Assembly (NCBI GenBank): GCA_020025075.1
Contig: JAHHSR010000001.1
Location: 43,011 to 107,010, forward strand
Reading direction: 5' to 3'
DNA: 64,000 nucleotides
DNA from: Pectinatus sp.
Lineage (GTDB): Bacteria; Bacillota; Negativicutes; Selenomonadales; Selenomonadaceae
How positions within the stretch are numbered: the stretch's first letter is position 1; each line of letters begins with the position of its first letter. The position numbers and the translations under genes were made by a program. Below, piece by piece: positions 1 to 64,000 of this stretch. Below the pieces are notes generated by a model. The model worked only from the letters and a program-made list of their open reading frames with translations, searched no databases and was not told the DNA's origin.

Positions 1-392
1 AGGCCAGCAAGCGTAGTTGTCGTCGTCTTGCCATTAGTACCCGTAATGGCAAAAAGCGGCGCCTTTGAAAGCCGCCAAGCAAATTCCACTTCGCTTATCA
101 CGCAGACGCCCTTTTGCAGCGCATCCTGCACAAAAGGCACGCGAACTGGTACCGCCGGAGAGACGATTAAAAAATTCGTATCTGGTTCCACCGCACATTT
201 GGTATCGCCAAATATGCATTTTATGCCTGCTTTTTCAAGCACCTTTTTATCAGCTTTGAGCTTATCTATAGGCTTGGTGTCAAAAAGCTGCACTGCAGCA
301 CCTGCTTTAGCAGCTACTTCGGCAGCAGCGATACCGCTGATGCCAGCGCCGACGACGGCTATTTTTTTATTTTTCAAATCCTCTAGATTCAT
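1..392 (-). CDS. murD: UDP-N-acetylmuramoylalanine--D-glutamate ligase MurD, N-terminal part (gene runs off the left edge)
   Basis: Own translation of the minus strand from ATG at 392-390: MNLEDLKNKKIAVVGAGISGIAAAEV...LFAITGTNGKTTTTTLAG (GxGxxG fold, then Mur-ligase P-loop). Missing from the ORF track because it is open to the window edge. Lies downstream of mraY as in dcw clusters. Confidence 0.85.
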   Translation of the reverse strand, partial: MNLEDLKNKKIAVVGAGISGIAAAEVAAKAGAAVQLFDTKPIDKLKADKKVLEKAGIKCIFGDTKCAVEPDTNFLIVSPAVPVRVPFVQDALQKGVCVISEVEFAWRLSKAPLFAITGTNGKTTTTTLAG

Positions 393-404
393 CTTATACG
401 CTTC

Positions 405-1376
405 CTATTCCAATAGTAATATCATAAGTGCCAAAATGCCGAATATGCCTTCTGCAATCCAAAAGCGACGCACAACAGTCGTTTCCGGCCATCCCTTCAG
501 TTCAAAATGATGGTGGATAGGACTCATGAGAAACACCCTTTTGCCATGGCGATAACGATAGGACAAAACCTGAATGATAACGGAAAGCGCCTCGATAACA
601 AAAATGCCCCCAATAATGATGAGCAGCAATTCCGTATGCGTCAAAATGGCCACTGCCGCTAAAATGCCGCCTAGAGCCAAAGAACCCGTATCACCCATGA
701 ATATCTTCGCCGGATTGATATTAAAGCGCAAAAATCCCAAAAGAGCTCCCATGCAGCTAAAACAGAAAATCGCTAAATCAAATTTATTAAAGTAAAGGCA
801 GATGAGACCGTAAAAAAACGCCGCAATAGCCACGGTACCAGAAGCCAGTCCATCTAATCCATCGGTTAAATTAACGGCATTAGTAGTGCCAACTAGCACT
901 AATAGCACCAATACATAATAAAATAAATGCAAATTAATTTCAACATCTAAAAATGGCAGCCATAATTTCGTCGAAAGTATGTCATTGTAAATTCCAATGT
1001 AGGTAACCGCCACAGCAATGATTATTTGGCCGAGCAGCTTTTGCCAAGCACGCAGACCAAGATTGCGCTTTAGAACCACTTTGATATAATCGTCAATAAA
1101 GCCGATGACAAAATAACCGAGCATAATGAAAAGCGCTAAGATAATATCCATATCCATGTGTGTGCAAAAAACCGTCGCGGCGACAATACCCAAGACAATT
1201 ATTATACCGCCCATCGTCGGTGTCCCCGTCTTTTTTTGATGGCTTTGTGGTCCTTCAGCGCGAATGCTCTGTCCAAATTTGAGCTTGTGCAGCTGAGGAA
1301 TAAAAAACGGTCCGCAAACCAAAACGACCGCCGCAGCTAAGATTGCCGCCAAAGGCGGCATGAGTAAAATATTCAT
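405..1376 (-). CDS. mraY: Phospho-N-acetylmuramoyl-pentapeptide transferase MraY
   Basis: 323-aa polytopic membrane ORF with MraY signatures (KKTGTPTMGG, DDYIKV, NAVNLTDGLDGLA, FMGDTGSLALGG). dcw context. Confidence 0.95.
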   Translation of the reverse strand: MNILLMPPLAAILAAAVVLVCGPFFIPQLHKLKFGQSIRAEGPQSHQKKTGTPTMGGIIIVLGIVAATVFCTHMDMDIILALFIMLGYFVIGFIDDYIKVVLKRNLGLRAWQKLLGQIIIAVAVTYIGIYNDILSTKLWLPFLDVEINLHLFYYVLVLLVLVGTTNAVNLTDGLDGLASGTVAIAAFFYGLICLYFNKFDLAIFCFSCMGALLGFLRFNINPAKIFMGDTGSLALGGILAAVAILTHTELLLIIIGGIFVIEALSVIIQVLSYRYRHGKRVFLMSPIHHHFELKGWPETTVVRRFWIAEGIFGILALMILLLE

Positions 1377-2755
1377 TAATTGAGATTCTCCAATAGTTCG
1401 ATAATTTTTTCCATATGCATGCTGTGCGAGCCTTTAAAAAGCACCGTATCACCAGGCTTCAAAAAATCGCCAAGCCGCTTTGCCAATTCTCGCTGGTTAT
1501 CAAAAGCAAAAGCCTTCACTCCATTGGCCTGTGCCGCTTCAGCAGCCGCTGCTGCAAGCGTGCCAAACGTAAAAAGCGCATCAATCTTCTGCGCAGCGCA
1601 AAATTCGCCAACTTCTTGGTGAGCTTTAAGCTCTGCCGCTCCCAGCTCCTTCATATCGCCAAAGGCAAAAATCCTGCGCGAACGTGCCACTTTTTGCATT
1701 GCTTCTAAAGAGGAGCGGACCGATGAGGGGCTAGCATTATAGGCATCATTGATGAAAAAGTAATCACGCCAAGGCTTTAGCTCAAAGCGCATACCCGAAG
1801 ATTTAAAGGCAGCTAAGCCTTGGACAATGTTTTTTATTTCCACGCCAAGGTGAATCCCTATACAGATTGCCGCCAAAGCGTCATAGACATTGTGCTCACC
1901 AATTAGCGGTATCTCGCAGGCAAACTTTCCTTCAGGACAAAGACAATCAAAAGTCGTCTTTCCTTCTGTAGTGACATGAATATTTTCCGCCATCACGTCA
2001 GCTTTATTTTTGATGCCAAAAGTCATGCAAGGCGCTAAAGAAATATCGCGCATTGCACTGACAAACGGGTCATCGCCGTTTAAAACAGCAAGGCCATTTC
2101 GGGACAAGGAGGCAATAAGCTCCCCTTTGGCACGGGCGATATTTTTCTTCGAGCCCAAAAGCTCCATGTGCGCTTCACCAACATTTATAACTGCACCGAC
2201 ATCCGGGCAAGCAGCCTTACAAAGCGCCTCTATCTGTCCTAAGCCGCGCATTCCCATTTCTACTACTGCCACCTGCGCAGTAGGGCGCAGCGAAAGAAGT
2301 GTTTGGGCAAGGCCGATTTCTGAATTGTAATTTTTAAACGTCTTACAAATAACATATTTTTGCTCCAAGACAGCCGCTGTGAGGTCTTTAGTCGTCGTCT
2401 TGCCGTTCGAGCCTGTAATCGCTACAACGGGCAAGGAAAATTTTTGCCGCCAAGCACCTGCAATAGCAAGATAGGCAGCGAGCGTATCAGAAACTGCAAT
2501 TATAGTAACTGGAGGCAAAGAAATTTCATCTAAGCGATTGTCATCGACAATTAAGACAGCAACACCTTTTTGTGCTGCCTGTTTCAAAAAATCGTGTCCA
2601 TCAAAACGCTCACCGGACAAAGCCAAAAAAGCCATGCCCTTTTCCAGCGTTCTCGTATCAGTGCTTATGCCATTTAACGAAGCTGTCAACGGCATATTTT
2701 CACCTTGCAGCAATTTGCCTTTTGTCCAGCTTAAAAGTTCTTCTATTGTAAACAT
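1376..2755 (-). CDS. murF: UDP-N-acetylmuramoyl-tripeptide--D-alanyl-D-alanine ligase MurF
   Basis: 459 aa with Mur ligase P-loop ITGSNGKTTTKD. Its stop overlaps the mraY start by 1 nt. Canonical dcw position. Confidence 0.93.
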   Translation of the reverse strand: MFTIEELLSWTKGKLLQGENMPLTASLNGISTDTRTLEKGMAFLALSGERFDGHDFLKQAAQKGVAVLIVDDNRLDEISLPPVTIIAVSDTLAAYLAIAGAWRQKFSLPVVAITGSNGKTTTKDLTAAVLEQKYVICKTFKNYNSEIGLAQTLLSLRPTAQVAVVEMGMRGLGQIEALCKAACPDVGAVINVGEAHMELLGSKKNIARAKGELIASLSRNGLAVLNGDDPFVSAMRDISLAPCMTFGIKNKADVMAENIHVTTEGKTTFDCLCPEGKFACEIPLIGEHNVYDALAAICIGIHLGVEIKNIVQGLAAFKSSGMRFELKPWRDYFFINDAYNASPSSVRSSLEAMQKVARSRRIFAFGDMKELGAAELKAHQEVGEFCAAQKIDALFTFGTLAAAAAEAAQANGVKAFAFDNQRELAKRLGDFLKPGDTVLFKGSHSMHMEKIIELLENLN

Positions 2756-2758
2756 ATT

Positions 2759-4252
2759 TCACCCCAGTTTTTCTATAATGGCTGCACGAGCTTCTTCTTT
2801 ATCATCGAAGTGGATTTTTCCCGTCTTTAAAATCTGGTAGTCCTCATGTCCCTTACCGGCAATTACCACTATATCATCTTTTTGGGCCAGCTCAATTGCA
2901 CGCTTAATGGCAGTACGCCTATCAATAATTTTTTCATGCTGATTGCCATGCAGACCTTCTTTTACGCCAGCTTCCACCTCATCTAAAATAAAAGCAGGGT
3001 CCTCTGTTCGTGGATTATCCGAAGTGGCTATAACAACGTCTGACAGTTGTGCCGCCAATTTGCCCATGACTGGTCTTTTGGTCCTGTCGCGGTCACCGCC
3101 ACAGCCAAAGACCGTAATGATTCGCGCCTTGGCTATCTCGCGTGCCGTATGAAGAATGTTTTCCAGTCCATCTGGCGTATGAGCATAATCAACAATGACA
3201 GAAAAATCCTGTTTTTGGCTGGCACGGACGAGTTCAAAACGGCCTGATACACCTTTAAAGTCCTCTAAGACCGCCTTTATTTTTTCTACAGGTATTTTTT
3301 CCGCCACAGCGGCAGCTATGGCGCCAAGTACATTGTAAACGTTAAACAAGCCCGTAATCTGCAATTTAAGCATCAAGGATACCTTTCCTGCCACTTGCAG
3401 CTCCATGCCGCCAGCATGAATCTTAATGTTCTGAGCAAAAAAGTCTGCTTTTTCCTTTGCGCTATAAGAAAAGCTTGGACAAGCTGTATGCTCAAGCATA
3501 ATTTTTGCTGCCTTGTCATCGCTATTGACGACAGCTGTTTTATTTTTCTTTTTATTTTCCGGCGCCGTCAAAGAAGAAAAGAGACGTGCCTTAGCAAGGG
3601 CATAGTTTTCAAACGTTTTATGAAAATCGAGATGGTCGCGGGTTAAATTGGTAAAAATTGCCGTATCAAACTCGCAGCCCGCCACGCGATTAAGTGCCAA
3701 AGCATGCGAAGATACTTCCATCACGACATAATCGCACTTTGCTTTTAGCATGCGGTACAGAATATGCTGCAGGTCAACTACATCTGGCGTCGTATTATTA
3801 ATCGGTAATACTTCATCGCCAATCATAATTTTGATTGTACCAATAACGCCGACTTTATAGCCCGCTTGGCGCAATATGGCTTGCAGCATATAAGAGGTAG
3901 TAGTCTTGCCATTTGTACCCGTGACGCCAATGAGGCGCATCTTGTGTGCAGGATAATCATAAAAAGCCGGCACAATTTTTTCCAGTGCTGCGTGAACATC
4001 AGGCACAATTATTTTCGCAACATTTGCTGGCACCACAACATCTTCTTCGGCTAAAATGGCAGCAGCACCCTTTTCTAAGACCATGGGAACAAAATCCTTG
4101 CCGTTGCTGACCGTCCCCTTAATGCAGGCAAAAAGAGAACCCTCTACTACCTTTCTCGAATCGTGCTCAATGCCTGTTATCTGCTGATTTAAATCATTTT
4201 CCAAATTCGCTTTTGGCAAAAGCGATATTAAATCTCGTATAGTCTTCACCAA
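2759..4252 (-). CDS. murE: UDP-N-acetylmuramoyl-L-alanyl-D-glutamate--2,6-diaminopimelate ligase MurE
   Basis: 497 aa with P-loop GVTGTNGKTTTSY and the DNPR motif (SDNPRTEDP) typical of meso-DAP-adding MurE. Confidence 0.93.
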   Translation of the reverse strand: MVKTIRDLISLLPKANLENDLNQQITGIEHDSRKVVEGSLFACIKGTVSNGKDFVPMVLEKGAAAILAEEDVVVPANVAKIIVPDVHAALEKIVPAFYDYPAHKMRLIGVTGTNGKTTTSYMLQAILRQAGYKVGVIGTIKIMIGDEVLPINNTTPDVVDLQHILYRMLKAKCDYVVMEVSSHALALNRVAGCEFDTAIFTNLTRDHLDFHKTFENYALAKARLFSSLTAPENKKKNKTAVVNSDDKAAKIMLEHTACPSFSYSAKEKADFFAQNIKIHAGGMELQVAGKVSLMLKLQITGLFNVYNVLGAIAAAVAEKIPVEKIKAVLEDFKGVSGRFELVRASQKQDFSVIVDYAHTPDGLENILHTAREIAKARIITVFGCGGDRDRTKRPVMGKLAAQLSDVVIATSDNPRTEDPAFILDEVEAGVKEGLHGNQHEKIIDRRTAIKRAIELAQKDDIVVIAGKGHEDYQILKTGKIHFDDKEEARAAIIEKLG

Positions 4253-4284
4253 TAATGCCTCTTTTCTATGAATTTAAGGCTGGC

Positions 4285-4311
4285 AAAAAAGGAGCCGTTC
4301 ATAACGACTCC
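4285..4311 (-). terminator. Candidate intrinsic terminator between ftsL and murE
   Basis: Minus strand reads GGAGUCGUU-AUG-AACGGCUCC (9 bp including one G.U) followed directly by UUUUUU (A-run 4285-4290 on the plus strand). Confidence 0.5.
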
Positions 4312-4346
4312 TCAAATAACCAGCTTTAATTATGCCGTTCAAACGC

Positions 4347-4730
4347 TCATTGCTGATTTTTATGAGCGTAAAACACCTTTGCCGGCAAAACCATGCCAAG
4401 CTCTGTCGTGGCAATGTACTGTATCCGGCGCGGCGTCTTTAAGCGGGAAATATCGAGCTGCAGCTGCTCGTTTGCCTGCTTTGTCTTAATCAAGTTATGC
4501 CGTATGCTATCAAGCTTATAGCCTGCATTAGCAATGCAGCACTGCATATATACAAGCACCATCGCCGCTATCGCTGCAACAAAGCACAAGACGAGCACAT
4601 TACGGCGCAAGGCGCCATTGACCTGCGTTTTGATTCCCCTTGCGCCGGTTTGCCGTGGTTTAAGTGGATTCGTGCGCTGCCGTTCTGGCTTTTGCGCCAG
4701 ATTCCCATACGTAGAATATTTATTCGTCAC
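4347..4730 (-). CDS. ftsL: FtsL-like cell division protein (single-pass membrane, coiled-coil)
   Basis: 127 aa with a basic N-terminus, one TM segment (VLVLCFVAAIAAMVLVYMQCCI), then a heptad-like region. Sits immediately downstream of rsmH, as ftsL does in dcw clusters. Confidence 0.65.
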   Translation of the reverse strand: MTNKYSTYGNLAQKPERQRTNPLKPRQTGARGIKTQVNGALRRNVLVLCFVAAIAAMVLVYMQCCIANAGYKLDSIRHNLIKTKQANEQLQLDISRLKTPRRIQYIATTELGMVLPAKVFYAHKNQQ

Positions 4731-4779
4731 TTTTTCTCACCACGCATTTCTTGTACAAATTTGTTCAGCTTGCTTAATA

Positions 4780-5715
4780 CTAAATTTTTTCCGCAATACG
4801 GAGCTTGGCGCTAGCTGCGCGCGAATTGTCGCACAACTCCTGCTCGCTAGGCAAAATAGCTTTGCCGCACAAGCGAATGGAAGGTTTATGGCCGCAAGCG
4901 CAAACGGGCAAATCTGGCGGACATATACAGCCTTGCGCCTCTTGCCGAAAAGTCTTTTTCACTATACGGTCTTCCAAAGAATGAAAAGTGATGACCGCAA
5001 TTCTGCCGCCTGGCTTTAAATGCCTGATAGCCGCCTGCAAAGTATCTTTTATGATGCCAAGTTCATTATTAACTTCAATTCTTATTGCCTGAAAGACGCG
5101 CTTAGCTGGATGACCATTCATCTTGCGCCGCACTGGAAGCGGAATAGCCCGCTGCACGGCATCAACAAGGTCGAACGTTGTTTCTAGCGGTGCAATATTG
5201 CGCCGCTCAACAATAATAGAAGCTATGCGCCGCGCCCAGCGCTCTTCGCCATAATCCTTAAAAATGCGCTCCAAATCCTGTGCACTATAACCATTAACTA
5301 TATCATAAGCGCTCAAACGAGCCCCCTGGTCCATGCGCATATCCAGCTTGCCGTCGTGCATATAGGAAAAGCCACGGTCTTGCGTATCTATTTGGTAAGA
5401 CGACACGCCAAGGTCAAATAAAAATCCATCAGCCTTCTCAATCTGACAGCGTTGCAAAATATTTTCCAAATGACTAAAATTATCGTGCACTATCTGAATC
5501 TTGCAAGAAAACTTTTCCAGCCTTTGTGAAGCCGCTTCAATAGCGGCCGTATCTTGATCAATGCCGATCAAGGTACCGTCAGGACCTAAAGCCTCAGCAA
5601 TGCGGCAGGAATGGCCTCCACCGCCTAAAGTGCAATCGACATAAGTACCGGAATGCTTTATCGAAAGCCCGGTTATTGCCTCATTTTGCATTACGCTGAT
5701 ATGATTAAATTCCAT
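4780..5715 (-). CDS. rsmH: 16S rRNA (cytosine1402-N4)-methyltransferase RsmH/MraW
   Basis: 311 aa with HISVMQNEA, DCTLGGGGHS, DLGVSSYQID and FHSLEDRIVK motifs. Confidence 0.95.
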   Translation of the reverse strand: MEFNHISVMQNEAITGLSIKHSGTYVDCTLGGGGHSCRIAEALGPDGTLIGIDQDTAAIEAASQRLEKFSCKIQIVHDNFSHLENILQRCQIEKADGFLFDLGVSSYQIDTQDRGFSYMHDGKLDMRMDQGARLSAYDIVNGYSAQDLERIFKDYGEERWARRIASIIVERRNIAPLETTFDLVDAVQRAIPLPVRRKMNGHPAKRVFQAIRIEVNNELGIIKDTLQAAIRHLKPGGRIAVITFHSLEDRIVKKTFRQEAQGCICPPDLPVCACGHKPSIRLCGKAILPSEQELCDNSRAASAKLRIAEKI

Positions 5716-5914
5716 AATTTATTTCATCAAAATCGCCCTAAATGACATCTTGAAGCGACAATGAATATATACTCCCCTTTTTAAGGCCAATATGCACACT
5801 CTCTGCCTCATGTGAACTTTTCTCTCACAGACAAGTTTGTTATGCATCTGACAATAGATATTTATTTACTATTCTTCAAAGAAGAAAATAAATCCTTCTA
5901 ATTTTTGTATAAAG

Positions 5915-6568
5915 TTAAAATATTGTCAAATTATCCCTAATCGTTATTACTTCACTAGCTATATTCAAATTGACAGGCGCATTTCTAAGGCGAATATCAT
6001 CTAGCTTTATATATTGCAAATCGTGTGTTTTTTGCCGAAAAGCAGGTGCATTTACCGCCTTCCAGCTCAAATTGATTACATTTTCCTGCTTAGCCGCATA
6101 AGAACGCAATTTTTCAAGCATCGCATAGCACAATTTATAATCTGCATCGCTCAGCTCATTGGGAGGCAATTGCTGGGCTAAAGACAAATTATAGCTCTTG
6201 CTCTTTTGATACAATTTTTCCAAGCGATACTTATACTGCTCCAAACTTATCTGCCTGTCATTAAAGGCTGCAAAGTCATCATTATAGCACGACCAGATAT
6301 AATCAGCCTTTTGAACCTCTTTTTTATAGCCTTCATACCAGGTAATAAAGACTGGCTGTTCAACCAAAATCTGCATCTGGCGCTGCTGCCTTAAAGCTGC
6401 ATTATCATGCTGCATGGCAAACAGCTGCCAAAAAGAAAAAGCTGCACTGCCAGCAATCAAAAGCGAAAAAAACATAAAAATACGGCGGCTTGGCAAATAC
6501 CGATAGCCAGCATACAGCACGGCTATTGTTGCTATGGCAATAAAATATTTTAAATATAGGTGGTTCAT
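5915..6568 (-). CDS. Hypothetical membrane-anchored protein
   Basis: 217-aa ORF with two N-terminal hydrophobic segments and then a soluble domain. No family recognised. Confidence 0.45.
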   Translation of the reverse strand: MNHLYLKYFIAIATIAVLYAGYRYLPSRRIFMFFSLLIAGSAAFSFWQLFAMQHDNAALRQQRQMQILVEQPVFITWYEGYKKEVQKADYIWSCYNDDFAAFNDRQISLEQYKYRLEKLYQKSKSYNLSLAQQLPPNELSDADYKLCYAMLEKLRSYAAKQENVINLSWKAVNAPAFRQKTHDLQYIKLDDIRLRNAPVNLNIASEVITIRDNLTIF

Positions 6569-6813
6569 TATCTCTTTTCCTTTTTATTAACGGCAACTGC
6601 CAAAGCTCGGCGTTTCCGCAAAAAATACAATCTCATTCTATTTTAACAAAATAACCCTCCTTTTTCAAAAAACTTTTGCTGCCATTCAAATACCTTAAAA
6701 AGAGTTGTTATTTGTAAAAATTTTTTATTAATTTGCATTTTCTTCACAAAATGATTACAAATGCCCTAAATACTGCTATAATATAAGAAAAAGTTGTACT
6801 AATCAACAGATAG

Positions 6814-7158
6814 GTGATTTTGATGATTTACGGTAAAATATCGCAGGAGGAATTTGACGCTGCCGAGCGTGCCTATGAAAATTGCGGCAAGCCGGTTTCT
6901 AGCCTTGAACAAAAAAAGGAGTTACCAAAAAAAAAAATGCGTCGTGGCGATATCCTCGCTTTGTTCGTCGCTTTTATTTGCCTTATCGCTGGCACTTTTT
7001 TCTCGGATACATCAGTTTTATTCTTGAGCATTTCTCTTCTGCTTTGGATTTTAAAAGACCATCTGCACTTTGCCCGCGGCACGGAAGAACTGGCAAAAGC
7101 GATGCGTGCTTTTAGTATCATGCTCTTTTTTGGCGCAATTCTCTTATGTATTTTATAA
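6814..7158 (+). CDS. Hypothetical small membrane protein (start may be ATG 6823)
   Basis: 114-aa ORF with a GTG start. AGGTG lies 6 nt before the in-frame ATG at 6823. Three hydrophobic segments. No family recognised. Confidence 0.4.
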   Translation: MILMIYGKISQEEFDAAERAYENCGKPVSSLEQKKELPKKKMRRGDILALFVAFICLIAGTFFSDTSVLFLSISLLLWILKDHLHFARGTEELAKAMRAFSIMLFFGAILLCIL

Positions 7159-7180
7159 AAAACTTGAAAATGGTGAAAAT

Positions 7181-7813
7181 ATGACAATACCAGAAAAGAT
7201 TCATCAAGAAATTGAACTGAAATTGCAAATTGCCACACCTGAAGACATCGAGGCAATGAAGAAATTTTTTAGCAAATATTTTTCCTGCCAAGAAGCTGCA
7301 ACATGCCATATGCAAGCCAGATATTTTGATACTTGTGATTTTTTGCTTTTGCACAGCGGACTCACTTATAGGATAAGGCTTGAAAACACACATTATTTTG
7401 CCACTTTAAAAGGTAAAAATCAATCTAATTCTCCTTTGTGTCGCCGTCTGGAAATAAATATCCCCGCCACAAGCTTTGAACCAGATGCCAATCATTTTGC
7501 CAGCTTTAAAGATGCCCAGCGCTTTACGCACTTGGCACAAGGCAAAAAACTAAGTCCCATCGTTACCAATGATTTTATCCGACAGACCATGCTGGTCAAG
7601 CATGGTAATTGTCAAATTGAAGTTTCACTCGATAAGGGTAATATTTTTGCTGCTGACAAGAATATTCCTATTTGCGAGTTAGAGCTTGAACTAAAAGATG
7701 GCACAGAAGAAGATGTCTTAAAGCTCGGGACTATCCTCAAGGAAAATTTTTTCCTCAAGGATAGCTACGAAAGCAAATTCTATCGTGGCCTGCATGCCAT
7801 AGGCATTTTATAA
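7181..7813 (+). CDS. CYTH-domain protein (triphosphate tunnel metalloenzyme family)
   Basis: N-terminal EIELKLQI (ExExK signature) and C-terminal ELELELK. ATG at 7181 is preferred over the track start at 7070, which overlaps the upstream ORF. Confidence 0.75.
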   Translation: MTIPEKIHQEIELKLQIATPEDIEAMKKFFSKYFSCQEAATCHMQARYFDTCDFLLLHSGLTYRIRLENTHYFATLKGKNQSNSPLCRRLEINIPATSFEPDANHFASFKDAQRFTHLAQGKKLSPIVTNDFIRQTMLVKHGNCQIEVSLDKGNIFAADKNIPICELELELKDGTEEDVLKLGTILKENFFLKDSYESKFYRGLHAIGIL

Positions 7814-7909
7814 CCATAGATGGTCATAGACCATCTATGTAAATATTGTTTATAATTATTTTTATATTCGGAATAGTTGATTTATTATGTTATTAAGGGG
7901 ACATTGCAA

Positions 7910-9049
7910 ATGAAAAAACTAGAATGCCTTGCAATGATTTTAGCTGGCGGGCAGGGCAGCCGCCTAGGCGAATTGACAAAAAAAATAGCCAAGCCCGCAG
8001 TCCACTTCGGCGGCAAGTACCGCATTATTGATTTTCCGCTCAGCAACTGTTCAAACTCTGGCATTTATACGGTCGGCGTTCTCACTCAGTACCGCCCGCT
8101 TGAACTGCATAAATACCTTGGCACAGGCATGGCCTGGAATCTTGACCGCAAAGATGGTGGCGTTTTTATCCTGCCACCTTACGTCACGGCTAACGGTGGC
8201 GACTGGTATAATGGCACGGCTGATGCCGTCTACCGCAATCTCAACTTTATAGATACTTATGACCCCGATTACGTCCTCATCCTCTCTGGCGACCACATCT
8301 ACACAATGGACTATTCATGGATGCTCGAAGAACACAAGATGAATCATGCTGACGTAACCATCGGCGTCATCAAAGTTCCATTGCAAGAAGCCTCGCGCTT
8401 TGGCATCATGTCTACTGATGAAAATGGGCGCATTACTGCATTTGAAGAAAAGCCTCGCCTACCAAAAAGCAATCTTGCCTCGATGGGTATCTATATCTTC
8501 AACAGAAAAATCCTTGCCGATTACTTAGAAAAAGATGCTGCCACGCAAAATTCCGCACACGATTTTGGCAAAAATATCATTCCTGCCCTTTTAAATGACA
8601 GCCGCCGCCTCTTTTCATACAGCTTTGATGGATACTGGAAAGATGTCGGTACAATTGATAGCCTCTGGCAAGCAAATATGGACCTTTTAAATGGCACTTT
8701 TCATCTCTCTCACGCTGACGAATGGCGCATCTATTCTTCTAATCCCGCCTTGCCACCGCACTATATAGGACCCGATGGTTTTGTCCAAAACTGCCTTGTC
8801 AGCAGTGGCGCCATCATTTACGGCACGGCAAAAAATTCAATCATCTTTTCAGGTGTCTGCATCGAAGAAGGCGCTCAGATAGAAGATGCCGTTATTATGC
8901 CTTTTGCCAAAATAAAAAAGGGAGCACTAATAAAAAGAGCCATTGTCGCCCCTGATTGCCAAGTTGGAGCAAATTATACGCTGATGGGAAAAGGCGATAT
9001 TGCGCTCATCGCCGAAAAAACACCTTTAGTAACTGAACAGATTGTTTAG
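7910..9049 (+). CDS. glgC: Glucose-1-phosphate adenylyltransferase GlgC
   Basis: [23 protein letters not shown]..., [24 protein letters not shown] and a C-terminal left-handed beta-helix region. AAGGGGA RBS lies before ATG 7910. Confidence 0.93.
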
Positions 9050-9060
9050 GGGGGCACAGC

Positions 9061-10164
9061 ATGAAGCACACGATAGGATTAATAAAACTGCAAGAAAGTA
9101 ATCATCTCATTCCCAACATTACGCGCCACCGCCCGCTTGCCACTATTCCCTTTGCCGGACGCTATCGACTTATCGATTTCATCTTGTCCAATATGGTAAA
9201 CTCTGGCATTGAAGATGTCGGTATTCTTCTTCCCGAACAGCCCGCCTCTGTGCTAGACCATATCCGTTCTGGCAAAGACTGGGACCTCGTACGGCGCCAT
9301 TCAGGACTTTTCTATCTGCCTTTTCCCAATACGGAAACAGCAAAGCGCAACGAGCTTGAGGCCTTTTACCATTACCTTGCCTTTTTGGAGCGCAGCACAA
9401 AAGACTACGTTCTCTTAGCTAACGGCCATACGGTCTTTAATATGGACTTTAATCCCGTCTTGCGTTTCCACCAAAACACAGATGCCGACATAACCATGCT
9501 TTATTGCAATGCCCCTAAAGACATGAAGGCTTCCTATACCATCTTGAAGACGGCTGCCGATGGACTCGTAAACGATATTGCCATCTGTCCTTCTGCAAAA
9601 GTCGGCGAAAAAACGGGCATGGGAATTTACCTTATCTCGCGCCACATTTTTATCGATATCGTGCGCTATGCTTACGAGCACGGTGGCTTTAGCCTTTTGC
9701 TGGATGGCATCATGCAGCTCCAAGACAAATATCGCATTTTGGGCTATCCCTATAACGGCTATGTCTCCATTATCAATTCGACACAAAGCTATTATCAGAC
9801 AAGCATGGACCTTTTAAACGCCAACAACTGGCGCGATGTTTTCAATGGTGAGCACCCCATCTATACGCGTACCAAAGATGATTTGCCAACGCACTACAAC
9901 CAGGCAGCCAAAACGCATAATTGCCTCATTTCATCGGGCTGCCAAATTGAAGGCGAAGTTGAAAACAGCATCTTATTTCGCAATGTTTTAGTAAGAAAGG
10001 GAGCAAAAATAAAAAATAGCATCATCATGCAAAAGTGTACCATCGATGCCGATACCATCCTAGAAAACGTCATCTGCGATAAAAATGTTCTCGTCAAATC
10101 TGGCAACAGATTAAAAGGGGCGCCCAATTATCCGTTCATCGTAGAAAAAGACACCGTGATTTAA
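9061..10164 (+). CDS. glgD: Glucose-1-phosphate adenylyltransferase regulatory subunit GlgD
   Basis: 367-aa GlgC paralog (FAGRYRLIDFILSNMVNSG) lacking the GGxGxRL motif. Immediately follows glgC, as in Firmicutes. Confidence 0.88.
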   Translation: MKHTIGLIKLQESNHLIPNITRHRPLATIPFAGRYRLIDFILSNMVNSGIEDVGILLPEQPASVLDHIRSGKDWDLVRRHSGLFYLPFPNTETAKRNELEAFYHYLAFLERSTKDYVLLANGHTVFNMDFNPVLRFHQNTDADITMLYCNAPKDMKASYTILKTAADGLVNDIAICPSAKVGEKTGMGIYLISRHIFIDIVRYAYEHGGFSLLLDGIMQLQDKYRILGYPYNGYVSIINSTQSYYQTSMDLLNANNWRDVFNGEHPIYTRTKDDLPTHYNQAAKTHNCLISSGCQIEGEVENSILFRNVLVRKGAKIKNSIIMQKCTIDADTILENVICDKNVLVKSGNRLKGAPNYPFIVEKDTVI

Positions 10165-10176
10165 GGAGGATTTTCC

Positions 10177-12627
10177 ATGCAGTCAAACGAGTTTATCGAG
10201 GAAAAAAACCGCTTTGAGCAGCTTTTTTTGCAGACTTCAAGTATCATGTTCGGCCAAAATGCAGAAGACCTCTCCAAGCAGAATCTCTACCAGTCCCTCG
10301 TCAGCACGATTAGGCAATATATAAGCGAAAATTGGATTAAGACGAATAAATTTTACGCCCAGACAAAGCAAAAGCAGGTCTATTACTTTTCGATAGAATT
10401 TTTGCTCGGCCGCCTTCTCAACTGCAATATCATCAATCTCGACATTGGCGATATCTGCCGTGAAGCTCTCAAAGACCTAAACATCAATCTCGATGAACTT
10501 TTTAACGAAGAGCCAGATGCAGGTCTTGGCAACGGCGGCCTTGGGCGCTTGGCGGCAGCTTTTATCGATTCTATGGCCTCGCTGGGAATACCCGGCAATG
10601 CCTGCGGTATTCATTACCGCTATGGCCTGTTTGAGCAAAAAATCATCAATAAAAATCAGGTTGAATTACCCGACAATTGGCTCAAAAACGGCTTTGCTTG
10701 GGAATACAGAAAAGCCGAAAAAGAAGTTTCCGTGCGTTTTGGCGGCAATGCCTATATGCGCCCTCGCCCCGATGGCTCTTTAGAACTCGTCCATGAAAAC
10801 TACTCAACTATTGCCGCAATCCCCTATGATGTTCCTATCGTCGGCTATCATAATGGCATCGTCAATACCTTGCGCCTGTGGAATGCGGAAGTGAGCCAGG
10901 ACTTTTCCGAAAACAATGCCCTGACATATGAACAGCTGCAAAAAAAACTCGACTACAACTACCGTCTCCAGGCTATTACCAGCTGCCTATATCCAGACGA
11001 TAGCTCATTAGACGGCAAAATGCTGCGCCTGACGCAAGAATATTTCTTCGTCTCGGCCGGCGTCCAAAGCATTGTGCGCCATTATAAAGAACGAGATTTG
11101 CCCCTTTCTTGCTTTTCTGACAAGGTAGCCATCCATATCAATGATACGCATCCGGCAATGGCCATTGCTGAACTCATGCGCATTCTCATCGACGAGAATA
11201 ACGTTTCTTGGGGTGAGGCATGGAACACCACCGTAAAGACGATGGCCTACACCAATCACACAATTTTGCCCGAGGCTCTTGAAACATGGCCTATCGATAT
11301 GTTCCGCGAACATCTGCCACGCATCTACCTCATCATCGAAGAAATTAACAGGCGCTTTTTGGCAAACGTGCGCAGCCGCTATCCAGGTAATGAAGATATC
11401 GTGCATAAACTTTCTATCTTGCAAGACGGCTTTGTACACATGGCACGCCTAGCCGTTGTTGGCAGCCATAGCGTCAACGGCGTAGCAAAGATTCACACCA
11501 ATATTCTCAAATCATATTGCATGAAAGAATTTAATGATTTTTATCCGCAAAAATTCAATAATAAAACCAATGGCATCACGCACCGCCGCTGGCTCCTCTC
11601 CGCCAATCCCGAATTATCATCCCTTCTTGACAGCCTTATCGGGCCAAACTGGCGTCGCGAGCCGATATTACTGCATGGCCTCTTGCATTATGCCGACGAT
11701 AAGAGCGCTTTAAACAAGCTCTCGCTCATCAAGCAGCATCATAAAGAACAGCTCAGTGCCTTCATCGAGCAAAAGTACGGCATTGCTGTTGACCCGCACT
11801 CCATTTTCGATTTTCAAATAAAGCGCATCCACTCTTATAAAAGGCAGATAATGAATGCCTTGCACCTCATGTACCTTTACAATACACTTAAAAATAATCC
11901 CTCCATGGATATTTATCCTCGCACCTTTATTTTCGCCGGAAAGGCTGCACCGGGATATTTTATTGCCAAGGAAACAATAAGGCTTATCAATACAATTGCT
12001 GCGGTAGTAAACAATGACCCGACAGTCAGAAAAAAGTTCAAAGTCATTTTTTTAGAAAATTACGGTGTTTCACTGGCTGAAAAACTCTTTCCGGCTGCCG
12101 ATATCAGCGAGCAGATTTCCACTGCCGGCAAAGAAGCCTCTGGCACAAGCAACATGAAGTTTATGATGAATGGCGCTTTGACTTTAGGAACGCTTGATGG
12201 CGCTAATATAGAAATCCATGATGCTGTCGGCGATGATAACTGTGTCATTTTCGGCCTTAATACGAATGAAATTCTCGCCTATTACAAAAATGGCACCTAT
12301 TCAGCTTGGAATGAGTACAAAACCAATACCGCCATCCACGAGCTTGTTGACCAGCTCACAAATGGCGTCTTTACCCAGTGGGGAGATTTTCGCTCTATTG
12401 CCGATTACCTTTTAGGAAGCAATGATGAATTTTTTGTCTTTAAGGACTTTCTCCCTTACTGCGCCGCTCACGACAAGATTGAAAAAAAATACCGCGACGC
12501 GCCTGGTTGGCACCGTTCCAGCCTTATCAACATTGCCCACTCTGGCATCTTTTCCAGCGATAGGACCATCTCTGAATATGCCAGCGACATCTGGCATGTA
12601 AATCCCGTCATTTTGCCAGAAAAATAA
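10177..12627 (+). CDS. glgP: Glycogen/alpha-glucan phosphorylase GlgP
   Basis: 816 aa with EPDAGLGNGGLGRLAA, and the PLP-lysine region EASGTSNMKFMMNGALTLGTLDGANIEI. Confidence 0.95.
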   Translation: MQSNEFIEEKNRFEQLFLQTSSIMFGQNAEDLSKQNLYQSLVSTIRQYISENWIKTNKFYAQTKQKQVYYFSIEFLLGRLLNCNIINLDIGDICREALKDLNINLDELFNEEPDAGLGNGGLGRLAAAFIDSMASLGIPGNACGIHYRYGLFEQKIINKNQVELPDNWLKNGFAWEYRKAEKEVSVRFGGNAYMRPRPDGSLELVHENYSTIAAIPYDVPIVGYHNGIVNTLRLWNAEVSQDFSENNALTYEQLQKKLDYNYRLQAITSCLYPDDSSLDGKMLRLTQEYFFVSAGVQSIVRHYKERDLPLSCFSDKVAIHINDTHPAMAIAELMRILIDENNVSWGEAWNTTVKTMAYTNHTILPEALETWPIDMFREHLPRIYLIIEEINRRFLANVRSRYPGNEDIVHKLSILQDGFVHMARLAVVGSHSVNGVAKIHTNILKSYCMKEFNDFYPQKFNNKTNGITHRRWLLSANPELSSLLDSLIGPNWRREPILLHGLLHYADDKSALNKLSLIKQHHKEQLSAFIEQKYGIAVDPHSIFDFQIKRIHSYKRQIMNALHLMYLYNTLKNNPSMDIYPRTFIFAGKAAPGYFIAKETIRLINTIAAVVNNDPTVRKKFKVIFLENYGVSLAEKLFPAADISEQISTAGKEASGTSNMKFMMNGALTLGTLDGANIEIHDAVGDDNCVIFGLNTNEILAYYKNGTYSAWNEYKTNTAIHELVDQLTNGVFTQWGDFRSIADYLLGSNDEFFVFKDFLPYCAAHDKIEKKYRDAPGWHRSSLINIAHSGIFSSDRTISEYASDIWHVNPVILPEK

Positions 12628-12678
12628 TTTATCTTCCTGTCCGCTAATCATTGCCAACAAGAGAAAGGAAGCAAAAGC

Positions 12679-14631
12679 ATGGTCAAATCAGAATTGAGCC
12701 CCTATGATTTATTTTTATTCCACGAGGGAACCAATTATCATGCACAGGGCATGTTTGGCGCCCACCTTTGCCAAAAAAACGGTGTGAAAGGCGTGCGCTT
12801 TGCCCTCTGGGCGCCTCATGCCCAAAAAGTAAGCGTCGTCGGTGATTTCAATGGCTGGGATTTAAATGCCGCCGTGATGGAAAAACTCTCTGATGGGCAA
12901 GTATGGCAAATTTTTATTCCCCATGTTCAGCCCGATGCCCTTTATAAATATGCTATTTATCCGCAAGAGGGCAATCGCATCCTTTATAAGGCCGACCCCT
13001 ACGCCTTTTATGCTGAAAGGGTACCACTTACTGCCTCACGCGTTTATGACCTTGAAAAATATCATTGGCACGATAAAGAGTGGCAAAAAAAAATAAACGA
13101 ACAATCATCTTATAACAGTCCCATTCTAATCTATGAGGTCCATGCCGGTTCTTGGCGACGCACCTTAGAAAACGAGTATCTTTCTTATCGGGACCTTGCC
13201 GAGCAACTCATAAGCTATGTAAAGAAAATGCACTACACGCATATTGAATTCATGCCCCTTTGCGAACATCCTTTTGATGGCTCTTGGGGCTATCAGATAA
13301 CCGGATATTTTGCTCCGACAAGCAGATATGGCACGCCTGATGATTTGCGCTATCTCATCGACTGCGCCCACCAGGCAGGTATTGGCATTATCATGGATTG
13401 GGTACCCGGACATTTTTGCCAAGATGAGCACGGCCTTGCCTTCTTTGATGGCAAGAACCTCTACGAAAGCGACAACCCCATGCGCAATAAGAATGAACAA
13501 TGGGGGACGAATAACTTTGACTATGGGCGCACAGAGGTGCAAAGCTTTTTGATTTCCAATGCCCTTTATTGGTTTGATGAATTCCATATCGACGGCATAC
13601 GCATTGACGCCGTTGCCAATATGCTATATTTAAATTATGGCAAGGAAGATGGAAAATGGCAACCCAATCGCTATGGCGGCACTGGCAATTTAGAGGCAAT
13701 TGATTTCATCAAGAAGCTCAATGAAATCGTCTTTAAATACCACCCTAAAGCCTTGATGATTGCCGAAGAATCCACCGATTGGCCGCTCATCAGCAAACCC
13801 ACCTATGTCGGTGGCATGGGCTTTAATTATAAATGGAATATGGGCTGGATGAATGATATTCTTTCCTATATCAGCCTCGACCCCATCTACCGCAAGTGGA
13901 ATCACGATAAGATTACCTTTTCTCTCATGTACGCTTTTGCAGAAAACTTTGTTTTGCCGCTTTCTCATGATGAAGTAGTGCATGGCAAACGTTCTCTGCT
14001 CGATAAAATGCCCGGCGATTACTGGCAAAAATTTGCCGGCTTGCGTCTCCTACTGGGGTACTGGATGGCTCATCCCGGCAAGAAATTGCTCTTCATGGGG
14101 TGTGAATTTGGCCAATTTATCGAATGGAAGTTCGACAATAGCCTTGATTGGCATCTCATAGAATCCTATCCCATGCATGAAGCCATGCAGCTTTACACGA
14201 AAAAATTAAATGGCTTTTATTGCAGCAACCCCGCTTTTTGGCAAATAGACTTTGACTGGTCGGGCTTTACATGGCTGACATGCGATGACTGCGACAATAG
14301 CATCGTCGCCTTCTTGCGCAAAGACCAGGCGGGTAATTTCATCATCGTCGTCTGCAATTTCACCCCGCAAGTTTGCCATGATTATTTAATTGGCGTACCG
14401 CGTGCTGGCAGTTACCGAGAGCTATTTAATAGCGATGACAAAAAATTTGGCGGCTCTGGCGTAAAAAATCCGCCCGCCATCTTGACTTTAAATACGCCAA
14501 ACCACGGCTTTCACCAATCATTGCCCCTCACCATACCGCCCTTGGCCACTATCTATATCGGCCTGACGAAAAAAGACGCAAATAAAAATAATATTACGAA
14601 AGGAGAAAGCTGCTGGATGCACGAAGGCTAG
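12679..14631 (+). CDS. glgB: 1,4-alpha-glucan branching enzyme GlgB
   Basis: 650 aa with GH13 motifs (DWVPGHF, GIRIDAVANMLY, MIAEESTDWP, LPLSHDEVVHGK). Confidence 0.95.
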   Translation: MVKSELSPYDLFLFHEGTNYHAQGMFGAHLCQKNGVKGVRFALWAPHAQKVSVVGDFNGWDLNAAVMEKLSDGQVWQIFIPHVQPDALYKYAIYPQEGNRILYKADPYAFYAERVPLTASRVYDLEKYHWHDKEWQKKINEQSSYNSPILIYEVHAGSWRRTLENEYLSYRDLAEQLISYVKKMHYTHIEFMPLCEHPFDGSWGYQITGYFAPTSRYGTPDDLRYLIDCAHQAGIGIIMDWVPGHFCQDEHGLAFFDGKNLYESDNPMRNKNEQWGTNNFDYGRTEVQSFLISNALYWFDEFHIDGIRIDAVANMLYLNYGKEDGKWQPNRYGGTGNLEAIDFIKKLNEIVFKYHPKALMIAEESTDWPLISKPTYVGGMGFNYKWNMGWMNDILSYISLDPIYRKWNHDKITFSLMYAFAENFVLPLSHDEVVHGKRSLLDKMPGDYWQKFAGLRLLLGYWMAHPGKKLLFMGCEFGQFIEWKFDNSLDWHLIESYPMHEAMQLYTKKLNGFYCSNPAFWQIDFDWSGFTWLTCDDCDNSIVAFLRKDQAGNFIIVVCNFTPQVCHDYLIGVPRAGSYRELFNSDDKKFGGSGVKNPPAILTLNTPNHGFHQSLPLTIPPLATIYIGLTKKDANKNNITKGESCWMHEG

Positions 14632-14718
14632 GAAAAGCCTTGCCCTCTCCGCCCGCAAAAGCCTTGCGCCCGGCAATAAAAAGGCTGCGGGCACCAGCAT
14701 CTGACAGCAGTGATTACC

Positions 14719-16170
14719 ATGATTAAAGTTCTCTATGCAGCATCAGAAGCAGCTCCTTTTATCAAGACAGGTGGCCTAGGCGATGTAGCAGGCTCTCTGC
14801 CGTTAGAACTGCAAAAACAAAATGTCGATATCCGCGTTGTCCTGCCTAAATACAGCTCTATTTCCAGCCGTTATAAAGATAAAATGCAGCATCTTTGCCA
14901 TACGCAAATTGGCCTTGCCTGGCGCCGCAAATATCTCGGCATCAATAAGCTGGTCCATAACGGCATCACTTTTTATTTCATCGATAACGAAGATTACTTC
15001 AAAAGAAACAACTGTTATGGCTTTGACGACGATGCCGAACGCTTTGCCTTCTTTAGCCGCGCTATCTTAGAAATGCTGCCGTTAATTGATTTTTATCCCG
15101 ATGTCATAAATTTAAATGACTGGCAGACGGCATTGGTTAGCGTATTTTTAAAGCTGCAATATCGCCAAAAAACGCACTACGAAAATATAAAGACCGTCTT
15201 TACCATTCATAATTTAAAATACCAGGGCATCTTCGACGCCAATATTACTACGGACATTCTTTCTTTGGATAGGCACTTTTACGATAACGGCGATTTGGAA
15301 TTTTACGGTGCCGTCAACTTTATGAAGGCTGGCCTTTTATACGCTGATTTTCTCACCACGGTCAGCCATTCTTATGCCAATGAAATTCAAAATCCATATT
15401 TTGGCGAAAAGCTCGATGGCATCTTGCGCATGCGCAGCAATGAGCTTACCGGCATCGTCAATGGCATCGACTATCGCGAATATAATCCGCGAACGGACCG
15501 TTATCTGAGCGTAAATTACGATATTTATAATGCACTTGCCGGCAAGGCAGAAAATAAGATTAACCTGCAAAAGCGCCTTGGCCTGCCGCTTTCGCGCTCG
15601 GCGCCGATTTTATCTATCGTGTCTCGCTTAGTAGAGACCAAGGGAATCGACCTCATCATCAGGATTATCGATGAGCTCTTAAAATTCGAGGATATACAAC
15701 TTGTCATTTTGGGCACGGGCGATTATGCCTATGAAGAATGGTTCAAGGGGCTGCAATGGCGCTTTCCGAAAAAGGTTTCGGCCAATATTACTTTCAGCAA
15801 TGAAATGGCCCATATGATTTATGCAGCATCCAGCTTATTTTTAATGCCTTCTCGCTACGAGCCATGCGGCATCGGGCAGCTTATCGCTCTTCGCTATGGC
15901 GCTATTCCCGTCGTACATGCCGTCGGCGGCCTGCACGATACGGTATATCCTTATGATAGTTTTTCCAACCACGGCAACGGCTATACCTTCTGCAGTTACA
16001 ATGCCCATGATTTTCTCTTCGCCATAAAGCGCGCGCTGGAAACGTGCACGGATATAAGCCTCCACAAAAAAATAGTTGAAAATGCCATGAAAGCAGATTA
16101 CAGCTGGTCTGAATCAGCTAAACAATATAAGCGCCTTTATACTGACCTCGCCAAAAATAAGGAAATATAG
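14719..16170 (+). CDS. glgA: Glycogen synthase GlgA (alternative GTG start at 14710)
   Basis: MIKVLYAASEAAPFIKTGGLGDV (KTGGL motif). GT5 fold, 483 aa from ATG 14719. Confidence 0.93.
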   Translation: MIKVLYAASEAAPFIKTGGLGDVAGSLPLELQKQNVDIRVVLPKYSSISSRYKDKMQHLCHTQIGLAWRRKYLGINKLVHNGITFYFIDNEDYFKRNNCYGFDDDAERFAFFSRAILEMLPLIDFYPDVINLNDWQTALVSVFLKLQYRQKTHYENIKTVFTIHNLKYQGIFDANITTDILSLDRHFYDNGDLEFYGAVNFMKAGLLYADFLTTVSHSYANEIQNPYFGEKLDGILRMRSNELTGIVNGIDYREYNPRTDRYLSVNYDIYNALAGKAENKINLQKRLGLPLSRSAPILSIVSRLVETKGIDLIIRIIDELLKFEDIQLVILGTGDYAYEEWFKGLQWRFPKKVSANITFSNEMAHMIYAASSLFLMPSRYEPCGIGQLIALRYGAIPVVHAVGGLHDTVYPYDSFSNHGNGYTFCSYNAHDFLFAIKRALETCTDISLHKKIVENAMKADYSWSESAKQYKRLYTDLAKNKEI

Positions 16171-16275
16171 CATTATGGTCCACGATATTTTTACAAATTA
16201 ATCAGGCGGATATTTACCTAACCTGTCCTTTTCCGCCTAAGGGGGATTTCTTGCAGGTTAGGCTAAAAGGTAAAG

Positions 16276-19200
16276 GTGATTTTCTTGCAACGAGAAAAAA
16301 TCGAGGTCTTTCACGATTCACAAAATGCCCTGTATCGCTATCCGCTCGGCGCTAGACCAACTGAAAGCACTGTCAAATTAAGTATTCGCATCGAATGCGA
16401 TATGCCTTTAAAAGCGCAGCTTCGCCTCTGGCAAAATGATTGCGGCGAAACACTTTTGTCGCTAGAAAAATGCCCAGACAGCTTTTATGAAGCCCGCCTA
16501 AAGCTTCCCGACAAGGGACAGCTTATCTGGTACTACTTTATCATCTCACTGGAAAATGGCCAGACATTTTATTACGGGAATTTTTCTAACCTGGGCGGTA
16601 AAGGTTCTTTATCCGAAAATATACCGCCTTCATTTCAGATTACCGTCTTTCAAAAGGAGGCCAAAACACCAGCCTGGGCAAAAAAAGCTGTCTTTTATCA
16701 GATTTTCCCCGACCGTTTTTACCATGGCCAAGTCGGATTTGTCCCCAAAAAGGGAGCGCTTTACCACGCCGATTGGCAAGATACGCCTTTTTATTTTAAA
16801 GATATTTCCAGCGGGCGCATCGCTGCTTACGATTTTTTCGGCGGTGACTTAGAAGGTATCCGGCAAAAGCTCCCTTACCTTCTCGACTTAGGTGTCAATG
16901 CCCTTTATTTAAATCCCATTTTCAAGGCACAAAGCAACCATCGTTACGATACGGCCGATTACCTTTGTATAGACCCCATCCTGGGAACAGAGGCCGACCT
17001 AAAAAGCTTGTGCCAAAGTGCCAAAAAAAAGAAGATGCACATCATTCTCGACGGCGTCTTTAGCCATACCGGCAGTGATAGCATTTATTTCAATCGCTAC
17101 GGCACTTACAATTCCCAAGGAGCCTTTCAAACAAAGGAATCACCATATTTTTCTTGGTATGATTTTAAACAGTATCCTAAAGAATATGCCTGCTGGTGGA
17201 ACTTTGATACTTTGCCCGATGTCAAAGAAACAACCCCTTCTTACCTTGATTTCATCATCTCGGGGCAAGATAGCGTCCTAAGGCACTGGCATAACTGCGG
17301 CACGAACGGCTGGCGCCTTGATGTCATTGACGAATTGCCGCAAAAATTTTCCCGCCTTCTCTATAAAGAAGCCAAAAAAATCAACGCTGATAACCTCATC
17401 ATCGGCGAAGTCTGGGAAGACGCTTCCAACAAAATAAGCTATGGCCTGCCACGCGAATACCTTTGCGGCTATGACATGGATAGCGCCATGAACTATCCGC
17501 TGCGCCAGATAATCATCGACTTTTTGCTCATGCGGGATAATGCAGGTCAAAGCACCCAAAAATTAAAATCGCAACTGGAAAATTACCCCATAGAAAATGC
17601 TTATGCCATGCTCAATTTGCTTGGCAGCCACGATGTGGAAAGAATCTTAACCATTTTAGGCGAAGGCGCACCCCCAAATGGTGCCACTGAAATGGAAAAG
17701 GCACTTTATCGCCTGCCGGCAGAAAAAGAATTGCTAGCTAGAGAAAGATTAAAGCTCGCGGTCATCTTTCAATTTACCTATCCCGGCATGCCCTGCATTT
17801 ATTACGGCGATGAAATAGGCCTGCAGGGGTTTCGCGACCCTTATAACAGAACTACTTTTAATTGGGACAAGCTCTCCGATGAGCTATTTTCCTTTTACAA
17901 AAAAGTAATTGCTTTGCGGCAAAAAAATACGGCCTTGCAAACGGGCTTTATCGACTTTCTTCCCAGTAAAAGCGACGATATCTTGGCCTATACGCGCTTT
18001 ATTGACTCTAGGCACGATGCTTTCGGCAACATCTGCCCCAACAGCCTTTTCATCGTCATTTTAAATCGCGGCAAAAAGCAGCCCTTCGGCCTTAATACCG
18101 CTAATTTAGGAGCTTTTGAATTTTGTGATTGCCTGACGGGAAAACATTTCTTTTCTTCTAGTGGCCAATTGGAAATAACTCTCGCTCAAAGGCAGGCCCT
18201 CTTATTGCAGCCCGTGCCGCAAAAGGCCTTTACTAAGCGGGCCAGTGGCGTTTTACTGCACATATCTTCCCTCCCCCAAGAGCCTTGCGGCAACATTGGC
18301 CCTATCGCCTATCAATTCATTGACTTTCTAAAAAGCAGCGGACAGACATATTGGCAATTTCTCCCCTTAAATCCGCCCGGCTTTGGCGACTCTCCCTATC
18401 AATCACCAAGCTCTTTTGCTGGCAATCATGATTTCATCTCGCCACAGCTACTTTCACTTGACAATTTGCTAAGCGAAAGTGAATGGCGCTCCATAAAGAC
18501 AAAAGAGGACCTTCATCGCCATTTCAAAATCGCCTATCAGCGCTTTGAAAAAGATGCTGATTTCAAAAATTTTTGCCAAGCGCAAAGCTACTGGCTTGAT
18601 GATTACGCCGCTTACATGGCCTTAAAGGAAAAGTATAATGCTCCTTGGCCGCAATGGCCAGCGCCAGAAAGAGACAGAAAAGAAAGTGCCCTTTCGGAAA
18701 TCCGCAAAAGCGACAGCTATTCCTATCACCTTTTTTTGCAATATGAATTTCATCGTCAATGGCAAAAATTGCGCGCTTACGCCCAAAGAAATGGCATCTT
18801 CCTCATTGGCGACTTGCCCATCTATCCAGCTCACGACAGTGCGGATACCTGGGCCCATCGAGAGCTATTTGACCTCAATCCAGATGGCAGCTTAAAAGCG
18901 CAAGCTGGCGTGCCGCCCGATTATTTTAGCAAAACGGGACAACTTTGGGGCAATCCCCTTTATTTATGGCCAAAACTTGCTGCTGACGATTACCGCTGGT
19001 GGAAGGAGCGCCTAAAATCCTGCTGGCAAAAAGCAGACCTTATCCGCCTCGACCATTTTCGCGGCTTCGCCGACTATTGGGCAGTAGATGCTAATGCCCC
19101 CACCGCCGCTACCGGTAAATGGCTCGATGGTCTAGGCCTTGTCTTTTTTGCCTCTTTAAAAAAAGATTTTGGCCGACTTTTTGTCATCGCCGAAGACCTG

Positions 19201-19671
19201 GGCGAGCTTTCTAAAAAAGCTAAAGCCCTAAAAAAGGACTGCCAATTCCCCGGCATGGACATTCTCCAATTTGACCTTTTATCTGCCCGTGAAAATGCTT
19301 GCCTTCTGCTGCCCGAAAACAGCGTCGTCTACACGGGAACGCACGACAACAACACTTTAGGCGGCTATTTTGCCGAGGGCATAAATAAGAGCGCCCGCTG
19401 CCATATCAGCGCCAAACTATTGCCCAGCATTGCTGCCCCATCTGATGAGCAGCTCATTTTCAGCACCATCGAAGCCGCTTTTGCCAGTGATGCTTGCCTT
19501 TGCATTACGCCCATACAAGATTTTCTCCACTTGGGCGCTCAAGCGCGCATGAATCTCCCTGGCACGGTAGGGAAAAACTGGCAATGGCAATTAAATGAGG
19601 ACCAATTTGCCTTTCTTCTGAAAAAGAGCGCCAAATTATACGAGCTAACCAAAAAATATCAGCGCCTTTGA
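16276..19671 (+). CDS. Bifunctional GH13 (neopullulanase/debranching-type) :: GH77 4-alpha-glucanotransferase (MalQ) fusion
   Basis: 1131 aa. N-terminal half carries GH13 regions: YQIFPDRF, DGVFSHTG, GWRLDVIDEL, GEVWED, LLGSHDVER. From about aa 655 (nt ~18235) a MalQ-type domain begins: RASGVLLHISSLP...YWQFLPLNPPGFGDSPYQSPSSFAGN, RLDHFRGF, YTGTHDN. Confidence 0.85.
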   Translation: MIFLQREKIEVFHDSQNALYRYPLGARPTESTVKLSIRIECDMPLKAQLRLWQNDCGETLLSLEKCPDSFYEARLKLPDKGQLIWYYFIISLENGQTFYYGNFSNLGGKGSLSENIPPSFQITVFQKEAKTPAWAKKAVFYQIFPDRFYHGQVGFVPKKGALYHADWQDTPFYFKDISSGRIAAYDFFGGDLEGIRQKLPYLLDLGVNALYLNPIFKAQSNHRYDTADYLCIDPILGTEADLKSLCQSAKKKKMHIILDGVFSHTGSDSIYFNRYGTYNSQGAFQTKESPYFSWYDFKQYPKEYACWWNFDTLPDVKETTPSYLDFIISGQDSVLRHWHNCGTNGWRLDVIDELPQKFSRLLYKEAKKINADNLIIGEVWEDASNKISYGLPREYLCGYDMDSAMNYPLRQIIIDFLLMRDNAGQSTQKLKSQLENYPIENAYAMLNLLGSHDVERILTILGEGAPPNGATEMEKALYRLPAEKELLARERLKLAVIFQFTYPGMPCIYYGDEIGLQGFRDPYNRTTFNWDKLSDELFSFYKKVIALRQKNTALQTGFIDFLPSKSDDILAYTRFIDSRHDAFGNICPNSLFIVILNRGKKQPFGLNTANLGAFEFCDCLTGKHFFSSSGQLEITLAQRQALLLQPVPQKAFTKRASGVLLHISSLPQEPCGNIGPIAYQFIDFLKSSGQTYWQFLPLNPPGFGDSPYQSPSSFAGNHDFISPQLLSLDNLLSESEWRSIKTKEDLHRHFKIAYQRFEKDADFKNFCQAQSYWLDDYAAYMALKEKYNAPWPQWPAPERDRKESALSEIRKSDSYSYHLFLQYEFHRQWQKLRAYAQRNGIFLIGDLPIYPAHDSADTWAHRELFDLNPDGSLKAQAGVPPDYFSKTGQLWGNPLYLWPKLAADDYRWWKERLKSCWQKADLIRLDHFRGFADYWAVDANAPTAATGKWLDGLGLVFFASLKKDFGRLFVIAEDLGELSKKAKALKKDCQFPGMDILQFDLLSARENACLLLPENSVVYTGTHDNNTLGGYFAEGINKSARCHISAKLLPSIAAPSDEQLIFSTIEAAFASDACLCITPIQDFLHLGAQARMNLPGTVGKNWQWQLNEDQFAFLLKKSAKLYELTKKYQRL

Positions 19672-19753
19672 TGCCATATCTTCTTTCTTAAATGGAGGCT
19701 AGATGTGAGCAAATCAATGCAAATAATTAATAAGCGAAAATAGTTCACAATAA

Positions 19754-19795
19754 AAATCCTTTTTTCGGTATCATCTGTGAAAAAAGGATTTTTTG
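19754..19795 (+). terminator. Intrinsic terminator after the glycogen operon
   Basis: AAATCCTTTTTTC (19754-19766) pairs with GAAAAAAGGATTT (19779-19791), running into TTTTTT. Confidence 0.6.
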
Positions 19796-19876
19796 CTTAT
19801 TGGCAAGAATTATATATATTTGACTGCAATCACATTATCAAATGGGCATTTTGTCCTTTAAAATCAGGAGATTTAT

Positions 19877-21409
19877 ATGCATAAAAAACTTTACCTGATG
19901 TCAGCAGCTTCGGCAGCAATGCTTTCTTGCTTAATCCCGCCACAGGCGGCTTTAGCAAGCAATATGTCTGATTCCACTAATACTGATGTTCAGCTGCTCA
20001 ACTACATTCAGGAAGAAAAAAATTACGCGCGCACGCATCGCCCTAATCCCGAGCTCATCAAGCTGCGCCAGCAAATAAATGAGGAAAAATTCATCCGCCC
20101 TTTAAATCCCGCTTACCCTGCTCCTATCGTCTTTGAAGGCGATGACCTTTCCTATGACACAAATACTGGCGCTGTCCTAGCTAAAGGCAAAGTGCGCGTC
20201 ACCCATGACTACTCTCGCCTTTATGCGCAAGATGTTAGCGGTAATACCAAAAAAGGCTACGTCGAAATTCCAGGCAAGGTGCATGTAGCTCAATGCATGC
20301 CACAAATGATAGCCGATGGGCGCGCAGCCTCTTACAATTACAACGAAAAGGAAGGGCAGATAAAAGACGTCAAGGGCTTTATCGGCAATCAGCATTTTAA
20401 AGGCGAGCAAGCCAACTTTTATCCCACTGAAACAATTATCTACAATGGCTATGTCACGCGCTGCCCGGCCAAAAAGCCCGATTACCGCCTCAGTGCTGAC
20501 AAAATCGAAATCTATCCCGATAGCCATCTTGTCGCCTACAATGCCAAGTTCTGGATTAAAAATGTCGTTGTCTACCAAAAAAAGCGTTATATAGCTCCTA
20601 TTGGCAAAGCTGCTATCGGTTCAAAATCAGCCATTCCCGTCCATCTTAATTTTAACAGTAACGATGGCATGCAAATCCGCTATGAATACAGCCATAACAT
20701 AAGCAAAAATATTGATAGCTATGTTCATTTTAATTATTATACAAAGCGTGATTTGCGCAATGTCTATGGCGTCGTTTGGCATGACAAGGCCTACTCACTT
20801 CGCACGGAATATGGCTATTATGAAGACAATAATGACAACTGGATAAAAAAGATTCCAACAGCCATCTTTTCCTACCAGATGCCCATTCCAAAATCTCCCT
20901 TTGACTTTACTTATTCATTAGAGTATGGGCGCTGGAAAAACGGCGAAATATCAAGCTGGCATCGTGAAAATGCCATCGATTTAACCCGTAGACCGCTCAA
21001 ATTATCGAAAGCTTCCACCTTATACTCAGATGTAGGCTATTCTTGGACGCACGAATCTTATAATGAAAGTATGCAGCGCAATTTCCATTATGATTTGAGC
21101 CTTGTATCGAATATCAACGCTAAGATGGCAGGCTACATGGCTTACCATTATTCGCGCTCAACGACAGCAAATTCACTTTTTGATTTTGGGCTCGATAACT
21201 ACTCAAAGAAAGTGACAGCAGGCCTTAGCTATCAGCTAACTCCTAAAGACAGAATAGTTATTGCCAATGAATTTGACGCCGGTGATGCCATGCGCACCAA
21301 AGACCGCGATTATTATTGGTACCACGATTTCCACTGCTTTGACATGATGGTGCGCTACCGTGAAAAACGGCATAGCTGGCACGTCAAATTCGGACTTGTC
21401 CACTGGTAA
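19877..21409 (+). CDS. lptD: LptD/OstA-like LPS-assembly outer membrane protein (compact form)
   Basis: Signal peptide ending AALA. OstA-like N-domain (VFEGDDLSYDTNTGAVLAKGKVRV...). LptD-like segment GYVTRCP..PDYRLSADKIEIYPDSHLVAYNAKFWIKNVVVY. Aromatic-rich beta-strand region ending in terminal W. Confidence 0.6.
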   Translation: MHKKLYLMSAASAAMLSCLIPPQAALASNMSDSTNTDVQLLNYIQEEKNYARTHRPNPELIKLRQQINEEKFIRPLNPAYPAPIVFEGDDLSYDTNTGAVLAKGKVRVTHDYSRLYAQDVSGNTKKGYVEIPGKVHVAQCMPQMIADGRAASYNYNEKEGQIKDVKGFIGNQHFKGEQANFYPTETIIYNGYVTRCPAKKPDYRLSADKIEIYPDSHLVAYNAKFWIKNVVVYQKKRYIAPIGKAAIGSKSAIPVHLNFNSNDGMQIRYEYSHNISKNIDSYVHFNYYTKRDLRNVYGVVWHDKAYSLRTEYGYYEDNNDNWIKKIPTAIFSYQMPIPKSPFDFTYSLEYGRWKNGEISSWHRENAIDLTRRPLKLSKASTLYSDVGYSWTHESYNESMQRNFHYDLSLVSNINAKMAGYMAYHYSRSTTANSLFDFGLDNYSKKVTAGLSYQLTPKDRIVIANEFDAGDAMRTKDRDYYWYHDFHCFDMMVRYREKRHSWHVKFGLVHW

Positions 21410-21416
21410 GGAGGAA

Positions 21417-22412
21417 ATGAAAATGTGTGAGCTTTCTCCTATGCTAAAGAGCCTTTTTAACGGGCATCTCATGGTCATTGGCGACATGATTTTAGACCGC
21501 TATCTCTTTGGCGTTATTGAACGCATTTCACGTGAAGCACCCGTTCTGGTTTTGCAGCAAGCAGAAGAAAAATCCGTTGCCGGCGGCGCTGCCAATGTAG
21601 TCAATAATATTGCTTCCTTAGGCGGTTTTGTCTTTGCCGTTGGCGCGTTGGGAGAAGATAGCGCTGCGCAAAAATTAAAGGCTATCTTTGCTTCTAAAGG
21701 CAATGTCTCCTCAGAGGGAATGCTTTACCTCAAAGACCGCCATACCATCACCAAGACGCGCGTCATCGCCGGCGGACGGGCCACTGTCAGTCAGCAGGTT
21801 GTGCGCATTGACCGCGACTGCCGCAAAAAACTGACCGCTCCATCAGAAGATGCCCTTTTAAAGGCAATCGACAATCTCTTGCCTAAGTGCAACGGCGTCA
21901 TCTTGAGCGATTACGGCAGCGGCACGATAACGCCCGCTATCCGCCGCCATGTAATTGAATTTTGCCGTCAAAAAAACATTCCTGCCATAGTCGATTCGCG
22001 CTACGATATAACGAGCTTTTCGGGCATTGATTATGTCAAGCAAAATGATGCGGAAATCGCCAGTGCCCTAAAAATGGAAGTAAATACTCCGGAGCAGCTC
22101 AGCCGGGCAGGACGAGAACTTTTAGCACGCATGAAGGCCAAAGGAATTTTAGTTACACGGGGAGAAAAGGGCATGAGCCTTTTCCTAAAAGATGGCAGCC
22201 AGCACGATATTCCCGTTTCCGATAAAAGCGAGGTATACGATGTCTCAGGTGCAGGCGACACTTGCGTCGCCGCTTTCATGCTCGCCATTGCTTCTGGAAT
22301 TGACCCCATCACTGCCGCCCGCCTCTCTAATAGCGCTGCCGGTATTGCCGTGCGCAAAGTCGGCACGGCCACTGTTTCAAGCCAAGAGCTAGCAAAGGTC
22401 TGGAGGGATTAA
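21417..22412 (+). CDS. hldA: D-glycero-beta-D-manno-heptose-7-phosphate kinase (RfaE domain I / HldA type)
   Basis: Ribokinase-fold protein (VIGDMILDRY, GGAANV, DVSGAGDT). AAGGAGGA RBS lies before ATG 21417. The track start at 21360 overlaps lptD and was rejected. Confidence 0.85.
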   Translation: MKMCELSPMLKSLFNGHLMVIGDMILDRYLFGVIERISREAPVLVLQQAEEKSVAGGAANVVNNIASLGGFVFAVGALGEDSAAQKLKAIFASKGNVSSEGMLYLKDRHTITKTRVIAGGRATVSQQVVRIDRDCRKKLTAPSEDALLKAIDNLLPKCNGVILSDYGSGTITPAIRRHVIEFCRQKNIPAIVDSRYDITSFSGIDYVKQNDAEIASALKMEVNTPEQLSRAGRELLARMKAKGILVTRGEKGMSLFLKDGSQHDIPVSDKSEVYDVSGAGDTCVAAFMLAIASGIDPITAARLSNSAAGIAVRKVGTATVSSQELAKVWRD

Positions 22413-22880
22413 ATGCTCATCGCAACTGAAGATTTAAAGGATTTTTGCCACATTCTCAAAAAGGGGAAAAAGCGCCTCGTTTTGACAAATGGCTGTTTCG
22501 ATTTGCTGCATATTGGCCACATCACTTATCTTAATAAGGCAGCTGCCCTAGGCGATATTCTCATTGTCGGCATCAATAGCGACGCCTCCGTCAAACGCTG
22601 GAAAGGTAAGAACCGGCCCATAATCAGTGAAAAAGAGCGTGCTTTTTCCATTGATAATTTAAAATCGGTCTCTTATACGACCATATTTGATGGCACAAAT
22701 GCCGATGAACTTATCGAAATGGTAAATCCCGACGTCTACGTCAAGGGAGCCGATTACAGCCTAGAGAACTTGCCTGAGGCAGATACCTTAAATAGGCTTT
22801 CAATTAAAGCCGCTTTTATTGAAATGGTGCCAGAGCACTCTACGACAAGTTTAATCGAAAAAATCAAGGCTTCTTATTAA
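22413..22880 (+). CDS. hldC: D-glycero-beta-D-manno-heptose-1-phosphate adenylyltransferase (RfaE domain II / HldC type)
   Basis: 155-aa cytidylyltransferase fold (TNGCFDLLHIGHITYL). Its start abuts the kinase stop. Confidence 0.88.
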   Translation: MLIATEDLKDFCHILKKGKKRLVLTNGCFDLLHIGHITYLNKAAALGDILIVGINSDASVKRWKGKNRPIISEKERAFSIDNLKSVSYTTIFDGTNADELIEMVNPDVYVKGADYSLENLPEADTLNRLSIKAAFIEMVPEHSTTSLIEKIKASY

Positions 22881-22881
22881 T

Positions 22882-23916
22882 ATGGCTAAAAAATTTTTAA
22901 TCATCAAGCTAAGTGCCTTAGGCGATGTAATTCACGCCTTGCCGACGGCCACAGCTTTAAAAAAAGCATATCCCGCTTGCCACATCAGCTGGGTTGTCTC
23001 GCCGGCGGCACAGGATTTTGTCAAGGCTTGCCCTGATATAGACGAGGTTATCATTTTCGAGCGCCAAAGCCTCAATTCCCTAAGCAAGTTTTGCCACTAT
23101 ATAAAGCCATTTGCCCATATCCTAAAGCAAAAAAACTATGACTGCTGCTTTGATTTGCAAGGCCTTTTAAAATCTGCGCTCATTGCCTTTTTGTGTCGGG
23201 CGCAAAAAAAAATCGGCTATGCCGATTTGCGCGAAGGAAGCAATTTAATCAGCAAGGCCATTTGCGGCAAAAATGCCAAGGGGCATATCATTGAACGCTA
23301 TTTAGACACCGTGCGCAGCCTTGGCGTTGAAGTTTCCAATGCTGATTTAAATTTAAAAATAGATGCGGCCATAAAAGAGCATGCCCTGCAGCTTCTGCCA
23401 AGTAATATGCAAGAAAAGCTTCATTTTTGCTGCGCTTTTATTGTCGGCACAAACTGGCCGAACAAATGCTGGCCGCCTGCTCATTTTGCCGCTCTGGCTA
23501 AAATTTGCCAAAAACAGGGTATCACGCCCATCCTCTTTGGTGCCGGTAAAAGTGATTTTATAAGGGCCCAAGAAATTTTAGATAAAAGCGATGGTAATAT
23601 TATAAGCTTAGTTGGCAAAACATCACTTTTAGAAACAGCCACCTTAATAAAAAAGGTGCGCTTTTGCTTAGGCGGGGACACGGGCATGATGCACTTGGCC
23701 GCTGGCCTCAAGCGTCCTGTCATAATGCTCATGGGACCTACCGACCCTGTGCGCAATGGTCCTTACGGGCAGATAAAAAATGTCCTTACCGTTCCTTATG
23801 AATGCCGTTTCTGCTGGAAAAGGCGCTGCCAATTTAAGCGCGATTGCCTTTCTTGCCTGTCCCCTGAAACAGTTGCGGCAAAGCTCAGCGATTTAGGCCT
23901 ATTCAACAATGAATAA
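22882..23916 (+). CDS. LPS heptosyltransferase (glycosyltransferase family 9)
   Basis: 344 aa with IIKLSALGDVIHALP N-terminus and GGDTGMMHLAA C-domain motif typical of GT9 (WaaC/WaaF family). I cannot say which heptosyltransferase it is. Confidence 0.85.
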   Translation: MAKKFLIIKLSALGDVIHALPTATALKKAYPACHISWVVSPAAQDFVKACPDIDEVIIFERQSLNSLSKFCHYIKPFAHILKQKNYDCCFDLQGLLKSALIAFLCRAQKKIGYADLREGSNLISKAICGKNAKGHIIERYLDTVRSLGVEVSNADLNLKIDAAIKEHALQLLPSNMQEKLHFCCAFIVGTNWPNKCWPPAHFAALAKICQKQGITPILFGAGKSDFIRAQEILDKSDGNIISLVGKTSLLETATLIKKVRFCLGGDTGMMHLAAGLKRPVIMLMGPTDPVRNGPYGQIKNVLTVPYECRFCWKRRCQFKRDCLSCLSPETVAAKLSDLGLFNNE

Positions 23917-23995
23917 CGATTAAAACTATAAAAGGCGGTGTATAGATATTTTCTCTTATTACGCTTTAAAGGCACTCAGCAAATTCTTCTGCCTC

Positions 23996-24832
23996 TTGCC
24001 TGAAAAAATTGCCTATTCTTTAGGCGATTTAATCGGCGCCATAACTTGGCCACTTGTTCCCAAGAAACGGCGAAAAATGGCTTTAAAAAATGCTGCATTT
24101 AGCCTAAATCTGCCGCCACAAGAAGCGTTGCCCATCGTCAAGAAAAGCTGGACACAATTTGGTCGCATTATCGTCGAGGTAATGCGCTTTCCCATTATCA
24201 AAAAAAATATTCACTCTTATATAGAAATAAAGGGCAAAGAAAATCTCGACGCCGCTCTTTCTCTAGGCAAGGGTGGTATCATTGCCACCTCACATAGTGA
24301 TAATTGGGAGCTTTTAGGTGCCACCTTGGCACAAAGCGGCTATAAAGTCGTGGCCATTTCCCAAGAACAGACAAATCTCGGTGCTGATAAATTCATCAAT
24401 GAATACCGCGCCAGCATGGGATTATTCCCCATGTACAAATACAGCGTGCGCAATATGTTCAAAATGATTAAAGAAGGCTGGCTTATCGGCCTCGTCATGG
24501 ACCAAGACGCCGCAGAAGATGGTATCGTCATGCCCTTTTTGGGGCGCAATGCTTCCTGTGCCCACGGCGCAGCAACGATTGCCCGCCCCACTGGTGCACC
24601 GATTATTCCCATCTTCATAACGAAAAAAGGCGAAAAAAAACATCTTGTTTCCATCGAGCCGGCCATCTTTGTCGAAAAGGGAAAAAACAAGCATCACGAT
24701 ATCCGCGAGGCTACCTTTGCGGTAACCAAAATCATCGAGCAGCACATTTTGGCGCATCCTACTGAATGGCTCTGGCTGCACGACCGCTGGAAGTCGGTCG
24801 ACCGCCACCGCGCTACCAAAACCTACGAATAG
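23996..24832 (+). CDS. Lipid A late acyltransferase, LpxL/LpxM (lysophospholipid acyltransferase) family; true start probably upstream
   Basis: 278 aa from TTG 23996. HX4E motif HSDNWE. C-terminal PTEWLWLHDRWK resembles the LpxL end. The frame is open from 23924 and encodes a family-like N-terminal helix (see finding). Confidence 0.8.
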   Translation: MPEKIAYSLGDLIGAITWPLVPKKRRKMALKNAAFSLNLPPQEALPIVKKSWTQFGRIIVEVMRFPIIKKNIHSYIEIKGKENLDAALSLGKGGIIATSHSDNWELLGATLAQSGYKVVAISQEQTNLGADKFINEYRASMGLFPMYKYSVRNMFKMIKEGWLIGLVMDQDAAEDGIVMPFLGRNASCAHGAATIARPTGAPIIPIFITKKGEKKHLVSIEPAIFVEKGKNKHHDIREATFAVTKIIEQHILAHPTEWLWLHDRWKSVDRHRATKTYE

Positions 24833-24833
24833 C

Positions 24834-25850
24834 ATGGGGGAAAAAATGCAAAAACCTATCGATTTTACAGTCTGCTGGGTAGACGGCAGCGACCCGGCCT
24901 GGCAGGCGCAAAAAACTCAATACGACAAAAAAGGCGCTGGTGATACGCGCATCAGCCGCTATCGCGACTGGGACAACTTACAATATTGGTTCCGCGGCGT
25001 CGAAAAATTCGCGCCTTGGGTAAATAAAATCCATTTTGTCACTTGGGGTCATCTTCCAAAATGGCTCAATGTCAATCATCCTAAACTGAATATCGTCCGC
25101 CATGAAGATTATCTGCTCCCGCAATATCTGCCGACCTTTAGCTCCAGCCCGCTAGAACTTAACCTGCATCGCATCAAGGGGCTTGCTGAACGCTTTGTCT
25201 CCTTTAACGACGATATGTATATCATAAAGCCCGTTTCACGCGAATTGTTTTTTCAAAACGACTTGCCGACAGATTTTTGCATCGTAACGGCAATAAGTTC
25301 TCCGGTTAAAGGCGATATGATGCCTTTCATCAAATTCAATAGCATGGCCGTTCTCAATGCCAATTTTGACAAGAAAAAACAGGTACATGAACACTTTTGG
25401 AAATGGATGTCACCTAAATATGGCCTCAATGCCTTGCGCAACTGGATTTTTTCCGGTGAGCACCACTTCCGCGGCTTTTCTAACAATCATTTGCCCTACT
25501 CTTTCCTAAAGAGCACTTATGAGGATATTTGGACCAAGGAATTTGATGTCCTCAACGAAAGCAGCTGCCATAAATTCCGCAGCCGCAGCGATGTCGACCA
25601 ATGGCTTATTCGCTACTGGCAACTCGTCAAGGGCGATTTTGAACCCATTGGACGTCATGCTAAAGGGCGCGTTTTTGAAGTATATGGCGGAATCAAAGAC
25701 AATGAAGGGCTTTTCGCCGCCATCGAAAATCAAACCATGCCCATGCTCTGCATAAATGATAACGATAATATCGATTTTGAACCCGTCAAAGAACGCCTCA
25801 TCACTGCCTTTGCCAAAATTTTGCCGGAAAAATCATCTTTTGAGCTATGA
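24834..25850 (+). CDS. Stealth-family protein (putative sugar-1-phosphate transferase)
   Basis: Four Stealth-like conserved regions in order: CWVDGSDPAW; YRDWDNLQYWFRGVEKFAPWVNKIHFVTWGHLPKWLN; SFNDDMYI; LCINDND. Confidence 0.75.
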   Translation: MGEKMQKPIDFTVCWVDGSDPAWQAQKTQYDKKGAGDTRISRYRDWDNLQYWFRGVEKFAPWVNKIHFVTWGHLPKWLNVNHPKLNIVRHEDYLLPQYLPTFSSSPLELNLHRIKGLAERFVSFNDDMYIIKPVSRELFFQNDLPTDFCIVTAISSPVKGDMMPFIKFNSMAVLNANFDKKKQVHEHFWKWMSPKYGLNALRNWIFSGEHHFRGFSNNHLPYSFLKSTYEDIWTKEFDVLNESSCHKFRSRSDVDQWLIRYWQLVKGDFEPIGRHAKGRVFEVYGGIKDNEGLFAAIENQTMPMLCINDNDNIDFEPVKERLITAFAKILPEKSSFEL

Positions 25851-26926
25851 ATATTCTATTTTTAATTCCTCGCCTTAATATTGGCGGCGCTGAAACGCAC
25901 GTGGCTGACCTTGCACCATTAGTAAAAAAAGCCGGCCACAATGTCCACTTGGCTTCTGGCGGCGGCATCTTGGCTCAAAAATTAAAAGCGCAGGGATTGC
26001 CGCACCATTTTTTACCCATCAGACTCAGCAGTGATTTTTGCGCTTTTTTGCTCCAATTTATCGTCAAAAAATATCATATTGACATCGTTCATGCTCACTC
26101 AGCAGCTGCCGGTCTCACTGCCTTAAAGTGCAAAGAGCGCTATACGCCATCTCTTAAGGTCATCTATACAGCGCACGGCCTTTTTGGCAGAAAAAAAGAG
26201 CTGCCGCTCTTAAGATGTAACAAAATCGTCGCCGTAAGCCAATGCGTGCGCGATGTAGCCCTCGAAAATGGCTGTGAGGCGCAAAAAGTCTGTGTCATTT
26301 ATAATGGCATAGATATAAATCGCTTTTGCCCGCACGAAAACCTGCGCGAAAGCCTGCGCACTGCATTTGATATTCCGCCCGCTGCTTTTTGTCTAGCCCT
26401 GGTCGCGCGCATCAAAAACCTGCGCAATAAAGGACACCAAGTAATTTTAAATATTCTCGCGCAAAAAAAATGTGCCAAAGATTGGCACTTACTCGTCATC
26501 GGCTCCGGTAAAGGTAGCCATGCTTTAAAGCAGCAAATAAAAAAACTCGACTTAAAAAAGCGCGTTCATTTCATTGGACATCGCACCGATGTTGCCGACT
26601 GCCTCGCTGCGGCAGACGTCGTAACACTCCCTTCACGCTTTGAGACCTTTGGATTATCACTGGCTGAAGGAATGGCCACGCAAAAACCAGGTGTAGCTTT
26701 TGCCGTCGGCGGCATTGGCGAAATGTTAAAAGACGGCAAAAATGGCTTTCTCATCCCTTACGGCGATGAAAAAACATTTTCACAAAAGCTTAACCTTTTA
26801 GCAGAAGATGAAAACCTGCGCTATAATCTAGGGCTTGCAGCGCGTCAGTCCATTGCCGAAAACTTTTCCATGGACAAAATGCTCGCCGCCCTTTTACATC
26901 TATACGAAAAAATCAAGCGCGCATAA
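25847..26926 (+). CDS. Glycosyltransferase family 4 (GT-B, group 1)
   Basis: 359 aa with N-terminal IGGAETHV and a C-terminal EX7E-type region (PSRFETFGLSLAEGMA). Its start overlaps the upstream stop (ATGA). Confidence 0.85.
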   Translation: MNILFLIPRLNIGGAETHVADLAPLVKKAGHNVHLASGGGILAQKLKAQGLPHHFLPIRLSSDFCAFLLQFIVKKYHIDIVHAHSAAAGLTALKCKERYTPSLKVIYTAHGLFGRKKELPLLRCNKIVAVSQCVRDVALENGCEAQKVCVIYNGIDINRFCPHENLRESLRTAFDIPPAAFCLALVARIKNLRNKGHQVILNILAQKKCAKDWHLLVIGSGKGSHALKQQIKKLDLKKRVHFIGHRTDVADCLAAADVVTLPSRFETFGLSLAEGMATQKPGVAFAVGGIGEMLKDGKNGFLIPYGDEKTFSQKLNLLAEDENLRYNLGLAARQSIAENFSMDKMLAALLHLYEKIKRA

Positions 26927-27995
26927 TGGCTGCGATTTCCTCTAAAGAGGCCGGAAACTTAACGCCGGCCTTTTTCATTATACTCTTATAAGGCGGTGCA
27001 ACCGGACTTTGGCCAAAATCGGAAAGACTTATCGAGCGCAAGGGACGAGCAGCAAATTTTTGCGGGTATAAAAGCGCTGTTGACTGATAGCTGACCACGG
27101 CCTCAAGATTATCCTCGCGCGCAAAAATAATTTCTGCCGGCTCCACATTTTCATAAATTTCGAGCTGCGGAAAGTTAGCGCGATAAAAATCTATTTTCGC
27201 TGGATTATCGTTGGGATGCGGTTTATATAAGAGCTTTGCCTCCTTGGGCAACGAGCTCAATGTTTCCTTCAGGCAGGAAAATTCCTGCTCTAACGTATAC
27301 CAGCCCTTTTCAACTAGAGGCTGGCTCAAAAACAGCACGACCTTTTGGTCAAAAGTCGGCTTCAAAAAGGTATCGAGAGTATTTAGTGCTCGGGCAATAG
27401 CTTTTTCCTCAATGGCGTAGGCTTTTGGCGTCGGTCGCGCTAAAAGCTCAGGTGCATACATATAATCGCATATTCCCGCTTTGCTATCACTTGCCGTCGA
27501 AGTATTAAAGGCAAGCTTTGTCGAAATGCCAGCAGCCTTTGCTAAAAGATTGAGCTTCAGGCGATGAAAAACTTCATGCGTCAATGGACGGCGCCTATCC
27601 TCATTATAGTAGGAAAAAAGGCCATCTTCATAGCGGCAGAAGCTATCTTTTCCTAAAGCGGCGACCAAGAGCTGATTTTGCGGGTCGATATCACTACCTA
27701 AAAAGATATTGTCAAAGCCTATGGGACGCATCTTTTCCCTTACATAATTTGCCTGCTCACGCCTTGTCTGCGACTTATTTTTATGTGACAGCCAATTAAG
27801 AAGATAAAACACCTCTTGCCAATTGCCAGCTTTACTTGCCAAAAAGCGCATCGAGGCGGCATTTTGCCATTTTTCATAGCCATGCGGATGAATAAGGGCA
27901 AGGTAATTGTCCGATTGGCGGCAAATGCTGTTGGCAATAATGTAGGAGGTCAACAGATGATATGGTGTATTGACAATAAATAAATTTTTTCCCAT
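26913..27995 (-). CDS. Putative GT52/GT38-like glycosyltransferase carrying bacterial sialyltransferase motifs
   Basis: N-terminal KNLFIVNTPYHLL, an E-D-G motif (RYEDGLFSY, nt 27629-27621) and an HP motif (YKPHPND, nt 27218-27213), then QSTAL. ATG 27995 is preferred; the track start is 28016. Family assignment rests on motifs only. Confidence 0.5.
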   Translation of the reverse strand: MGKNLFIVNTPYHLLTSYIIANSICRQSDNYLALIHPHGYEKWQNAASMRFLASKAGNWQEVFYLLNWLSHKNKSQTRREQANYVREKMRPIGFDNIFLGSDIDPQNQLLVAALGKDSFCRYEDGLFSYYNEDRRRPLTHEVFHRLKLNLLAKAAGISTKLAFNTSTASDSKAGICDYMYAPELLARPTPKAYAIEEKAIARALNTLDTFLKPTFDQKVVLFLSQPLVEKGWYTLEQEFSCLKETLSSLPKEAKLLYKPHPNDNPAKIDFYRANFPQLEIYENVEPAEIIFAREDNLEAVVSYQSTALLYPQKFAARPLRSISLSDFGQSPVAPPYKSIMKKAGVKFPASLEEIAAIMRA

Positions 27996-28036
27996 GATAC
28001 CGGGTAAACTGCACATAAAATTAAGTTCCCCTTTTT

Positions 28037-28065
28037 AATTTTTTAGAAAAGTTTTATGGTATAAT
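28037..28065 (+). promoter_or_regulatory. Candidate extended -10 promoter for the GT8-GT8-GT9 unit
   Basis: TGgTATAAT at 28057-28065 in an AT-rich divergent intergenic region. The -35 is weak. Confidence 0.35.
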
Positions 28066-28125
28066 ACAAAAAGCAATCATTATAAACAACTTATATTATA
28101 TCATTTATTTCATCTTTTATAAATT

Positions 28126-29118
28126 ATGAGGTATTTAATGGACTTTTTTGCAAATATTATTAAGGATAAAATCTCTTTTGGCAATGAAAATGAGGACGCT
28201 TTCAACATCGCCTACGGCATCGACCAGCGTTTTTTCATGCCCATGGGAGTCAGTATACTCTCCGTCATTAAGACCAATCCCCATGAGTCCCTTTCTTTCC
28301 ATATCTTCACAGACACATTGGCTCCATATGACCAAGAACGCTTACTTGCTATTACAAAGCTTTATCCTGCGGTAAAAATTACTGTCTATCATGTCAATGA
28401 AGAAAAATTTAATGCTTTTCCGGCCTTTTTCATCTGGTCACGCGCCATGTATTATCGCTTTGCCGTAAGCCATGCTCTAAAAGACACTGCGGATAGGTTT
28501 TTATACCTCGATGCTGATGTGCTCTGTCTTTCCCCTTTAGAAAAATTTTACCGGCAAGATTTTGCCGAAATTGCCGCTGTCATTGCCGACTACAAAACAA
28601 TGGTTGGCTATGCGAAAAAAAATATTGGCCTCCAAGGAGACCAATATTTTAATTCCGGCGTCATGCTCGTTGATATAAAGAAATGGAATAACGCCCAAAT
28701 CTCTCAAAGATCCGTAAAAATGCTCCTCGAAGAGAATAATTATAAATACTATGACCAAGATGTGCTAAACCTGCTGCTTTGGGACAATGTCAAATTTTTA
28801 CCAAAAAGATATAATTTTATTTATCATCTCATCGACCTTGATATACCCTTGCCCGCCGATACGGTCTTATTGCATTATTCGGGCTCTGTCAAGCCTTGGC
28901 AGGCATGGGGACAATTTCATCCCTTGACAAAGCTATGGCTTGAACATAAGGATGCCTCACCTTGGCAAGATGTTCCCCTTCAGCAGCCAAAAACATATAA
29001 AGAGGCCAAATTCATGGCCCGCACAATGAAGCGAAAAATGCACGATTATCCTGCTTACCTAAAATGGCTCTTTATCTATGGTCTTTGGAAACTGCGCACT
29101 AAATTGAGCAAAAAATGA
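28126..29118 (+). CDS. Glycosyltransferase family 8 (LPS alpha-1,3-gluco/galactosyltransferase type, RfaI/RfaJ-like); start may be ATG 28138
   Basis: NIAYGIDQRFFMPMGVSILS, LYLDADVLCL (DxD), YFNSGVMLVDIKKW, YYDQDVLN, HYSGSVKPW. Confidence 0.88.
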   Translation: MRYLMDFFANIIKDKISFGNENEDAFNIAYGIDQRFFMPMGVSILSVIKTNPHESLSFHIFTDTLAPYDQERLLAITKLYPAVKITVYHVNEEKFNAFPAFFIWSRAMYYRFAVSHALKDTADRFLYLDADVLCLSPLEKFYRQDFAEIAAVIADYKTMVGYAKKNIGLQGDQYFNSGVMLVDIKKWNNAQISQRSVKMLLEENNYKYYDQDVLNLLLWDNVKFLPKRYNFIYHLIDLDIPLPADTVLLHYSGSVKPWQAWGQFHPLTKLWLEHKDASPWQDVPLQQPKTYKEAKFMARTMKRKMHDYPAYLKWLFIYGLWKLRTKLSKK

Positions 29119-29127
29119 GGAATAAAT

Positions 29128-30102
29128 ATGTCAATAAATTTAAATGAAGTGGTAAAGGATACCATCACCTATGATTTTGGCGACGGCGAGCGCGAGCAGG
29201 CTTTTCATGTCGGCTATGGCATTGATGACAACTATGCCCGCTGCCTTGGCGCTTCCATCGCTTCATTTTGCACGAATAATAAGGGAACCCGCCTCTGCTT
29301 TCACGTACTGACCGCAGGACTTAAACGCAAAACGCTCGATAATTTGCGTCAGCTAGCTCAATCGATGCACACCTGCATTATCATCAGCTGTATCGACACA
29401 TCCTTCTTAAAAGATTTGCCGCATTTTGTCCATCTGCCGCTAGCGACATATCTTCGCTTTCTCTTTCCCTTGCTCATGGCCGAGCAGGAGCGCCTTTTAT
29501 ATCTAGATGCTGATATCATCTGTTTAAATAGCGCGGATGAGCTCTTTAACCTCGACCTAAAGGGCAATGTCATTGCCGCTGTCCCCGACCTTCCCTGGAT
29601 GGACAAAAAGCGCCGTCAAATTTTAGGCCTCCAAAAAGGCCCATATTTTAATGCCGGCATGCTTCTCATCGACACCGCCAAGTGGAATGAACGGCAGCTG
29701 CTCGATGAAGTCATCTCCCTTTTAGAAAAAGACCCGCAAAAATACCGCTATTTGGACCAAGATGCACTCAATGTGCTCCTTGAAGGTAAAATCTGCTACC
29801 TAGATACCATCTATAACTGCATCGATTTATCCTCTGTCAATAAAGGAGAAATTGTCTTTTTACACTTTGCAGCCCACCCCAAACCTTGGCATGTCGCTTG
29901 GCCAATCAGCGCTGCCTGCAATCGCTTCAACAAAAATCTCTACAAAGTCTACGAAGATTTGACACCTTGGTGCGGTGCACCGACACAGCTGCCCGCCAAC
30001 TACAAGGAAATGAAAATCTATGCAACTGCCTTACGCCATAGCGGCCAAAGAGCAGCCGCCTTCAAATGGTATGCAAAATACCTGTGCAAAAAATACTTTT
30101 AA
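29128..30102 (+). CDS. Glycosyltransferase family 8, second tandem paralog
   Basis: HVGYGIDDNYARCLGASIASF, LYLDADIICL, YFNAGMLLIDTAKW, YLDQDALN, HFAAHPKPW. Collinear with the upstream GT8. Confidence 0.88.
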   Translation: MSINLNEVVKDTITYDFGDGEREQAFHVGYGIDDNYARCLGASIASFCTNNKGTRLCFHVLTAGLKRKTLDNLRQLAQSMHTCIIISCIDTSFLKDLPHFVHLPLATYLRFLFPLLMAEQERLLYLDADIICLNSADELFNLDLKGNVIAAVPDLPWMDKKRRQILGLQKGPYFNAGMLLIDTAKWNERQLLDEVISLLEKDPQKYRYLDQDALNVLLEGKICYLDTIYNCIDLSSVNKGEIVFLHFAAHPKPWHVAWPISAACNRFNKNLYKVYEDLTPWCGAPTQLPANYKEMKIYATALRHSGQRAAAFKWYAKYLCKKYF

Positions 30103-30146
30103 CCCTAGGAGGTGCAGCGCCCGCCCAATTACGGCGCCCGCAACGG

Positions 30147-31160
30147 ATGAAACACTTTTTGGTAATAAATACATCTTTTTTTGGCGATACGCTTTTGACG
30201 GACCCACTGTGCCGCAACATAAAACACTTTTTTCCCGACAGCTACATCACCTTCATCGTCAACAAGCCTTTTTATGAAATCGCCCTCTACATGGACGGTG
30301 TCGACAACGTAATTGCCTACGACAAGCAAAATGCCCACCGTGGCCTTTCTGGCGCTTGGCGTTTTTACCACTATCATAAAAAACTCTTTACGCGCACGCG
30401 CCCTATTGATGCAGCCTTTATCATCTACGGCAATGAGCGAAATATCCTGCTTTCCAAGCTATTTGGTGCTAAAAAAATCTATGCCATAAAAAATGGTCTT
30501 ATCCGCCTCTTGCTCAGCAATAGCTGCTTTGATTGCTTTGATTATGGCAAGATGCAAGACATAAACAGCAGTCTTTTGCAAGCATATACCAAAAAGCCAT
30601 TTTTGCGCTTGCCAATGCTTTATAAACCACCGCAAGCCGCTCAGCAAAAAGGAGAGGTCTTGCTAAAAGAGCTTTCTCTTAAAAGCGATGACTTTATCTG
30701 CCTTTCTCCCGTTTCCAAAAAGAGCAGCAAGGATATGCCGCTTGCCACCTGCCTTTCCCTTCTTCGCCTTTGGCCTTCCTTGAGTAAAAAAAGGCTCTTG
30801 CTCCTAGGTGCAGGCCAACGCTGCAAAGCTTACAGCGAAGCCTTACACAAAGCGCTTCCTGACAGCAATCTCTTCGTTGACCTCACCGACAAGACAAGCC
30901 TCACCTTGCTCGGCGCTATTTTGCGCCTATCTAGCGGTCTTATCAGCGTCGATACAGGAACCATGCATTTAGGTCTTGCCTCCCAAATTCCTGTAACAGC
31001 CTTATTTTACCTAAATGACCTCAATCATCTAAAAAAATGGGCACCCGACCCTGAGCTTTATAATAGCGCCGTCTTAAGCGGCGCCGATTTGACAGCTGAA
31101 AAAATTGCCAATACCTGCTTAGCTCTCATTAGCTACCACACAAAAAAAGGGACATACTAA
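30147..31160 (+). CDS. Glycosyltransferase family 9 (second heptosyltransferase-like protein)
   Basis: MKHFLVINTSFFGDTLLTDP N-terminus and SVDTGTMHLGLA C-domain motif. ATG 30147 is preferred; the track start at 30066 overlaps the GT8 gene. Confidence 0.8.
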   Translation: MKHFLVINTSFFGDTLLTDPLCRNIKHFFPDSYITFIVNKPFYEIALYMDGVDNVIAYDKQNAHRGLSGAWRFYHYHKKLFTRTRPIDAAFIIYGNERNILLSKLFGAKKIYAIKNGLIRLLLSNSCFDCFDYGKMQDINSSLLQAYTKKPFLRLPMLYKPPQAAQQKGEVLLKELSLKSDDFICLSPVSKKSSKDMPLATCLSLLRLWPSLSKKRLLLLGAGQRCKAYSEALHKALPDSNLFVDLTDKTSLTLLGAILRLSSGLISVDTGTMHLGLASQIPVTALFYLNDLNHLKKWAPDPELYNSAVLSGADLTAEKIANTCLALISYHTKKGTY

Positions 31161-31176
31161 AGTATGTCCCTTTTTT
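31142..31176. terminator. Bidirectional intrinsic terminator between the LPS cluster and truB
   Basis: AAAAAAA-GGGACATAC-TAAA-GTATGTCCC-TTTTTT. Perfect 9-bp stem flanked by A7 and T6, between convergent genes. Confidence 0.7.
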
Positions 31177-31183
31177 ATATCCC

Positions 31184-32065
31184 TCAAGCGGGAAAAATCT
31201 TTACCGGCTCTAAATATGCGCCGTCTGCTGACAAACGGCAGACGCCAACAAAGTCAGCGCCATCATGTGCTAAAAAGCGCTTTTGGGCAGCACCTTTTCC
31301 CGGATAGGCAAGGCGTTGACCAAAACGCAATTTTTGTGCACCTTTGGCATCAATTTTAGCCTCATTCATATAAGAAAAAGCTAAATCAAGTCCCCCGATG
31401 GCTGCAAGCGGAACATCTGCAATCTCCTCGAGTGTCACTGCCTCTTGCAGCTTAAAGCTGCCCACACGCGTGCGAAGCAACAGTCCCATTGTTGCAGGAA
31501 GCAAAAGCTCTTTTCCTATATCTTCGCAAAGCGAGCGCACATACGTTCCCTTTGAGCAGGAAACATCAAAAATAAAACCATCTTTTGTCAGGCGGACAAG
31601 CGAAATGGCGTAAATGGTAATTTGGCGCGTCTTGAGCTCTACCGCAATATTTTGGCGAGCTAAATCACATGCCTTCTTGCCATTTATCTTAATAGCCGAA
31701 TAAGCTGGCGGCACCTGCTCTATCTCGCCAGAAAATTTCATCAAGGCTTCTTTTAAGCAGGCCTCATCAGGCATGGCAAAATCGCTTTTTTCCAGTATTT
31801 CGCCCGTATCATCACCCGTATCAGTGCGCTGCCCCAAAATAACTTGTGCCCGGTAGCTCTTATCGACGTCCGCCATATCCTCTAAAAGGCGCGTCGCCTT
31901 GCCAAAGGCTACAGGCAAAACACCAGCTGCCGCAGGGTCCAAGGTACCGGCATGACCAATTTTTTTCATGCCATAGATGCGGCGCAAACAGCCAATAATA
32001 TCATGCGAGGTCATGCCCGGCGGTTTTAAGACATTTAAAAAGCCATCAATCTGCATTTTTATCAA
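31184..32065 (-). CDS. truB: tRNA pseudouridine(55) synthase TruB
   Basis: GFLNVLKPPGMTSHDII and GHAGTLDPAAAGVLPV motifs. Confidence 0.93.
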   Translation of the reverse strand: MIKMQIDGFLNVLKPPGMTSHDIIGCLRRIYGMKKIGHAGTLDPAAAGVLPVAFGKATRLLEDMADVDKSYRAQVILGQRTDTGDDTGEILEKSDFAMPDEACLKEALMKFSGEIEQVPPAYSAIKINGKKACDLARQNIAVELKTRQITIYAISLVRLTKDGFIFDVSCSKGTYVRSLCEDIGKELLLPATMGLLLRTRVGSFKLQEAVTLEEIADVPLAAIGGLDLAFSYMNEAKIDAKGAQKLRFGQRLAYPGKGAAQKRFLAHDGADFVGVCRLSADGAYLEPVKIFPA

Positions 32066-33014
32066 GCTCCATTGCCGCTTTCAAGGCTACAACAATCACC
32101 TCTGCCGCAGCAGGCAAGTCCTCTTGCAAGGTGCAGCCGGCTGCTCTTTGATGACCGCCGCCCCCTAAGCTTTCCGCCACTGCCGCAACATTGGTATCTT
32201 TGGAGCGCATACTCACGCGGGTCATGTTTTCAGAAACATACTTCAAAAATACTGAAACATCAACGCCACGCAAAAAACGCGCAATATCGACAAATCCTTC
32301 CGTCGTCTCACAGCTTTCAACCATGGCCTTATCAGCCATCGCCAGGGCAATCTTGCCATCACCTTCAAGCCTTATACTTTCAATAATCTTAGCTTGCGCT
32401 TTAAGCTCTTCATAAGAGCGTTCCTCAAGGCGTTCCGAAATTTTATGGGGCTGTACGCCGTAATTAAGCATTTCCGCAGCGGCAAGCATCGTTGAAGGCT
32501 TAGTATTGGCATAGCGAAAAAATCCGCAATCAGTAGCGATGGCCGTATAGACGGCCGTTGCTACTTCGTAATCAAAAAGGTTGCCCATTTCTTTAATGAC
32601 ATTATAGACAATCTCACCTGTCGCCGCGCTGTGTGGCTCCAAAAGCAAGTAATCAGCGTTTTTAGGGTTAGATTCATGATGGTCAATATTTAAAACGGGC
32701 AGATGATTTTGCGCAACAAAGGCAGCACTGCCGCCCGTGCGCTCAACTTCACAATCTAAAACGACGCATAAATCATAAAAACATTCGGTCGGATAGGCCT
32801 GCTTTATCGCTTCGATACCGGGCAAAATTTGGTAATTGCTGACAATGTGGTCATCAATGTAAACATCTGCCTTCTTGCCGAGATTCTGCAAAGCCCGCTT
32901 TAAGCCCAAGCAAGACCCCAGTGCGTCGCCATCGGGATTTTTGTGGGCAGTAATCATGACGCACTGGGCATTTTTCAGCAGCTTTGCTGCCTCTTTACTA
33001 CTTACTTCAATCAC
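32046..33014 (-). CDS. nrnA: DHH/DHHA1 phosphoesterase NrnA (oligoribonuclease / pAp phosphatase)
   Basis: ITAHKNPDGDALGS (DHH) and GGGGHQRAAG (DHHA1). GTG 33014 gives a GTGATTGA start/stop overlap with rbfA. The track start at 33080 would overlap rbfA by 74 nt. Confidence 0.85.
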   Translation of the reverse strand: MIEVSSKEAAKLLKNAQCVMITAHKNPDGDALGSCLGLKRALQNLGKKADVYIDDHIVSNYQILPGIEAIKQAYPTECFYDLCVVLDCEVERTGGSAAFVAQNHLPVLNIDHHESNPKNADYLLLEPHSAATGEIVYNVIKEMGNLFDYEVATAVYTAIATDCGFFRYANTKPSTMLAAAEMLNYGVQPHKISERLEERSYEELKAQAKIIESIRLEGDGKIALAMADKAMVESCETTEGFVDIARFLRGVDVSVFLKYVSENMTRVSMRSKDTNVAAVAESLGGGGHQRAAGCTLQEDLPAAAEVIVVALKAAMELDKNAD

Positions 33015-33369
33015 GTTTTTCTTCCTGTTCAGCCGTATTGATTTCATTGAGCAATTTTTGTATGTGCGCACTGTATTCAATCGTCGTATCCAGACAGAAA
33101 GAAATCTCCGGAATAAATTTCATGCGAATTCTGTGCGCCAGTTCACGACGCACAAATCCCGTACAATTTTTCAACGCCTTCAAGGCTTCTGCCGTCTTTT
33201 CCTCGTCGCCTAAAACGCTTACAAACACCTTGGCACAGCTTAAATCGCTCGATACCTTGGCCCCCGTGACCGTAACAAAGCCAACACGCGGGTCCTTCAC
33301 TTCACGCATTAAAATCTGGCTCACTTCATGGCGTATTTCTTCTTGAACCTTTTCTACTCTTAGACCCAT
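33007..33369 (-). CDS. rbfA: Ribosome-binding factor A
   Basis: 120 aa with RVEKVQEEIRHEVSQIL..DPRVGFVTVTGAKVSSDL. Lies downstream of infB. Confidence 0.93.
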   Translation of the reverse strand: MGLRVEKVQEEIRHEVSQILMREVKDPRVGFVTVTGAKVSSDLSCAKVFVSVLGDEEKTAEALKALKNCTGFVRRELAHRIRMKFIPEISFCLDTTIEYSAHIQKLLNEINTAEQEEKRD

Positions 33370-33381
33370 TTAATCACCGCC

Positions 33382-36018
33382 TTATAAACTTTGCGGCGCA
33401 ACTTCTTCCATGATATAGGCTTCAATAATGTCGCCTTCCTTGAAGTCGCGATAATTTTCTATTGTAATGCCGCATTCATAGCCAGCCATAACTTCCTTAA
33501 CATCGTCTTTAAAGCGACGCAAAGAGTCTATTTCGCCTTCATGAACAACGACGTTGTCACGAATTATTCTTATCTTTGATGAATTGGTAATCTTGCCTTC
33601 CAGTACATAAGAGCCGGCAACCAAAACCTTCGAAAATTTCATGACTTGGCGAATTTCCACCTTGCCAAGAATTGTTTCTTTATACTTAGGCGCCAACATG
33701 CCGCGCATAGCATCTTCTATATCACCGATGGCTTCATAGATAACGCGATATGTTCTTATATCAATTTTTTCCGTATCAGCAAGCTTACGTGCCTTGTTAT
33801 CAGGACGAACATTAAAAGCTAGGACAAGCGCATTAGCGGCTGAAGCAAGCATGACGTCGGATTCATTGACAGCGCCAACACCAGCATGAATAATATTGAC
33901 GCGCACCTCATCGCTCTTATTAAGACCCAAAAGCGATGTCTTCAGGGCTTCAACAGAACCTTGGACATCTGCTTTCAAAAGGATGTTGAGGTCCTTTATG
34001 CTGCCTTCATTAATCTGCTGGAAGAGGTCATCAAGAGAAACCTTTTTATTATTGATGAGCTGCGTGCGCTGTTTTTCGATGCGCTTTTCCGCAATTGTGC
34101 GCACCATGTGCTCGTCTAAAACGGCCATTTCATCGCCCGCTTCTGGCACGTCGGCAAGTCCCAATACTTCTACAGGGATAGAAGGACCAGCTTTTTTGAC
34201 CTTCTCGCCACGGTCATTAATCATTGCGCGCACCTTGCCATAAGCCGTACCAGCAATGATGGAATCACCAATATGCAAGGTACCATTTTGTACGAGAATA
34301 GTTGCCACCGGACCGCGTCCCTTATCAAGCTGCGCCTCAATGATGATGCCGCGCGCATCCCGATTGGGATTAGCCTTTAATTCCTGTACCTCTGCTACAA
34401 GCAGGATTGTTTCGAGCAAATCACCAATGCCCTCTTTTTTCTTTGCCGAAACGGGAACCATAATCGTATCGCCGCCCCATTCTTCAGCGACGAGCTCGTG
34501 TTCTGCCAACTGCTGCTTGACATGTTCGGGATTAGCTCCCGCCTTGTCCATCTTATTAATGGCAACGACAATAGGCACCTTAGCTGCTTTGGCGTGATTT
34601 ATCGCTTCGATTGTCTGTGGCATAACGCCGTCATCCGCCGCAACGACCAAAACGGCAATATCAGTTGCCTGAGCACCACGTGCGCGCATAGCTGTAAAAG
34701 CCTCATGACCCGGCGTATCGAGGAAGGTTATCTTTTTGTTATTGCAAATGACCTGATAAGCGCCGATGTGCTGCGTGATACCACCTGCTTCTACCGAGGT
34801 GACAGAAGTTTTTCTAATAACATCCAAAAGCGATGTCTTGCCATGATCGACGTGTCCCATGACCGTCACTACTGGCGGGCGCGGCAAAAGGTCTTCCGGC
34901 GCATCTTCATATTCCGGAATTTCGGTCAAGTCAACTTCTGGCGGTAGCTCTTCTACCTCAATACCAAAAGAGTCAGCAACTAAAACAGCTGTATCAAAAT
35001 CAATCTGCTGATTAATCGTTGCAAAAGTACCGAGCATCATAAGCTTTTTGATGACATCAGTAGCTGCATACGTCATCTTACTAGCCAGCTCTTTTACCGT
35101 AATCGTCTCACCCACCTTGATGAGTTTGGGACGGATTATTTCTTGCTTTACAGCCGGCTGCTGCGCCTTATTGTTTTTGCCCTGTTTCCAGTTGCGGCGA
35201 TTGGAGCCATTCATACCTGGACGGTGGTTATTATTCGGGCGACCGCCATTTTTGTTATCGCCAAAATTACGACGATTGCCGCGCGCGGAATCATTGCGCG
35301 AATTCTTATTGCCGCCATTATTCTGGCCGCTGTTATTATTAAAACGGCTAGCTGCATTGCCATTATTTTGGCGTCCATTGCCATTATTTTGGCGTCCATT
35401 GGCATTATTTTGGCGTCCATTGGCATTATTTTGCTGCCGTCCATTATTATTGCCATGATTATTAGTGCGCTGCTTTGCATTGCCTTGATGACTACTGGTA
35501 TTTGCCGTGCCACTAGCAGCATTGCTGCGATTATCTCTTCCTTGGCTAGGACGATTCTTTCCCTGGCGATTGGTTTTATTATTGCGTCCCCTATTATCAG
35601 CGGCGGAACGGTTATTATTTGCTTGGCGATTAGCTGGGGTATTTGCTCTTTCTCTTCTTTCGCCATTTTTATTATTTTGTTCTCTGTTTTTTATATTCTC
35701 TCCACTCCTTGCTTCATGCTGTAAAGCCATTTCCTGCCTATCATTTTCCGGCTGTTTTTTTGCTTCTACATGATTTTGCCCCTGATGTCCATTTGCATCA
35801 TTTGCCTTGACAGGTTTTTTAGCAAGGGCTGTTTGCTTATCTTCTTTATGGAAAGCAGCTTTTTGCAAAGTTTTTTGCAAAAGGCTTTTTTCTGCGTCTC
35901 CAACCGTGCTGGAATGGCTCTTCACCGCAATGTCATGTTCACGCAATATGTTTAAAATGGTTTTATTATCGGTGCGAAATTCCTTCGCTAAATCGTATAT
36001 TCTATATTTTGACATCAA
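33382..36018 (-). CDS. infB: Translation initiation factor IF-2
   Basis: 878 aa with GTPase motifs ([24 protein letters not shown]). The N-terminus is a long low-complexity region. Confidence 0.97.
35355..35438 (-). repeat. In-frame 21-bp tandem repeat (about 4 copies) inside infB
   Basis: Plus-strand unit cattgccattattttggcgtc at 35355, 35376 (identical), 35397 (1 mismatch) and 35418 (diverged 3' end). Encodes NGRQNNA heptapeptide repeats. Confidence 0.85.
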
Positions 36019-36040
36019 TCCACCCCCATTTTAGATGCCA

Positions 36041-36343
36041 TTATAATTTTTTCTTTATCGCATCAGCAAATCCTCCATTGCATACAGCAACTGCTGCACG
36101 TTCGTTTTTGCCGATGCAGCCGCCTAAAGTCTGCTTATCCAGCGGCAAGACGACTACTGGCGCCTGCTCAAGAGCCAGATTTTCATATTTTTTCGCCACC
36201 TCTGGCGATAAATCAGTGGCAAGGCAAACAAGCGCTGCCTTTTGCTCGCTAAGACAATGCGTGACAGCATATTCTCCAGATTCTACCTTCCCAGCGCGCG
36301 CTGCCATGCTGAGCAAATTTATAATTTTCTGCTTGTTATCCAT
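36041..36343 (-). CDS. ylxQ: L7Ae/L30e-family RNA-binding protein (YlxQ type)
   Basis: 100 aa, LLSMAARAGKVESGEY.... Sits between ylxR and infB, as in Firmicutes. Confidence 0.8.
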   Translation of the reverse strand: MDNKQKIINLLSMAARAGKVESGEYAVTHCLSEQKAALVCLATDLSPEVAKKYENLALEQAPVVVLPLDKQTLGGCIGKNERAAVAVCNGGFADAIKKKL

Positions 36344-36347
36344 AAAG

Positions 36348-36605
36348 CTAAAAAATACTCTCTTTTAATTTTTCACATAGTGCCGCATCTATATTCGTCT
36401 TCAAAGAACGCTCTAGGCGATGCGCTTTAAAAGCCTTTTCGATACATTCTTTATTTCTGCAAACATAGGCACCGCGACCGGCTTTTTTACCAGTCGCATC
36501 GATAGACAGCGTTCCCTTTTCATTCTTGACAATGCGCACCAAATCTCGCTTATCAAATAGTTGCTGGCAGCCTAAGCATAGGCGCTGCGGTATCTTTTTC
36601 TTCAT
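36348..36605 (-). CDS. ylxR: YlxR/RnpM-family protein (DUF448)
   Basis: 85 aa, IPQRLCLGCQQLFDKRDLVRIV...GRGAYVC. Lies downstream of nusA. Confidence 0.85.
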   Translation of the reverse strand: MKKKIPQRLCLGCQQLFDKRDLVRIVKNEKGTLSIDATGKKAGRGAYVCRNKECIEKAFKAHRLERSLKTNIDAALCEKLKESIF

Positions 36606-36626
36606 CGCTTATCCTCCGCAAACAAG

Positions 36627-37739
36627 TCAATCAACAGAAAACGACTTTTCGCCCGTAACACTGACAGCAGTCATGCCATCATCGTCTAAATCGCCCTGCG
36701 CGGCTTGCGATTCGCTCTTTATATCTATCTTCCAGCCAGTAAGTTTAGCCGCCAGGCGCGCATTTTGGCCTTCCTTGCCAATAGCCAAGGAAAGCTGATG
36801 GTCAGGAACAATGACGCGGGAAATTTTTTCATCCTCTTTCACGGCAACCGAAACAACCTTAGCAGGGCTAAGCGAATTAGCAATATATTTTACCGGGTCA
36901 GGATTCCATTTAACTATATCAATCTTTTCGCCATGCAGCTCATCGACAATGGATTGCACGCGCATGCCACGCTGACCAACACACGAACCAACCGGGTCAA
37001 TATCCTCTTCTTTTGAATAGACTGCAATCTTTGAGCGCATACCCGGCTCACGAGCCACAGATTTGATTTCGACCACACCATCGCTAATTTCTGGTACCTC
37101 AAGCTCAAAAAGGCGCTTCAAAAGCCCTGGGTGCGTGCGCGAAAAGAGAACCTGCGGTCCTTTGTTGTTATTTTTTACCTCTACTATGTAAAGTTTCATA
37201 CGCTCGTTTAAAAGGTATCGCTCTGTCGGAATTTGTTCAGCAGGAGCGAGCAAGCCTTCGGCATTACCTAAGTCAATGATGACATTTTTTCCTTCGACGC
37301 ACTGCACTGTTGCTGTTAAAATATCATTGACACGCTTTGAGTACTCATCAAATACATTGAGGCGTTCTGTTTCGCGAATACGCTGCACTACTACCTGACG
37401 AGCTGCCTGCGCTGCCAAGCGACCAAAATTACCCGGTGTCACTTCTTCCTCTATCGTATCGCCGATTTCATAGGCGCTATTTAAGCGACGCGCCTTGTCG
37501 AGTGATATTTCAGTGACATCATTTTGCGCTTCATCAACGACTGTCTTAATCGCATATACATGATATTCACCAGTATCGTGGTTAAGGGCAACGCGCACAT
37601 TCTGTGCCGCATTAAAATTCTTTTTGTAAGCTGCTGCTAAAGCTGCTTCAATAGCGCCAAAAAGGACATCAATGCTAATGCCCTTTTCTTTGCTTACTTC
37701 CCTGAACGCCCCAATTAAATCCTGTTTTTCCGTGCCCAA
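36627..37739 (-). CDS. nusA: Transcription termination/antitermination factor NusA
   Basis: 370 aa with an S1 domain and two KH domains (RVAVYS-like KIAVYSKEEDIDPVGSCVGQRGMRVQ, LAIGKEGQNARLAAKLTGWKIDI). Confidence 0.95.
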   Translation of the reverse strand: MGTEKQDLIGAFREVSKEKGISIDVLFGAIEAALAAAYKKNFNAAQNVRVALNHDTGEYHVYAIKTVVDEAQNDVTEISLDKARRLNSAYEIGDTIEEEVTPGNFGRLAAQAARQVVVQRIRETERLNVFDEYSKRVNDILTATVQCVEGKNVIIDLGNAEGLLAPAEQIPTERYLLNERMKLYIVEVKNNNKGPQVLFSRTHPGLLKRLFELEVPEISDGVVEIKSVAREPGMRSKIAVYSKEEDIDPVGSCVGQRGMRVQSIVDELHGEKIDIVKWNPDPVKYIANSLSPAKVVSVAVKEDEKISRVIVPDHQLSLAIGKEGQNARLAAKLTGWKIDIKSESQAAQGDLDDDGMTAVSVTGEKSFSVD

Positions 37740-37760
37740 TTAAAAAATCCTCCTAATTAA

Positions 37761-38204
37761 TTAAAAATCTATGTGCAGGCGAATGGTGGCTATCTTATCA
37801 CGCGCCAAAGTCATATTATCGTCAAGATATATTTCTGTGTCACTATGACCTGTGAGCTTGCCGGTAAATGTCTTTTGCCCTTCTATCGGCTGATACAATG
37901 TCACATCGACGGATTTACCTTCTTCTCGAACCAAATCGCGTTCCTTTTTCAAAATACGGTCTAACCCTGGCGAAGACACTTCTAATATATAACTCGTGCC
38001 AATTAAGTCCTCTTTTTCCAAAAGGGCGTCTATTTTACCGCTCACTTGCTGGCAATCATCAAGGTCGACGCCACCTTCTTTATCGATAAAAATACGCAAG
38101 TACCAATTTTTTTCCTTGACGTATTCCACATCGACCAATTCATATTTTGTACCGTCCAAAAGCTTTTCGACTCGCTCTTGCACCGCTTCTTCTATTTTAG
38201 CCAC
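37761..38204 (-). CDS. rimP: Ribosome maturation factor RimP
   Basis: 147 aa with a GTG start preceded by AAGGGGAG, and LEVSSPGLDRILK. First gene of the nusA operon. Confidence 0.9.
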   Translation of the reverse strand: MAKIEEAVQERVEKLLDGTKYELVDVEYVKEKNWYLRIFIDKEGGVDLDDCQQVSGKIDALLEKEDLIGTSYILEVSSPGLDRILKKERDLVREEGKSVDVTLYQPIEGQKTFTGKLTGHSDTEIYLDDNMTLARDKIATIRLHIDF

Positions 38205-38279
38205 AATGCACTCCCCTTATAACATGAAAGAGTGGGCTTGCACCCACTCTTTCATCAATTGCTCATTTTTTGCCTTTTT

Positions 38280-38308
38280 ATTATATCACCATTCAAAATA
38301 CTTGTAAA
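38280..38308 (-). promoter_or_regulatory. Candidate sigma-A promoter of the rimP-nusA-infB operon
   Basis: Minus strand reads TTTACA-17 nt-TATAAT with a TG extension (TGATATAAT), 75 nt upstream of the rimP start. Confidence 0.45.
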
Positions 38309-38328
38309 CCTTTCACCGCAGTTTATCT

Positions 38329-38625
38329 TCAATGTCTGCGGCGCAATTCTTCCAGTTTAGCCAAGACATCGGCATCAAGACGGTCCGAAAGAGAATTTCT
38401 TTGAAAAGAAATTTTTTGAGGGACGATATATTCGCGCTTTAATTTCTTTTTTGCCGCCTTGATTCTGCTTCTGAGCTCCTTTACCGTAATGCGGTATGCA
38501 CCGGCTCCCAAGATAGCACTTTGCTCCGCGCCATCTGAAGTCACTACGAAGACATCCTTTCCTTCTCGCACTGCCTGATAGGCGAGCCTTTCAATATAGC
38601 TATCTGCTGTTTCTTTGGCCTTAGT
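38329..38625 (-). CDS. yacP: YacP/Rae1-like NYN-domain ribonuclease, exon 2 (predicted)
   Basis: TKAKETADSYIERLAYQAVREGKDVFVVTSDGAEQSAILGAGAYRITVKEL... matches the C-terminal half of YacP/Rae1 (TKENETADERIEKLA...VATSD in B. subtilis, from memory). Confidence 0.8.
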   Translation of the reverse strand, partial: TKAKETADSYIERLAYQAVREGKDVFVVTSDGAEQSAILGAGAYRITVKELRSRIKAAKKKLKREYIVPQKISFQRNSLSDRLDADVLAKLEELRRRH

Positions 38626-39055
38626 CTGAGTTCCTTCAGAGAAGGGGAATATTCGCACCGGGACGCTGCTCCCGCTGCAGTCTTTTATAGACTTCTTTAG
38701 CTTTCGCTAAAGCATAGACTATATCTTTTCCTTATCCTTTTTAAGGACTTAGGCGGAACCGCTTCGGCTATCAAAAACTTATAGCCTACTTCCACTGGGG
38801 AATAGTCGTTGAACTTTCTCCTGTTCGGAGCTTAGCTGCTGATTGGCAATTAAAAAGCGTTTAGGATTTAACCTTGCACCATCTGACCATTTTTTTCTGC
38901 TTTCGCCACCATCGCGTTCAGGTTTCTTTCAACCTCGCGCTGTGGTATGGCCAGCTTTACGCGTTTCCAGCAATTCAATTCCTTTATGAGATAGCTTTCG
39001 CTACATACTCGTTTCCGAATATGCTTACTATTTTGCCACTTTAGCCGTAGCTTTA
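38626..39055 (-). ncRNA. Group I self-splicing intron, ORF-less (about 430 nt)
   Basis: Sense strand carries P AAUUGCUGGAAA (38975-38964), Q AAUCAGCAGC (38844-38835), R GUUCAACGACUA (38814-38803) and S AAGAUAUAGUCU (38727-38716). P4 UUGCUG/CAGCAG and P7 GACUA/UAGUC pair. P1 has a U.G wobble at the exon end, the 3' terminal nucleotide is G, and there are several GAAA-capped hairpins. Confidence 0.85.
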
Positions 39056-39283
39056 ATAAATCACTTCAAAGTTCTTTCCTAATTTTTCAACAGAACCATT
39101 TGAATCAGTATAAAGAGCATCAAAAACCACCGATGTAAAATAATTTTCATAGGCACTATATTCTCTGAGCATTTCAATGAGCTTATCGCGTGCATAGGCG
39201 AAATCATCTCGCCAACGCATCAATTCTGGCCAGCAATTTAAGACATTGTATCCATCTACAATCATATGCGCCCGCATTGCCAT
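39056..39283 (-). CDS. yacP: YacP/Rae1-like NYN-domain ribonuclease, exon 1 (predicted)
   Basis: MAMRAHMIVDGYNVLNCWPEL...NFEVIY is the N-terminal half of the NYN domain (DGYN motif). In the unspliced frame TAA follows immediately (39055-39053). Lies downstream of rlmB, as yacO-yacP in Bacillus. Confidence 0.8.
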
Positions 39284-39294
39284 TCACCGCCCCA

Positions 39295-40197
39295 TCATTT
39301 ACCGCTGCGCTGCTTTAGTGCCTCATACATCAAAATAGCCGCCGCGTTAGAAGCATTGAGTGAATTTACGCGACCGCACATGGGAATCCGAACTAAAAAG
39401 TCACACGCCTTTTGCACCTGCTGTGAGATGCCTTTGCCTTCACTGCCAATAACCAAAACAAGTGGTCCCTTTAAATCAGCTTCATAATAAGGCATCGTAC
39501 CAGAACTTTCTGCCCCTGTTACCCAAAAGCCATTCTTTTTGAGCTTTTCCAAGGTCATGAGCAGGCTATTGACGCGCACTACCGGCATATACTCTACTGC
39601 ACCAGCAGAAATCATCGAAACAGTTGAAGAAAGTGGGCAACTGCGCCGCTTGGGAATGAGTACGGCATCGGCACCGGCAGCATCTGCCGTCCGGATAATG
39701 GCGCCAAGATTTTGCGGGTCCTCAATTTCATCAAGCATAATTAAAAACGGCGCACGGCCAAGGCGTTCTGCCTTTATAAGGACATCATCTAAATCAGCAT
39801 AATCAATGGGAGCTGTATAAGCGGCAATTCCCTGATGATGCTGCGTACCGGTTAAAAGGTCTAATTTTTTGCGATTGAGCGTATTGACAACGACATGATT
39901 TTTGCGCGCAAGGAAAATTATTTCCTGCAGGGAACCGCCATGCGCGTTTTCAGCGACAATTACCTTATTTATGGAACGTCCATTTTTTAGAGCCTCCCGC
40001 ACAGCATTGCGGCCGTAAATCAAATCGGGAGAAGGTGCTATAGCTTCATTTGGCAAAGAAATAGGTGCCGCTGCCTTCATAGATTCTTTGGGCGGCCTTT
40101 TTTCCTCGCCTTTATCATATCTTGCCGCCGAACGGCGGCTAGCAGGCTTTGACTGCTTATGCTTTATCTGTTTTTTCATCCTTTTTTTCCTTTCCAT
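39295..40197 (-). CDS. rlmB: 23S rRNA (guanosine-2'-O)-methyltransferase RlmB (TrmH family, YacO type)
   Basis: [34 protein letters not shown] and [14 protein letters not shown] (SPOUT motifs). Has a basic N-terminal extension of about 60 aa. Confidence 0.9.
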
Positions 40198-40933
40198 CCT
40201 TCAGGCGCTTTTTTATCATCTCGGAAAAATGACCGCAGGTCATCTCTCCTTCTGGGCAACGCCCCGTCTGAACACAGGCGGCGCCGGCATTTTTAAATAA
40301 AAGCGGTGCAACCTTCTTGACTTCTGCCAACATCAAGTCGGCCATCTGCCTTATTTCCCACTGCGCTCTTAAACAGCAACGCAGCGAAAAGAAGTTAAGC
40401 AGTGAACGGGCATTGAAAGTCAAGACCACTTTCGTTTCCGTCGCATTGGCAAGCACATAGCGCGCATCCTCTTTCGGCACGCCTAGCCGCGTAAGCTCTG
40501 CATAGCTTTGCCGCACCTTTTCCATGAGTTCCGAAAAACATCTGCTTGCCGCTTCATTTTGGGCAATCGAAGGCGGCATGATGTACTGAAAATCATGCTC
40601 AGCGACATATCGCTGCGACTGCTGAGAGTATGAGGCAATGCGATGGCGCACGAGCTGATGCGAAAGGACGCGCGAAACACCTTCAACAGCAAAAGTAAAA
40701 CTAACATGCTCTAAAGTGGACATATGGCCAAGGCTGACTATTTTATTGATGAGCTTCGTTACCTGCTCATCGCTGAGCTTTTCCTCCAGTTCTTCTGCTC
40801 CAACAGGAGAATAGCAAAGGCGGGCAGCCATTGCCACCGTCCTTTCCGGCTGCTGCGTGTAGCGCAATAATTTTACTTTCAACATATAAAAACCAGCTGG
40901 CAAGGGCCAGCCATTTTCCTTTCTTTTTATCAT
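40157..40933 (-). CDS. thyX: FAD-dependent thymidylate synthase ThyX (start may be ATG 40885)
   Basis: ThyX motif [14 protein letters not shown], and [11 protein letters not shown]. Its 3' end overlaps the rlmB ORF by 41 nt. Confidence 0.93.
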
Positions 40934-40988
40934 TAACCCACAAAAGCGACTATTATAAAATAGTCGCTTTTGTGCCTATCCATCTATT

Positions 40989-42494
40989 TTATTCGCGGGA
41001 GAACTTATCCTTCAAGATGACATCATGCGAGCCGCCTTCGACAATACTCGTCGCCGAAACGAGCGTCAATTTAGCCTTTTGCTGAAATTCCTTAATCGTC
41101 AAAGCGCCGCAGTTGCACATCGTCGAACGCATCTTGCTAAGAGAAAGAGAAACGTTATCCTTAAGCGAGCCAGCATACGGCACATAAGAATCAACGCCTT
41201 CTTCAAACGAGAGCTTCTTTTCGCCGCCCATATCATAACGCTGCCAATTGCGCGCACGATTGGAGCCTTCACCCCAATATTCCTTGAGATACGTGCCGTT
41301 GATGCGGACTTTATTGGTCGGGCTTTCATCAAAGCGCGAGAAATAGCGGCCGAGCATCATAAAATCAGCGCCCATCGCCAAAGCCAGTGTCATGTGATAG
41401 TCATTGACAATGCCGCCGTCAGAGCAAATGGGGATATAAACGCCCGTTTCTTTATAATATTCATCGCGCGCCCGTGCCACATCAATTACAGAGGTAGCCT
41501 GACCACGGCCAATCCCCTTTGTTTCGCGCGTAATGCAGATAGAACCACCGCCAATGCCGACCTTAATAAAGTCAGCGCCAGCTTCTGCCAAGAAACGGAA
41601 ACCTTCTGCATCGACGACATTGCCCGCTCCGACCATTACCTTATCGCCAAAATTTTCATGAATGTACTTCAAGGTAATCCGCTGCCATTCGCTAAAACCT
41701 TCCGAAGAGTCAATGCAAAGAACATCGGCACCCGCTTCTAAAAGTGCGGGCACGCGCTGTGCATAATCGCGCGTGTTGATACCCGCGCCGACGATATAAC
41801 GTTTTTTGCTGTCGATGAGCTCATCTTTGTGCTCCTTGTTATCGGTATAGTCTTTACGAAATACCATATAGCGAAGGCGCTGATTCTTGTCTACGAGAGG
41901 CAGCATATTGAGCTTATTATCCCAAATGATATCATTGGCTGCCGATAAAGAAGTAGTTTCGGCATCGGCATAGATTAGCTTTTCAAACGGCGTCATAAAT
42001 TCACAAGCGGGCGTATCCATGGACATGCGCGTAATGCGGTAATCGCGGCTTGTCACGATGCCGAGCAGCTTGCCAGTCGGCGTACCATCTTCCGTCACGG
42101 CCATTGTCGAATGGCCAGTCTTATCCTTTAATTCCAAGATTTCGCCCAGCTTCGTCGAAGGCTTGATATTTGAGTCGCTGCTCACAAAACCAGATTTATA
42201 ATTTTTGACGCGCATAACCATTTCTGCCTGGTCTTCAATTGACTGCGAGCCATAAATAAAGGAAATACCACCTTCCTTGGCAAGGGCAATCGCCATCGTG
42301 TCATTTGATACGGCCTGCATGATAGCCGAGGTCATCGGTATATTCAAGCTGATGCGCGGTTCTTCACCCTTTTTAAATTTGACGAGCGGTGTTTTTAAAG
42401 ATACATTAGCAGGAATGCACTTGTCGGACGAGTAGCCCGGCACCAACAGATATTCTCCAAAAGTATGGGATGGTTCTTCGTAAAAGTATGCCAA
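40989..42494 (-). CDS. guaB: IMP dehydrogenase (Tritrichomonas/Borrelia-type GuaB with CBS pair)
   Basis: 501 aa, [23 protein letters not shown]..., catalytic loop [12 protein letters not shown]. Very similar by eye to the remembered T. foetus IMPDH N-terminus. Confidence 0.88.
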
Positions 42495-42614
42495 AACAAC
42501 TACCTCTTCTCTCTTAATGTTTTAAATAAAAATAATAATACAATTGGCGTTTCATGTCAATAGAAAGCCGTAAAATAATAGCGGCAATAGCCGCTTGATT
42601 GAAATTATTATAAC

Positions 42615-42642
42615 AAAAAACTGCTGTTTTTAGCAACAGCAG
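42615..42642 (-). terminator. Intrinsic terminator after recX
   Basis: Minus strand reads CUGCUGUU-GCUAAA-AACAGCAG followed by UUUUUU. Confidence 0.65.
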
Positions 42643-42684
42643 TTCATTACCATCACGAGAAAAAGTCATGGGGAAAAATGAGCC

Positions 42685-43182
42685 TTAATAAAATTCATCC
42701 GTATCTGCATTTTCTTCCTGGCGCTCGGTCATAAAAAGGCGCACAGCACGACTGCTATCTGCGGCAGAAAATCCCTTGCGGTAAAGGTACTGAAAATATT
42801 TTTCGCGCGTTTGCGGACGGAGAAAATGCTGGCGTAAAAGGCTCAAAGCCGTTTCTTCGCCATAAGAATCAGTATCCATTTGCGCAAGGCTCGCCTCTAC
42901 GAGTTCCTTAGAAAAGCCTTTCGCCTGCAATTTAACGCGAATAGCCAGCAAGCTATTTTTTCTTTCCTGCAAATAAAGGCGGCACTGCCGCAAGCAAAGC
43001 CCTTCATCATCGAGATAATGGCGCGCCCGCAGCTTCGATAGAGCCGTTTCAATTTCCGAAGGCGAATACAAGCAACGCCGCAGCTTATCACCTAGCTGCT
43101 TTTCGCTGTAATCGCGCACGGAAAGCCAGTCAACAGCCTTTTCTAGGGCTGTTTTAGATGGTTTACTTTTCTGCCTGTTCAT
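42685..43182 (-). CDS. recX: Recombination regulator RecX
   Basis: 165-aa helical-repeat protein ([19 protein letters not shown]...). Overlaps the recA 3' end by 20 nt. Confidence 0.85.
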
Positions 43183-44287
43183 CTTTTGCCTGAGGCTTAT
43201 CTAAAGAAGCCGCCTTTTTAACAGCCGGTGCCGCTTCCTTACTCTTTTCTTTAGCCATATCTTTTTCTTCTTCTGGCTGATTTTCCTTTTGCACCTTCGC
43301 TCTTATTTTATCTTCTATTTCTTGGGCTAGCTGCGGATTTTCTTTTAAGAATTGCTTGGCATTTTCCTTGCCTTGCCCCAAGCGCGTGCCAGCATAGGAA
43401 TACCACGTACCGCTTTTGTCGATAATATCCATAGAGCTGCCAAGGTCAATAATGCAGCCTTCACGCGAAACACCTTCACCGTACATGATGTCAAATTCAG
43501 CCTGCTTGAAAGGCGGTGCAACCTTATTTTTGACAACCTTGATGCGCGTCCGATTGCCGATTACCTCATTGCCCTGCTTGATGGAATCAATGCGGCGCAC
43601 GTCAAGTCTGATAGTCGCATAAAATTTAAGAGCGCGTCCACCCGTTGTCGTCTCCGGATTGCCAAACATGACGCCAACTTTTTCACGAATCTGGTTAATA
43701 AATACGGCCGTCGTACGCGATTTGCTGATATAACCGGTGAGCTTGCGCATAGCCTGCGACATGAGGCGGGCCTGCAAGCCAACGTGAGAATCCCCCATTT
43801 CCCCTTCAATTTCAGCCTTGGGGACAAGCGCTGCCACTGAGTCGATGATGATAATATCAATGGCGCCGCTTCTGACAAGCGCATCAGCTATATCCAGTGC
43901 TTGCTCGCCGTTATCCGGCTGCGCCAAAAGCAGATTATCGACATCAACGCCGAGGCGCTTGGCGTAGACGGGGTCTAGCGCATGCTCTGCATCAATAAAG
44001 GCTGCCGTGCCACCAGCTTTTTGTGCCTCGGCAATCATATGCAAGGCAATAGTGGTCTTACCAGATGATTCTGGACCATAGACCTCAATAATTCTGCCGC
44101 GCGGCACGCCACCCACGCCCAAGGCAATATCAAGGGACAAATTTCCCGTATGAATTACCTCGATATTCATATTTACAGCCGCTTCTCCCAGGCGCATAAT
44201 CGCCCCTTTACCAAAGTCGCGTTCAATCTGCTTTAGGGCATTTTCCAGTGCCTGTTCTTTATTCATTGCTTGATTTTTATCTACCAT
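43163..44287 (-). CDS. recA: Recombinase RecA
   Basis: GPESSGKTT Walker [11 protein letters not shown] and [21 protein letters not shown]. Has a K/E-rich C-terminal tail. Confidence 0.97.
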
Positions 44288-44418
44288 TTATCGAAAATCA
44301 ACCTTTCCAAAACTCAATTAAGTCAGTGAAAATAAGTGTCATTACTTTGATTATACAAAAATCAAGCTAGAAAAGCAATAAAAAAATAAAGAAATCCGAA
44401 TATAGCTGTAAATATATC

Positions 44419-45189
44419 TTAACTACAAGTCAAACCGCCATCAACCGTCCATGCTGCCCCCGTCACAAATGATGCCTTTTCAGAGGCCAAGAAAAAGACA
44501 ACCTCGGCAATTTCCTGTGCCGTGCCAATGCGACCCAGCGGATAAAGGGCTTCCGTCGCCTTTTTAATATCGTCGCTCGTATACTGCGCATCGGTAAGCG
44601 GCGTATCAATATCGCCAGGGCAAACGCAATTGACGCGTATGCCATACATTGCCAGCTCAAGTGCCAAAGCCTTGCTAAAGACCGTAATGGCACCTTTAGC
44701 GGCACAATAGGCCGTGCAGTAATAGTTGCCATTTAATCCTGCATCCGAAGAAAGGTTGACAATAGCCGGATTTTGCTCGCTGCCTTTTAAATGCGGCAAA
44801 AGATACTTGCACATAAAATACGTTCCCTTGACATTGACATTCATTATTTCGTCAAACGCTTCTTCTTCCATGTCGTCAATAGCTCTTTCGCAATAACGGC
44901 CAGCCGAATTTACCAAAACATCAATAGTGCCAAAATATTTGCTGATGATTTGTGCTAATTTTTTACATTCTTCAACTTTTCCTACATCTGCTTCCAAGAA
45001 ATGATAGCGGCCAGCATCGCCTTCCGGCAAATCCTTGAGCACAGCTTCATACTTGTGCTTATGCCTTCCAATGGCAATTATATTGTCGCCATTGCGCAAA
45101 AAAATCTTGGCTGTCGCAGCACCAATGCCAGACGTGCCGCCTGTAATTACTATATTTCGCAAATTTATCGCCACCATTCCATGCGGCAT
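44419..45189 (-). CDS. Short-chain dehydrogenase/reductase (SDR) family oxidoreductase (start may be 45177)
   Basis: TGGTSGIGAATA cofactor motif, NSAG, and YCAAKGA (YxxxK). Confidence 0.85.
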   Translation of the reverse strand: MPHGMVAINLRNIVITGGTSGIGAATAKIFLRNGDNIIAIGRHKHKYEAVLKDLPEGDAGRYHFLEADVGKVEECKKLAQIISKYFGTIDVLVNSAGRYCERAIDDMEEEAFDEIMNVNVKGTYFMCKYLLPHLKGSEQNPAIVNLSSDAGLNGNYYCTAYCAAKGAITVFSKALALELAMYGIRVNCVCPGDIDTPLTDAQYTSDDIKKATEALYPLGRIGTAQEIAEVVFFLASEKASFVTGAAWTVDGGLTCS

Positions 45190-45298
45190 GAAATGATAGA
45201 CTAATCACCCCTTTTTCTAGTTTTTCACCCCGCCGCTAAGGTAATCTAAAGCAAAAGCACCATCTTATTGTAAATGGGCCTTTCTCCTCAATAGGGTT

Positions 45299-45330
45299 AA
45301 AAAAATGCAGAGTCCATTGCAGACTCTGCG
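45299..45330 (-). terminator. Intrinsic terminator after hup
   Basis: Minus strand reads GCAGAGUC-UGCAAUG-GACUCUGC followed by U7. Confidence 0.7.
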
Positions 45331-45345
45331 TAACAGAAAATCAAA

Positions 45346-45621
45346 TCAGTTGTTTACGGCATCTTTCAACGCTTTGCCTGCTTTAAATACAGGGTTCTTA
45401 GATGCGGCAATGGTAATTTCCTTGCCATTTTGCGGATTTCTTCCCTTGCGGGCAGCACGTTCTCTTACTTCAAATGTACCAAAGCCGATAATCTGAACTT
45501 TATCTTCCGCTACTAATGCGCTTTGCACGCTTGCAAAAACTGCATTTACAGCCTTTTCTGCATCTTTTTTGGTCAAACCAGCTTGTTCAGCAACGCTGGC
45601 AACTAATTCGGTTTTATTCAC
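45346..45621 (-). CDS. hup: DNA-binding protein HU
   Basis: 91 aa, MNKTELV...[24 protein letters not shown]. Confidence 0.93.
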
Positions 45622-45736
45622 GAATATAGCCTCCTTTTCATTTCTTACCTTCTTTCAATTCGCTATGATACCCTTTATTCCTTTTTTTTGCAAGGTTTTT
45701 TCTTGTTTTTAACAAAAAAAACCAAAAAAACCCCTC

Positions 45737-47203
45737 TTATTTGCGATTTTGATTTTCATTATTTTCATATTGCTTTGCCGCAAGCCAAAATTCGTCAAGC
45801 TGTGCCAAGCTAAATTCCGACCATCGCTTCTTGCTCGCCTTGACGCGCGCTTCAACATAAAGAAAGCGCCGCAAAAATTTTTGTGCCGCCTCGCGCAGGG
45901 TCTGTTCACAATCGAGCTTTAAAAAGCGGCCAACATTGACGAGGCTAAACAGCAAATCGCCGTATTCTTCTTTTATGTGCTCAGATTCTCCTGCCTGCAC
46001 AGCCTCTTTTAGCTCATCTTTTTCTTCCTCAAATTTTTTCCACGCTTCTGGCAAGGAATGAAAATCAAAGCCCACTGCCGCTGCCTTTTTTTGCATTTTT
46101 TGCGCGCGCATGAGCGCAGGCAAATCCTTCGGTATGCCATCTAAGGCCGATTGGCGTTCCTTTTTTTCCGCTTTTTTTATCTTCTCCCAATTATCTGCAA
46201 CCTCTTGGCTCGTTTTTGCCGAAGCATTGCCAAAGACATGCGGATGGCGCCTAATAAGCTTTTCACATATTCCCCTTACAACATCATGCATGGCAAAATC
46301 GCCTTGCTCTTGTGCAATGCGCGCTTGAAAGGCAATATGAAGCAAAAGGTCGCCGAGTTCTTCTTGTAAAAGTTCTGCATCTTCTAAATCAATCGCTTCA
46401 ATGACTTCATACGCTTCTTCCAGCAGCTTATTTCGCAAAGAAAGGGAGGTTTGCTCCCTATCCCATGGGCAGCCATTTTCGCTGCGCAATTTAGCTAAAA
46501 TTTCTTCCAGTGCTTCGAGCCTGCCCGAGCAATTTTTTGCCGGCGGCACATAAATACTCGTCAAATAATCAATATCCTTTTGACGGTCAAGCTCATAAAG
46601 CGGCAGCGAGACCACCCGCTCCTCGAGCAGCCCGAGCCTATTTAAGAGGACGATTTCAAAATCATCGCCCAATGCCTCATTCAAAGTAAGCTTTACTTCT
46701 GAAGCCATTTCCCGGTCATAAACCTGCGTAATAATCGTCCCGTTTGCCAAATTAGGCAATGCCCTGCGGACTGCAAAGGCATCGGTAATCAATAGCCCTT
46801 GAATCGGGTCAAGCGAGAGTCGGTTATAGACAAGGTCCAAAAAGCTCATCGCCGGTTCAATTTGCAGCTGAACCTCACCTGCTTTTTGCTTTTGGCGCAG
46901 CATGACGACCGTGCGCTCGGCAACGAGGGGGCTGCCGGGTACAGCATAGACGATATCACTCTTTTGGGCCCTTTCGCAAAGGACCATACAAATCCGTTCG
47001 TAGACGGCATCAAAAGACGGTGCCGATTCATAAAAATCATCAAAAGTTTCGTATTTTATGCCTGCTTTTTCTAATCCCATAGCAGCCGGATGCACTTTTG
47101 TCCGCAAATAAAGCGCCTTAGCATTGTTCATAATCTGCCACGTGCGCTGCGTGATGAGTTCCTCGGTCGAAGGCCCCAGGCCAACGATAGTTATCTTGCC
47201 CAT
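45737..47203 (-). CDS. mazG: YabN-type fusion: tetrapyrrole-methylase-like domain + MazG NTP pyrophosphohydrolase
   Basis: N-terminal ITIVGLGP... methylase fold. C-terminal MazG repeats (EEAYEVIEAI, EELGDLLLHI; EEYGDLLFSLVN). Lies directly downstream of mfd, as in Bacillus. Confidence 0.88.
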   Translation of the reverse strand: MGKITIVGLGPSTEELITQRTWQIMNNAKALYLRTKVHPAAMGLEKAGIKYETFDDFYESAPSFDAVYERICMVLCERAQKSDIVYAVPGSPLVAERTVVMLRQKQKAGEVQLQIEPAMSFLDLVYNRLSLDPIQGLLITDAFAVRRALPNLANGTIITQVYDREMASEVKLTLNEALGDDFEIVLLNRLGLLEERVVSLPLYELDRQKDIDYLTSIYVPPAKNCSGRLEALEEILAKLRSENGCPWDREQTSLSLRNKLLEEAYEVIEAIDLEDAELLQEELGDLLLHIAFQARIAQEQGDFAMHDVVRGICEKLIRRHPHVFGNASAKTSQEVADNWEKIKKAEKKERQSALDGIPKDLPALMRAQKMQKKAAAVGFDFHSLPEAWKKFEEEKDELKEAVQAGESEHIKEEYGDLLFSLVNVGRFLKLDCEQTLREAAQKFLRRFLYVEARVKASKKRWSEFSLAQLDEFWLAAKQYENNENQNRK

Positions 47204-47204
47204 T

Positions 47205-50200
47205 TTACTTTCTCCTTTTTAACTCCATCTGTTCGCCCGCCAATGTCTTAACGACGCGCAGGGCAGCCTCAGACGGTTTTTTGAGCATATTAGGCGTCAT
47301 CTTAACCTGAATGATGTTTTCATTGCCACTGATAAAGCGAATAAGACCGCCAAAAAGATTTCTCAGACGGAAAATATTTTCGGTCTTGAGCTTATGCTCC
47401 TTCAAAAGGGCAAAGATTAAGACGCCCGCCTGCTCACTGATAGACTTTATTCCTAAATCACGCGCATAATTTTTTACTTCCGCTATCTGCAAAAGATTTT
47501 TTAGCGGTTCCGTAAGCTGGCCAAAGCGGTCCTCAAGCTCGTCTTTTAGCGCCTTGATATGTTCCTTGGTGCGAATAGCGGCGATGCGCTGATAAATTTC
47601 AATCTTATGCATGGCATCATCAATATAGTCTGCATCAATATAGGCATCAGCCTTGATTTCGATGGTCGGCTCAGCCAACGGTTCTACGCGAGCTTTATTG
47701 CCCCTACTCAATTTTTCCACAGCTTCTTCCAAGAGATGGCAATACATTTCAAAGCCAACGCTTGCGATATGGCCGTGCTGCTGCGAGCCCAAAAGATTTC
47801 CCGCGCCGCGAATTTCTAAATCGCGCATGGCAATTTTAAAGCCTGAGCCAAGCTGCGCGAAATCCTTTATTGCCTGCAAGCGCTTTTCTGCCGTTTCCGT
47901 CAAGACCTTATCTCGCTGATAGACAAAATAGGCAAAAGCCATATTATTCGAGCGACCGACACGGCCACGCATCTGATAAAGCTGCGACAAGCCGAAATTA
48001 TCAGCATCATAGATGATGATTGTATTGGCATTGGCTATATCAAGCCCATTTTCAATAATGCTCGTCGCCAAAAGCACATCGTACTTTCCCTCATAAAATT
48101 CCATCATCGCATCTTCAAGCATGCCTTCCGGCATTTGACCATGGGCAACTTTAATCTTGACTTCTGGCAAAAGAGAGGAAAGGCGCAAATACATCTTGTC
48201 AATAGTATTGACGCGATTATAAACGAAATAGACCTGACCACCGCGGCGCAGCTCACGTCTTATTGCATCGCAAATAATATTATCTTGATTTTCAACGACG
48301 TAGGTCTGTATCGGATAGCGGTTTTTGGGCGGCGTCTCGATGACGCTCATATCGCGCGCTCCGACCAAAGACATATGCAAGGTTCGCGGGATTGGCGTTG
48401 CGCTCAAGGTCAAGACATCCAAATTAGTGCTAAGACGCTTTATCTTTTCTTTCTGCTTAACGCCAAAACGCTGTTCTTCATCGACTATCAAAAGACCTAA
48501 ATCCTTATATTTAACACTCTTGTTTAAAATGGCGTGCGTGCCGATAAGGATATCAACTTGCCCTAAAGCCAGCTTTTCCAAAACGCTTTTTTGTTCTTTC
48601 GCCGTGCGAAAACGGCAGATGACATCAACCACGGGAGCAAACTCCGCCATCCTGTTGCTGAACGTCTTATAGTGCTGCTGCGCCAAGACCGTCGTCGGAA
48701 CCAAAACCGCTACCTGCTTGCCATCCATAACCGCCTTAAAGGCCGCCCGAATTGCCACTTCCGTCTTGCCAAAGCCAACATCACCGCACAAAAGGCGGTC
48801 CATGGCCTTTTCGCTTTCCATATCATCCTTGATTTCGCGCAAAGCCATGAGCTGGTCATCGGTTTCCTCATAAGGGAAGGACTCTTCAAATTCATGCTGC
48901 CACGGCGTATCGGGAGAAAACTTAAAGCCATTTCCCGCCTTGCGCTGCGCATATAATTCAATGAGTTCAGTGGCAATCTTTTCAACGGCCTCTTGCGCCT
49001 TCTTCTTGGCCTTCTTCCATGCCGTGCCGTTCATCTTGCTCAGCTGCGGCGCTTCGCCTTCTGAGCCGATATATTTCTGCAAAAGATGTACCTGGTCAGT
49101 CGGCACGAACAGCTTGTCATTGCCGCTATATTTGATGTGCAAATAATCACGATGGATGCCATTTAGGTCAATGGTCTCCACGCCCATATACTTGCCAATG
49201 CCGTGATTGATATGAACGACATAATCACCCACCTTTATTTCGCTGAAGTGATTAATTTTCTCGCCTGGCGAAGCAGCAATTGCCCTTTGCCGCAGCAAAT
49301 GCCTTTTTTGGTGCCCCATGATGTCCTTTTCCGTAATTACGGCCAACTTAGCGCCCGGCATCTCAAAGCCATTCATCAGACTGCCCGTCAAAAGGGCAAT
49401 AGTTCCCGCATCGTATTGAAAGCGCTTGCTAAGAGCCGCCTCTACATCATGGCTTGCCAAAATCCCCTTGATATAGTCGGCCTTTTGCTCATCTTCCATG
49501 ATAATGGCCACGGCATAATCATTTTTTTGCCATTCCTTTAATTCATTGGTCAAAAGCTCCATCTGCCGCTGAAAGGAGGTCATATTCTTAGCCGTAATGC
49601 TGAAAATTTCCTTGGGCGAACCGGTATGGATGCGCTGCAGCATTAAAGACATATAGACGACATTTTTTTTCTTGGCCTGCGCCAAAAGCTCTTCCCATTT
49701 AAAGACGTAATCCTTATATTCAGGATTTTCCTTGACCTGGGCCAAGATTTCTTCATGCACACGATTAGGTTCATCAATGCAGACGCTTGCCTCTTCGGGC
49801 AAATAGGCCAAAAAACTGTCTGCATGGCGTATCTCCTTTGCTGAAAGCAGCGGCATGACAAGAATCGCTTCTTCCTCAGCTACGGATATCTGCGAGTTTA
49901 TGTCAAATGTCCTTATCGACTCTATCTCATCGTCAAGCAATTCTAGTCGATAAGGTGCTTCTGCATTGATGGGATAAATGTCAATAATGCCGCCGCGCAC
50001 ACAAAATTGCCCCAAGTGCTCAATCTGTCCCGTGCGCTCATAGCCCATTTTCACCAGGCGCTCAGATATTATTTCCATGGACAATTGCGCACCGCGCTTT
50101 ATGGTCAGGCTATATGCTTCAACATCGTTTCTGGCAAGTTCTTTTTGCACCGCTGCCTCGCCCTGAGCGACGACGACCATAGGGCCGCCTTGGGACATCT

Positions 50201-50537
50201 TGCCTAAAATCTCCAAGCGCTGCGCCGTTACCTCAAGGCTCTTTGCGCTAGTGGAAAAAAAAGCCATGTCGGCTAGCGGCAGCTGATAGACAGCGTATTT
50301 TTGCGACAAAAGCTCCGAAAGGTCATCTGCCCATTCTGCTGCATTTTCACGGCCATGCGTGATTATTACCAGCGGGTTTGCCATACTTTCCAAGCATGCG
50401 GCTAAAGCTGCGCGCTTTTGCGTGCCTGATAAGCCATAAATATGGCTTTCCATTCCTTTTTGACCTTTTGTCGCAAAAAATTTCTTTATTTTTTCGATTG
50501 CCGGATCAGAACTGATTTTAGCTAAAAGTCCTTCCAT
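47205..50537 (-). CDS. mfd: Transcription-repair coupling factor Mfd
   Basis: 1110 aa with a CarD-like domain, superfamily-2 helicase motifs (LLCGDVGFGKTEVA, DEEQRFG, TLSATPIPRT) and a TRG region. Confidence 0.96.
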   Translation of the reverse strand: MEGLLAKISSDPAIEKIKKFFATKGQKGMESHIYGLSGTQKRAALAACLESMANPLVIITHGRENAAEWADDLSELLSQKYAVYQLPLADMAFFSTSAKSLEVTAQRLEILGKMSQGGPMVVVAQGEAAVQKELARNDVEAYSLTIKRGAQLSMEIISERLVKMGYERTGQIEHLGQFCVRGGIIDIYPINAEAPYRLELLDDEIESIRTFDINSQISVAEEEAILVMPLLSAKEIRHADSFLAYLPEEASVCIDEPNRVHEEILAQVKENPEYKDYVFKWEELLAQAKKKNVVYMSLMLQRIHTGSPKEIFSITAKNMTSFQRQMELLTNELKEWQKNDYAVAIIMEDEQKADYIKGILASHDVEAALSKRFQYDAGTIALLTGSLMNGFEMPGAKLAVITEKDIMGHQKRHLLRQRAIAASPGEKINHFSEIKVGDYVVHINHGIGKYMGVETIDLNGIHRDYLHIKYSGNDKLFVPTDQVHLLQKYIGSEGEAPQLSKMNGTAWKKAKKKAQEAVEKIATELIELYAQRKAGNGFKFSPDTPWQHEFEESFPYEETDDQLMALREIKDDMESEKAMDRLLCGDVGFGKTEVAIRAAFKAVMDGKQVAVLVPTTVLAQQHYKTFSNRMAEFAPVVDVICRFRTAKEQKSVLEKLALGQVDILIGTHAILNKSVKYKDLGLLIVDEEQRFGVKQKEKIKRLSTNLDVLTLSATPIPRTLHMSLVGARDMSVIETPPKNRYPIQTYVVENQDNIICDAIRRELRRGGQVYFVYNRVNTIDKMYLRLSSLLPEVKIKVAHGQMPEGMLEDAMMEFYEGKYDVLLATSIIENGLDIANANTIIIYDADNFGLSQLYQMRGRVGRSNNMAFAYFVYQRDKVLTETAEKRLQAIKDFAQLGSGFKIAMRDLEIRGAGNLLGSQQHGHIASVGFEMYCHLLEEAVEKLSRGNKARVEPLAEPTIEIKADAYIDADYIDDAMHKIEIYQRIAAIRTKEHIKALKDELEDRFGQLTEPLKNLLQIAEVKNYARDLGIKSISEQAGVLIFALLKEHKLKTENIFRLRNLFGGLIRFISGNENIIQVKMTPNMLKKPSEAALRVVKTLAGEQMELKRRK

Positions 50538-50571
50538 TTAATCTCCCCGTTTAAGCCCACGGCTCCATGCC

Positions 50572-50602
50572 AAAAGGGGACCATCTTCAGACGGTCCCTT
50601 TT
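50572..50602 (-). terminator. Candidate terminator after the ynbB-like gene
   Basis: Minus strand reads AAGGGACC-GUCUGAAGAU-GGUCCCCUU with a trailing UUGG. The stem has one bulge and the U-tract is weak. Confidence 0.4.
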
Positions 50603-50680
50603 CATCAGCACGAAGCTTCTTTATGGCATATTTTATTGCCTGCGGAAAAGCCGCATTAGTCAATTATAGCATATTGTCAC

Positions 50681-51937
50681 TCAAAGAGCTTTGTTTTTGA
50701 TGTTTTCAAGCTCTTGCGCAGCGCCCATGGCGGCCAAGACGCCGTGTTCAAACGTCAATGCCCCCTGCATATAAACGCTATAAGGCGCGCGCATCGGGCC
50801 ATCAGCACTAAGCTCAATTGAAGCACCTTGAACAAAGGTACCTGCCGCCATGATTACCTGGTCGCTATATCCTGGCATATCCCAAGGCTCTGGGCTCACA
50901 TATGAGTCAACCGGCGAATACTTTTGTATCCCTTGGCAAAAAGCGACGAGATTTTCCGGCTTTTCAAGCTCAATCGCCTGAATTATATCGCCACGCTTTT
51001 CACTGTAAAGCGGCGCCGCCTTGTAGCCGAGCTCGGCAAAAAAGGCCGCGGCAAAAATTGCGCTCTTCACCGCTTGAGCGACGACGTGCGGGGCGAGGAA
51101 AAGGCCTTGAAAAAGGAGGCGATTATTGGCAAGGCTAGCTCCAAGCTCAGCACCCATCCCCGGCGATGTCAAGCGGTAGGAAGAAAGCTCCACCAAATCC
51201 TCACGCCCAACGATATAGCCGCCGGTAGGGGCAAGGCCACCGCCGGGATTTTTAATCAAGGAACCGGCCATAATATCAGCCCCGACTTCAATCGGCTCTT
51301 GCTCTTCAATAAATTCGCCGTAGCAATTATCGACAAAACAAATACAGTCCGACTTTAGGCGCTTAATAAAAGCGCAGATTTCACCTATTTCTGAAACTGT
51401 CAAGGTCGGCCTCATGCTATAGCCGCGCGAACGCTGAATGAGAGCCATCTTCGTCTTTGCGCCGATGCTCTTTTGCAGCGCTTCATAATTGACGCGTCCA
51501 TCTTCCTTCAAAGGAACTTCCTTATACCCGATGCCAAATTCTTTCAAAGAGCCTTTAGAGGGATTTTCATAGCCAATGACAGTGCGCATCGTATCATAAG
51601 GCGCCCCCATTACGCTCACGAGTTCATCACCGGGACGCAATATGCCGAAAAGAACCGTGGCTAGAGTATGTGTGCCCGAAACAAAATGCGTACGCACCAA
51701 AGCGCTGGGGGCCTTGAAGACATGGGCGTAAACTTGCTCTAGCTTTTCACGGCCAATATCGTCATAGGCATATCCCGTCGATGTATTAAAATGCACTGCA
51801 GCAACTTTTGCCTCACGCATCGCATCTAACACCTTCAGCGTATTTTTTTCCGCCACTGCATCGGGACCGGCAAAATAGCTTGCGCATTTTTTAATAGCAG
51901 CTTCTTTTGCCGCTAAAATTTTCTTTGAAAACATCAT
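50681..51937 (-). CDS. Methionine gamma-lyase-family PLP protein (YnbB / aluminium-resistance type)
   Basis: 418 aa. Overall resembles the YnbB family (Cys/Met-metabolism PLP fold: GTHTLATVLFGILRPGDE..., SLIKNPGGGLAPTGGY). Confidence 0.75.
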   Translation of the reverse strand: MMFSKKILAAKEAAIKKCASYFAGPDAVAEKNTLKVLDAMREAKVAAVHFNTSTGYAYDDIGREKLEQVYAHVFKAPSALVRTHFVSGTHTLATVLFGILRPGDELVSVMGAPYDTMRTVIGYENPSKGSLKEFGIGYKEVPLKEDGRVNYEALQKSIGAKTKMALIQRSRGYSMRPTLTVSEIGEICAFIKRLKSDCICFVDNCYGEFIEEQEPIEVGADIMAGSLIKNPGGGLAPTGGYIVGREDLVELSSYRLTSPGMGAELGASLANNRLLFQGLFLAPHVVAQAVKSAIFAAAFFAELGYKAAPLYSEKRGDIIQAIELEKPENLVAFCQGIQKYSPVDSYVSPEPWDMPGYSDQVIMAAGTFVQGASIELSADGPMRAPYSVYMQGALTFEHGVLAAMGAAQELENIKNKAL

Positions 51938-51984
51938 ATCTCTCCTCTTATCAATATCAATGGCGGATAAGACGCCAGCTTTTC

Positions 51985-52019
51985 AAAAAAAAGCCCTTAT
52001 CCGCTCAGGATAAGGGCTT
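51985..52019 (-). terminator. Intrinsic terminator after rpmB
   Basis: Minus strand reads GCCCUUAUCC-UGAGC-GGAUAAGGGC followed by U8. Confidence 0.7.
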
Positions 52020-52031
52020 CAAAAGCGTGTA

Positions 52032-52226
52032 CTATTCAGTACGCTGTATTTTGCTGCTCGTGCGCAGGCAGCGGGTGCAAACATTGATATGCTTAACTTC
52101 GCCGTCTACAACAGCGCGGACTCTCTGAATGTTAGGCTTCCATTTACGCTTCGTTTTCAAATGAGAATGGCTGACATTCATACCGGACATTTCGCCCTTG
52201 CCGCAAACTTGACATACATTTGCCAT
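52032..52226 (-). CDS. rpmB: 50S ribosomal protein L28
   Basis: 64 aa, MANVCQVCGKGEMSGMNVSHSHLKTKRKWKPNIQRVR. Confidence 0.95.
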   Translation of the reverse strand: MANVCQVCGKGEMSGMNVSHSHLKTKRKWKPNIQRVRAVVDGEVKHINVCTRCLRTSSKIQRTE

Positions 52227-52404
52227 CTATTACACGCCTCCTTAAATATCATCTGTAATTGCTGGCGTACCCCTGCGGCTGACGCCGAAGAGTTTTGGGA
52301 TTCCCACAATGGATAACGCCCTATCCATATAACCTTACTGCCAGTGCAGATGCCCTCGTGCGTGCCCAAAGGCAAAGCCCATGAACCCGCTCGGCAATGA
52401 CAAT

Positions 52405-52433
52405 ATTATAATATAAATCTCATCAAAGTGCAA
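52405..52433 (-). promoter_or_regulatory. Candidate sigma-A promoter of rpmB
   Basis: Minus strand reads TTGCAC-17 nt-TATAAT, about 170 nt upstream of the rpmB ATG. Confidence 0.5.
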
Positions 52434-52461
52434 TATCTATTTCGCATTTTTCTTTGCCCTC

Positions 52462-53607
52462 TCAGCGTGTGCGCCGCTTATAAACGCCAATTGTCAATTC
52501 ATTAAAAAGCGGCAAATAACGAGAAGACAAGTTACGGCAAAATGCTGCCGTAACTAAAGCAGAAGTTGCCACCAAGATATAGAGAATGGCCGTATGCACC
52601 GCCGTCAAAACGATATTGCCATGCGCAAAAAGCGAAGAAAATAGCGACAGATAAACAGGATGGCACAGATATATAAAATACGAATGGCGCCCCAAAAGAG
52701 AAAAAAGCTTCTTAGCCCCATTCGGCCACGGCCAATCTATGAAGGCGTAAAACAGAAACAGCGTCGCCCCCAAAGTATAGATTATGCCCGCCGGGCAAAG
52801 TTGATGTGCCGTATTCGTCGCTTCCAAAAGCGTATAACCATCGCCATAAATGCAGTAATAATAATAACCTATCAAAAGAGACAGGGAAAAGACAAAAAAG
52901 CAGCTGATGCTCAAGGAAAAACGCTGCAAAAAAGCTTTAAAGGCCGCAAAATGAACTGCCGCATAGCCGCCCAAAACAAAGATAAACAAATAATGCACAA
53001 CCCAATAATTGAGCCTGTAAACAAATAAATCACGCAGCAGATGATTGCCAATGCCATAAGGGTTCATGAGAAAGCTCGAATAATAGTCAAATGCCATCTG
53101 CAAAATAAACAGCACAGCCAAAACTTTCAAATTACAGCGTTCTACCAGCCAAATCCAAAAAGGCATCAAAAGATAAAACCATATCAAGATAACCATGAAA
53201 TAAAGCTGATAGCAAGCGAGCCCAAAAAACAAAATATATAAAATATGCAGCGGATTTAAAAGGCCCCTCATGTCGCCATAGCAAAAGCCATAGAGCAAAA
53301 GATAAAATAGCGACCAGACGATATAGGGAACAAGAACCGTTTTAAAGCGCCGCTTCATAAACGAGCTGTAAGAAAATTTTTCTTTTAAATCAAGATTGTA
53401 AAAGAGGCCAAATGCTGATATAAAGAAAAATATCGGCACCGAAAAGCGTGTTGCCACTTCATAAAATGCCGTAACGGCTGCATTCGGCGTCGTATTTTCT
53501 ACGAGATACTGCGAGCCGACATGAATTGCGATAACGCCGAGCATAGCAATGCCGCGCATATACTCGATAGCGGCAATGCGCGGCTTTTTGGTACTATTTT
53601 CTGCCAT
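52462..53607 (-). CDS. Acyltransferase family 3 membrane protein (putative polysaccharide/peptidoglycan O-acyltransferase)
   Basis: 381 aa with about 10 TM segments. N-terminal RIAAIEYMRGIAMLGVIAIH is typical of acyltransferase_3. Confidence 0.8.
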   Translation of the reverse strand: MAENSTKKPRIAAIEYMRGIAMLGVIAIHVGSQYLVENTTPNAAVTAFYEVATRFSVPIFFFISAFGLFYNLDLKEKFSYSSFMKRRFKTVLVPYIVWSLFYLLLYGFCYGDMRGLLNPLHILYILFFGLACYQLYFMVILIWFYLLMPFWIWLVERCNLKVLAVLFILQMAFDYYSSFLMNPYGIGNHLLRDLFVYRLNYWVVHYLFIFVLGGYAAVHFAAFKAFLQRFSLSISCFFVFSLSLLIGYYYYCIYGDGYTLLEATNTAHQLCPAGIIYTLGATLFLFYAFIDWPWPNGAKKLFSLLGRHSYFIYLCHPVYLSLFSSLFAHGNIVLTAVHTAILYILVATSALVTAAFCRNLSSRYLPLFNELTIGVYKRRTR

Positions 53608-53612
53608 GAAGC

Positions 53613-55067
53613 TTATTTTTCCTTTTGGGCAAGCTCTTCAAGCATGCTCTGCATCAAGCGCACTTGCGGCACAATAGTGCAAAGTTCCAAACATTCTTGC
53701 GGCGAATGAATATCCTTGTTATTAGGACCAATAGAAACGATATCCATATTGTGATTCTTGCTGATAAAGTAGTTACATTCCAGTCCACCATGCGTAAATT
53801 CAATCGTCATGGGATGGTTGTTTTGTTCTTCAAAAATCCTTTTTGCCATCTTGGGAAGGAGGCTATCCGGATTGCCGTTCCAAGCCGGCGAAGTAGCGCC
53901 AAAATCAGGATTAAAGCCGCTCATGGCCGCAAGAGCACGCAGCGAAGTCTTAAGCATTGACAAATTGGCATCAGCAGCGCTGCGAGCCATGACCAAAACT
54001 TCAAACTTGCCATCTTTAACAAATGTCTTGCCGATATTAGCGGAAAGCTGCGGCAAGGTGTTAGAAAAACGGGAAACGGCATAAACACCGCTGTGAACAG
54101 CATTAATGAGCATGATACCCGAAAGGAAAATGCCGTTTTCAAGCATTTGCGAAGGCTTTTGTGTTGCCGTGCAGCCAACCTTGGCCTGTTCTTCAATGCC
54201 TTCATAAGCTTCTGCCATTTCAGCTTTAAAATCAGCAACGATTTTTTCTATCGCAGCCTTATCTTTTTCCCAGTAGCAAATCGTCGCCTGAACGTGTGGG
54301 GCAACAGCATTTTCGGCTACGCCGCCTTCAATATCGCAAAGGCCAAATTCAACTTTTGCTTCATGCAGACGATAAAGCAAGACGCCCAAAGCCTTGATGG
54401 CATTGGCCCTATTTTGCATGATAACCATGCCGGAATGGCCGCCTAAAAGATTCTTTATTTCAAGGACGGCCGCGCTATCGCCAATAGCCGGAACAAACTT
54501 AGCATCTCTTTCAAATCTCAAGCGGACACTGCCAGCACTGCCGACCGTCGCCACATCGTATTCTTCTGAGTCGCAATTTATAACATAGCGCACGTCTTTT
54601 AAATCATCTGCACTGAGGCCACGCGCTCCTGTCATTCCCGTTTCTTCGTCAGCCGTAAAGACGACGCGCAAAGGTCCATGGTCAAATTTTTGCGCCATGA
54701 GATAGATGATGCTGGCAACGCCAATACCGTCATCAGCTCCGAGGCTCGTGCCTTCAGCCGTCAAGTATTTGCCATCATTTTTTACCTTAATCGGGTCATT
54801 TTGCGGGTCATATTTAACTCCCTTTTCCGCTACGCAGACCATATCCATATGAGCCTGCAGCATCGTCAAGGGAACATTTTCAAAGCCTGGTGCTGCCTTT
54901 TTGTCGGCAATGACATTGTTGTACTCATCTTGCTTGACTGTAAGTCCCAATTCACGCAAACGCTTAGCAAGGTAATCGCTTACCTTCTTTTCATGTCCAG
55001 AGGGGCGGGGAATTTCTGTCAATTTTTGGAATTCATCTAATACTTTTTGTAAAATGTCCTGTTCCAT
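53613..55067 (-). CDS. pepD: Aminoacyl-histidine dipeptidase PepD (M20C)
   Basis: MEQDILQKVLDEFQKLTEIPRPSGHEKKVSDYL, LQAHMDMVC, GADDGIGVA, ADEETGMTGA. ATG 55067 is preferred over the track start at 55190. Confidence 0.9.
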   Translation of the reverse strand: MEQDILQKVLDEFQKLTEIPRPSGHEKKVSDYLAKRLRELGLTVKQDEYNNVIADKKAAPGFENVPLTMLQAHMDMVCVAEKGVKYDPQNDPIKVKNDGKYLTAEGTSLGADDGIGVASIIYLMAQKFDHGPLRVVFTADEETGMTGARGLSADDLKDVRYVINCDSEEYDVATVGSAGSVRLRFERDAKFVPAIGDSAAVLEIKNLLGGHSGMVIMQNRANAIKALGVLLYRLHEAKVEFGLCDIEGGVAENAVAPHVQATICYWEKDKAAIEKIVADFKAEMAEAYEGIEEQAKVGCTATQKPSQMLENGIFLSGIMLINAVHSGVYAVSRFSNTLPQLSANIGKTFVKDGKFEVLVMARSAADANLSMLKTSLRALAAMSGFNPDFGATSPAWNGNPDSLLPKMAKRIFEEQNNHPMTIEFTHGGLECNYFISKNHNMDIVSIGPNNKDIHSPQECLELCTIVPQVRLMQSMLEELAQKEK

Positions 55068-55548
55068 ACTAGTTGCGGCATTGAAAAATCCTTCCTCATT
55101 CATCGTATCCGGGAAAATCCCGCTGGCACAATACTCCCGAGGCTTTAAATCCCCTTTTGAGGGTACTGCGGCTAAAAGCCGCCGCCGCATTCACTCCCTT
55201 TTTATTTTTTTGCCAACCTTGCGGCACTCACCTTAAAGGCGAATTTTTTGAAATGAAAAGCTGCTTGAGCTTTTCTTTCAAAGGCTTGCCTTGCCCTCTT
55301 TTTAGCCTTCTTCTACAAAAAGGCGCGTGCAACGAACAGCTAAACCTGCTAGATTCATAGCACTTTTTCATAATTCTTATTATATATTAATTTGGCAATT
55401 TTGTGAACCCTTAACAGCCGCGAGATACAAGCGAAAAAATTTATGCCTTGCGCCCATAAACATAATTTTTTTTAAAAAAAAGGATAATATACTTTATTCA
55501 TTGAATATTAATATGGACAGGATATGGATTTTAGTTTTGGTGAAGATT

Positions 55549-57348
55549 ATGCAAAAAGAAAATTCGTACAGCAACTTCTCTGATACGGTACGTGCGGCAA
55601 GCGATATCGTCGCCACGATTTCAGCTTATGTGCCGCTCAAAAGGCGTGGCCATAATTATTGGGGCTGTTGCCCGTTCCACAATGAAAAGACACCTTCTTT
55701 TTCAGTCGTGCCCGATGAGGGTTTCTTTTATTGTTTCGGCTGCCACAAAGGTGGCAATGTCTTTAAATTTCTTTCATTAATTGAAGGAATCGAATACAAA
55801 GATGCCATTCGCCTGCAAGCTCAGCGGCTCAATATTCCGCTTCCGCAAAAGCGTGCCCTCTCAGCGCACGAAATAGAAATAGAACAGAAAAAAGATAATC
55901 TCTATCGCGTCTTGAGCTTGGCGCGCAATTTCTTTTTCAACTGTTTAACAAAGACAAATTATGGCAAAAATGGTCTTTCTTATCTGCAAGGACGCCAAAT
56001 TGATAAGAAAATAATCGAAAAATTTTCGCTGGGCTTTGCTCCGCCATTATGGGATAAGCTATTTACCTCTTTTGCCAAACGAGGCATTTCACCCACACTT
56101 TTATCTGAGGCGGGCCTTTGCCTCCCCAGTCAGAAGCAAAAAGGCTATTATGACCGTTTCCGCAATAGAGTCATGATTCCCATTGCCGACGAGCACGGCA
56201 AAGTAGTTGGCTTTGGCGGACGCGTCATCAGCTCTGACGAGCAGCCAAAATACCTCAATTCCCCCGAGACGGAAATTTTCAATAAGCGCCAGCTGCTTTT
56301 CGGTCTCAATACTGCTAAAAGTGCCATTCGCCAGGCAGATTTTGCCATTATTGTTGAGGGATATATGGATGCCATAGCCCTTGCCAGCCACGGTTTCGAA
56401 AATACTGTTGCCTCCTTGGGTACAGCTTTCACGGTGCAGCAATGCACAAAACTATTGCGTTTCACAAAAAATTTGTATTTTTGTTATGATAGCGATAATG
56501 CTGGCCAGCAAGCTACCTTACGTGCCTTATCCATTGCTCGCGAGCAACATGCATCAGTGCGGATAATCATCGTGCCTGACGGCAAAGACCCAGATGAATT
56601 TATCAGAAAACACGATGCCGGCGCCTTTCGCCAATTAGTCAAAGGCGCTCTTTCTTTTCTCTCTTTTCACTTGCAATATATAAAAAAGACTGTCGACCTT
56701 TCCAGCCTCGAAGGACGCGTCAAAGCCGTCAGCCTCATCTTGCCCATCCTCAAAAGCTGTGAAAGCACAATCGAGTTAAATGACAGTATCGCCGCAGCGG
56801 CACGCAGTATTGGCATTGATGAAATTGATTTGAGAAATGAATTTACCCGCCGCCAGAAAAAAAGCGACTTGCCCGCTGCTCCTGATGTCGTCGTTACGGC
56901 AACGCAGGCACTGGGCAAGGCTTCTCTTAAAGCAGCTCGCTGTATCATCAGCTGCCTTTGGTATGACAGGTCACTTGCAGAGCGCATCTTTGCCGCTTTG
57001 GATGAAACTGATTTTATAAGCCAGCCGCAAAAGGAAATCGTAAACTTTCTGCAAAACGCCGGCCATGAAGTTCAGCTATCCAATGAAATGGCGGCTCAAA
57101 ATCTTTCTGAGCCGGCATACACCGAACTATTGCATTGCTTAGCAATGCGCGATATAGCAGAAACCTCCTTTGATAGCTGCCTTCATTCCTTGCAGCTGCG
57201 CCATTTAAAAAGGCTTTATCAGCTGCACAGTCAAAAGGCCTCCGAACTTGAGCGAAAAGGTGATTCAGCTTTTTTGCAGGAACTAGAAAAATTACAACGA
57301 ATTATAAAAGAAATGGATGAATTAAATGACAAGCATTATCATCAATAA
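55549..57348 (+). CDS. dnaG: DNA primase DnaG
   Basis: Zinc ribbon CCPFHNEKTPSFSV..FYCFGCHKGGNVFKF and TOPRIM (IIVEGYMD, YFCYDSDNAGQQA). ATG 55549 is preferred; the 74 upstream codons of the track ORF have no primase-like sequence. Confidence 0.93.
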   Translation: MQKENSYSNFSDTVRAASDIVATISAYVPLKRRGHNYWGCCPFHNEKTPSFSVVPDEGFFYCFGCHKGGNVFKFLSLIEGIEYKDAIRLQAQRLNIPLPQKRALSAHEIEIEQKKDNLYRVLSLARNFFFNCLTKTNYGKNGLSYLQGRQIDKKIIEKFSLGFAPPLWDKLFTSFAKRGISPTLLSEAGLCLPSQKQKGYYDRFRNRVMIPIADEHGKVVGFGGRVISSDEQPKYLNSPETEIFNKRQLLFGLNTAKSAIRQADFAIIVEGYMDAIALASHGFENTVASLGTAFTVQQCTKLLRFTKNLYFCYDSDNAGQQATLRALSIAREQHASVRIIIVPDGKDPDEFIRKHDAGAFRQLVKGALSFLSFHLQYIKKTVDLSSLEGRVKAVSLILPILKSCESTIELNDSIAAAARSIGIDEIDLRNEFTRRQKKSDLPAAPDVVVTATQALGKASLKAARCIISCLWYDRSLAERIFAALDETDFISQPQKEIVNFLQNAGHEVQLSNEMAAQNLSEPAYTELLHCLAMRDIAETSFDSCLHSLQLRHLKRLYQLHSQKASELERKGDSAFLQELEKLQRIIKEMDELNDKHYHQ

Positions 57349-57375
57349 TACTTATATTGGAAAGGAGGCGGCTAT

Positions 57376-58503
57376 ATGCAGAAAATGACCAAATCCGCTG
57401 AGACGGCTGCTTTTAGCCTCGATTCTATAAATGAATTGCTCGCCAAAGGCAAGAAAAAAGGTGGCGTCCTGACATATGGTGAGGTCATGGAGGTCTTGCA
57501 AAATGTCGATCTCAATCCAAACGAGATTGACGAGCTTTATGAAACCTTCAACAAAAAAGGCATCGATTTAATCGATGAAACCACAACGAATGACAAGCAG
57601 GTCTCGTCTTCTGGTGAAGCTTCTGATAATTCTTCAAAAGAAGAAGATCTTGACCTGAGCATCCCTGAAGGCATTAATATAGATGACCCTGTGCGCATGT
57701 ACCTGAAGGAGATTGGGCGCGTGCCCCTTTTGAGTGCCGATGAGGAAATACGCCTTGCCAAGCAAATGGAAAAAGGTGATTTGAGCGCACAAAAACGCTT
57801 AGCAGAAGCTAACTTGCGCCTTGTCGTGAGCATTGCTAAACGCTATGTGGGGCGTGGTATGCTCTTTTTGGACCTCATCCAAGAGGGGAATCTCGGCCTC
57901 ATTAAAGCCGTTGAAAAATTTGATTACAACAAGGGATATAAATTCAGTACCTACGCTACATGGTGGATTCGCCAAGCCATTACGCGCGCCATTGCCGACC
58001 AAGCACGCACAATCCGCATTCCCGTACACATGGTCGAAACGATAAATAAATTAATCCGCGTTTCTCGCCAGCTGCTCCAGACATTGGGAAGAGATCCCAC
58101 ACCGGAAGAAATTGCCAAAAAGATGGACGTCAGCGTTGAACGCGTGCGCGAGATTATGAAAATTGCGCAAGAACCCGTTTCTTTGGAAACGCCGATTGGT
58201 GAAGAGGAAGACTCTCATCTCGGTGATTTTATCGAAGACCACGATGCACCCGCGCCGGCAGAAGCAGCTTCTTTTGTTCTGCTAAAAGAGCAGCTTGAAG
58301 GCGTTTTAGGGACTTTGACGCCGCGCGAAGAAAGGGTCTTGCGACTGCGCTTTGGCCTTGATGACGGCCGGGCACGCACTTTAGAAGAAGTCGGACAAAG
58401 TTTCGGTGTCACACGCGAGCGCATTCGCCAGATTGAAGCCAAGGCCCTGCGCAAGCTGCGCCACCCAAGCCGCAGTAAAAAACTCAAGGATTTTCTTGAA
58501 TAA
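57376..58503 (+). CDS. rpoD: RNA polymerase primary sigma factor RpoD/SigA
   Basis: Region 2 ([37 protein letters not shown]) and region 4 ([20 protein letters not shown]). Confidence 0.96.
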
Positions 58504-58511
58504 GGAGTCTT

Positions 58512-58994
58512 ATGTTGAAAATACTGGCACGCCAATTAGCTATCGATATGTATAGCTGCAACAAAAAATACATTGCTGCCCCCGAGCTTTCCGCTGAGGC
58601 TTTATCGGCAGCTTTAACGACGGCTGGCTTTACTGTCTGCAGCAATTATAAGCGTTTTTTCGAAGATGGGCATTTCGTGATTTTCATGCCCCTCGATGAA
58701 GGGCATTTATCGATTCAGATTTATCCAGAACTATCGTATGCCGCTGTTGACCTCTTCATCTGCGAGCCGGATAGCCTGCCCGAAAAGGCTATCCGAGCCT
58801 TGCGACGCGCTATAAAGCCAGAAGAAATAAAGATGACCTATCTGTGCCGCGGCGATTTCGGCACGATAACGGACATGAAGCCTCACATCAAGGTCAAAAT
58901 GACACCTTTAAAGCGCATAAAAAATACCAGCGTTAAGGTTATTCACCTTTTGCCAGGCAAAAACTTGATTCAAAAACTTCGCCGCAATAAGTAG
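58512..58994 (+). CDS. S-adenosylmethionine decarboxylase (SpeH/SpeD class 1)-fold protein lacking the self-processing residues
   Basis: Aligns by eye to class-1 AdoMetDC (LARQLAIDMYSCN..., ...DEGHLSIQIYPELSYAAVDLFICE against the remembered ...[24 protein letters not shown]). Ser is replaced by Gly at 58701-58703, and His by Gln at 58716-58718. Confidence 0.7.
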   Translation: MLKILARQLAIDMYSCNKKYIAAPELSAEALSAALTTAGFTVCSNYKRFFEDGHFVIFMPLDEGHLSIQIYPELSYAAVDLFICEPDSLPEKAIRALRRAIKPEEIKMTYLCRGDFGTITDMKPHIKVKMTPLKRIKNTSVKVIHLLPGKNLIQKLRRNK

Positions 58995-58995
58995 A

Positions 58996-59028
58996 AGCCA
59001 GCAGCTTAAAGCTGCTGGCTTTTTATTT
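58996..59028. terminator. Intrinsic terminator after the dnaG-rpoD operon (between convergent genes)
   Basis: AGCCAGCAGC-TTAAA-GCTGCTGGCT followed by TTTTATTTT. Overlaps the stop of the convergent FtsW/RodA gene. Confidence 0.7.
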
Positions 59029-60240
59029 TAAACGCCGCAAATGCGTTGGCTGCGATAAGGCAACCTGACTACTTTTCCTCTGCGCATTCTTTTCTTGACG
59101 AACATTGCTCTTGCCGATATTTACCAAAATACCGATATTAAACATATTCAATATCAGTGCCGTACCCCCATAGCTGATAAAAGGCAAGGGGACACCGACG
59201 ACTGGCACCATGCCAATGACCATGGCCATATTATACGTACCTTGGATAAAAAAAAGTGAAGTAATGCCAAAGCTGAGCAATCTCCCATAATTATCCTTTG
59301 TCCTAAATACAATACGCGAAGCATAAAAAAGGAGCATGCCATAGAGGAAAAAAACGAGCAAAACGCCGGGGATTCCTTCCTCCTGGCACCAAATAGCAAA
59401 GGCAAAATCCGTATGGGCTTCCGGCAAGTAGGCATACTTGCTCACGCCTTCGCCAAACCCCATCCCCAAAGGGCCGCCCGAGCCAATAGCAATAATAGAC
59501 TGCGTCGTCTGATAGCCATTGTTGCGCGAGCTACTCCAAGGGTCATACCAGCTCTTGACACGGTCGAGGCGGTAAGGCGCCGATACACATAGATAGACCA
59601 CAATCACTGCGATGGCGGCGCATATGCAAATGAATTGATTCCTAGCCAAAGTGGATTCCGTAAGGGAAACCCAATACATGCAAAAAGGAACAGCGCAGAT
59701 GAGCGCAGCCGTCCCCATATCCGGCTCCTTAAACACCAGTGCCGCGATGATGCCCATGCAAATGATGTTGACCCAATATTCGCGCCGCGTCTTATGAATG
59801 AGGAGTATTTCCTTTTTCGCATCAAGCGCGCGGCTTAAATATGAAGCCGTAAGCATGATAAGGGCAATTTTTGCCAATTCCGAAGGTTGAAACCGAAAAC
59901 CAAAAACCAGAGGTATCCAGCGCCGCGCTCCATTTACCTGCACGCCGACAAGACAGACAAGCACAAGGCTGATAATGACAATGAACGTGATAACCCACGA
60001 GCAATTTTCCCACTTTTTGTAATTGACACGGCAGGCGACTACATAAGCGAAAAATCCAACAATCATGCTGGCCACGTGCCTTCCTAAAAAGTGAAAAGAA
60101 TTTTGATTTGACATTTCTGAGATGATAAAGCTGGCACTAAAAATATTTATCGTGCCAATAATCATCAAGATGAGCATCGTCACGAATATCGCTTCAGGGT
60201 AACTTTTCCAAAATTTTTTCTTAACTGCTGACACTGCCAT
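59023..60240 (-). CDS. SEDS-family peptidoglycan glycosyltransferase (FtsW/RodA/SpoVE)
   Basis: 405 aa with 10 TM segments and SEDS motifs (RRWIPLVFGFRFQPSELAKI, PDMGTA, LPEAHTDFAFA, GVPLPFISYGGTA). I cannot separate RodA from FtsW. Confidence 0.9.
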   Translation of the reverse strand: MAVSAVKKKFWKSYPEAIFVTMLILMIIGTINIFSASFIISEMSNQNSFHFLGRHVASMIVGFFAYVVACRVNYKKWENCSWVITFIVIISLVLVCLVGVQVNGARRWIPLVFGFRFQPSELAKIALIMLTASYLSRALDAKKEILLIHKTRREYWVNIICMGIIAALVFKEPDMGTAALICAVPFCMYWVSLTESTLARNQFICICAAIAVIVVYLCVSAPYRLDRVKSWYDPWSSSRNNGYQTTQSIIAIGSGGPLGMGFGEGVSKYAYLPEAHTDFAFAIWCQEEGIPGVLLVFFLYGMLLFYASRIVFRTKDNYGRLLSFGITSLFFIQGTYNMAMVIGMVPVVGVPLPFISYGGTALILNMFNIGILVNIGKSNVRQEKNAQRKSSQVALSQPTHLRRLK

Positions 60241-60250
60241 GGCAATCCCT

Positions 60251-60901
60251 CTAAAAAATCACTTCGCAGCGATTTATTTTCTCCCCAAAGCCGCTGAACT
60301 TTTTCTCGTATTCCGTCATGATATTGTCTTCCATATACGAGCTGTTATGAAGGTCATATGTAAGAGCGCGCACCGTGCAGCCTGCCTCGGCAAACTGCGT
60401 GAGAGAAAAGTCAAACAGGGGGCGATTATCCGTCTTAAAAAACAGTTCCCCGCCGCTGCCGAGCAGTTTTTTATACTGTGCGAGGAAATTTACATGCGTC
60501 AAGCGCCTCTTGGCATGGCGCAATTTAGGCCACGGGTCGCAAAAATTGATGTAAAACCGCTTAGCCTCACCAAAAGCCAGCAAGTCCGCCAGATGATTGA
60601 TATCAAATACCGCTAGGCGCACATTTTTCAGTTCCAGCTCGCGCACTTTTTTGGCCGCATGGTAAATGACATCTTGCTGCAATTCAAGTCCTAAAAAATT
60701 AACATTGGGATGCAAAAGCGCATTTTGGCTGATAAAGCGCCCTTTACCCGTGCCAAGCTCAACGTAAATGGGGTTATCATTGCCAAAAATTTCCTGCCAA
60801 TGCCCTTTTAACTGCTGCGGGTCAAAGCTGTTTTTGGTGTAAACAAAATCCGAAAAATCCTTTATTGCCTTATCAATCCAAGGCCTTCTTCTCAAACGCA
60901 T
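60251..60901 (-). CDS. trmB: tRNA (guanine46-N7)-methyltransferase TrmB
   Basis: 216 aa with VELGTGKGRF, GLELQ and FCDPWPK motifs. Confidence 0.92.
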   Translation of the reverse strand: MRLRRRPWIDKAIKDFSDFVYTKNSFDPQQLKGHWQEIFGNDNPIYVELGTGKGRFISQNALLHPNVNFLGLELQQDVIYHAAKKVRELELKNVRLAVFDINHLADLLAFGEAKRFYINFCDPWPKLRHAKRRLTHVNFLAQYKKLLGSGGELFFKTDNRPLFDFSLTQFAEAGCTVRALTYDLHNSSYMEDNIMTEYEKKFSGFGEKINRCEVIF

Positions 60902-60943
60902 ATTCTTATGCTGCAGCCCTTGCTGCAGCCCTCCTTTTCTCTT

Positions 60944-61639
60944 TTATCGGGCAAGCTGTCCTTCTTGCCTGTTTTCAATCTGCCAATCAATCTTTTCCTG
61001 TCCCGTCTGCTCTAAAAACGCATTTATTTTAGAGAAAGGGCGACTGCCAAAAAAACCGCGCTGCGCCGAAAACGGGCTGGGATGAGCAGCTTCGATAATC
61101 AGATGCTGCGGACTTGTAATCATGCTCTTTTTTTGGCGTGCTGCATTGCCCCAAAGAACAAAGGCAATCGGCTTTTCGCGCTCATTGAGCGTTCTTATCA
61201 CCCGGTCCGTAAACTCCTCCCAGCCTATGCCACGATGTGAATTTGGCTGATGCTCGCGCACCGTAAGAACGGTATTTAGGAGCAAAACGCCTTGTTGAGC
61301 CCACTTCACCAGACAGCCATTATCCGGTATATAGCACCCCAAATCGTCGTGCAATTCCTTAAAGATGTTGACAAGAGATGGCGGCGTGCGCACTCCATAT
61401 TGAACGGAAAAACTCAGCCCATGTGCCTGTCCTGGCCCATGGTAAGGGTCTTGCCCTAAGATGACTACCTTGCATGAAGATAAACTTGTATAATGCAGAG
61501 CATTAAAGATATCGTACATATCAGGGTAAATTGTACGTGTCGCATATTCTTGCTTCAAAAACTCCCGCAGCCGCTTATAATAATCCTTTTGCAGCTCATC
61601 ATCGAGATAGTCTGCCCAATCATTTTTAAAAATTTTCAT
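60944..61639 (-). CDS. ung: Uracil-DNA glycosylase (family 1)
   Basis: [22 protein letters not shown] and HPSPFSA motifs. Confidence 0.95.
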
Positions 61640-61649
61640 AGCTGCCTCC

Positions 61650-63359
61650 CTAATTATTGCTGCCTAAATCACGTCGCGCATAAAGATTAAATCGCACATC
61701 GGTATAAATCTCGAATGTGCGCGGCCAAGGATAAAAAGCATTGACGCTCAAATCCCGCACATAAGCAAGATAGCGTCGCCCATCCGGCATATAAACAGGC
61801 AGCGGCGCAAAAGATGATTGAGAATAGGAAAATTCTTGCAAGTCGCCTGACAGTTCTTTTTCCAGCATCAAATTCGCCCAATTGTAGTTATTATCCATAT
61901 CAAGGTCATTGACATTATTTATGCCAGCTTTATTAAGCATCGTATTAATCGCATCAATTGTCCCTTTCAAGTAAAAATAATCTTCGATAAAATGCTGATA
62001 AAGTATGGTCAAATTGTCATAAGCAAGCTGCCATCGCTCTGCATCTGTATTGGTATGGCGCAAAGCAAGGCAGTATAAACTCGCCTGTGCAACGGACGTG
62101 CCTATGGAATTGCTCGCCGTATTCCAGCCGCTATAAGTGATAAGCTGGTTTAAGGGCACATGGCGGTCGCGCAAGATGGGAAAGAGCGTCTCGTAAGGGG
62201 CAAAATGCTCGCTCAAATCGACTACGGCAACGCGATAGCCTTTTTTCAGCCAAGCGTCAATGCGCTGTGCCCCCTTTTGGCGCAAGGAAAGATTTGCGGT
62301 ATCCCCTGCATGGATATAAAGAATAAAATCCGCCTCCTGCGGCACGAAGACGCGCCGCGCATTGGAAAGGGAAAGTTTTTCGCACACTGTCTGCTCTAAG
62401 GTAGCGGCCATATAGGGCATGATTTTTTCGGCAGAAGCCGCATCATCGTAAGCAACAAAAACGCGCGGCTGCCAATTATCTCGCAAAAGCTGCTGCTCAA
62501 GGCCAAAAAGCATCGTCATTGCAACCTCATCTGCACCATGCGTTATAAAAACACTCCTATTGCCAAGGCCTTTTGCCTGACAGTAGGCGCGCAAATGCCG
62601 CTTTTCAATATTGGGAATGCCGTATTTTTCCCCATCATCTTGCCCGATTACCAATTTCGTGATTACGCCCTTAAAGGCCAAATCGATGAGCATTTCATTG
62701 AGCTTCGTGTTTTGCCGATACAAGTTAAGATATTCTGTCAGGTCATGCGCCGGCAACTTTTCCCCCGTCTTTTCTAGGGCCGAAAAAGCCTCTTTTTGCC
62801 CTTGTGATGCCTTATCAGCAAGGCGCGAATATTCCATAAGGCCTTTTATAACTTTAGGGTCATCTATATCAGCTGGCGGCGTCAGGCGCGGCAAGATATT
62901 AAACACATAAATCGGCAAATCTGGTCTTTGCTCGCGCAACTTATAAAGCAATGACAAAAAGCCATCAAGCGCTGCACCGCGTCCGCAAGCCTTACGCGAG
63001 GCCAAAAGACCACCATAGAGCATCTGGTCAGCTGAAATGAGAACGGCATCAGCCTTTTTGCTATTTTCCAGCACCCATGCAGCTAGTTTAGCCGGCTTAC
63101 CAGGCTTAGTATAATAATCCAAAATATCAGCTGGCGGCGTAATTACCTTTAAGAAAACGAGCTTTCCCGCCTCGACAACAAATTTATTGCACGGCGGCCT
63201 GCTGTCAAGCGGGACGAGCAAAATTGTCTTTTTATACTGCTGCTCATGTGGCACAGGCTTGACACCATGCAAGACCATCTCCCGTTGCTGCCAGAATACG
63301 GCCACTATACAGATGATGATGATGTAAATAGCGCTGCGCCAAATTTTTTTCTTTTTCAA
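61650..63359 (-). CDS. Membrane-anchored protein of unknown function, DUF4127-like
   Basis: 569 aa with an N-terminal TM helix followed by [15 protein letters not shown], which resembles my memory of the DUF4127 N-terminal motif (PLDxRPxN). Family call is from memory only. Confidence 0.55.
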
Positions 63360-63510
63360 AATGCTTGTTCTTCCTAAATCTCTCTTTTTTAGGCTAATTC
63401 CCTTTCTATTATATATTTATTTTTAGGCACTATTCAAGTTAATTTGCTTTCTGATTATACAACATTATTTGATTATCACCAATCACTTAACGAAGGGGAA
63501 GCTATCACGC

Positions 63511-63539
63511 TTGCTAAATACAATGAACTACTATATAAT
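63511..63539 (+). promoter_or_regulatory. Candidate sigma-A promoter of zapA
   Basis: TTGCTA-17 nt-TATAAT, 90 nt upstream of the zapA ATG. Confidence 0.4.
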
Positions 63540-63629
63540 ATTTTTAGGAATTTTGCTTTTTTAGCAGTCTTTTATAAAGCTTTACAATCCTTTTGCTGAT
63601 TTTACCGCAATAACGTTTAAGGTGATATT

Positions 63630-63893
63630 ATGGAAAAGAAATTTTCAGTTGATATTTGCGGCGAAGAATATCCCATCAAGGGCGATATTGACCGCGACTA
63701 TATGACGATGCTGGCCGCTACTGTTGACGCCCGCATGCGCGATTTAATTAAAAAAAACCAATATCTGCCACCGCAAAAAGTAGGCGCCTTGACCGCCTTA
63801 TACTTTGCCGATGATTATTTCAAGCTGAAAAAGGACTACACTGACCTTTTAAACCTCATCAATGCTGTGGACAGCGATGGTAATGCCGAATAA
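63630..63893 (+). CDS. zapA: Cell division protein ZapA
   Basis: 87 aa, KFSVDICGEEYPIKGDIDRDYMTMLAATVDARMRDL, typical of the ZapA N-domain plus coiled coil. Confidence 0.85.
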   Translation: MEKKFSVDICGEEYPIKGDIDRDYMTMLAATVDARMRDLIKKNQYLPPQKVGALTALYFADDYFKLKKDYTDLLNLINAVDSDGNAE

Positions 63894-64000
63894 CTGCCTA
63901 GCGCAGCTTGCTTGCCACTTCTGAAAAGACTTTGAGCAATGCGCCCAAGGCACTGCTCCTTCATTTTGCTAGCTAAGCTGCAGGCTTTTTTCTTCTAGCT

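What the first reader, a model, noticed from the sequence alone, without database searches (positions are those of the whole stretch)
38329..39283. Predicted splice junction restores the conserved catalytic motif, so Rae1-like RNase expression should depend on splicing
**Predicted junction.** Joining exon 1 (ending ...GAA GUG AUU UAU at 39056) to the first in-frame codon after a G (38626 is the intron-terminal G; exon 2 starts ACU at 38625) gives ...NFEVIY|TKAKETADSYIERLA.... This has the same length and pattern as the remembered B. subtilis Rae1 segment VEVIFTKENETADERIEKLA.

**Insertion site.** The intron therefore sits 4 codons before the conserved ETAD acidic motif of the NYN/PIN-like active site. 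Homing-type introns typically target conserved sequence of this kind.

**Consequence of not splicing.** The intron's first three nucleotides are UAA, in frame. Unspliced mRNA would yield only a 76-aa N-terminal fragment.

**Mobility.** No homing endonuclease ORF is present, so the intron is either immobile or mobilised in trans.

**Alternative acceptor.** A second in-frame site after G at 38656 would retain RIFPFSEGTQ. I consider it less likely because it adds 10 residues absent from homologs.
Basis: inference. Interest (0 to 1): 0.6.

Follow-up and report, generated by a model that had tools for sequence, protein, structure and literature searches.

The report
Transposon-derived self-splicing intron in rae1
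The Rae1/YacP ribonuclease gene of this small-genome Selenomonadaceae bacterium is split by a 430-base group I self-splicing intron, a gene-less remnant of an IStron (an intron fused to an IS605 transposon), and it is one of at least 16 such introns in a lineage unusually rich in them.

Summary
Rfam finds a full-length group I intron between the two rae1 halves (75.6 bits, E 2e-17). Joining exon 1 (39283-39056) to exon 2 (38625-38329) gives a 174-aa protein. It matches the whole YacP NYN model and aligns without a gap to 17 homologs. The alternative acceptor is rejected because it lies inside stem P9.2.

The homing interpretation is wrong. The element has the hallmarks of a group A (IS200/IS605-type) IStron: insertion after TTTAT, a CTCAG end, an IA2 fold and a GAAUAU motif after P9.2. 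It lacks tnpA, tnpB, the ωRNA and both TnpA-binding palindromes. Related genomes carry full-length versions.

It is one of 16 diverged ORF-less copies (70-91% identical) in this 1.6 Mb genome, at least 13 of them inside protein genes. Their fold is kept by compensatory changes (97.5% of cells paired, 60 covarying pairs), which argues for selection on splicing. About 24 near-identical younger IStron copies break the assembly. A related 1.4 Mb genome has 84 such introns, including an independent one elsewhere in rae1.

This is a new member of a known kind, in an exceptional genomic setting.

The parts
39056..39283 (-). rae1/yacP exon 1 (76 codons, MAMRAH...NFEVIY). The start may instead be the ATG at 39277.
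   Evidence: ORF list. PF05991 positions 1-72. Aligns to homolog N-termini.
39056..39060 (-). TTTAT target pentanucleotide, the last 5 nt of exon 1, which pairs with the internal guide sequence in P1
   Evidence: All 16 copies follow YYGAT/YTTAT. Group A IStron targets are TTGAT/ATTAT/TTTAT (PMC4227781).
38626..39055 (-). 430-nt ORF-less group IA2 intron, a remnant of a group A IStron
   Evidence: RF00028 at 75.6 bits. Boundaries from the exon join, the family alignment and the empty site in a relative.
39053..39055 (-). UAA, the first three intron nucleotides, in frame with exon 1
   Evidence: Sequence.
39035..39051 (-). P1-loop hairpin GCUAC...GUGGC, at the position where full IStrons carry the left-end TnpA palindrome, which is absent here
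   Evidence: Sequence. Comparison with the left ends of L036/L037 and the palindrome scan.
39024..39030 (-). Internal guide sequence UAGUAAG. G39028 forms the U·G wobble pair with the last exon nucleotide, U39056.
   Evidence: The P1 helix is supported by covariation: U·G in 14/14 copies, and the neighbouring pair G-C in 9 and U-A in 5.
39003..39024 (-). P2 hairpin
   Evidence: 8 of 9 pairs carry compensatory changes. Coordinates.
38730..38982 (-). Catalytic core P3-P8, including P4-P6, P7 (GACUAU 38807-38802 with AUAGUC 38722-38717), P7.1, P7.2 and P8
   Evidence: Rfam alignment. Covariation counts per helix. Coordinates.
38655..38712 (-). Peripheral P9, P9.1 and P9.2 hairpins. The rejected alternative acceptor G38656 lies in the 3' strand of P9.2.
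   Evidence: Helices 18-20 have 12 covarying pairs. In this copy P9.1 is changed compensatorily (GUCU/AGAC in place of GUUC/GAAC).
38649..38654 (-). GAAUAU motif, the position after which full IStrons carry tnpA, tnpB and the ωRNA
   Evidence: PMC4227781 lists GAACGA, GAACAA, GAACAC, GAAUAA and GAAUAU. Full-length relatives have tnpA/tnpB after GTGAACGA.
38626..38648 (-). Remnant inverted-repeat stem-loop (UUCC...GGAA) followed by the terminal CUCAG. G38626 is the 3'-terminal ωG.
   Evidence: CAG is invariant in 14/14 copies. Full IStrons end GGGAGGTTCAG, with the 5' half of the stem right after GTGAACGA.
38329..38625 (-). rae1/yacP exon 2 (98 codons plus stop, TKAKETADSYIERLA...)
   Evidence: PF05991 positions 73-166. 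Aligns with homologs and with B. subtilis YacP, PDB 5mq8/5mq9.

Best explanation
The rae1 (yacP) gene is interrupted by a 430-nt self-splicing group I intron of subclass IA2. The intron is what is left of a group A IStron, a group I intron fused to an IS200/IS605 transposon.

Inferred history: the original element inserted by TnpA-type single-strand transposition immediately 3' of a TTTAT pentanucleotide in the sense strand. Its IS module (tnpA, tnpB, ωRNA and the TnpA-binding palindromes) was later lost. Only a short stem-loop and the terminal CUCAG remain after the GAAUAU motif.

Inferred operation today, not observed: the gene is transcribed with the intron. A ribosome translating exon 1 stops at the UAA that forms the first intron codon. 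The exon end UUUAU pairs with the guide UAGUAAG to form P1, with a U·G wobble at the splice site. A free guanosine attacks after U39056. The terminal G38626 then docks into the P7 pocket, helped by the CA before it, and the exons are ligated to ...GUGAUUUAU|ACUAAGGCC.... The product is a 174-aa Rae1 with its catalytic Asp residues intact. Without splicing, only a 76-aa fragment is made.

The copy is most likely no longer mobile at the DNA level. It probably persists because precise loss is rare and splicing makes it nearly harmless.
For: Identity as a group I intron:
- RF00028 matches full length at 75.6 bits, E 2e-17.

Junction:
- The joined ORF matches the complete PF05991 model, with exon 1 ending at profile position 72 and exon 2 starting at 73.
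- There is no indel against 17 homologs.
- The closest relative (71% aa) reads GTCGTCTAC|ACGAAA without interruption.
- All 20 near relatives with the gene, plus 4 of the 5 intron-rich family genomes checked later, have it uninterrupted; the exception, G019, carries an intron at a different site.

IStron ancestry:
- The TTTAT target, TCAG end, IA2 features and GAAUAU motif are as defined for group A IStrons (PMC4227781).
- The same 3' motifs in related genomes are followed by tnpB, or by tnpA and tnpB, and those elements end GACTTTAGTCGTGGGAGGTTCAG.
- The best annotated hit (72% identity over 86% of the intron) lies directly upstream of an annotated IS200/IS605 tnpB in a C. difficile plasmid.

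Functional constraint:
- The genome's 16 copies are 70-91% identical. In the 14 complete copies aligned, 97.5% of pair cells form standard pairs against 34-39% in slid controls.
- 60 pairs carry compensatory changes against 10-16 in the slid controls, and 0 of 500 shuffles reach the observed values.
- The guide sequence co-varies with the exon target (G-C in 9 copies, U-A in 5), and the U·G pair is invariant.
- The rae1 copy itself carries a compensated P9.1.
- The exons keep all 46 invariant residues, including D10 and D84, the equivalents of B. subtilis D7 and D81.

Loss of mobility:
- Neither GACTTTAGTC palindrome is present in this copy.
- Its nearest relative anywhere in 201 family genomes is only 80% identical.
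Against:
- This copy has an A where 13 of 14 copies have G at the J7/9 position that pairs with the C of the terminal CAG (P9.0). It also has GUGCGAAU where the others have GUGAAC. Its 3' splice step could therefore be weaker.
- P10 pairing with the 3' exon is not evident.
- Loss of mobility is inferred from missing palindromes, not tested. Some ORF-less copies at different loci share a similar tail architecture (C30/C34, C11/C18), which hints that ORF-less forms may once have moved.
Confidence: 0.85

Rival explanations
1. The element is a still-mobile, non-autonomous miniature IStron (MITE/PATE-like). It would be moved in trans by a Y1 TnpA encoded elsewhere, for example by the young high-copy IStron family or by another IS200/IS605 element in the genome.
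For: The genome encodes four Y1 TnpA genes and a TnpB, plus about 24 near-identical IStron copies that look recently active. Sixteen ORF-less copies in this genome and 84 in G019 are many to explain by independent IS losses. Some tails at different loci look homologous (C30/C34, C11/C18).
Against: The rae1 copy lacks both subterminal palindromes that flank full-length relatives and the young family. Its two end hairpins do not resemble each other. No copy closer than 80% exists in 201 family genomes. Most tails differ in length and sequence. No resident IS shares ends with it.
Confidence: 0.2
2. rae1 is a pseudogene. The intron no longer splices and the gene is dead or dispensable.
For: This copy deviates from the family consensus at the P9.0 partner and in the GUGAAC motif. 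Rae1 is not essential in B. subtilis (general knowledge of the Rae1 literature, e.g. PMC10351889).
Against: Both exons are intact and in frame, and all family-invariant residues are kept. The ribozyme core is intact at 75.6 bits, and this copy carries its own compensatory change in P9.1. The insertion is old (no more than 80% identity to any other copy), yet the exons show no decay.
Confidence: 0.06
3. The copies spread at the RNA level. The excised intron would reverse-splice into transcripts at sites complementary to its guide sequence, followed by reverse transcription and recombination.
For: The guide sequence and the 5' exon pentanucleotide co-vary across copies, and only 5-6 nt of target are shared. 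That is the pattern expected for reverse splicing.
Against: The same pattern is expected from TnpA insertion next to TTGAT/TTTAT followed by selection for splicing. Full-length relatives carry tnpA/tnpB and end palindromes at the same boundaries. No reverse transcriptase was linked to the elements, though I did not search for one systematically.
Confidence: 0.05
4. The two halves are translated separately. The 109-aa ORF would start at GTG 38658, and the halves would assemble into a split Rae1 without splicing.
For: An in-frame GTG at 38658 opens a 109-aa ORF that covers exon 2, and a GGGAG lies upstream of it.
Against: The GTG and the GGGAG lie inside the conserved P9.2 hairpin. The extra 10 residues have no counterpart in homologs. 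The fold would be cut between a β-strand and the ETAD motif. All 16 family members restore ORFs only by exact intron removal.
Confidence: 0.02

Closest known systems
CdISt1 and other group A IStrons (C. difficile, Megamonas, Megasphaera, Fusobacterium; Braun 2000, Tourasse 2014 PMC4227781, Zedaveinyte 2023 bioRxiv 10.1101/2023.11.20.567912)
   Same: IA2 ribozyme with P7.1/P7.2 and P9-P9.2. Insertion 3' of TTGAT/TTTAT and a TCAG 3' end. GAAYRA motif after P9.2. Transposon ends coincide with the splice sites. 72% identity to a C. difficile copy that lies upstream of tnpB.
   Different: No tnpA, tnpB, ωRNA or subterminal palindromes. At 430 nt it is below the 482-2582 nt range reported. It is an old, diverged copy, whereas IStron copies within a strain are usually more than 93% identical.
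ORF-less BcISt1 of emetic Bacillus cereus (group B, IS607-type; PMC4227781)
   Same: An IStron that has lost both ORFs and keeps only the inverted-repeat stem-loop before the 3' splice site. It is inherited vertically.
   Different: Different IStron group (GG-ending target, CGG end, long AU-rich stem). Only one locus in a few closely related strains, against 16 to 84 loci here.
Stand-alone group I introns of C. difficile 630 and the Fusobacterium TTGAT-adjacent IA2 intron
   Same: Group IA2 introns related to IStron introns but without an IS module. One lies next to TTGAT.
   Different: Tourasse et al. judged the Fusobacterium intron not to be a former IStron, because it has no IR stem and a different 3' end. 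The copy here keeps the IR-stem remnant and the TCAG end, so descent from an IStron is clear.
Phage group I introns in protein genes (T4 td/nrdB/sunY, Twort orf142, Bacillus phage and recA/nrdE introns)
   Same: Self-splicing introns in bacterial-type protein-coding genes with an early in-frame stop. Staphylococcus Twort-like phages share core similarity.
   Different: Those spread by homing endonucleases to one cognate site each. This family shares only a pentanucleotide target and has no endonuclease.
Eukaryotic introners (transposon-derived spliceosomal introns)
   Same: By analogy only: a DNA transposon whose ends are splice sites seeds many new introns across genes.
   Different: Those are spliceosomal and not self-splicing, and there is no homology.

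Membership tests
Group I intron (Rfam RF00028) | Covariance-model score above the curated gathering threshold over the whole model | tested here: met
   75.6 bits against 50, model positions 1-253/253, E 2.1e-17.
Group I intron (Rfam RF00028) | 5' exon ends in U, paired with G of an internal guide sequence (P1 U·G wobble) | tested here: met
   U39056·G39028. U·G in 14/14 family copies, and flanking P1 pairs co-vary.
Group I intron (Rfam RF00028) | Intron ends in G (ωG), and the conserved P3-P8 core includes the P7 guanosine pocket | tested here: met
   Terminal CAG is invariant. P7 GACUAU/AUAGUC is invariant. P3, P5, P6 and P8 carry compensatory changes.
Group I intron (Rfam RF00028) | Guanosine-dependent self-splicing that yields ligated exons | not testable with these tools
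Needs RT-PCR or an in vitro assay.
Group A (IS200/IS605-type) IStron | Inserted immediately 3' of TTGAT/ATTAT/TTTAT, with no target duplication | tested here: met
   GTGATTTAT|TAAAGC. Empty sites in relatives show no duplication.
Group A (IS200/IS605-type) IStron | 3' terminus TCAG preceded by an inverted-repeat stem, with the IS placed after a GAAYRA motif downstream of P9.2 | tested here: met
   GAAUAU at 38654-38649, UUCC...GGAA stem, CUCAG end.
Group A (IS200/IS605-type) IStron | Carries an IS component (tnpB, with or without tnpA) | tested here: not met
   Only 23 nt follow the GAAUAU motif. The largest intron ORFs are 36 and 32 aa. It is therefore a derivative and not a full member.
Group A (IS200/IS605-type) IStron | Subterminal palindromes at both ends for TnpA binding | tested here: not met
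   GACTTYAGTC palindromes are present in L036/L037 and in the young family but absent from this copy.
Homing-endonuclease-mobilised group I intron | Encodes, or is associated with, a homing endonuclease and recurs at one long cognate site | tested here: not met
   No such ORF. The 16 copies sit in unrelated genes and share only 5 nt of target.
Rae1/YacP NYN ribonuclease (PF05991) | Full-length domain match | tested here: met
   After joining: 1-166/166, 163.4 bits. E 8e-23 to B. subtilis YacP, PDB 5mq9.
Rae1/YacP NYN ribonuclease (PF05991) | Catalytic aspartates equivalent to B. subtilis D7 and D81 | tested here: met
   D10 and D84 are invariant in alignment A1. The D7N D81N mutant is catalytically dead (PMC10351889).
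Rae1/YacP NYN ribonuclease (PF05991) | Ribosome-dependent endoribonuclease activity | not tested
   Needs biochemistry.

The most novel reading that the evidence does not exclude
The rae1 intron belongs to a family of miniature, ORF-less IStron derivatives that multiplied as non-autonomous elements in a clade of small-genome Selenomonadaceae. The result is the highest group I intron loads I am aware of for any bacterium: at least 16 old copies plus about 24 young copies in 1.6 Mb here, and 84 in 1.4 Mb in relative G019, with up to four introns in one gene. Under this reading, transposon-borne ribozymes seed introns across housekeeping genes, as a bacterial counterpart of eukaryotic introner bursts. 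The counts are observed. What is uncertain is whether the ORF-less form spreads by itself.
Probability: 0.35. Interest if true: 0.8.

Novelty: new member of a known kind. Interest (0 to 1): 0.6.

Why it matters
Group I introns in chromosomal bacterial protein-coding genes are rare. Those known are mostly tied to homing endonucleases, or to intact IStrons in a few Firmicutes and Fusobacteria. This case shows a later stage: the transposon part has decayed and an ordinary-looking self-splicing intron is left in a conserved housekeeping gene, held there by selection on its RNA fold.

The rae1 copy by itself is a modest addition: a new host gene, and an ORF-less group A derivative, a form the 2014 IStron survey had recorded only for a group B element.

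The context is the more valuable lead. This genome and a relative carry tens of such introns in genes such as dnaX, RNase M5, endonuclease IV, flagellin and rae1 itself, the last hit twice independently in two genera. The previously reported maximum is 24 IStrons per C. difficile strain. These genomes would be a natural system for three questions. How do bacteria tolerate many introns when transcription and translation are coupled? How do IStrons decay? Can intron-only remnants still move?

Tried and rejected
1. Alternative acceptor after G38656. Rejected: lower Pfam score, a 10-aa insert absent from homologs, and a position inside the conserved P9.2 stem.
2. Homing to a conserved catalytic motif. 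Rejected: only a pentanucleotide is shared among copies, and G019 has an independent insertion at another site in the same gene.
3. Selection for phase-0 insertion, so that the intron's UAA/UGA terminates translation at once. Observed phase 0 to phase 2 ratios are 10:3 for old copies and 14:2 for young ones. But 78% of in-frame TTGAT sites in this genome are phase 0, and phase 1 is impossible because it would create TGA. Binomial p = 0.28. No evidence of selection.
4. A resident IS with the same ends as the ORF-less copies. The IS200-like pair (C37/C12), the IS605-like tnpA-tnpB (C33/C74) and the lone tnpA (C88) share no ends with them.
5. P10 pairing of the 3' exon with the guide sequence. 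No convincing pairing for this copy, by inspection only.
6. An independent second assembly. The Logan contig from SRR14298104 is 100% identical over 2 kb, so it is the same organism and not independent.
8. Naming the organism. The window's own record is withheld. The nearest named genomes are Megamonas and Selenomonas at 66-68% NusA identity.

Full report
**1. The observation**

On the minus strand, a 76-codon ORF (39283-39056) ends ...GAA GTG ATT TAT and is followed at once by TAA. A second open frame runs to 38329. Rfam finds exactly one RNA family in the 64 kb window. It is a group I intron at 39028-38695 (-), 75.6 bits against a gathering score of 50, E 2.1e-17, covering the whole model.

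Joining exon 1 to the first base after G38626 gives a 174-aa protein.
- It matches the whole YacP-like NYN model PF05991 (1-166/166, E 6e-48). Exon 1 alone ends at profile position 72 and exon 2 alone starts at 73.
- It aligns with B. subtilis YacP/Rae1 (PDB 5mq8/5mq9) at E 8e-23.
- It aligns with 17 Selenomonadaceae homologs with no gap at the junction. Y76, T77, E81, T82, A83 and D84 are invariant.
- D10 and D84 correspond to B. subtilis D7 and D81, whose double mutant is catalytically dead (PMC10351889).

**2. What the element is**

A search of the whole 1.63 Mb assembly with RF00028 gave 16 matches, 13 above the gathering score. They are one diverged family, 70-91% identical to each other.

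The copies interrupt unrelated genes in the sense orientation. Hosts include:
- dnaX
- RNase M5
- endonuclease IV
- a CFA synthase
- a flagellin-like gene
- a lytic transglycosylase
- a sensor kinase
- hcp

Removing the element restores the reading frame wherever both ends are assembled. The hosts of three copies (C4, C34, C46) remain unclear.

Every copy follows a YYGAT or YTTAT pentanucleotide. The complete copies end in NCAG and are 398-457 nt long.

This matches the published definition of group A IStrons: insertion after TTGAT/ATTAT/TTTAT, a TCAG end, an IA2 ribozyme, and an IS200/IS605 module placed after a GAACGA...GAAUAU motif downstream of P9.2 inside an inverted-repeat stem (PMC4227781). 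The rae1 copy has TTTAT, GAAUAU, a short UUCC...GGAA stem and CUCAG, but nothing in between.

Related genomes of the family hold full-length versions with the same 3' motifs, followed by tnpB, or by tnpA and tnpB. These end ...GCGACTTTAGTCGTGGGAGGTTCAG. The closest annotated sequence, in a C. difficile plasmid (72% over 86% of the intron), sits directly upstream of an annotated IS200/IS605 tnpB. The rae1 intron is therefore an ORF-less derivative of a group A IStron and not a homing-endonuclease intron.

**3. Is it functional?**

I aligned the 14 complete copies and counted base pairs on a structure with P1 to P9.2 plus the P7 pseudoknot.
- 97.5% of cells form standard pairs, against 34-39% when partners are slid by 1-3 columns.
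- 60 of 102 pairs carry compensatory changes, against 10-16 in the slid controls.
- None of 500 shuffles reaches the observed values.
- In P1 the splice-site U·G is invariant. The next pair switches between G-C (TTGAT targets, guide GUCAG) and U-A (TTTAT targets, guide GUAAG).
- The rae1 copy has its own compensated P9.1 (GUCU/AGAC).

The exons are intact even though the copy is old. Together this argues that the copies, this one included, are kept splicing-competent by selection.

Two blemishes of this copy are noted. It has A in place of G at the J7/9 base that pairs with the C of the terminal CAG, and GUGCGAAU in place of GUGAAC.

**4. Mobility**

Full-length relatives, and a young family in this same genome, carry GACTTYAGTC palindromes near both ends. 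The literature identifies these as the TnpA binding sites. The rae1 copy has neither. Its nearest relative in 201 family genomes is 80% identical, in G019. Its nearest relative in its own genome is 77% identical.

All 20 near relatives with a rae1 gene have it uninterrupted, and several have an unoccupied TTTAT at the site. I conclude that it is most likely an immobile relic.

The alternative is that ORF-less copies were moved in trans. It stays open for three reasons. The genome has four Y1 transposase genes. Some tails at different loci look homologous. And the number of ORF-less copies in the clade is large.

**5. Context found on the way**

- About 24 contig ends stop inside one near-identical left end, always preceded by TTGAT and carrying a guide sequence and a P2 hairpin. 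Another 22 contig ends start inside the matching right end. An internal remnant on C17 shows a TnpB C-terminus, an ωRNA-like stretch and the right end. This is a young, high-copy IStron that collapsed in assembly and explains about a quarter of all contig ends. Most of its insertions are also inside genes.
- Relative genome G019 (1.4 Mb, another genus) has 84 RF00028 matches, 73 above threshold. All five copies I read in full lack ORFs. Four sit within 1.8 kb in one acyltransferase gene.
- G019's rae1 is interrupted too, but after ...IVFD (TTGAT), 21 codons upstream. Its TTTAT at the window's site is empty.
- G019 also holds fragments of tnpA and tnpB, consistent with IS modules in decay.
- The highest count reported in the 2014 survey is 24 IStrons per C. 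difficile strain.

**6. Comparison and verdict**

The element works like any IA2 group I intron, and it descends from a group A IStron. It fails two defining IStron features, the IS genes and the end palindromes, so I file it as an IStron-derived stand-alone intron.

Precedents are the ORF-less BcISt1 (group B) and the stand-alone introns noted in C. difficile 630. The 2014 survey found no stand-alone copies of IStron introns.

The single rae1 intron is a new member of a known kind. The intron load of this lineage is the unusual part and deserves its own study. The phase-0 bias of insertions looked suggestive but is explained by where TTGAT falls in coding frames.

Noticed in passing
Whole genome G000: C67:14153-14477, C63:1003-1335, C23:58870-59203, C18:13178-13509, C45:5052-5391, C11:20260-20620, C4:1298-1676, C88:19-325, C20:10313-10653, C39:10314-10633, C34:21829-22168, C30:402-738, C46:722-1046, C2:3577-3858, C21:3-286: Fifteen further ORF-less IStron-type group I introns, 70-91% identical to one another. 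Hosts include dnaX, RNase M5, endonuclease IV, CFA synthase, a flagellin-like gene, an SLT transglycosylase, a polysaccharide deacetylase, a HAMP sensor kinase, hcp and a PG-binding protein. The hosts of three copies (C4, C34, C46) are unclear.
   Followed up: partly
G000 contig ends (e.g. C1:1-50, C8, C10, C15, C19, C24, C26, C33 for the left end; C3, C7, C11-C13, C30, C37, C44, C47 for the right end) and C17:7050-7249: About 24 near-identical copies of a young IStron collapsed in assembly. The left end TTGAT|TGAAATTGCGCCGCATACTCGTGACTTTAGTCGTGAG...GTCAG sits at 24 contig ends, and the right end ...GCGACTTTAGTCGTGGGAGGTTCAG| at 22. The C17 remnant shows a TnpB C-terminus and an ωRNA-like stretch. 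The element's interior is absent from the assembly.
   Followed up: partly
Relative genome G019 (e.g. G019:C1:22037-23798, C1:29698-34412, C3:29659-36212): 84 group I intron matches (73 above the Rfam threshold) in a 1.4 Mb genome, about one per 17 kb. All five copies read in full lack ORFs. Four lie within 1.8 kb in one acyltransferase gene. This is far above the 24 IStrons per strain reported for C. difficile.
   Followed up: partly
L086 (G019:C1:39700-41000), intron about 317-822 of the locus: G019's rae1 carries an independent intron after ...IVFD (target TTGAT), 21 codons upstream of the window's site. The TTTAT at the window's site is unoccupied there.
   Followed up: yes
G000 C33:~1-1100 continuing into C74:~3200-3777: A single intron-less IS605-type element (tnpA followed by tnpB) split across two contigs that overlap by 46 nt. 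Its ωRNA-like 3' region resembles that of the IStrons, but its left end differs.
   Followed up: partly
G000 C37:8462-9177 and C12:~49860-50580: Two copies of a 716-bp IS200-like element (tnpA only), 97.5% identical.
   Followed up: no
Family-wide: G008, G101, G070, G068, G133, G174: Several other Selenomonadaceae genomes hold multiple IStron copies. G008 and G101 have many near-identical full-length ones with tnpB.
   Followed up: no
window 39295-39300 / 39277-39283: The rlmB stop and the rae1 start are only about 10 nt apart. The closest homolog starts at the equivalent of M3 (ATG 39277), so the annotated start at 39283 may be two codons too early.
   Followed up: no

Follow-up and report, generated by a model that had tools for sequence, protein, structure and literature searches.

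An ORF-less group IA2 intron of the group A IStron ribozyme family in the yacP/rae1 gene of Pectinatus sp.

Analysis of a 64-kb stretch of Pectinatus sp. DNA (hereafter the window) revealed that the yacP/rae1 ribonuclease gene is interrupted by an insert which is, as judged from its sequence, a group I intron with an intact fold and for which self-splicing is predicted. The intron belongs to the family of ribozymes that make up the RNA part of group A (IS200/IS605-type) IStrons, and it is an ORF-less, probably decayed, member of this known family. Its features are displayed in Table 1.

Table 1. Features of the interrupted yacP/rae1 gene and its intron in the window, listed in the direction of transcription.
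Feature	Position	Strand	Basis or remark
yacP/rae1 exon 1, 76 codons, end ...GAA GTG ATT TAT	39056..39283	(-)	Pfam NYN_YacP; orthologue alignment
TTTAT, last five exon bases, P1 5' strand and group A IStron target pentanucleotide	39056..39060	(-)	
Group IA2 intron, 430 nt, ORF-less	38626..39055	(-)	Rfam RF00028; exact exon junction
UAA stop, intron nt 1-3, in frame with exon 1	39053..39055	(-)	ORF reading
P1 extension hairpin GCUAC-GGCUAAA-GUGGC	39035..39051	(-)	Comparison with CdISt1-type left end
P1 3' strand, internal guide sequence UAGUAAG	39024..39030	(-)	Covaries with target
P2 (8 bp, GAAA loop) and P2.1 (4 bp, GAAA loop)	38992..39023	(-)	
P3 5' strand GGAAU	38978..38982	(-)	Pairs with 38759-38755
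P4-P5-P6 region, P4 UUGCUG/CAGCAG around P5, P5a, P5b, A-rich stretch and P5c	38836..38973	(-)	
P6 hairpin CUCC-GAACA-GGAG	38818..38830	(-)	100% paired, 3/4 compensatory
P7 5' strand GACUA, in element R	38803..38807	(-)	Invariant 18/18; pairs with 38721-38717
P7.1 (UUCC/GGAA) and P7.2 (GGCUAU/AUAGCC), IA-specific hairpins between P7 and P3'	38766..38802	(-)	
P3 3' strand GUUCC, true P3'	38755..38759	(-)	Covariation
P8	38730..38753	(-)	Model; basal 3 bp 83% paired, distal part highly variable
P7 3' strand UAGUC, in element S	38717..38721	(-)	
P9 (GAAA loop), P9.1, P9.2	38655..38712	(-)	
GAAUAU motif after P9.2	38649..38654	(-)	One of five variants in PMC4227781
Terminal stem-loop CCUUC-UCU-GAAGG	38633..38645	(-)	Counterpart of full-IStron IR stem
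UCAG 3' terminus, same as group A IStron right end	38626..38629	(-)	Frame-restoring junction
yacP/rae1 exon 2, 98 codons and stop, start ACU AAG GCC	38329..38625	(-)	Pfam NYN_YacP

The first-pass annotation had described yacP as split by about 430 nt without an ORF, and this description holds: the insert runs from 39055 to 38626 on the minus strand with stops in all three frames, and its longest ORF is of at most 48 aa. Exon 1 covers positions 1-72 of the Pfam NYN_YacP profile and can be aligned to intronless orthologues as far as FEV[IV]Y, while exon 2 covers positions 73-166. Excision of the insert fuses the two ORFs into a 174-aa protein, and the joined exons match NYN_YacP (PF05991) over positions 1-166 of 166 with 163 bits. 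Comparison with the intronless yacP alleles, as suggested in that annotation, gave a gap-free alignment of the joined product to orthologues without an interruption that share the gene order, and an exact exon junction. The split gene is flanked by rlmB and rimP, and the order guaB-thyX-rlmB-yacP-rimP-nusA is common to the window and to the intronless locus L202, in which the empty site reads GTTTAT directly followed by ACC. The other yacP homologues are all full length among the 120 listed. Furthermore, exon 1 continues into an identical intron prefix in each of two independent sequencing runs, so the insertion is not an assembly artefact. No intron in yacP/rae1 or NYN genes turned up in a search of the literature, in agreement with what had been noted before.

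The Rfam search supports the identity of the insert. The group I model RF00028 (Intron_gpI) matched at 38695-39028 of the minus strand over its full length (positions 1-253) with 75.6 bits (E 2.1e-17), compared with a gathering score of 50 bits and a range of 51-94 bits in the relatives. This is the only Rfam match in the window, and the MFE z-score of the intron is -3.5. Regarding the boundaries, the exon reads GATTTAT directly before the intron, which ends in ...AACTCAG. The intron opens with an in-frame stop; most relatives likewise start with TAA or TAG, and bacterial and phage introns are known for in-frame stops close to the 5' splice site (PMC3984707). At the 3' end, the CA of UCAG may pair with UG at 38714-38713 as P9.0. 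A search for P10, in which the guide region would pair with the 3' exon, gave no such pairing, in keeping with the variability of IStron 3' flanks.

The secondary structure was modelled with 92 pairs, a count that treats the core as a pseudoknot (P3 and P7 bracketed separately). Over 18 relatives, each below 90% identity, 93.9% of these pairs are formed and 56 of the 92 show compensatory change, versus 35-41% paired in a control with slid partners, and none of 500 shuffles reached the observed values on any measure. The window forms all 92 pairs, by construction and by check, as the model was derived from its sequence and favours it on percent paired. MAFFT misplaced the 5' exon and P1 of the window because the intron's left end is shorter by about 25-45 nt than those of the relatives, and P1 was therefore tabulated separately; five to six automatic boundaries were hand-corrected.

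The strings that the first-pass annotation listed for P, Q, R, S and the internal guide all lie exactly where it placed them, and its P4 and P7 are borne out: P4 is 98% paired with hardly any variation, and P7 has a 5' strand that is conserved in all the relatives. Its P1 was right as well. This helix joins UUUAU and the intron UA with UAGUAAG, setting the exon-terminal U opposite G39028, and guide and target covary in the relatives (TTGAT with TAGTCAG, TTTAT with TAGTAAG, and CCTAT or TCTAT with TAGTAGG). A pairing of the conserved AAAAUAGUAAG with the P7 strand ACUAUU was also considered and dropped in favour of the guide role, which covaries with the target pentanucleotide. The hairpins reported earlier (P2, UAGC-GAAA-GCUA and CUUUAGC-GAAA-GCUAAAG) exist, the first and the last being 100% paired with compensatory changes (at 7/8 pairs in P2).

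On the other hand, the placement of P3' as the UUCC beside R was mistaken, since this UUCC (38802-38799) pairs with GGAA (38793-38790) to form P7.1, and the true P3' is the GUUCC at 38759-38755. P3 is 100% paired, with compensatory change at 4/5 pairs. The IA-like architecture proposed from extra hairpins was correct and can be narrowed to an IA2 fold, but these hairpins lie between P7 and P3', the canonical arrangement of IA introns, and not between P3' and P7'. Both P7.1 and P7.2 are 100% paired, the latter with 6/6 compensatory pairs, and their position together with the extended P9 assigns the modelled intron to subgroup IA2, the class of the IStron ribozymes (PMC4227781). P9 is 100% paired (6/7 compensatory) and P9.2 is 92% paired (7/8 compensatory); P9.1 is also supported, as are P5a (8/8 compensatory) and P5c (3/4). 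Alignment across the relatives was unreliable for P2.1 and for distal P8, and covariation leaves both unsupported. P5c carries the tetraloop-receptor-like AAGGUUAAAUCCUAA, and several relatives bear UAUGG...CCUAAG, which we take to be the 11-nt GAAA-tetraloop receptor.

Concerning its kinship, the closest relatives of the intron are group A IStrons or their derivatives, about 70-76% identical. The first-pass annotation was right that a real group I intron lies in yacP, while its presentation of a rare intron on its own, of the kind known from td, recA and nrdE, does not fit these relatives or the IS200/IS605-type boundaries. Among 96 copies of the family, a full TnpB lies just downstream of 64 and a partial one of 24, and their proteins fall in the Pfam families OrfB_IS605 with Cas12f1-like TNB, and Y1_Tnp. 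The published group A IStrons (CdISt1 of Clostridioides difficile, MfISt1 of Megamonas, FnISt1 and FnISt2 of Fusobacterium; PMC4227781) have ribozymes about 70% identical to that of the window over the aligned core and share with it covariation-backed helices, insertion 3' of TTGAT, ATTAT or TTTAT with a guide that pairs with the target, the TCAG terminus, a GAAYRW motif after P9.2, a terminal IR-type stem, and a host that is a protein-coding gene of Firmicutes, Negativicutes included. Both the target list and TCAG are given for group A in PMC4227781, and the window shows the corresponding hallmarks: the IA2 fold, TTTAT, TCAG, the terminal stem and GAAUAU after P9.2, this last aligned to GAACGA or GAACAA of the relatives. 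In IStrons, this type of motif marks the start of the IS module (PMC4227781). The family is common in Firmicutes, Negativicutes included, and lies mostly within genes, and the copies on record in Megasphaera, Megamonas and Selenomonas (PMC4227781) do not support the earlier view of no known precedent in Negativicutes. In the survey of Tourasse et al. 2014, 58% of 294 full-length IStrons were intragenic (PMC4227781).

Unlike these elements, the intron of the window lacks tnpA, tnpB, the guide-RNA region and both subterminal palindromes, is a single copy in the 64 kb and measures 430 nt versus 482-2582 nt for IStrons (PMC4227781). No ORF for TnpA or TnpB lies in the intron, and tblastn gave no match to either protein anywhere in the window. 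No homing endonuclease gene lies in the intron or beside it; the intron holds no ORF, and the flanking genes are rlmB and rimP. In full IStrons, palindromes of the GTGACTTTAGTCRTG type stand at both ends, the left one within the P1 loop. The CdISt1-type left end reads ...GCTACG[CACACTYGTGACTTTAGTCRTGAG...]GCTAAAATAGTCAG, with the palindrome where the window has its short P1 extension. The IR stem of full IStrons (AACCUC...GAGGUU) encloses tnpA/tnpB, the guide RNA and the right-end palindrome, whereas its counterpart in the window, the 5-bp stem CCUUC/GAAGG after GAAUAU, encloses UCU only, the IS module being absent.

The nearest relative, L154, lies in another Pectinatus sp. MAG (JAHHSQ010000017), is 76% identical by BLAST and groups with the window at bootstrap 74 in the NJ tree. 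It is also ORF-less and free of palindromes, with ATTAT at its 5' end, GAACGA, a 7-bp stem and an ACAG end, and its removal likewise restores the frame of a Selenomonadaceae host gene. However, it measures 459 nt, ends in ACAG instead of UCAG, and its host gene encodes a DUF6056 membrane protein. This location in an unrelated gene fits a transposon and not a homing intron, and together with the covariation of guide and target it speaks for transposon-like behaviour of the lineage. In the genome contigs, a scan with a P4'-P6-P7 pattern returned 76 loci (best identity 76%) and a broader signature at least 120 loci, the best with 73-80% among the matches listed; about 47 nt of the intron are identical to the Mitsuokella locus L137. 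A lineage-specific 34-nt signature gave no match in metagenomes or viral contigs. A close full-length IStron parent was not found in the collections searched, which lack the window's own genome.

Taken as a whole, we favour with moderate confidence the reading of a group IA2 intron of the group A IStron ribozyme family that would have lost its transposon half and would still splice. An IStron would have entered yacP as DNA directly 3' of the TTTAT pentanucleotide, and tnpA, tnpB, the guide-RNA region and both subterminal palindromes would have been lost later, leaving the ribozyme and a short terminal stem. There is a parallel in group B, where ORF-less variants of the IS607-type BcISt1 in emetic Bacillus cereus have lost the whole ORF module and kept the IR stem-loop (PMC4227781); they are inherited vertically at fixed loci, and the module loss has been reproduced experimentally (PMC4227781). 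BcISt1 differs from the window in its GG-ending target, CGG terminus, long AU-rich IR and unusual 5' splice site, and its ribozyme is less similar. ORF-less and stand-alone relatives of IStrons are already on record (PMC4227781; bioRxiv 10.1101/2023.11.20.567912), and recurrent gene gain and loss has been reported among related introns. Against a decayed origin counts that it demands two separate clean losses, those of the left palindrome and the IS module.

In the main alternative, in essence the view of the first-pass annotation, the element is a group IA2 intron that has always stood alone, outside any transposon, from a lineage sister or ancestral to the IStron ribozymes; it would have been inserted by reverse splicing or recombination guided by UAGUAAG and would splice in the same way. 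The absence of tnpA, tnpB and palindromes speaks for it. Moreover, TTTAT and CAG are not independent proof of a transposon past, since the ribozyme needs both anyway (P1, P9.0 and the terminal G). In the NJ tree, the window and L154 fall among the IStrons only if the root is set at the midpoint, and an ancestral stand-alone state is compatible with the tree; if rooted on their clade, it makes them basal. ORF-less IA2 introns related to IStrons and of the same structural class do exist in Fusobacterium, where one also adjoins TTGAT, and Turicibacter (PMC4227781), and C. difficile 630 has three (bioRxiv 10.1101/2023.11.20.567912). However, true stand-alone introns are separated from IStrons by their missing IR stem-loop and different 3' ends (PMC4227781), and the window has GAAUAU, then a stem matching that of full IStrons, and the TCAG terminus. 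Two ORF-less relatives in unrelated genes require, in addition, a mobility that a bare intron lacks, and decay of the IS module is common, as the partial TnpB copies illustrate. This alternative is considered unlikely, although it keeps real weight. A further reading, in which the common ancestor of the window element and L154 had already lost the transposon parts, and the bare ribozyme moved between unrelated Selenomonadaceae genes without a protein of its own, seems quite improbable; the route would be reverse splicing into RNA or DNA bearing the short T-rich motif read by the guide, followed by fixation.

It is yet more doubtful that the element is a non-autonomous miniature IStron, like a transposable element of the palindrome-associated type (PATE), still mobilised in trans by an IS200/IS605 TnpA from elsewhere in the genome. 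Its ends do carry the cleavage-site motifs of the family (TTTAT and TCAG), C. difficile has been described to have a PATE with the ends of an IStron and no ORF, and most CdiIStrons lack TnpA yet occupy many sites. The palindromes bound by TnpA at both ends of full elements are nevertheless absent, the GCUAC...GUGGC and CCUUC...GAAGG hairpins at the two ends are unrelated to each other, and the window holds one copy and no transposase. The Logan assemblies of two runs break inside the intron, as repeated copies would cause; these breaks can equally be explained by core stretches of at least 31 nt common to other metagenome IStrons. The least probable reading is a splicing-dead relic in a yacP pseudogene: the element has no means of maintaining itself and yacP/rae1 is perhaps dispensable in Bacillus subtilis, but the conserved core elements all match the consensus or nearly so, the Rfam score lies in the range of the relatives, all modelled pairs form in the window (by construction and by check), and both exons are open and join into an end-to-end, gap-free match.

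Returning to the decayed IStron, we infer its splicing steps from group I chemistry and the demonstrated splicing of IStrons, published in vivo for related ones. The yacP gene would be transcribed probably together with the neighbouring rlmB, and the exon UUUAU and intron UA would pair with the guide, with the terminal U opposite G. A free guanosine at P7 would attack the 5' splice site, the terminal G of ...UCAG would then take the same site, and the exons would be ligated. The predicted junction joins ...GUG AUU UAU to ACU AAG... (...GTGATTTAT to ACTAAGGCC), giving an mRNA for the 174-aa NYN ribonuclease. Ribosomes on unspliced RNA would halt at the initial UAA and be kept out of the ribozyme. 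The element is probably immobile, as it has no transposase, homing endonuclease or transposase-binding palindromes, and it may persist because splicing would make it nearly harmless.

The same subgroup includes the IA2 introns of phages (Staphylococcus Twort-like, Bacillus, Listeria) and those of recA, nrdE and nrdF in the Bacillus cereus group. These are 70-80% similar to the window in P4-P6, and they also lie in protein-coding genes with an in-frame stop near the 5' splice site. They differ in occupying conserved sites of DNA-metabolism genes, in moving by homing endonucleases, and in lacking the IS200/IS605-type boundaries and the IStron tail.

Concerning annotation, the two yacP fragments should be read as one gene and not as a pseudogene, and similar split genes in Firmicute MAGs, of which uvrB is another example, merit screening with the group I model.

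These results leave the current understanding of introns and IS200/IS605 elements unchanged. They add one more to the ribozyme introns located in conserved housekeeping genes of bacterial chromosomes, the host gene here encoding a YacP/Rae1-family ribonuclease. If the element is a decayed IStron, it shows what remains after the loss of the transposon half. It is shorter than any IStron of the 2014 survey and would be a natural minimal version of the ribozyme. In its tail, a 13-nt terminal stem-loop and AACUCAG replace the IStron right end of roughly 200 nt, and this minimal tail is relevant to published work in which trimming of the right end raises splicing.

Here, the yacP/rae1 gene, which encodes an NYN_YacP ribonuclease, is split into two ORFs by 430 nt with stop codons in all frames. 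Excision of this insert joins the exons in frame (...GAA GTG ATT TAT + ACT AAG GCC...) and gives a product of 174 aa that covers positions 1-166 of the 166 of Pfam NYN_YacP with 163 bits, exon 1 accounting for 1-72 and exon 2 for 73-166. Over the junction, FEV[IV]Y/TK.KETADSYIERLAY, the product aligns without gaps with uninterrupted homologues (71% and 60% identical), one of which shows the same gene order as the window (guaB-thyX-rlmB-yacP-rimP-nusA-ylxR-L7Ae-infB). Of the 120 best YacP homologues listed, only the exon-2 ORF of the window is not full length, and an intronless orthologue presents an empty GTTTAT/ACC site. Since the closest named homologues among those listed are from Pectinatus, Anaerovibrio, Selenomonas and Megamonas, the host is a member of the Selenomonadaceae. 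Moreover, the insertion is real DNA, since in contigs of two independent sequencing runs exon 1 continues into the same intron prefix.

Coordinates of the split yacP/rae1 locus and of intron elements
Feature	Position	Strand	Remark
rlmB	40197..39295	-	upstream of split yacP
76-codon ORF	39283..39053	-	exon 1 side, downstream of rlmB
End of unspliced reading frame	39053..39055		UAA
Intron	39055..38626	-	ORF-less
Guide sequence	39030-39024		UAGUAAG
Rfam group I match	39028..38695	-	full model length
P3 5' strand	38982-38978		GGAAU
P5c	38860-38875		segment within P5c, intron nt 181-196
P3 3' strand	38759-38755		GUUCC
109-codon ORF	38658..38329	-	exon 2 side, beyond intron
Motif in intron tail	38654-38649		GAAUAU

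The insert is almost certainly a genuine group I intron of the ribozyme family found in IStrons, which combine such an intron with an IS200/IS605 or IS607 element (tnpA/tnpB). The first-pass annotation had proposed a group I intron from the bare sequence; the Rfam model now matches it with 75.6 bits (E 2.1e-17; gathering score 50) as the sole Rfam match in the 64-kb window, and its P, Q, R, S and guide strings sit exactly where they had been placed.

A 24-helix model was written, and 19 helices were tested on a MAFFT alignment of the window element and 17 relatives, all pairwise <90% identical. Standard pairs form in 93.9% of the cells versus 35-41% when the 3' partners are slid by 1-3 columns, a percentage somewhat favoured by deriving the structure from one aligned sequence; the compensatory-pair counts are less affected, with 56 of 92 pairs changed on both sides versus 13-18 after sliding. 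In 500 column shuffles, none of the measures ever attained its observed value. P2, P3, P5, P6, P7.1, P7.2 and P9 are 100% paired, each with compensatory changes (four of five pairs in P3), followed by P5a (98.6%; 8/8 pairs compensatory) and P9.2 (92%; 7/8), while P4 and P7 show little or no variation. By covariation, the UUCC that immediately follows R, formerly assigned to P3', is reassigned to the 5' strand of P7.1; since the true P3' is GUUCC, P7.1 and P7.2 lie between P7 and P3' in the canonical IA arrangement. The MFE fold of the intron (z-score -3.5 against shuffles) recovers most local hairpins. The ribozyme is a structurally intact IA2.

The P5c segment, AAGGUUAAAUCCUAA, is almost invariant across the family, and several relatives carry UAUGG...CCUAAG there, which matches the canonical 11-nt GAAA-tetraloop receptor. 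The three GAAA loops of the intron (P2, P2.1 and P9) could dock at this receptor-like site.

Across relatives, the guide sequence 5' of P2 changes in step with the target pentanucleotide: UAGUCAG (in one case UAGUUAG) accompanies TTGAT, UAGUAAG accompanies TTTAT, ATTAT and GTTAT, and UAGUAGG accompanies CCTAT, TCTAT and ACTAT, which confirms the P1 helix drawn earlier. U stands opposite G at the 5' splice site, the 3' site has the terminal G, and the junction restores the frame. Splicing would follow the standard two-step guanosine-initiated pathway, by which other IStrons have been shown to splice (PMC4227781).

Concerning its kinship, many relatives (65-80% identical) were recovered by BLAST searches of phage records and by scanning viral, genome and metagenome collections for patterns. 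Most have directly 3' of the ribozyme a gene with Pfam OrfB_IS605 and Cas12f1-like TNB (TnpB), and some additionally an IS200-like Y1 transposase; these elements are IStrons. In the copies followed by 1.5 kb of sequence or more, TnpB was full in 64/96, partial in 24/96 and absent in 8/96, proportions biased by the chosen search patterns. Group A IStrons have a ribozyme of subgroup IA2 that includes P7.1, P7.2 and P9.0-9.2, are inserted 3' of TTGAT, ATTAT or TTTAT, terminate 3' in TCAG and carry a subterminal palindrome at each end, that of the left end lying within the P1 stem-loop (Tourasse et al. 2014, PMC4227781). Like them, the window element sits after GATTTAT and ends in ...CTCAG, and its boundaries are of IS200/IS605 type.

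Two distinct TnpB types, of ~370 aa starting ...KAYKFRIYPNK and of ~420 aa starting MYLTMKQQVKQL, stand behind closely related ribozymes (L056, L078, L126 and L131 versus L129, L195, L016 and L110) and are interspersed in the ribozyme tree, which would fit a swapping of IS modules between introns. A CdISt1-type IStron with TnpB and tnpA remnants in the unannotated record of Clostridioides phage ES-S-0173-01 (CP067352; L122:2453-4346) splits a large ORF that looked like a putative terminase large subunit; because its flanks are the same as those of a C. difficile chromosomal locus (L199), this phage record may be a prophage. Logan assemblies of two sequencing runs (L001, L324, L325) break within the window intron, left contigs stopping at intron nt 132 and 238 and the right one beginning at nt 244, which suggests that those samples contain core stretches of at least 31 nt more than once, be it within the same genome or in other IStrons. 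With a Mitsuokella element (L137) the intron shares a stretch of ~47 identical nt (intron nt 212-258).

All mobility parts are absent from the window element. It contains no ORF, tblastn found no TnpA/TnpB match anywhere in the 64-kb window, and the element is devoid of the palindrome (GTGACTTTAGTCRTG or a variant) that full elements carry at both ends. In its place there are a 5-bp hairpin in the P1 loop and a terminal stem with a 3-nt loop, unlike each other. By the established IS200/IS605 mechanism, a Y1 transposase would be expected to bind two end hairpins that resemble one another (PMC4227781). The tail reads GAAUAU followed by UCC-CCUUC-UCU-GAAGG-AACUCAG, where full relatives have GAACGA-C-AACCUC...(tnpA/tnpB, guide RNA, palindrome)...GAGGUU-CAG, and its 430 nt fall short of the 482-2582 nt given for IStrons (PMC4227781).

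The nearest relative, L154 from Pectinatus sp. MAG060 (JAHHSQ010000017, ~6560-7060; 76% identical by BLAST), groups with the window element with bootstrap 74 in an arbitrarily rooted neighbour-joining tree. It is also ORF-less (459 nt) and has the same layout: it begins after ATTAT/, lacks palindromes, and runs through GAACGA and a 7-bp stem to ACAG/. A DUF6056 membrane-protein gene, interrupted in codon 15, regains its frame once the element is removed. A second, different, ORF-less-looking copy on the same 30-kb contig (L150) follows TTCTAT and has a minimal P1 loop. In Veillonellaceae bacterium HGM14191 (L198; CAAFQR010000106, ~6470-6940), an ORF-less relative of the same ribozyme, 471 nt long and ending in TTCAG, interrupts uvrB at ...EYFVSYYD/YYQPEAY.... 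Its reading frame puts a C instead of U at the end of the 5' exon (TATGAC/), which would make the splice-site pair C-G (UGAC/GUUA) and not the usual U-G wobble.

A decayed IStron is the history we consider probable: the element would have inserted into yacP at TTTAT while still an IStron, later lost its IS module and palindromes, and would now be immobile and tolerated. ORF-less BcISt1 copies are recorded, and loss of the ORF module was also seen experimentally (PMC4227781). The main rival, possible but clearly less favoured, is a lineage of stand-alone introns without any IS in its past; it keeps some weight because searches of genome, viral and metagenome collections found no close full-length parent, the tree's rooting is arbitrary, and TTTAT and CAG are required by the ribozyme itself. 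Stand-alone IA2 introns related to IStrons occur in Fusobacterium and Turicibacter (PMC4227781) and in C. difficile, where an ORF-less element has IStron ends (bioRxiv 10.1101/2023.11.20.567912). Trans-mobilisation of the element is quite improbable, and a dead relic slightly more so.

Regarding novelty, this kind of element, its ribozyme family, its location within coding sequences and its occurrence in Negativicutes are already established. The literature search found no report of an intron in yacP/rae1, in line with the first-pass claim of novelty for the gene; for the Negativicutes that claim is not supported. In the unspliced rae1 mRNA, the reading frame ends at UAA exactly at the 5' splice site. 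This UAA, from intron nt 1-3, would halt ribosomes there; in-frame stops near the 5' splice site are noted for many bacterial and phage introns (PMC3984707). Rae1 is reported (PMC12407103) to cut mRNA 5' of stalled ribosomes and, in addition, 12 nt upstream of the stop codon. Conceivably, though as a purely hypothetical idea, Rae1 might act back on its own unspliced message.
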